Positions 1-6,238 of a DNA stretch of 6,238 bases are shown in pieces. Origin of the DNA: a virus (lineage: Duplodnaviria; Heunggongvirae; Uroviricota; Caudoviricetes). The translations under genes were made by a program, and so were the position numbers. The stretch lies in IMG/VR virus record IMGVR_UViG_2537561935_000009; one strand, 5' to 3'. How positions within the stretch are numbered: the first letter of the stretch is position 1; every line of letters starts with the position of its first letter. Below the pieces are notes generated by a model. It searched no databases and was not told where the DNA came from. It worked only from the letters and a program-made list of their open reading frames with translations.

Positions 1-1
1 T

Positions 2-178
2 GACAGCGCCGATCTCCTGTTTACGCTCCCTCTGCGGGAACGCGTTCGCATCACGCGCAGCAGTCAGGGCACGCCGCAGGCAGAACACCTGCCGGAGCCA
101 GAACCCCGCCTGCCATCTTCCGAAGGCGACTGGTCGCATGTATTCCAGGATGTGACGTGGGGTGAAAGCGATGGATAA
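2..178 (+). CDS. C-terminal fragment of a putative tail completion protein (P2 gpR-like); 5' end lies upstream of the window
   Basis: Frame 2 is open from the window edge to TAA at 176..178. Its translation (…DLLFTLPLRERVRITRSSQGTPQAEHLPEPEPRLPSSEGDWSHVFQDVTWGESDG) looks more protein-like than the other two forward frames, which are Cys/Arg-rich. Assignment to gpR rests only on position immediately upstream of the S-like gene in P2 gene order. Confidence 0.35.
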   Translation, partial: DSADLLFTLPLRERVRITRSSQGTPQAEHLPEPEPRLPSSEGDWSHVFQDVTWGESDG

Positions 179-806
179 GGCATTCACCCGCGTGGATGAA
201 ACCTTTGAGGCCATCCGCGACAGCCTGAATCAGCAGGCCATCAATAACATCGCCAGAAAGCTGGCACAGGATTTACGCCGCGCCCAGCAGGCGCGTATCC
301 GGTCACAGAAAGCGCCGGACGGGACCGCGTGGACACCACGCAGACGCCGCGTAACCCGGATACAGGAACGCATTCGCTTTATCTGGAATAACGAAGCACG
401 CACGCTGAAAAACTGGCATCACGACACGGGGAAATACGGGCGAACCATTACCGGGTGGGATGAGGATAAAAACAATATCCGCACGTTTTACCGGGATGAC
501 ATCGACCGTTTTCTGGAAATACGCACCAGGCGCATCAACCAGGACAGCACAAAGCGCGTCCCCATGTTCGTAAAACTGCGCACCGCCCGCTACCTGAAAG
601 CCCGTGCAGATGCTTCCGGTGTGACGGTGGGTTACAGCGGCGTGGCCGCACGTATTGCCCGCGTTCATCAGTTCGGTGAGCGCGATCAGGTTGCGCCGGG
701 CATTTTCACCGATTACCCGGTACGTGAGCTGCTGGGCATCAGTCAGGCAGATGAGCGCCTGATTTATAACACGGTGCTGGGCCGGATTGCGGAGGCTGTA
801 CGGTGA
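171..806 (+). CDS. Phage virion morphogenesis / tail completion protein (P2 gpS-like)
   Basis: ORF in the same orientation as the baseplate operon, ending TGA 804..806. I prefer ATG 171 (GGGG/GTGA purine-rich stretch about 8 nt upstream) over the ORF-track GTG at 162; either is possible. The C-terminal half (…PMFVKLRTARYLKARADASGVTVGYSGVAARIARVHQFGERD…) resembles the virion morphogenesis (gpS / Mu G) family as I recall it. Lies directly upstream of V as in P2. Confidence 0.7.
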   Translation: MDKAFTRVDETFEAIRDSLNQQAINNIARKLAQDLRRAQQARIRSQKAPDGTAWTPRRRRVTRIQERIRFIWNNEARTLKNWHHDTGKYGRTITGWDEDKNNIRTFYRDDIDRFLEIRTRRINQDSTKRVPMFVKLRTARYLKARADASGVTVGYSGVAARIARVHQFGERDQVAPGIFTDYPVRELLGISQADERLIYNTVLGRIAEAVR

Positions 807-1384
807 GCGCAGAACTCATGCGACTGCTGAGCAACATCATCCGCACCGGGATCATCTCTGAAGTTGATGAGAAGTCCTGGCGCGTGCGCGTTCGCAGCGG
901 CGAACTGGAAACAGGCTGGTTGCGCTGGAACACCACGCGCGCGGGAGCCTTCAATGTGTGGCTGCCGCCATCACCAGGCGAACAGGTGGTAATTGCCTGC
1001 ATTGGCGGCAACCCGGAAACCGCCATGATAATTGGCAGTCTGTGGAGTGATGCCAGTCCGGCCCCCGGCAAAAGCCTGAAAGAAATCGTGGTCAGCGCGC
1101 CGGATGGCGCGGTGTTCCGCTACGACGCAGACGCAGGCGCACTGAGCGCCAGCGGCATGAAAACAGCCACCCTGCAGGCATCCGTCAGCGTGACACTGGA
1201 CACGCCCGTCGTGGAATGCACAGACCTTCTGAGAACGGCGACGCTTGACGTCACAAAAGGGGGAAAGATGAGCGGCAATATCACGCACAGCGGCGGCAAT
1301 TTCACCTCAAACGGCATCACAGTGCATACGCATAAGCACGGTGGCGTTAAAGGTGGCAGCGATTCGACAGGAGGCCCGCAGTGA
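803..1384 (+). CDS. Baseplate assembly protein V (central spike, P2 gpV-like)
   Basis: 193-aa ORF with GTG start at 803 preceded by GGAGG at 791..795; the start overlaps the upstream stop (GTGA). The translation has the gpV-like pattern: IRTGII near the N-terminus, GEQV…GG core, and C-terminal …GG.M.GNI.HSGG…SNG…HTHKH…GG. Position between S and W matches P2. Confidence 0.9.
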   Translation: MSAELMRLLSNIIRTGIISEVDEKSWRVRVRSGELETGWLRWNTTRAGAFNVWLPPSPGEQVVIACIGGNPETAMIIGSLWSDASPAPGKSLKEIVVSAPDGAVFRYDADAGALSASGMKTATLQASVSVTLDTPVVECTDLLRTATLDVTKGGKMSGNITHSGGNFTSNGITVHTHKHGGVKGGSDSTGGPQ

Positions 1385-1731
1385 CAACCCGCTACACAGG
1401 AATGAACCCGGACGGGACGGGAAACCTGAACGATATGGAGCACCTGAAACAGTCAGTCAGGGATATCCTGACCACCCCGCTGGCAAGCCGGGTTATGCGA
1501 CGGGAATATGGCAGCCTTTTGCCTGATTTGATTGACGAACCCATGAATAACACCACGCGTCTGCAATGCATGAGTGCTGCCGTGATTGCACTGACACGAT
1601 GGGAACCCCGCATTGCCCTGGACGCCATCGACGTTGTCTGGAAGGCAGGAGGCCGCGCCGGGGTGACGCTGTCGGGCACTGTCATGCAGACCATGCAGAA
1701 TGTTGAATTAACCATCACGCTGAGGGAGTAA
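1381..1731 (+). CDS. Baseplate assembly protein W (GPW/gp25 family, P2 gpW-like)
   Basis: 116-aa ORF, GTG start at 1381 overlapping the V stop (GTGA), with AGGAGG at 1369..1374. N-terminus MTTRYTGMN… and internal …RVMRREYGSLLPDLIDEP…WEPRI… match my recollection of gpW/gp25-type baseplate wedge proteins. The size is about that of P2 gpW. Confidence 0.9.
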   Translation: MTTRYTGMNPDGTGNLNDMEHLKQSVRDILTTPLASRVMRREYGSLLPDLIDEPMNNTTRLQCMSAAVIALTRWEPRIALDAIDVVWKAGGRAGVTLSGTVMQTMQNVELTITLRE

Positions 1732-1734
1732 ATC

Positions 1735-2631
1735 ATGCCCGCCGTTGACCTTTCCCAGTTACCGGAACCCGCCATCATCGCGGAGCCTGACTTTGAAGCA
1801 ATTCTGGCTGACACAAAAGCCATGATGATTGCGTCCTATCCCGCCGAACAGCGTGAAGCCGTTTCCGCCGCGCTGGAGCTGGAATCGGAACCCCTTAACG
1901 TTATCGCCCAGACAACAGCGTTTCGTGAAATGCTGTTACGCCAGCGGGTCAATGAGGGTGCACGCGCCTGCATGTTAAGCCACAGCGCCGGGACAGACCT
2001 GGACAACCTCGCGGGCAATATGAACACAAAGCGCCTGGTTATCACTCCGGCAGCGGATACCACCGACGCGGTGATGGAGAGCGACACCTCGCTGAGACTG
2101 CGGGCGCAGCGGGCGTACGACGGCTTGAGTGTTGCTGGCCCGTCAGGTGCATACGAGTATTTTGCCCGCAGCGCCAGCGGTCTGGTGCGTGATGCGCGGG
2201 CTATCAGTCCGTCTCCGGCCAATGTGACGGTTTCCATCCTGTCCACTGAAGGCGACGGCACAGCAACGGAGGCGTTGCTTAATACCGTTCGCGCCGTTCT
2301 GAATGCAGAGGATACCCGCCCGGTGGCCGACCGCCTGACCGTACAGAGCGCCAGAATCGTGACATGGCGGCTGAATGCAAAACTGTACTTTTACCCCGGC
2401 CCGGAATCCGAACCTATTCTGGCCGCGGCTGAATCGTCGTTCAGGAAGTGGCTGGCTGAGCAGGGGCTTATCGGTCAGGACGTGGCGTTGTCCGCCATTG
2501 CTGCCGCACTTCATGTGCACGGCGTGCAACGCGTGGAGATAATCGAACCCACACAGAATATGGCCATCAGCGACATACAGGCGGCGCGCTGTGAGTCATT
2601 TACCATCAGCGAAGGTGGGCGCAATGAGTAA
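1735..2631 (+). CDS. Baseplate assembly protein J (P2 gpJ-like)
   Basis: 298-aa ORF, ATG at 1735 with GAGGGAG at 1723..1728. Size and position (after W, before I) match P2 gpJ; the sequence is typical of Baseplate_J family proteins as recalled. Confidence 0.9.
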   Translation: MPAVDLSQLPEPAIIAEPDFEAILADTKAMMIASYPAEQREAVSAALELESEPLNVIAQTTAFREMLLRQRVNEGARACMLSHSAGTDLDNLAGNMNTKRLVITPAADTTDAVMESDTSLRLRAQRAYDGLSVAGPSGAYEYFARSASGLVRDARAISPSPANVTVSILSTEGDGTATEALLNTVRAVLNAEDTRPVADRLTVQSARIVTWRLNAKLYFYPGPESEPILAAAESSFRKWLAEQGLIGQDVALSAIAAALHVHGVQRVEIIEPTQNMAISDIQAARCESFTISEGGRNE

Positions 2632-3154
2632 TTCACTGTTACCGCCATCAGCCAGCAGTTTCATGCGTTGTGCCGAAGCCGTCGGAACACGCATTACAGA
2701 CATTCCGGTAGACCTCAATACGCTGTGGTCGCCGGATACCTGCCCGGTGCATCTGCTGCCTTATCTCGCCTGGGCATTTTCCGTTGACCGCTGGGATCGC
2801 AACTGGCCGGAAGAGACAAAGCGACAGGTTATTCGTGATGCATGGCTGATACACCGACACAAAGGGACCATCAGCGCACTGCGCAGGGCCATTGAACCAC
2901 TGGGATACCTCATTCGCGTGTCTGAGTGGTGGGAGTTCGGAGGAGAACCGGGAACATTTACCGTTGAAGTCGGCACGCTGGACAGTGGCGTGACGGAGGA
3001 AATGTATCTGGAAATGGAGCGGTTGATTGCTGATGCCCGCCCGGTCAGCCGCCACATGACAGGGCTGAATATCATTCAGGAGATCCCGGGGGATATTTTC
3101 GCGGCGGCAGCAACTTACGACGGTGAAGTCATTACCATTTATCCGGACGATTAA
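2624..3154 (+). CDS. Tail protein I (baseplate, P2 gpI-like)
   Basis: I prefer ATG 2624 (GGTGGG at 2614..2619; 176 aa) over the ORF-track GTG at 2591. This start overlaps the J stop by 8 nt (ATGAGTAA). Motifs …LWSPDTCPVHLLPYLAWAFSVDRWDRNW… match my recollection of P2 gpI. Immediately precedes the tail fibre gene. Confidence 0.87.
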   Translation: MSNSLLPPSASSFMRCAEAVGTRITDIPVDLNTLWSPDTCPVHLLPYLAWAFSVDRWDRNWPEETKRQVIRDAWLIHRHKGTISALRRAIEPLGYLIRVSEWWEFGGEPGTFTVEVGTLDSGVTEEMYLEMERLIADARPVSRHMTGLNIIQEIPGDIFAAAATYDGEVITIYPDD

Positions 3155-3156
3155 GC

Positions 3157-5259
3157 ATGAGTACCACAACACGAAAATTTAAAACCGTTATCACCGATAC
3201 GGGTGCAAAAAAATTAGCTCAGGCAGCCGCGCCAGATGGTAAGCCTGTCCGCCTGACTCATATGGCCGTGGGCGACGGTGGCGGCACGTTGCCCACACCA
3301 GACAGTAAGCAGACCCGTCTGGTGCATGAGGTGTGGCGACACACTGTTAATCGCGTCATCCTGGACGCAACACATCAGAACCACATTATTGCGGAGCTGG
3401 TTATTCCTCCTGAAACGGGCGGATTCTGGATCCGGGAAATTGGTGTATTTGATGAGCACGGCGATTTGATCGCGGTGGGCAATACTGCGGAAAGTTACAA
3501 GCCAGCCGTTGCCGAAGGATCCGGACGTGCACAAACATTTCGCACCATTCTGACCGTATCCAGCACTGCCACCGTGGCGCTTACCGTGGATAACACCATG
3601 GTGATGGCCACAGTGGATTACGTGAATGACAAACTGAAAGAACATGAACAGTCACGACGTCACCCGGACGCCTCGCTGACCGCAAAAGGCTTTGTTCAAC
3701 TCAGTAGCGCCACTAACAGCACGTCTGAAACGCAGGCTGCAACGCCGAAAGCAGTAAAAGCCGCGTATGACCTGGCTAACGCAAAATATACCGCTCAGGA
3801 CGCCACGACGGCACGAAAAGGGATAGTCCAGCTCAGTAGTGCCACCAACAGCACGTCTGAAACGCTGGCCGCGACACCGAAAGCGGTTAAGGTGGTAATG
3901 GATGAAACGAACAAGAAAGCGCCCTTAAACAGCCCGGCGCTGACCGGAACGCCAACAACACCAACTGCGCGACAGGGAACGAATAATACCCAAATCGCAA
4001 GCACGGCTTATGTGATGGCCGCGATTGCCGCACTTGTAGATTCGTCACCTGACGCACTGAACACGCTGAACGAGCTGGCGGCGGCGCTGGGCAACGACCC
4101 GAATTTTGCGACCACCATGACTAACGCGCTTGCGGGTAAGCAACCGAAAGATGCCACCCTGACGGCGCTGGCCGGGCTTGCTACTGCAGCAGACAGGTTT
4201 CCGTATTTTACGGGGAATGATGTTGCCAGCCTGGCAACCCTGACAAAAGTCGGGCGGGATATTCTTGCAAAATCGACCATTGCCGCCGTTATCGAATACC
4301 TCGGTTTACAGGAAACGGTAAATCAGGCTTCTGGAGCATTACAAAAAAACCAGAACGGCGCAGATATTCCGGGAAAAGATACCTTCACCAAAAATATTGG
4401 GGCCTGCCGCGCATATAGCGCATGGCTGAATATTGGTGGCGATAGTCAGGCCTGGACAACCGCACAATTCATTTCGTGGCTGGAGAGTCAGGGGGCATTT
4501 AACCATCCTTACTGGATGTGCAAAGGCTCATGGGCTTATGCAAATAATAAGGTCATTACAGATACAGGTTGCGGAAATATTTGTCTTGCAGGTGCTGTGG
4601 TGGAAGTTATTGGCACTCGCGGCGCAATGACCATACGCGTTACCACGCCGAGCACGTCCAGCGGCGGCGGAATTACTAACGCTCAATTCACCTATATTAA
4701 TCATGGTGATGCTTATGCTCCTGGCTGGCGACGAGACTACAACACGAAAAACCAGCAGCCTGCATTTGCTTTAGGGCAGACAGGAAGCAGGGTTGCAAAT
4801 GATAAAGCTGTTGGCTGGAACTGGAATAGCGGTGTTTATGATGCAGATATTGGTGGCGCAACAGCATTAATCCTCCACTTCAATATGAATACGGGGAGTT
4901 GCCCTGCCGTACAGTTCCGCGTGAATTACAGGAATGGCGGTATTTTTTATCGTTCAGCGCGTGATGGTTATGGATTTGAGGCTAACTGGTCAGAGTTTTA
5001 CACCACGACCCGCAAACCCTCTGCGGGAGATGTTGGTGCATACACGCAGGCAGAATGTAACTCAAGGTTTATTACAGGTATTCGCCTTGGCGGTCTGTCA
5101 TCTGTTCAGACATGGAATGGTCCCGGCTGGTCTGACAGGTCAGGTTATGTCGTTACGGGTTCAGTTAACGGAAACCGTGATGAATTAATTGATACAACTC
5201 AGGCAAGGCCAATTCAGTATTGCATTAATGGGACGTGGTATAACGCGGGGAGTATTTAA
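3157..5259 (+). CDS. Tail fibre protein (P2 gpH-like), with a conserved N-terminal baseplate-attachment/shaft region (about aa 1-382) and a compositionally distinct C-terminal receptor-binding region (about aa 383-700)
   Basis: 700-aa ORF starting 2 nt after the I stop. The N-terminus (MSTTTRKFKTVITDTGAKKLAQAA…VRLTHMAVGDGGG) and two copies of the phage tail fibre repeat (…QLSSATNSTSET.AATPKAVK…) are gpH-like. The C-terminal third is AT-richer and Trp/Gly/Cys/Asn-rich, as expected for a swapped receptor-binding module. Confidence 0.92.
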   Translation: MSTTTRKFKTVITDTGAKKLAQAAAPDGKPVRLTHMAVGDGGGTLPTPDSKQTRLVHEVWRHTVNRVILDATHQNHIIAELVIPPETGGFWIREIGVFDEHGDLIAVGNTAESYKPAVAEGSGRAQTFRTILTVSSTATVALTVDNTMVMATVDYVNDKLKEHEQSRRHPDASLTAKGFVQLSSATNSTSETQAATPKAVKAAYDLANAKYTAQDATTARKGIVQLSSATNSTSETLAATPKAVKVVMDETNKKAPLNSPALTGTPTTPTARQGTNNTQIASTAYVMAAIAALVDSSPDALNTLNELAAALGNDPNFATTMTNALAGKQPKDATLTALAGLATAADRFPYFTGNDVASLATLTKVGRDILAKSTIAAVIEYLGLQETVNQASGALQKNQNGADIPGKDTFTKNIGACRAYSAWLNIGGDSQAWTTAQFISWLESQGAFNHPYWMCKGSWAYANNKVITDTGCGNICLAGAVVEVIGTRGAMTIRVTTPSTSSGGGITNAQFTYINHGDAYAPGWRRDYNTKNQQPAFALGQTGSRVANDKAVGWNWNSGVYDADIGGATALILHFNMNTGSCPAVQFRVNYRNGGIFYRSARDGYGFEANWSEFYTTTRKPSAGDVGAYTQAECNSRFITGIRLGGLSSVQTWNGPGWSDRSGYVVTGSVNGNRDELIDTTQARPIQYCINGTWYNAGSI
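3685..3903 (+). repeat. Two tandem copies of a ~27-aa phage tail fibre repeat within H (unit 1 at 3685..3771, unit 2 at 3817..3903; period 132 nt)
   Basis: Direct comparison of the H translation: KGFVQLSSATNSTSETQAATPKAVKAAYD versus KGIVQLSSATNSTSETLAATPKAVKVVMD, with clearly related nucleotide sequence. Confidence 0.85.
4289..4314. other. Putative crossover site for a Gin/Hin/Cin/Pin-family serine DNA invertase (gix/hix-like 26-bp imperfect dyad) inside the tail fibre gene
   Basis: Sequence TTATCGAATACC-TC-GGTTTACAGGAA: two 12-bp half-sites (TTATCGAATACC and, reverse-complemented, TTCCTGTAAACC) around a central dinucleotide. The right half is identical to the gix/hix-type half-site as I recall it. 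It lies within codons V378-E386 of H, exactly at the compositional break between the constant and variable parts. Confidence 0.6.
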
Positions 5260-5261
5260 TT

Positions 5262-5795
5262 ATGATGCACTTAAAAAACATTACTGCTGGCAACCCTAAA
5301 ACAAAAGAGCAATACCAGCTAACAAAGCAATTTAACATCAAATGGCTTTATTCAGATGATGGAAAAAACTGGTATGAGGAACAAAAGAATTTCCAGCCAG
5401 ACACTTTGAAAATGGTCTATGACCATAACGGCGTTATTATTTGTATTGAAAAGGATGTTTCAGCAATTAATCCGGAAGGCGCAAGCGTCGTTGAATTACC
5501 TGATATTACAGCAAATCGCCGTGCTGACATTTCGGGTAAATGGATGTTCAAAGATGGCGTAGTGGTAAAGCGAACTTATACCGAGGAAGAGCAGAGGCAG
5601 CTGGCGGAAAATGAAAAGCAAAGCCTGCTACAGCTCGTCAGGGATAAAACCCAGCTATGGGACTCACAGCTACGGCTGGGCATCATTTCCGACGAGAATA
5701 AACAAAAATTAACCGAGTGGATGCTCTATGCGCAGAAAGTCGAATCTACAGACACTTCCGGTCTGCCAGTAACGTTTCCCGAACAACCAGAATGA
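5262..5795 (+). CDS. tfa: Tail fibre assembly protein (Tfa; P2 gpG / Mu U family chaperone)
   Basis: 177-aa ORF starting 2 nt after the H stop, with GGGGAG about 10 nt upstream. Conserved Tfa-type central block …[24 protein letters not shown]… and C-terminal …PVTFPEQPE; size matches P2 gpG. Confidence 0.9.
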   Translation: MMHLKNITAGNPKTKEQYQLTKQFNIKWLYSDDGKNWYEEQKNFQPDTLKMVYDHNGVIICIEKDVSAINPEGASVVELPDITANRRADISGKWMFKDGVVVKRTYTEEEQRQLAENEKQSLLQLVRDKTQLWDSQLRLGIISDENKQKLTEWMLYAQKVESTDTSGLPVTFPEQPE

Positions 5796-5798
5796 GAG

Positions 5799-5825
5799 AA
5801 GGCCCGCTATCGGGCCTTAATTTTT
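5799..5825. terminator. Intrinsic terminator hairpin between the convergent tfa genes
   Basis: AAGGCCCG (5799..5806) / loop CTAT / CGGGCCTT (5811..5818), an 8-bp GC-rich stem, followed by TTTTT at 5821..5825. It sits in the 28-bp gap between the + tfa stop (5793..5795) and the minus tfa stop (5824..5826). The U-tract is good only for the + transcript. Confidence 0.55.
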
Positions 5826-6238
5826 ACTCTGGTTTTTGTGGCCATTCAGGATTTGCCGTATCCACACGGCTGACCAGAACACTGTAGCGTTCCCATGCTT
5901 CCAGTCGGCTGTGGTCCTCATCCGTTGCCATATTCAGCCTTACTGCACGCTCTAGTAGTTGAATGACTGATTCAGCATCAGCAAGAAGTCTGGCTTTCTG
6001 ATTTTCTACCTGCTGCTGTAATTCCTCTTCCGTATAAATACGTTTAATAACTGCGCCATCCTTAAACATCCAGTTACCAGAAATGTCGGCACGTCGGTTA
6101 GCAGTAATATCCGGCACTTCAACAACACTTAATCCATCCGGTCTGATAGCTGTTACATCCTTTTCCACATAGCGGATGATGTTATCTTTGTCATACGCTA
6201 ATTTTATCGTGTCATCCTGGAAGTTCTTTTGTTCCTCA
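5824..6238 (-). CDS. Second, divergent tail fibre assembly protein (Tfa-prime), convergent with tfa; N-terminus lies beyond the window end
   Basis: The minus-strand reading frame is open from the window edge (6238) to TAA at 5824..5826. Translating by hand upstream of the ORF-track GTG at 6166..6168 gives …[61 protein letters not shown]…, which aligns with residues ~39-100 of the + strand Tfa (…[61 protein letters not shown]…). The true start is therefore upstream of the window; the 114-aa ORF-track call is a truncation. Confidence 0.85.

Follow-up and report, generated by a model that had tools for sequence, protein, structure and literature searches.

A gix-type crossover site between the constant and variable parts of a P2-type tail-fibre gene and its probable place in a Mu-like invertible cassette

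Does a 26-bp sequence embedded in the tail-fibre gene of a draft viral contig mark the edge of a DNA segment that is inverted to exchange receptor-binding fibre tips, or is it simply part of the fibre coding sequence? The DNA analyzed here (the window) is the entire 6,238-bp draft contig AQCL01000165.1 (GCA_000354615.2), which ends inside the putative invertible segment. A partner site and an invertase of the source strain would therefore fall outside the sequence analyzed. The original prediction had read the 26-mer as an invertase crossover site closely resembling the gix site of phage Mu and had concluded from it that the fibre is phase-variable.

The first part of this reading is correct: the 26-mer is an invertase crossover site of gix type, placed where the constant part of a tail-fibre gene meets the variable part. 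It lies on the plus strand at the predicted position as an imperfect dyad, in which two 12-bp half-sites flank a 2-bp core (12 + 2 + 12 bp) and dyad symmetry holds at 7 of the 12 half-site positions (Table 1). Both gix sites of Mu (NC_000929) have the sequence TTATCCAAAACCTCGGTTTACAGGAA, identical to the one given in the original prediction. The close resemblance thus stands, with 24 of 26 positions identical rather than the estimated 23 or so. A match with at most three mismatches occurred in none of 200 dinucleotide-preserving shuffles, and none is expected by chance. In Mu, the annotated boundary of the G segment falls at the centre of the site homologous to the 26-mer. No second site was found within the 6,238-bp window, and a shufflon operating through a third site in the window was rejected, the only candidate being a chance-level 10/12 core match at positions 5647–5658. 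Exact and degenerate scans of a species-representative genome collection with the 26-mer returned no match, from which no conclusion was drawn.

The 26-mer is read in frame (...AAVIEYLGLQETVN...) within a 700-aa open reading frame (ORF) and, as originally proposed, is located where the conserved part of H ends and an AT-richer part starts. GC content drops from ~0.55–0.58 upstream of the site to ~0.48–0.50 downstream, reaching 0.37–0.40 around positions 5100–5550. Among P88-like relatives, variable alignment columns number 32 of 300 upstream of the site, 2 of 26 in the site and 56 of 60 just downstream. Thus, the constant/variable boundary at the site is real. The site itself shows no significant excess of conservation over the constant coding sequence beside it (2/26 versus 32/300 variable columns; p ~0.05–0.26), so that its conservation gives no independent support.

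Table 1. Features of the 6,238-bp window around the 26-bp site.
Feature	Coordinates	Strand	Sequence or basis
Constant N-terminal part of the tail-fibre gene, P2 H type, outside the putative invertible segment (ORF 3157–5259)	3157–4300	+	Pfam Phage_tail_fib, Phage_fiber_2
Extended inverted-repeat zone, ~38–43 bp: site and conserved flanking codons; strand switch maps here	4285–4327		Window compared with P88 and WS1933D copies
gix-type 26-bp crossover site, left (H-side)	4289–4314	+	TTATCGAATACCTCGGTTTACAGGAA (sequence confirmed)
Outer half-site of the 26-mer			TTATCGAATACC
2-bp core of the 26-mer	4301–4302		TC
Inner half-site of the 26-mer			GGTTTACAGGAA
Variable C-terminal (receptor-binding) part fused to H, Mu S' (G(-)) type	4303–5259	+	88% aa identity to the variable part of Mu S'
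Tail-fibre assembly/chaperone gene, Mu U' type, predicted to be expressed in the present orientation	5262–5795	+	Pfam Caudo_TAP; 96% aa identity to Mu U'
GC-rich hairpin followed by a T-run, terminator-like, between the convergent assembly genes	5799–5818	+	Terminators annotated in the homologous region of D108
Second assembly gene, Mu U type, inverted, predicted to be silent in the present state; 5' end cut by the contig end	5824–6238	-	Pfam Caudo_TAP; 75% aa identity to Mu U

The window has the layout of a split fibre gene, in which the constant 5' part lies outside the segment, the tip, U' and an inverted U lie inside it, and the alternative tip falls beyond the contig. The constant part of H comprises a tail-collar N-terminal domain and fibre repeats; it is almost identical to P2 H up to ...LGLQETVN and 96–99% identical to its counterparts in P88-like prophages. 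DNA homology of the variable part to Mu, D108 and P7 starts at the site, and homology (~90–94%) to the invertible segments of Mu (G) and of P1 and P7 (C) extends from window position 4286 to the contig end. With at most ~94% identity to any of the copies retrieved, the variable module of the window constitutes a somewhat divergent allele. The late genes follow the P2-type order S-V-W-J-I-H as assigned by Pfam, with 96–99% nucleotide identity to related entries (L011, L001, L002, L012), P88 and phage 503458, and all tail and baseplate ORFs of the window are intact. Judged on these 6.2 kb only, the host element is a P88-like E. coli prophage (Peduoviridae, Xuanwuvirus).

The half of the segment that falls beyond the contig end is represented in related elements. 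In all seven related full-context copies examined (four E. coli genomes, the redundant second copy of WS1933D, and phages P88 and 503458), an inverted partner site is found 2.7–4.1 kb downstream and is followed by a serine invertase. The partner has the same ACC-TC-GGTTT centre and adjoins a Gin homologue. The original prediction had placed an inverted copy of the site in a minus-strand fibre fragment, followed by a serine recombinase of ~190 aa, and both were found in every full-context close relative, the partner ~1.0–1.1 kb past the equivalent of the window end and the recombinase with a length of 196–199 aa. A partnered site with the TC core kept is present in L001, L002, L005, L006, L009, L010, L011 and L012, and full modules consisting of the partner, the TC core and a 196–199-aa protein with Resolvase and HTH_7 domains are present in L001, L002, L006, L011, L012, P88 and phage 503458. 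Among the complete E. coli genomes examined, the partner is present in four of four and an intact invertase in three of the four. The relatives' invertases are 80–81% identical to Gin and conserve Ser9, and nearly the same invertase recurs in numerous genomes. The first 200 nt of their genes are almost identical to the start of Mu gin, a stretch which we take to hold the Fis-dependent enhancer of Mu; in the P1 record, an enhancer for Cin is annotated at nt 19–90 of cin. Past position 6238 of the window, the partner would be expected in the form of a minus-strand copy of TTATYTAAAACCTCGGTTTRCRRGAA.

Both orientations of the segment, with breakpoints at the sites, are seen among relatives; the source contig holds a single orientation. 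When the window is aligned with P88, the constant part matches on one strand up to position 4327 and the segment on the other strand from position 4285, P88 carrying a window-type module in the opposite orientation. The WS1933D record contains an 11.2-kb redundant end overlap of 99.8–99.96% identity within which a 3.1-kb segment is oppositely oriented, and its two copies overlap by 38–39 nt at each boundary. Viral contigs show the window-type module in either orientation with respect to H. Of the two junctions, the predicted flipped form occurs in 354 complete E. coli genomes and the window-type form in 126. Flipping the segment of relatives in silico yields in-frame fibres of 725 aa and 720 aa. 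The source contig runs through the site without an assembly break and thus gives no sign of mixed orientation in the source assembly. Among 39 whole contigs, six end 2.9–3.2 kb past the left site and two within 350 nt of it. These ends are suggestive of mixed orientation but were not taken as evidence of it, because repeated sequences, for instance an invertase gene common to several prophages, would produce the same pattern of contig breaks.

We consider it probable that the 26-mer is the left, H-side crossover site of an invertible cassette of the Mu G-segment type residing in a P88-like E. coli prophage. The cassette would contain two fibre tips as alternatives, each accompanied by an assembly gene, with the two tip-and-chaperone pairs facing each other. 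In the captured state, H would continue into the S'-type tip with the U'-type chaperone, both being transcribed as part of the V-W-J-I-H operon, and the alternative tip and the U-type chaperone would be silent on the opposite strand. A Gin-family serine invertase encoded just past the cassette would bind the left site and its inverted partner, placed by homology ~3 kb away, cut the central TC with a 2-bp stagger via Ser9, rotate the strands and rejoin them. The flip would fuse the other tip to H in frame and thereby change the receptor specificity of the progeny phage. Invertibility is supported by the inverted assembly gene of the window together with the complete modules in relatives. We expect, only a little less firmly, that the source strain has both the partner site and an intact invertase, and phase variation of the fibre in that strain is likely.

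The main competing explanation, which we regard as rather unlikely, is a cassette of the same origin that has become locked, its partner or invertase having been deleted, truncated or frameshifted, so that the fibre is fixed in the S'/U' state. The 26-mer would then be only coding sequence (…VIEYLGLQE…), flipped at most in trans by a Pin-family invertase of another prophage. The fixed, non-inverting fibre gene H of P2 lends weight to this explanation: its constant part is nearly identical to that of the window ahead of the site, and it carries the 26-mer at the same codons as the window with one mismatch, a C to T change at position 11, inside the ACC kept by every paired site. Neither a partner site nor an annotated invertase was found in the 11-kb stretch of P2 examined, and a single assembly gene (G) is followed there by fun(Z), unlike the convergent pair of the window. 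Fixation is also suggested by a survey of 20 viral contigs in which the exact 26-mer is followed by 5 kb or more of DNA. A partner is present in 13 of them, and neither partner nor invertase in seven; three (L023, L056 and L072) retain the partner with only a truncated invertase, which in L072 is a 72-codon ORF. Remnants are visible in L092, where only a 38-aa C-terminal piece of the invertase remains directly after a single assembly gene, and in L078, which retains 69 aa of the inverted chaperone. The list of truncated or frameshifted invertases is completed by WS1933D, annotated as frameshifted (a parallel list has L002 as the fourth entry). An IS600 element is inserted in U' of the closest relative, L011, and the unbroken passage of the source contig through the site fits a fixed fibre as well.

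The step from the presence of the site to phase variation, as originally drawn, therefore fails when taken alone: P2 and 7 of the 20 viral contigs have the site with no sign of a partner or an invertase in the DNA covered, and, because the site is kept in fixed P2-type H genes, the 26-mer alone is not diagnostic of invertibility. The original prediction had allowed that the site might be no more than coding sequence shared by non-invertible P2-like H genes. This holds in part, namely for P2 and the seven contigs, but the inverted assembly gene of the window and the modules of its relatives still favour invertibility. Among viral contigs with an inverted second assembly gene, the partner is present in 13 of 16, with a full-length invertase in 10 of those 13. 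This association, together with the partners and mostly intact invertases of the complete E. coli genomes and the intact tail and baseplate ORFs of the window, argues against a locked cassette. As a practical rule, invertibility is predicted by a convergent pair of assembly genes in combination with a partner site and an intact invertase.

That the 26-mer is conserved fibre coding sequence unrelated to site-specific recombination, its resemblance to gix being incidental, is extremely improbable: the lack of significant excess conservation over the flank and the occurrence in non-inverting P2 would fit, but the explanation is effectively refuted by the near-complete match to a biochemically defined recombination site with the Mu G-segment boundary at its centre, by the start of Mu-segment homology exactly at the site, by the orientation switches between related genomes that map there, and by the shared centre of the relatives' partner beside a Gin homologue.

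We compared the probable cassette with known invertible fibre loci. The Mu G segment (Gin, gix, S/U, S'/U') shares the 26-bp site, the TC core and the position at the constant/variable junction, as well as the cassette layout (tip, chaperone, inverted chaperone, inverted tip), and its DNA is ~90% identical to that of the window. The differences from Mu lie in the constant part, which here is a P2-type H with a tail-collar domain and not the constant part of Mu S; in the host element, a Peduoviridae prophage as opposed to a transposable phage; in the outer half-sites, TTATCGAATACC and TTATCTAAAACC versus TTATCCAAAACC in Mu, which differ at two positions; and in the C-terminal DNA-binding third of the relatives' invertase, which has diverged from Gin. 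The C segment of P1 and P7 (Cin, cix) has the same organization, and its U'/U and part of its Sv' DNA are 88–92% identical to the window. However, cix has a TT instead of a TC core, 5 of its 26 positions differ from the window site, and the C segment is longer (4.2 kb), with Cin encoded on the other side, adjoining cixL. P88, phage 503458 and related E. coli prophages share the prophage backbone, with 96–99% identity across the baseplate and H genes, and have an identical H-side 26-mer. Their records contain this cassette together with a gene annotated as "DNA invertase", whereas the window lacks the right half owing to the contig end. The paper on the host range of P88 mentions neither an invertase nor inversion (PMC5285337), and the same is true of a 2026 paper on P2-like phage diversity. 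In the P2-like prophages of enteropathogenic E. coli (EPEC) E2348/69 and in e14 (Pin family), a serine-invertase flip fuses alternative C-termini to the tail-fibre gene, and paired-end sequencing and PCR revealed coexisting orientations of the EPEC tail-fibre segments within single cultures (PMC4272514). These loci differ in their pix-type repeats (AAACCTTGGTTTGGGAGAAGG), TT core and other fibre modules, and one locus is a shufflon with three sites and four states. A tail-fibre inversion system of this kind is ordinary and already described, including its setting in a P2-family (P88-like) prophage.

The current understanding of serine-invertase switches is unchanged by this locus, the value of which is mainly for annotation. 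If the cassette is invertible, as we think probable, H of the window is to be annotated as one of two alternative products, and the downstream fragment labelled "hypothetical" or "missing N-terminus" in relatives represents the alternative tip in its silent state rather than a pseudogene. Host-range prediction for the prophage should weigh both fibre tips.

A further possibility, which we put forward tentatively and consider unlikely, is that prophages with a broken invertase of their own still switch in trans, through Gin/Pin-family invertases of other prophages acting on shared gix-type sites. Gin, Cin, Pin and Hin are classically known to complement one another, and so trans switching, even if true, would extend a known principle. 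Fibre phase variation would then be a trait of the prophage community of the cell as a whole and not of each element. In WS1933D, where a sequencing error in a homopolymer may account for the frameshift instead, both redundant copies annotate a frameshifted invertase, yet both orientations are captured in the assembly.

The 26-bp sequence TTATCGAATACCTCGGTTTACAGGAA (window 4289–4314, plus strand) lies in frame within the 700-aa ORF of the tail-fibre gene H, where it encodes ...AAVIEYLGLQETVN..., and is composed of two 12-bp half-sites, with dyad symmetry at 7 of 12 positions, around a TC core (4301–4302). It is identical at 24 of 26 positions to both copies of the gix site in the Mu reference genome. 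The original prediction of a gix-like invertase crossover site is thus borne out in position, frame, dyad and accompanying GC drop; the gix sequence that it gave is exact in the Mu genome, but its count of about 23 matching positions is not. Conservation of the 26-mer shows no significant excess over the constant coding flank. No chance matches with three or fewer mismatches were found in 200 dinucleotide-preserving shuffles, and a coincidental resemblance to gix is highly improbable. The 26-mer is the left crossover site of an invertible tail-fibre cassette of the Gin family (two alternative fibre tips with their own assembly genes, facing each other) in a P88-like prophage, in the S'/U' state.

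GC content falls from ~0.55–0.58 before the 26-mer to ~0.48–0.50 after it, with a minimum of 0.37–0.40 at 5100–5550 (where the fibre tip ends and the U'-type gene begins) compared with 0.55–0.62 in the baseplate genes, a mosaic around the minimum that fits a horizontally acquired cassette. The window is the entire contig AQCL01000165.1 of the draft assembly GCA_000354615.2 and stops 1,924 nt past the 26-mer, rather than at it, within the inverted U-type assembly gene. Because the contig crosses the 26-mer without a break, there is no sign of mixed orientation in the source assembly.

Gene layout of the window
Feature	Coordinates	Strand	Context
S-like morphogenesis protein	162–806		P2-type late-gene block
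V spike	803–1384		P2-type late-gene block
W	1381–1731		P2-type late-gene block
J	1735–2631		P2-type late-gene block
I	2624–3154		P2-type late-gene block
H tail fibre	3157–5259		tail-collar N-terminal domain and fibre repeats
Tail-fibre assembly gene	5262–5795	+	
Terminator-like hairpin	5799–5818		
Second assembly gene	5824 to window end (6238)	-	

For gene I, the longest ORF begins at GTG 2591 (2591–3154), and the recorded gene call and the 531-nt genes of relatives place the start at 2624, giving an 8-nt overlap with the end of J; V is annotated as 567 nt in relatives, shorter than the 582-nt ORF from GTG 803. The constant part of H contains a 93-nt direct repeat (3666–3758 and 3798–3890, 78% identity, spacing 132 nt) that matches Phage_fiber_2 repeats. 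The E. coli prophage L001 has one extra 132-nt unit (744 aa versus 700 aa), so the copy number differs among relatives, and a 132-nt 'repeated element a1' is annotated for the constant S region in the P1 record. The paralogous pair of convergent assembly genes forms a 243-nt inverted repeat (5375–5617 versus 5996–6238, 71% identity), a possible substrate for invertase-independent homologous inversion.

Megablast searches of phage genomes matched the G segment of Mu and D108 and the C segment of P1 and P7, with homology beginning at the first base of the 26-mer. Direct blastn against Mu gave 90.5% identity from window 4286 to the contig end, and the G-segment boundary annotated in the Mu record is the centre of the homologous 26-mer. 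The window fibre tip shares 88% identity with the variable part of Mu S'; identity is 96% between the plus-strand chaperone and U', and 75% between the minus-strand chaperone, cut by the contig end, and U. The window therefore carries a Mu-type cassette oriented to express the S'/U' pair, the G(-) state of Mu. Mu G(+) and G(-) particles bind to distinct lipopolysaccharide cores, so that their enterobacterial hosts differ.

The window backbone is 96–99% identical to prophages of complete E. coli genomes (98.7% for L011, from strain 720632; ~96% for L001, L002 and L012), and phages P88 and 503458 (Peduoviridae, genus Xuanwuvirus) are similarly close. All these relatives share the H-side 26-mer, and in each of them an inverted partner, TTATCTAAAACCTCGGTTTACAGGAA or a close variant with a TC core, is found 2.7–4.1 kb further downstream, where a minus-strand fibre fragment has its 5' end. 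A Resolvase+HTH_7 protein of 196–199 aa lies ~55–80 nt past the partner. The expectation of an inverted partner beyond the window was thus right for the relatives, in which it lies ~1.0–1.1 kb past the window-equivalent end, as was that of a ~190-aa serine recombinase downstream.

The relatives' invertase is 80–81% identical to Gin, with Ser9 kept, and 75% identical to Cin. Residues 1–120 of the prophage proteins (e.g. L001 9297–9896) are near-identical to Gin, whereas the C-terminal DNA-binding HTH third has diverged. These invertases are thus mosaic relative to Gin, with an HTH divergence that parallels the two-position change in the outer half-sites. Over its first 200 nt the gene is nearly identical to Mu gin, and this is where Mu has its Fis-dependent enhancer; in the P1 record the Cin enhancer is annotated at nt 19–90 of cin.

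Several observations point to inversion at the site. When the L001 and L002 segments were flipped in silico, constant H joined the alternative tips in frame, yielding fibres of 725 aa and 720 aa, respectively. Among complete E. coli genomes, 354 contain the junction predicted for the flipped state (at least 80% coverage) and 126 the window-type junction. In the relative L006 the cassette is cleanly flipped and the invertase intact. P88 carries the window-type module the other way round: alignment of the constant part on one strand extends to window 4327, and that of the segment on the other strand begins at 4285, so that the strand switch brackets the 26-mer. Among viral contigs, too, this module is seen facing either way with respect to H. 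Outer half-sites remain attached to their flanks, TTATCGAATACC at the H end and TTAT[C/T]TAAAACC at the invertase end, and the inner half-sites differ by module, the pattern that exchange at the core would give.

Both orientations also occur within one record, NZ_CP035836.1 (E. coli WS1933D), labelled a complete chromosome. The first 11,175 nt of this record recur as its last 11,174 nt with 99.8–99.96% identity (L013 1–11175; L014 8977–20150), the copies differing mostly by small indels, and the 3.1-kb stretch flanked by the two sites is inverted between them, with 38–39-nt alignment overlaps at each boundary. The repeat stops exactly at the record ends, as an untrimmed circularisation overlap would, and it is probably one that escaped detection owing to the presence of both orientations in culture; a single DNA preparation apparently gave both. 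In both WS1933D copies the annotation marks the invertase as frameshifted (A5 to A4). In P2-like prophages of EPEC, paired-end sequencing and PCR revealed coexisting tail-fibre segment orientations at pix-type repeats (PMC4272514). The system is of a textbook type, annotated in related phage genomes and measured at similar loci in P2-like prophages.

Invertases of this type make a 2-bp staggered cut at the core dinucleotide. By analogy with established Gin biochemistry (PMC3575834), invertase dimers would bind the two inverted sites of the window cassette, Fis would then activate the complex through the enhancer, and cleavage via Ser9 would be followed by 180-degree subunit rotation and religation.

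The original prediction went from the 26-mer to a phase-variable fibre. The identity of the crossover site stands, but invertibility does not follow from the site alone, as seen in P2 and in 7 of 20 viral contigs. P2 has a lone copy, TTATCGAATATCTCGGTTTACAGGAA (L007 4858–4883), in the same H codons, with one mismatch, C to T at position 11, within the ACC kept by all paired sites; neither a partner site nor an annotated invertase was found in the 11-kb stretch examined. P2 has a single assembly gene followed by fun(Z), whereas the window has a convergent pair, and the lone P2 site looks like a relic of an invertible ancestor or of exchanged modules. In all, 95 viral contigs contain the exact 26-mer. 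Among the 20 with at least 5 kb downstream, ten have a partner site and a full-length invertase, three a partner site and a truncated invertase (in L072, a 72-codon remnant followed by unrelated DNA), and seven neither. Four of these seven have one assembly gene, as in P2, and three retain a minus-strand assembly gene or fragment.

It is conceivable, if rather unlikely, that the window cassette originated as an invertible one but is locked in its strain because the partner site or the invertase has been lost. The partner is present in 13 of the 16 contigs having a minus-strand assembly gene, and the convergent pair, as in the window, predicts invertibility better than the 26-mer. We consider it likely that the source strain carries a complete module able to switch.

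The L072 remnant (3391–3609, minus strand) resembles 99-aa N-terminal matches in L023 and L056, all in degenerate modules. L092, one of the four single-assembly-gene contigs, has a 38-aa C-terminal invertase remnant directly after the assembly gene and looks like a deletion derivative. Six of 39 whole viral contigs end 2.9–3.2 kb past the left site, where the partner site and the invertase start are located, and two stop less than 350 nt from the left site; this may reflect mixed orientations, or assemblies broken by repeated invertase genes. In L011, an IS600-family insertion (8103–9259) splits the U'-type assembly gene within the cassette, and the alternative module also differs (a gp53-like domain protein and a 158-aa chaperone). 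P88-like prophages have the FI-FII-E-T-U tail operon and V-W-J-I-H in convergent orientation, with the cassette and invertase between them (L013, L014; L001 9923–13214); in P2 the same two operons are codirectional, with fun(Z) between them.

Follow-up and report, generated by a model that had tools for sequence, protein, structure and literature searches.

The invertible G segment of Mu, the C segment of P1, and the horizontal movement of tail-fibre genes between P2, Mu, and P1 have been documented since the 1980s and 1990s. A GC step at an invertible tail-fibre cassette is already known biology and a textbook case, and the stretch analyzed here (6,238 nucleotides, hereafter the window) adds one further example of known tail-fibre cassette exchange. 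G segment biology has been described together with the G(-) host range, which includes E. coli C, Citrobacter freundii, Shigella sonnei, Enterobacter cloacae, and Erwinia (PMC4406740). We find that the H tip and the chaperone in the window are, with a probability of roughly 0.88, half of a host-range switch that works by inversion, of the Mu G / P1 C type, in a P88-like prophage. This locus sets which bacteria the phage can adsorb to, and we infer the receptor specificity of the H tip. Specifically, the orientation in the window predicts a Mu G(-)-like fibre, i.e. expression of the G(-)-type fibre S' and chaperone U'.

The window is one entire contig of 6.2 kb, and its genes are those of the late tail operon in a P2-like prophage of the P88 type. 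Its left part holds the following features:

162..3154, plus strand: GC-rich backbone block of P2-like (Xuanwuvirus/P88-type) tail/baseplate genes
162-806, plus strand: tail completion S-like gene (Pfam Phage_tail_S)
803-1384, plus strand: baseplate spike V (Pfam Phage_base_V)
1381-1731, plus strand: W (Pfam GPW_gp25)
1735-2631, plus strand: J (Pfam Baseplate_J)
2624-3154, plus strand: I (Pfam Tail_P2_I)
3157..4288, plus strand: H constant N-terminal part (aa 1-377), baseplate-attachment domain and fibre-repeat shaft
3666..3890, plus strand: two fibre repeats with 132-bp spacing in the shaft (direct repeat family D1)

The gene order S-V-W-J-I-H-G, the Pfam families, and the high DNA identity are those of a P2-like (Peduoviridae, Xuanwuvirus) late operon. 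The backbone block (GC 58.5%, GC3 0.58-0.69) is 96-97% identical in nucleotides to P88, Shae_phiSM, and P884B11. The constant part of H (GC 54.9%, GC3 0.557) contains PF12571 at aa 6-153 plus PF03406 repeats, and P88-like phages share 95-99% of its nucleotides, P2 H 77-85%; differences in alignment length reveal one additional 132-bp fibre repeat in P88 and in E. coli 4600 (L009). For bases 1-4288, all matches are to Xuanwuvirus/P88-like phages (96-97%), apart from P2-type matches confined to the H shaft (about 84%). No DNA similarity to Mu was found in the window left of 4268, and P1 similarity to the left part is limited to the fibre-repeat region (65-72%).

To the right of the H shaft lie a crossover site, the tip, and its chaperone:

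4289..4314, plus strand: 26-bp gix/cix-type crossover site, TTATCGAATACC-TC-GGTTTACAGGAA, with central dinucleotide at 4301-4302
4315..5259, plus strand: H variable C-terminal receptor-binding part (aa 387-700), Mu S' / P1 S' (G(-)/C(-)) type
5262..5795, plus strand: tail-fibre assembly chaperone (tfa), Mu U' / P1 U' type (PF02413 Caudo_TAP, E = 1e-35)

Tip and chaperone are both near-identical to Mu S'v and U'. H aa 370-700 are 94.9% identical to Mu S'v (331 aa), and the variable part is 89-97% identical in nucleotides to D108, Mu, P7, and P1 and matches PDB 8JU3 ('Tail fiber protein S,S'') with E = 2e-216. The tfa gene, which starts 3 nt past the H stop codon, encodes a protein 96.0% identical to Mu U' (177 aa) and 94.9% identical to P1 U', compared with only 57-58% for U-type chaperones; its match to PDB 5YVQ_B (Mu U) has E = 9e-63. 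The NCBIfam search returned no family for H or tfa, while PF02413 (gathering cut-off 22.1 bits) scores 122.9 and 119.6 bits for the two chaperones of the window. Full-length matches to 4315-5795, at 89-97%, occur in Mu, D108, SfMu, P1, P7, D6, RCS47, and Yersinia Mu-like phages, where the matched features are annotated as S'v and U' of the invertible G/C segment, with the U'-type tfa co-linear with S'v in every match. Separate BLASTN searches of the two halves thus give different relatives on either side of the site, Xuanwuvirus/P88-like phages on the left and Mu/P1/P7/D108-type phages on the right, in agreement with the earlier proposal that a receptor-binding tip and its cognate chaperone have been exchanged among unrelated phages.

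The crossover site lies in frame within H (encoding ..VIEYLGLQE..), with imperfect inverted half-sites around the central dinucleotide, and it is at once the left boundary of the invertible segment, the composition break, and the homology break. For annotation, the H gene is to be split into constant and variable parts at 4289-4314. The site is 23/26 identical to Mu gix (TTATCCAAAACCTCGGTTTACAGGAA) and identical to the left arm of P88. The homologous site is one arm of an inverted-repeat pair around 2.7-3.1 kb in P88, Shae_phiSM, Mu, and E. coli O103:H2; in P88 the inverted sites are at 23822-23886 and 26862-26926, and the second site is likewise present in the other three. An inverted-repeat search (seed 12) did not recover flanking inverted sites in E. 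coli 4600. Left of the site the window tracks the left arm of P88, and right of it the interior of the P88/Mu right arm.

Comparison with relatives shows the segment in both orientations. Positions 1-4327 are co-linear with P88, while 4285-6129 correspond to P88 26926-25082 on the opposite strand (93%). Among complete E. coli genomes, 106 carry the window-type H-constant/S'v junction (a 421-bp junction probe being covered to 80% or more, with identity up to 99.5%) vs 358 with the P88-type junction, and in 222 co-linearity extends over 80% or more of the window. An invertase is annotated right after the segment in P88, Shae_phiSM, and E. coli O103:H2, 4600, and 720632. That of E. coli 4600 is 82% identical to Mu Gin, and NCBIfam serine-recombinase matches for the invertase of a relative were sub-threshold only. 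E. coli 720632, the closest junction match, was set aside as a model given the IS600 in its tfa and its different alternative cassette. The window itself holds the expressed tip and chaperone followed by an inverted second chaperone, and the contig ends at 6238 inside the segment, before the expected second site, alternative tip, and invertase, with one orientation seen. We infer that inversion is active in this genome.

These findings recast the horizontally acquired module that the sequence-only reading had placed at 4315-5795. Exchange is upheld; a simple insertion is not, the module being instead the expressed half of a Gin/Cin-type invertible segment. Its left edge falls on the crossover site as proposed, and its right edge has to be moved, as the shared DNA reaches about 5890. 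In P88 and in the 106 complete E. coli genomes, the right half is as close to the window as the left half is. As such, because the nearest left-half relatives also hold the right half, the module was acquired before this lineage arose and not by this contig alone.

The lineage-specific constant part of H (3157-4288) is fused in frame at the 26-bp site to an exchangeable tip (4315-5259), with the folding chaperone of this tip (5262-5795) next in line. In the mechanism we propose, all of the DNA right of the site would be part of an invertible segment of about 3 kb that belongs to the Mu G / P1 C family. The segment would be flipped by a Gin/Cin/Pin-type serine invertase, encoded just past it in every complete relative and presumably outside the contig here, through strand exchange between two inverted sites at their central dinucleotides. 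The flip would join the constant part of H to the alternative tip, then to the alternative chaperone (now inverted at 5824-6238). The cassette would move in one piece between contractile-tail phages of unrelated lineages (P2-like, Mu-like, and P1-like), and the step in GC and codon usage would arise because it circulates in this way, keeping its own composition of about 46% GC vs 54-58% for the backbone.

The best surviving alternative, although an improbable one, is that the joint is fixed and non-invertible, i.e. that the site is a conserved coding joint as in P2, left static by an earlier homologous recombination in a genome that has lost its invertase or never had one. P2 H carries TTATCGAATATCTCGGTTTACAGGAA, 25/26 identical to the window site, and shows the same GC step with neither invertase nor inverted partner, so the site by itself is no proof of invertibility. 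The window, too, contains a single site and no invertase, and the IS600 in the tfa of a relative as close as E. coli 720632 indicates that such loci decay. By contrast, an inverted second chaperone directly follows the first in the window, an arrangement that P2 lacks and that, among the records examined, occurs only in invertible segments with inverted repeats and an invertase. Moreover, every examined P88-like relative with the cassette has the invertase, and both orientations occur.

The GC drop near 4300 is real. GC content falls from 57.6% (1-4258) to 45.8% (4259-6238), with the maximum-likelihood single change point after base 4258 (LLR 38.0, compared with a top LLR of 9.4 in 300 shuffles of 30-nt blocks), and 60-nt blocks on either side of the site differ in GC (Mann-Whitney P = 1.7e-10). 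The 2-lnL support interval of this change point, 4173-4318, includes the 26-bp site at 4289-4314, which agrees with the sequence-only reading that the break coincides with a crossover site near 4300. The "sharp" break of that reading holds at a resolution of about +/-100 nt only: the 200-nt flanks of the site have 57.0% and 49.0% GC, a local step of 7-8 points. Its hand counts were exact on recount for 1801-1860 (53.3%), 4321-4380 (43.3%), 4501-4560 (40.0%), and 5281-5340 (36.7%), while the 62% given for 2101-2160 becomes 65.0%. Because its right-hand sample blocks lie below the regional mean, the step is about 11-12 points and the 15-20 points they imply are too large, although the drop itself stands. 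Recursive segmentation within each half found no further significant GC change point (LLR <= 5.5), the sub-significant ones being at 2536 on the left (LLR 3.8) and on the right (LLR 2.8-5.5). As a side observation, GC3 hints at a weak ladder of 0.67, 0.56, and 0.43.

A step is also found in GC3 and in synonymous codon usage, as a sliding analysis of GC and codon usage had been expected to reveal. GC3 is 0.634 on the left vs 0.438 on the right (change point 4179, LLR 30), going from 0.56-0.69 in the left genes to 0.43-0.45 in the right genes, and a comparison of synonymous codons in the left and right genes gives a chi-square of 139 (permutations: mean 41.6 +/- 8.7, maximum 72). The interval 4315-5795 has 46.1% GC overall, with 48.1% in the H variable part (GC3 0.43) and 42.7% in tfa. 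The steps in GC, GC3, and codon usage coincide with the homology break vs relatives, as is expected of foreign DNA.

Lower GC could also have arisen with no transfer at all, through the amino-acid composition or functional constraint of tips and chaperones, a reading we consider very unlikely. The GC2 of tfa is very low (0.315), owing to the abundance of K, E, N, D, and I in its product, and P2 drops equally with a different tip, so low GC is common to this class of tip and chaperone genes. However, the drop is at synonymous positions (GC3), and GC2 is equal in the variable and constant parts of H (0.53 and 0.51). Among synonymous codons, the difference between left and right far exceeds that in permutations, and DNA 95-97% identical to the cassette sits in phages that otherwise have no DNA similarity to the window. 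The codon tests, GC3, and this cross-lineage identity contradict amino-acid composition as the cause of the drop.

The sequence-only reading had further proposed an AT-richer donor. The cassette is indeed AT-richer than the backbone, but such a donor is not demonstrable, as the cassette is equally atypical in Mu and P88. The G segment has 45.2% GC in Mu vs 52.7% for the remainder, and the invertible segment of P88 45.2% vs 53.6% for the remainder. Only P1-type genomes agree with the cassette in GC (C segment 46.6% vs 47.1% for the genome); in P2, with its different tip, GC steps from 56.2% to 43.7% at the equivalent joint. The P1 values are suggestive of a P1-like compositional home of the cassette, and composition gives no direction of transfer.

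The right end of the window holds two more features:

5799..5818, no strand: palindromic GC-rich hairpin, likely a bidirectional terminator, AAGGCCCG-CTAT-CGGGCCTT, then a T run
5824..6238, minus strand: second chaperone gene (U type) of the alternative cassette (PF02413, E = 1e-34), cut by the contig end

The hairpin lies between the convergent chaperone genes, with T/A runs on its flanks, and in the D108 record a terminator is annotated in the homologous stretch. The inverted tfa at the contig end, a 137-codon open frame running off the window, is to be annotated as a silent alternative cassette, not as a pseudogene; its product is 75-79% identical to Mu U, P1 U, and tfa2 of E. coli 4600. 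Homology to the shared cassette does not stop at 5795 but runs into the 3' end of this gene as far as about 5890, and a mosaic joint lies inside it at about 5880-5900. Specifically, 5824-5900 is 90-100% identical to P88/Mu/P1, and 5900-6238 is 60-86% identical to these and 99.7-100% identical to P1-like phage-plasmids. A second chaperone of the P1-plasmid type was not found within a P88-like prophage of any complete genome: 6/6 near-identical matches are P1-like elements, one of them integrated in the APEC17 chromosome, and the joint at 5890 is therefore unconfirmed. Since the last 340 nt are closer to a P1-like plasmid than to P88-like prophages, the contig may be mis-joined at its right end. 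The contig break was probably caused by the repeat-rich, possibly heterogeneous segment. Speculatively, the chaperone switch at 5890 may record a very recent cassette trade between a P1-like phage-plasmid and a P2-like prophage, with the segment serving as an exchange port between co-resident elements; we hold this to be doubtful, and such a trade would run through shared short conserved stretches or through intermolecular action of cross-reactive Gin/Cin/Pin at common crossover sites.

An assembly artefact that joined a P88-like prophage and a Mu-/P1-like element of one strain at a shared 26-43-bp repeat is most improbable, even for a whole short draft-assembly contig that ends in a repeat-rich segment and matches P1-like phage-plasmids at 99.7% in its last 340 nt, as the identical H-constant/S'v junction in 106 complete E. 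coli genomes excludes a chimera at 4300 and 222 genomes are co-linear with >=80% of the window, an exclusion that does not extend to the 5890 joint.

Among known systems, the Mu G segment (S/U, S'/U', and Gin; including D108 and SfMu) resembles the invertible cassette of the window in S'v/U' (95-96% protein and 92-97% DNA identity), in layout (constant part, site, Sv, tfa, and inverted tfa), and in being AT-richer than its carrier genome. It differs in that the backbone and constant part of the window are P2-like, with no DNA similarity to Mu, in that this constant part is much longer (377 aa vs 509 nt, about 170 aa, in Mu), and in the second chaperone, which has 75% aa identity to Mu U. The P1/P7 C segment (Cin/cix) has the same inverted two-cassette layout and 89-95% DNA identity in S'v-U', and P1-like phage-plasmids carry a second chaperone gene 99.7% identical to that of the window. 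By contrast, the first 400 nt of P1 S'v are only 50-80% identical, the P1 backbone is unrelated, and P1 cix (TTATCCAATACCTTGGTTTAAGAGAA) is homologous to the window site but diverges more than gix.

The P88/Xuanwuvirus group (P884B11, Citrobacter phage Shae_phiSM, and the E. coli O103:H2 12009 prophage) is 96-97% identical in nucleotides over 1-4327 and shares the cassette (93-97%), the site, the gene order, and the downstream invertase. The P88 record differs in having the segment in the opposite orientation and a shaft one 132-bp repeat longer, Shae_phiSM matches S'v only from 4800 on, and the identity of every member to the window is only 60-86% over 5900-6238, the 5' two-thirds of the second chaperone gene. 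Finally, the non-invertible H/G genes of P2 belong to the same V-W-J-I-H-G operon, with an H shaft 77-85% identical through the 26-bp sequence and a GC step at the same joint, but with neither inverted second cassette nor invertase; because the P2 tip after the joint is S-type and not S'-type, its homology to the window stops at 4322.

The window is the complete contig AQCL01000165.1 of assembly GCA_000354615.2 and carries the following features, from left to right:

+ strand, P2 S-like tail completion gene
+ strand, V, W, J, and I
3157–5259, + strand, tail-fibre gene H (700 aa)
5262–5795, + strand, tail-fibre assembly chaperone, tfa (177 aa)
5799–5818, GC-rich palindromic hairpin, perfect over 8 bp (AAGGCCCG CTAT CGGGCCTT), T/A runs on both flanks
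5824–6238, − strand, second chaperone gene, running off the contig end

GC content drops within H. Using a 300-nt sliding window, it is 55–62% as far as ~4300, 47–50% at 4300–5100, reaches a trough of 38–40% at 5100–5600, and is 44–49% thereafter. A likelihood change-point scan places the best single break after base 4258 (left 57.6% GC, right 45.8%; LLR 38.0, against a maximum of 9.4 in 300 shuffles of 30-nt blocks), and its 2-lnL support interval (4173–4318) spans the crossover site at 4289–4314. The break extends to synonymous positions. From gene to gene, GC3 runs from 0.66–0.69 (baseplate genes) through 0.58 (I) to 0.557 and 0.43 (H, constant and variable parts, respectively), followed by 0.45 (tfa) and 0.40 (second tfa), with GC2 alike in both H parts (0.51 and 0.53). 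Synonymous codon usage also differs between left and right genes (chi-square 139 vs 41.6 ± 8.7 in 1,000 within-amino-acid permutations). Leucine, for instance, is encoded by CTG 73 times out of 110 in the left genes, compared with 7 out of 25 in the right genes. The break near 4300 proposed by the sequence-only reading is thus confirmed by the scan, GC3, and codon usage. The five 60-nt hand counts behind it were right to within three points on recount, but they exaggerated the drop, because the three right-hand blocks fall below the regional mean of 46.1%; the real step is ~11–12 points overall, and 7–8 points within 200–400 nt either side of the site.

A further decrease in GC3, from ~0.67 to ~0.56, is seen at I and the start of H (2600–3160), and the relatives PhiR44_2 and 500465-2 match the window only over bases 1–3067/3089. 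These observations suggest a further module joint between I and H, although the GC change point there is non-significant (LLR 3.8).

The two sides of the main break match different lineages. Bases 1–4288 are 96–97% identical over their full length to Xuanwuvirus, i.e. P2-like phages including P88, P884B11, Citrobacter phage Shae_phiSM, and several E. coli prophage records, and similarity to P2-type phages is confined to the H shaft (~84%). By contrast, 4315–5795 matches the annotated S'v (variable tip) and U' (chaperone) of the invertible G or C segment in Mu-like (D108 96.6%, Mu 94.9%, SfMu 93.5%, and Yersinia vB_YpM_39 96.7%) and P1-like phages (P7 and RCS47 95.3%, D6 91.5%, and P1 89.3%). 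In a 100-nt identity profile, Mu has no alignable DNA left of 4268 and P1 reaches 65–72% on the left in the fibre-repeat region only, while both show 85–100% across most of 4300–5900. At the protein level, Mu S'v is 94.9% identical to H residues 370–700, and the 177-aa chaperone shares 96.0% identity with Mu U' and 94.9% with P1 U', compared with just 57–58% with U-type chaperones and P2 G. The solved structure of the Mu tail fibre S/S' (8JU3) matches the H tip (E = 2e-216), and that of Mu U (5YVQ chain B) the chaperone (E = 9e-63). The expectation of separate relatives for each half thus holds, except that P88 is common to both (96.5% over 4315–5795). Given that P88-like relatives carry both halves at equal identity, acquisition of the cassette predates the lineage of the window.

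Two fibre repeats (3666–3890; Pfam Phage_fiber_2), spaced by 132 bp, are 78% identical. P88 and E. coli 4600 carry one extra copy of this shaft repeat, making the shaft variable in length in steps of a whole repeat. P1 has a 132-bp "repeated element a1" annotated in its own fibre gene.

The crossover site at 4289–4314 has the sequence TTATCGAATACCTCGGTTTACAGGAA; that of Mu gix is TTATCCAAAACCTCGGTTTACAGGAA. The homologue of the window's site in P88, Shae_phiSM, Mu, and an E. coli O103:H2 prophage belongs to a pair of inverted repeats flanking 2.7–3.1 kb, and a DNA invertase gene directly follows this segment; the E. coli 4600 invertase is 82% identical to Mu Gin. An eight-way alignment of site regions reveals a clean switch: up to the site, the window tracks the P88 and O103:H2 left arms, and beyond it the interior side of the P88 and Mu right arms, while the P88 left arm continues as the Mu left arm does. 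Window 1–4327 is co-linear with P88, and 4285–6129 corresponds to P88 26926–25082 on the opposite strand. Because of this switch of partner and strand at the site, where the compositional break also falls as had been claimed, the window is the flipped isomer of what is seen in P88. Both forms occur naturally: among complete E. coli genomes, junction-spanning probes find the window-type junction in 106 and the P88-type in 358. An assembly chimera at 4300 is excluded by those 106 genomes. The closest junction match (99.5%) is in E. coli 720632 (locus L006, NZ_CP025842.1 1326522–1328322), where IS600 lies within the U'-type chaperone gene and the alternative cassette is shorter and different; this locus is an example of the decay of an invertible switch.

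The cassette is equally foreign in Mu (45.2% GC vs 52.7% in the rest of the genome), P88 (45.2% vs 53.6%), and the window, and is compositionally at home only in P1 (46.6% vs 47.1%). An AT-richer compositional home of the P1 kind is plausible, although composition can prove neither this nor the suggested AT-richer donor. P2 has an S-type tip without invertase or inverted cassette, and carries a 25/26-identical copy of the 26-bp site sequence inside H (13857–13882 of the P2 record, L010), across which GC falls from 56.2% to 43.7% and GC3 from 0.594 to 0.397. As the same step accompanies a near-identical sequence without an invertase, the joint is a splice point shared across the family, where AT-richer tips meet a GC-richer shaft. 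The site sequence also serves as a conserved coding joint (..VIEYLGLQE..).

The hairpin at 5799–5818 sits in the 28-bp gap separating the convergent chaperone genes, at a position equivalent to an annotated terminator in the D108 record, and is likely a bidirectional terminator within the invertible segment. The chaperone genes also form a long, diverged 243-nt inverted repeat within the segment (5375–5617 vs 5996–6238; 71% complementarity), separate from the crossover sites. High identity to P88, Mu, and P1 persists past the hairpin and into the second chaperone gene's 3' end, as far as ~5880–5900, beyond which identity to these phages and to E. coli prophages matching the rest of the window falls to 60–86%. 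The 5' two-thirds of this gene (5882–6238) is 99.7–100% identical to the chaperone gene of 93–100-kb P1-like phage-plasmids (e.g. E. coli ETEC1720 plasmid unnamed5) and 99.7% to a P1-like element integrated into the chromosome of APEC17; in these elements, S'v/U' is only ~80% identical to the window. The joint at ~5890 reflects either another recent mosaic event or a mis-join at the draft contig end, and no complete genome with the window's combination across it was found. The 6238-bp contig is reported from 3 samples and ends inside the invertible segment, which may reflect an assembly break caused by the repetition of tfa sequence or by mixed orientations.

A 1992 paper reportedly concerned the horizontal exchange of tail-fibre genes between P2, Mu, and P1. 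The compositional break near 4300 is a correct and well explained observation, and represents no departure from known biology. In the P88 paper, the fibre is described as a homologue of P2 H, and the word "invert" is absent throughout (PMC5285337). Gin-mediated recombination between the flanking inverted repeats flips the Mu G segment, such that the constant 5' part of S is joined to Sv then U, or to S'v then U', and E. coli K-12 is infected by G(+) particles (PMC4406740). Given that the tip and chaperone are near-identical to Mu S'v/U', the captured orientation is predicted to equip a P2-like tail with a fibre of G(−) type; the activity of the switch in the source genome and the receptor specificity of the fibre are inferred. 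The right-hand site, second tip, and invertase are seen only in relatives, and are beyond the contig end here. The locus functions like the Mu G / P1 C family of invertible tail-fibre segments and, by the features testable in the window, is a member of it, on a Xuanwuvirus backbone.

Follow-up and report, generated by a model that had tools for sequence, protein, structure and literature searches.

A Mu-type invertible tail-fibre segment is predicted at the right end of a draft contig from a P88-like prophage of Escherichia coli MP021552.7

Why should a phage tail module carry two tail fibre assembly genes that face each other, tail to tail? The question is raised by the right end of the stretch of DNA analysed here (the window, 6238 bp), which is the entire draft contig AQCL01000165.1 (assembly GCA_000354615.2, E. 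coli MP021552.7). The window holds a P2-type module in the order tail completion gene S, baseplate genes V, W, J and I, fibre gene H and the two tfa genes. Its closest relatives are P88-like prophages and phages, which share 95–97% nucleotide identity over the constant part of the window (1–3892/4327) and are found in hundreds of complete E. coli genomes. By this similarity the window can be assigned to a P88-like prophage (Xuanwuvirus, Peduoviridae), of which it covers the module for baseplate and tail fibre. At both window ends the assembly breaks inside a phage gene (tail completion on the left, the second tfa gene on the right), and these breaks probably reflect repeats common to other prophages or plasmids of MP021552.7. 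An Rfam scan of the whole window found no RNA element. In the Gin/G system of Mu and the Cin/C system of P1, a serine invertase recombines two inverted sites and swaps the fibre C-terminus together with its own chaperone. We propose, with a probability of about 0.88, that the 3′ part of H in this P88-like prophage lies inside a Mu-type G segment and that Gin-type inversion switches fibre and chaperone.

The tail fibre gene H (3157..5259, plus strand) is an ORF of 700 aa with matches to the Pfam families Phage_tail_fib and Phage_fiber_2; a match to gp37_C is weak and lies under the Pfam cut-off (E 0.00059, 20.4 versus 22.5 bits). Similarity to the P88-like relatives delimits a constant N-terminal part of P2/P88 type (3157–4300), and protein comparison identifies 4303–5256 as the variable C-terminal part, an orthologue of the variable part of Mu S′, with which the last 318 aa of H share 97% amino acid identity. 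Left of 4289 the identity with Mu falls to ~54%, while the P88-like relatives hold 95%. From 4289 to 6141 the window matches the G segment of Mu and D108 at 92–94% of nucleotides across S′–U′–U, a distance of ~1.85 kb, and from 4289 to ~5890 it is 92–100% identical to the Mu G segment in the G(−) orientation. The preliminary description had compared the two facing genes to the U/U′ arrangement of the Mu G segment, and the match over S′–U′–U shows that the comparison reflects homology; the region is a homologue of the G segment, beyond mere likeness of layout. A 44-aa fibre repeat (132-bp period, Pfam Phage_fiber_2) is present in H in two copies (3666–3761 and 3798–3890). E. coli 4600 and P88 have three copies, and their H proteins are 744 and 764 aa long as compared to 700 aa here.

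A gix-type crossover site of 26 bp, located by alignment at 4289..4314 on the plus strand, forms the predicted left boundary of the invertible segment. The sequence is TTATCGAATACC-TC-GGTTTACAGGAA (whole site TTATCGAATACCTCGGTTTACAGGAA), with the core dinucleotide at 4301–4302. The site was aligned with both boundaries of the Mu G segment and with both sites of E. coli 4600, and it equals Mu gix at 24 of 26 positions. It is located in frame within H, coding for ..VIEYLGLQET.., and it is the single match in the window (0 expected by chance). All four of the P88-like relatives examined (L001, L004, L005 and L006) have the same left site. Its position coincides with the onset of the Mu homology and with the boundary between the constant and variable parts of H. 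Because the site sits at the boundary of the Mu homology, the cassette would start within H at 4301/4302; the region had been described as the left half of a G-segment-like cassette beginning at 5262, and the cassette stands but its start moves to the crossover site in H. The portion of the G-type segment that falls in the window, as delimited by the comparisons, is 4301..6238 and comprises Sv′, U′, a central hairpin and most of an inverted U-type gene. The window would show the state equivalent to Mu G(−). In this state the plus-strand gene, which had been named tfa, is the U′ orthologue, and the minus-strand gene, named tfa-prime, is of the U type.

The plus-strand gene tfa (5262..5795) is an ORF of 177 aa that starts 2 bp past the stop codon of H. 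The encoded tail fibre assembly chaperone shares 96% amino acid identity with Mu U′ over 177 aa. The minus-strand gene tfa′ (5824..6238) is an open frame for a U-type chaperone whose 5′ end is cut by the contig end. From its stop codon (5824–5826) the frame runs for 137 codons without a stop to the window edge (5824–6237), 137 of the expected 175 codons; it had been called intact to the edge, which is correct for these 137 codons, but the edge is a contig break and the gene is cut there. The Tfa′ protein shows 75% amino acid identity to Mu U; with the U proteins (175 aa) of P1-like plasmids the value is 98%. Both Tfa proteins match PF02413 (Caudo_TAP) over profile positions 2–131 of 131, with E-values of 1.2e-35 and 1.3e-34 (122.9 and 119.6 bits, cut-off 22.1). 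An alignment of the two, proposed as a check in the preliminary description, gives 53% identity over 139 aa (E 5e-50), and the account of two Tfa homologues facing each other across a 28-bp gap proves exact in its coordinates.

The gap between the convergent stop codons (28 bp, 5796..5823) contains a GC-rich hairpin at 5799–5818 (AAGGCCCG-CTAT-CGGGCCTT). The folding energies are −24.4 and −23.0 kcal/mol for the two strands (z ~ −5.4), and none of 200 shuffled sequences was as stable. On the plus strand the hairpin is followed by the T-run AATTTTTAC. On the minus strand no T-run lies past the hairpin, and CTCTCATTC is found there instead. As the T-run is missing after the hairpin on the minus strand, a classical intrinsic terminator is convincing as a prediction only for the plus-strand gene. 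The gap had been described as containing a terminator; the strong hairpin with its T-run agrees with this for the plus-strand gene, but the minus strand lacks the T-run. After inversion, the alternative transcript may be terminated with lower efficiency or with the help of other factors. In the D108 record, rho-independent terminators are annotated on both strands at the homologous place. The gene anatomy, the Mu homology, the left crossover site and the hairpin are all seen directly in the window.

The right half of the cassette can be followed in the closest relatives, E. coli 4600, E. coli O103:H2 12009 and P88. In these three the DNA past tfa′ contains the remainder of tfa′ (175 aa in total), then a fibre ORF, a crossover site and a recombinase gene. 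The alternative fibre ORF is on the minus strand; it is C-terminal and promoter-less, without an N-terminus of its own. The inverted crossover site (..AAACC-GA-GGTTT..) lies past this ORF in each of them. A second crossover site is present in L001, L004 and L006 and in Mu, and in the relatives the right site is directly flanked by a recombinase of 195–199 aa; the copy of E. coli 4600 and Mu Gin share 82% identity. The preliminary description had predicted, for the DNA past tfa′, a promoter-less C-terminal fibre ORF ending at an inverted crossover site, and these predictions hold in all three. Inversion of three relatives in silico between the core dinucleotides joins the alternative ORF in frame to constant H, giving uninterrupted H frames of 725, 798 and 744 aa, and the start codon of the other tfa gene is located directly after the new stop codon of H. 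In P88 inverted in this way, the C-terminus of H and the N-terminus of Tfa are exactly as in the window.

The Citrobacter phage Shae_phiSM (L005, 12268–13047; site at 12966) has a more degenerate right site, GTTCTCGTAAACCGAGGTTTTAAATAA, and its annotation shows no CDS for an alternative fibre in the interval from tfa′ to the invertase gene, so that decay of the silent half is a possibility. The genes for tail tube and tape measure and the gpU-type gene of P88-like phages are located on the opposite strand (14079–18370 in L001, 14195–16458 in L004 and 14298–18122 in L006) and converge on the invertase gene. In P2 they come after G and share its strand.

Inversion of the segment is seen when related prophages are compared. 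P88 holds the Sv′–U′ block of the window in the silent, invertase-proximal position and in the opposite orientation. Between the O145 strains RM8843-C1 (L011) and RM8988-C1 (L010) a segment of 3.08 kb is inverted, with flanks that are 99.95% identical on the left and 96.6% identical on the right, and the alignments overlap at the equivalent of 4285–4327 of the window. Several genes of RM8843-C1, the recombinase included, are annotated as frameshifted, which may be due to sequencing errors. Among complete E. coli genomes, 126 carry the junction H-constant/gix/S′ and 136 the junction invertase-side/gix/S′. At the level of the prophage family the segment occurs in both orientations. Relatives thus show the right half, the invertase gene and, in sister strains, the two orientations, and their H frame remains open when the segment is inverted; the interpretation of the facing tfa pair as part of an invertible cassette is supported by these comparisons. 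The tail-fibre loci of P2-like E. coli prophages have been shown to invert by sequencing and PCR, and in the P2-like prophage tail-fibre loci of EPEC E2348/69 both states were found experimentally to coexist in culture (PMC4272514). The paper on P88 makes no mention of inversion or of an invertase (PMC5285337).

Taken as a mechanism, a serine invertase of the Gin family, encoded just outside the segment, would recombine two inverted 26-bp gix-type sites, one being 4289–4314 in H and the partner lying past the contig end. In the G(−) state the N-terminal part of H, with the promoter upstream, would be fused to the S′-type receptor-binding C-terminus. The S′-type fibre would be co-transcribed with its cognate U′-type chaperone gene tfa (5262–5795), the two forming the expressed pair, and the central hairpin would halt transcription ahead of an antisense read into the silent tfa′ (5824–6238). 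Upon inversion the other C-terminus and tfa′ would be expressed and the host range would shift. For the MP021552.7 prophage itself, we infer an intact right half and actual switching, and likewise the receptors of the two fibres. A chance tail-to-tail duplication with no role in switching was also considered, and is ruled out by the gix-type site, the Mu homology and the flipped relatives.

The silent chaperone gene raises a further point. Sliding identity and alignment place a mosaic junction within tfa′ at 5885..5910. To its left the sequence is of Mu/P88 type. The U gene of P1-like phage-plasmids matches 5901–6238 at ~99.7% identity, as against just 60–76% for Mu and the P88-like relatives. 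The ETEC1720 plasmid, which is P1-like and has the typical C-segment layout, carries such a U gene (~99.7% identical to 5901–6238). For the longer region 5796–6238 the best matches in complete records, at 97.1–97.7%, are all P1-like plasmids or an integrated copy, and 97.7% was likewise the ceiling when complete genomes of E. coli, plasmids and phages were compared by BLAST. Exact scans of genome and metagenome contig collections with the 64-bp junction sequence gave 0 matches; the absence of the junction elsewhere neither proves nor disproves a chimera. A full-length P1-type U protein with the same rare YTEEEL variant (P0125) is found under accessions EMU61712.1 and EMU65190.1. Since these bracket EMU64342.1 of the window, in a span of 3478 numbers, the accession numbers alone make it very probable that one or both belong to the same genome. 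A P1-like plasmid is therefore probably resident in MP021552.7, with a U gene equal to the right end of the window. The DNA that follows the P1-type stretch in MP021552.7 may differ from that of the relatives, or the stretch may be foreign to the prophage. The preliminary description had allowed that tfa′ could belong to an unrelated adjacent element, such as the tail module of another prophage; this is ruled out for its 3′ end and the hairpin, which are collinear with the Mu and P88 cassettes, and only for the P1-type stretch 5901–6238 may it still apply, in the form of an assembly mis-join. The cassette reading is unaffected, because tfa′ would be a U-type chaperone gene from an invertible cassette either way.

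Two kinds of doubt have to be weighed, one about the cassette and one about its right end. The G-type segment could be a frozen remnant that no longer inverts in MP021552.7, with the invertase, the right site or the alternative exon lost or broken. Decay in some relatives would agree with this, as in the right site of Shae_phiSM and its lack of an annotated alternative fibre CDS, and so would the frameshifted genes annotated in RM8843-C1, if these are not sequencing errors. However, every part in the window is intact, the left site agrees at 24 of 26 positions with the functional Mu gix and is the same in four P88-like relatives, and both orientations have about the same frequency in the population. 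We therefore regard a frozen remnant as improbable and retain the switching cassette. The second doubt is whether the ~340 bp at 5901–6238 were wrongly joined during assembly, through a shared stretch of ~29 bp, from the U gene of a co-resident P1-like plasmid. In that case the prophage would have an ordinary tfa′ of P88/Mu type, the cassette reading would hold and the mosaic tfa′ would not exist. The sharp change at 5885–5910, where Mu/P88-type sequence gives way to ~99.7% identity with P1-like plasmids, the lack of the 64-bp junction in genome and metagenome contigs, the ceiling of 97.7% for 5796–6238 among complete E. coli genomes, plasmids and phages, the P1-type U with the YTEEEL variant very probably from the same genome, as the accession numbers suggest, and the contig end soon after the switch all fit such a mis-join. 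Yet an assembler normally breaks at a junction of this kind and does not continue for 340 bp into the second copy. Natural mosaics of tfa are also common, with a different right half in every relative examined, and the contig break is equally explained by a genuine repeat common to the plasmid. A mis-join is a real possibility but a somewhat doubtful one.

The same switch of type at 5885–5910 and the same probable co-residence of a P1-type U with the YTEEEL variant, as suggested by its accessions, would also be expected of a genuine recombinant, in which homologous recombination or gene conversion with a co-resident P1-like C segment replaced the cassette from ~5900 onwards. The silent half of the prophage switch would now be of the P1 type. 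The 89–94% identity between the two elements over 5501–5900 offers ample homology, and the varying right halves among P88-like relatives point to frequent cassette exchange; against this, the junction is found in no other record searched. We give a genuine recombinant an even chance. The fuller statement, that the mosaic in tfa′ is real and results from a recent in-vivo exchange between a co-resident P1-like C segment and the P88-like G-type segment, is put forward tentatively, at slightly less than even odds.

As an invertible cassette, the region would be a textbook case of bet-hedging, where a flip of ~3 kb keeps two receptor-binding fibres with their chaperones and hence two host ranges. 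The reading corrects the annotation of the contig: H would be an S′-type fusion in the G(−) state, and the minus-strand Tfa would be its silent alternative. An invertible cassette would also account for the breaks that draft assemblies show here. What is mildly new is limited to the P1-type sequence within the silent chaperone gene. If real, this sequence would be a tangible example of co-resident temperate phages exchanging tail-fibre modules, with the silent half of a host-range switch overwritten by that of an unrelated phage in the same cell. Tail-fibre mosaicism in general is already well documented.

The feature as such, a Mu G segment in a P2-like virion module, is already known, and both the P88 phage family and invertible fibres in P2-like prophages are already in databases and literature. 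With Mu and D108 the window shares the gene order, the convergent U′/U pair, the 26-bp site (24/26), the central hairpin and the 3′ end of U. It differs from them in that the constant fibre part and the whole virion module are of P2/P88 type and in that the silent chaperone gene is of P1-plasmid type over its 5′ two-thirds (75% amino acid identity to Mu U overall). The C segment of P1 and P1-like phage-plasmids, inverted by Cin, has the same layout of fibre, tfa, inverted tfa, alternative fibre and recombinase. However, the rest of the segment in the window is just 64–94% identical to the P1-like plasmid (ETEC1720), and the surrounding genes are of P2 type and not of P1 type. The EPEC E2348/69 P2-like loci and the e14 Pin/P segment are alike in principle, that is, in serine-invertase switching of a fibre C-terminus and its chaperone; one of the EPEC loci is a shufflon of several segments, while each relative examined here has one segment and two sites. 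The closest likeness is with P88 and other Xuanwuvirus prophages of E. coli and Citrobacter, which are 96–97% identical in nucleotides over S–V–W–J–I and over constant H. P88 also carries this G-type cassette along with an invertase, with the Sv′–tfa block of the window in the flipped position. Differences from the window lie in the orientation and in the number of 44-aa repeats (two in the window, three in P88); the silent right half varies between members, and the 5′ part of tfa′ in the window is unlike that of any listed member.
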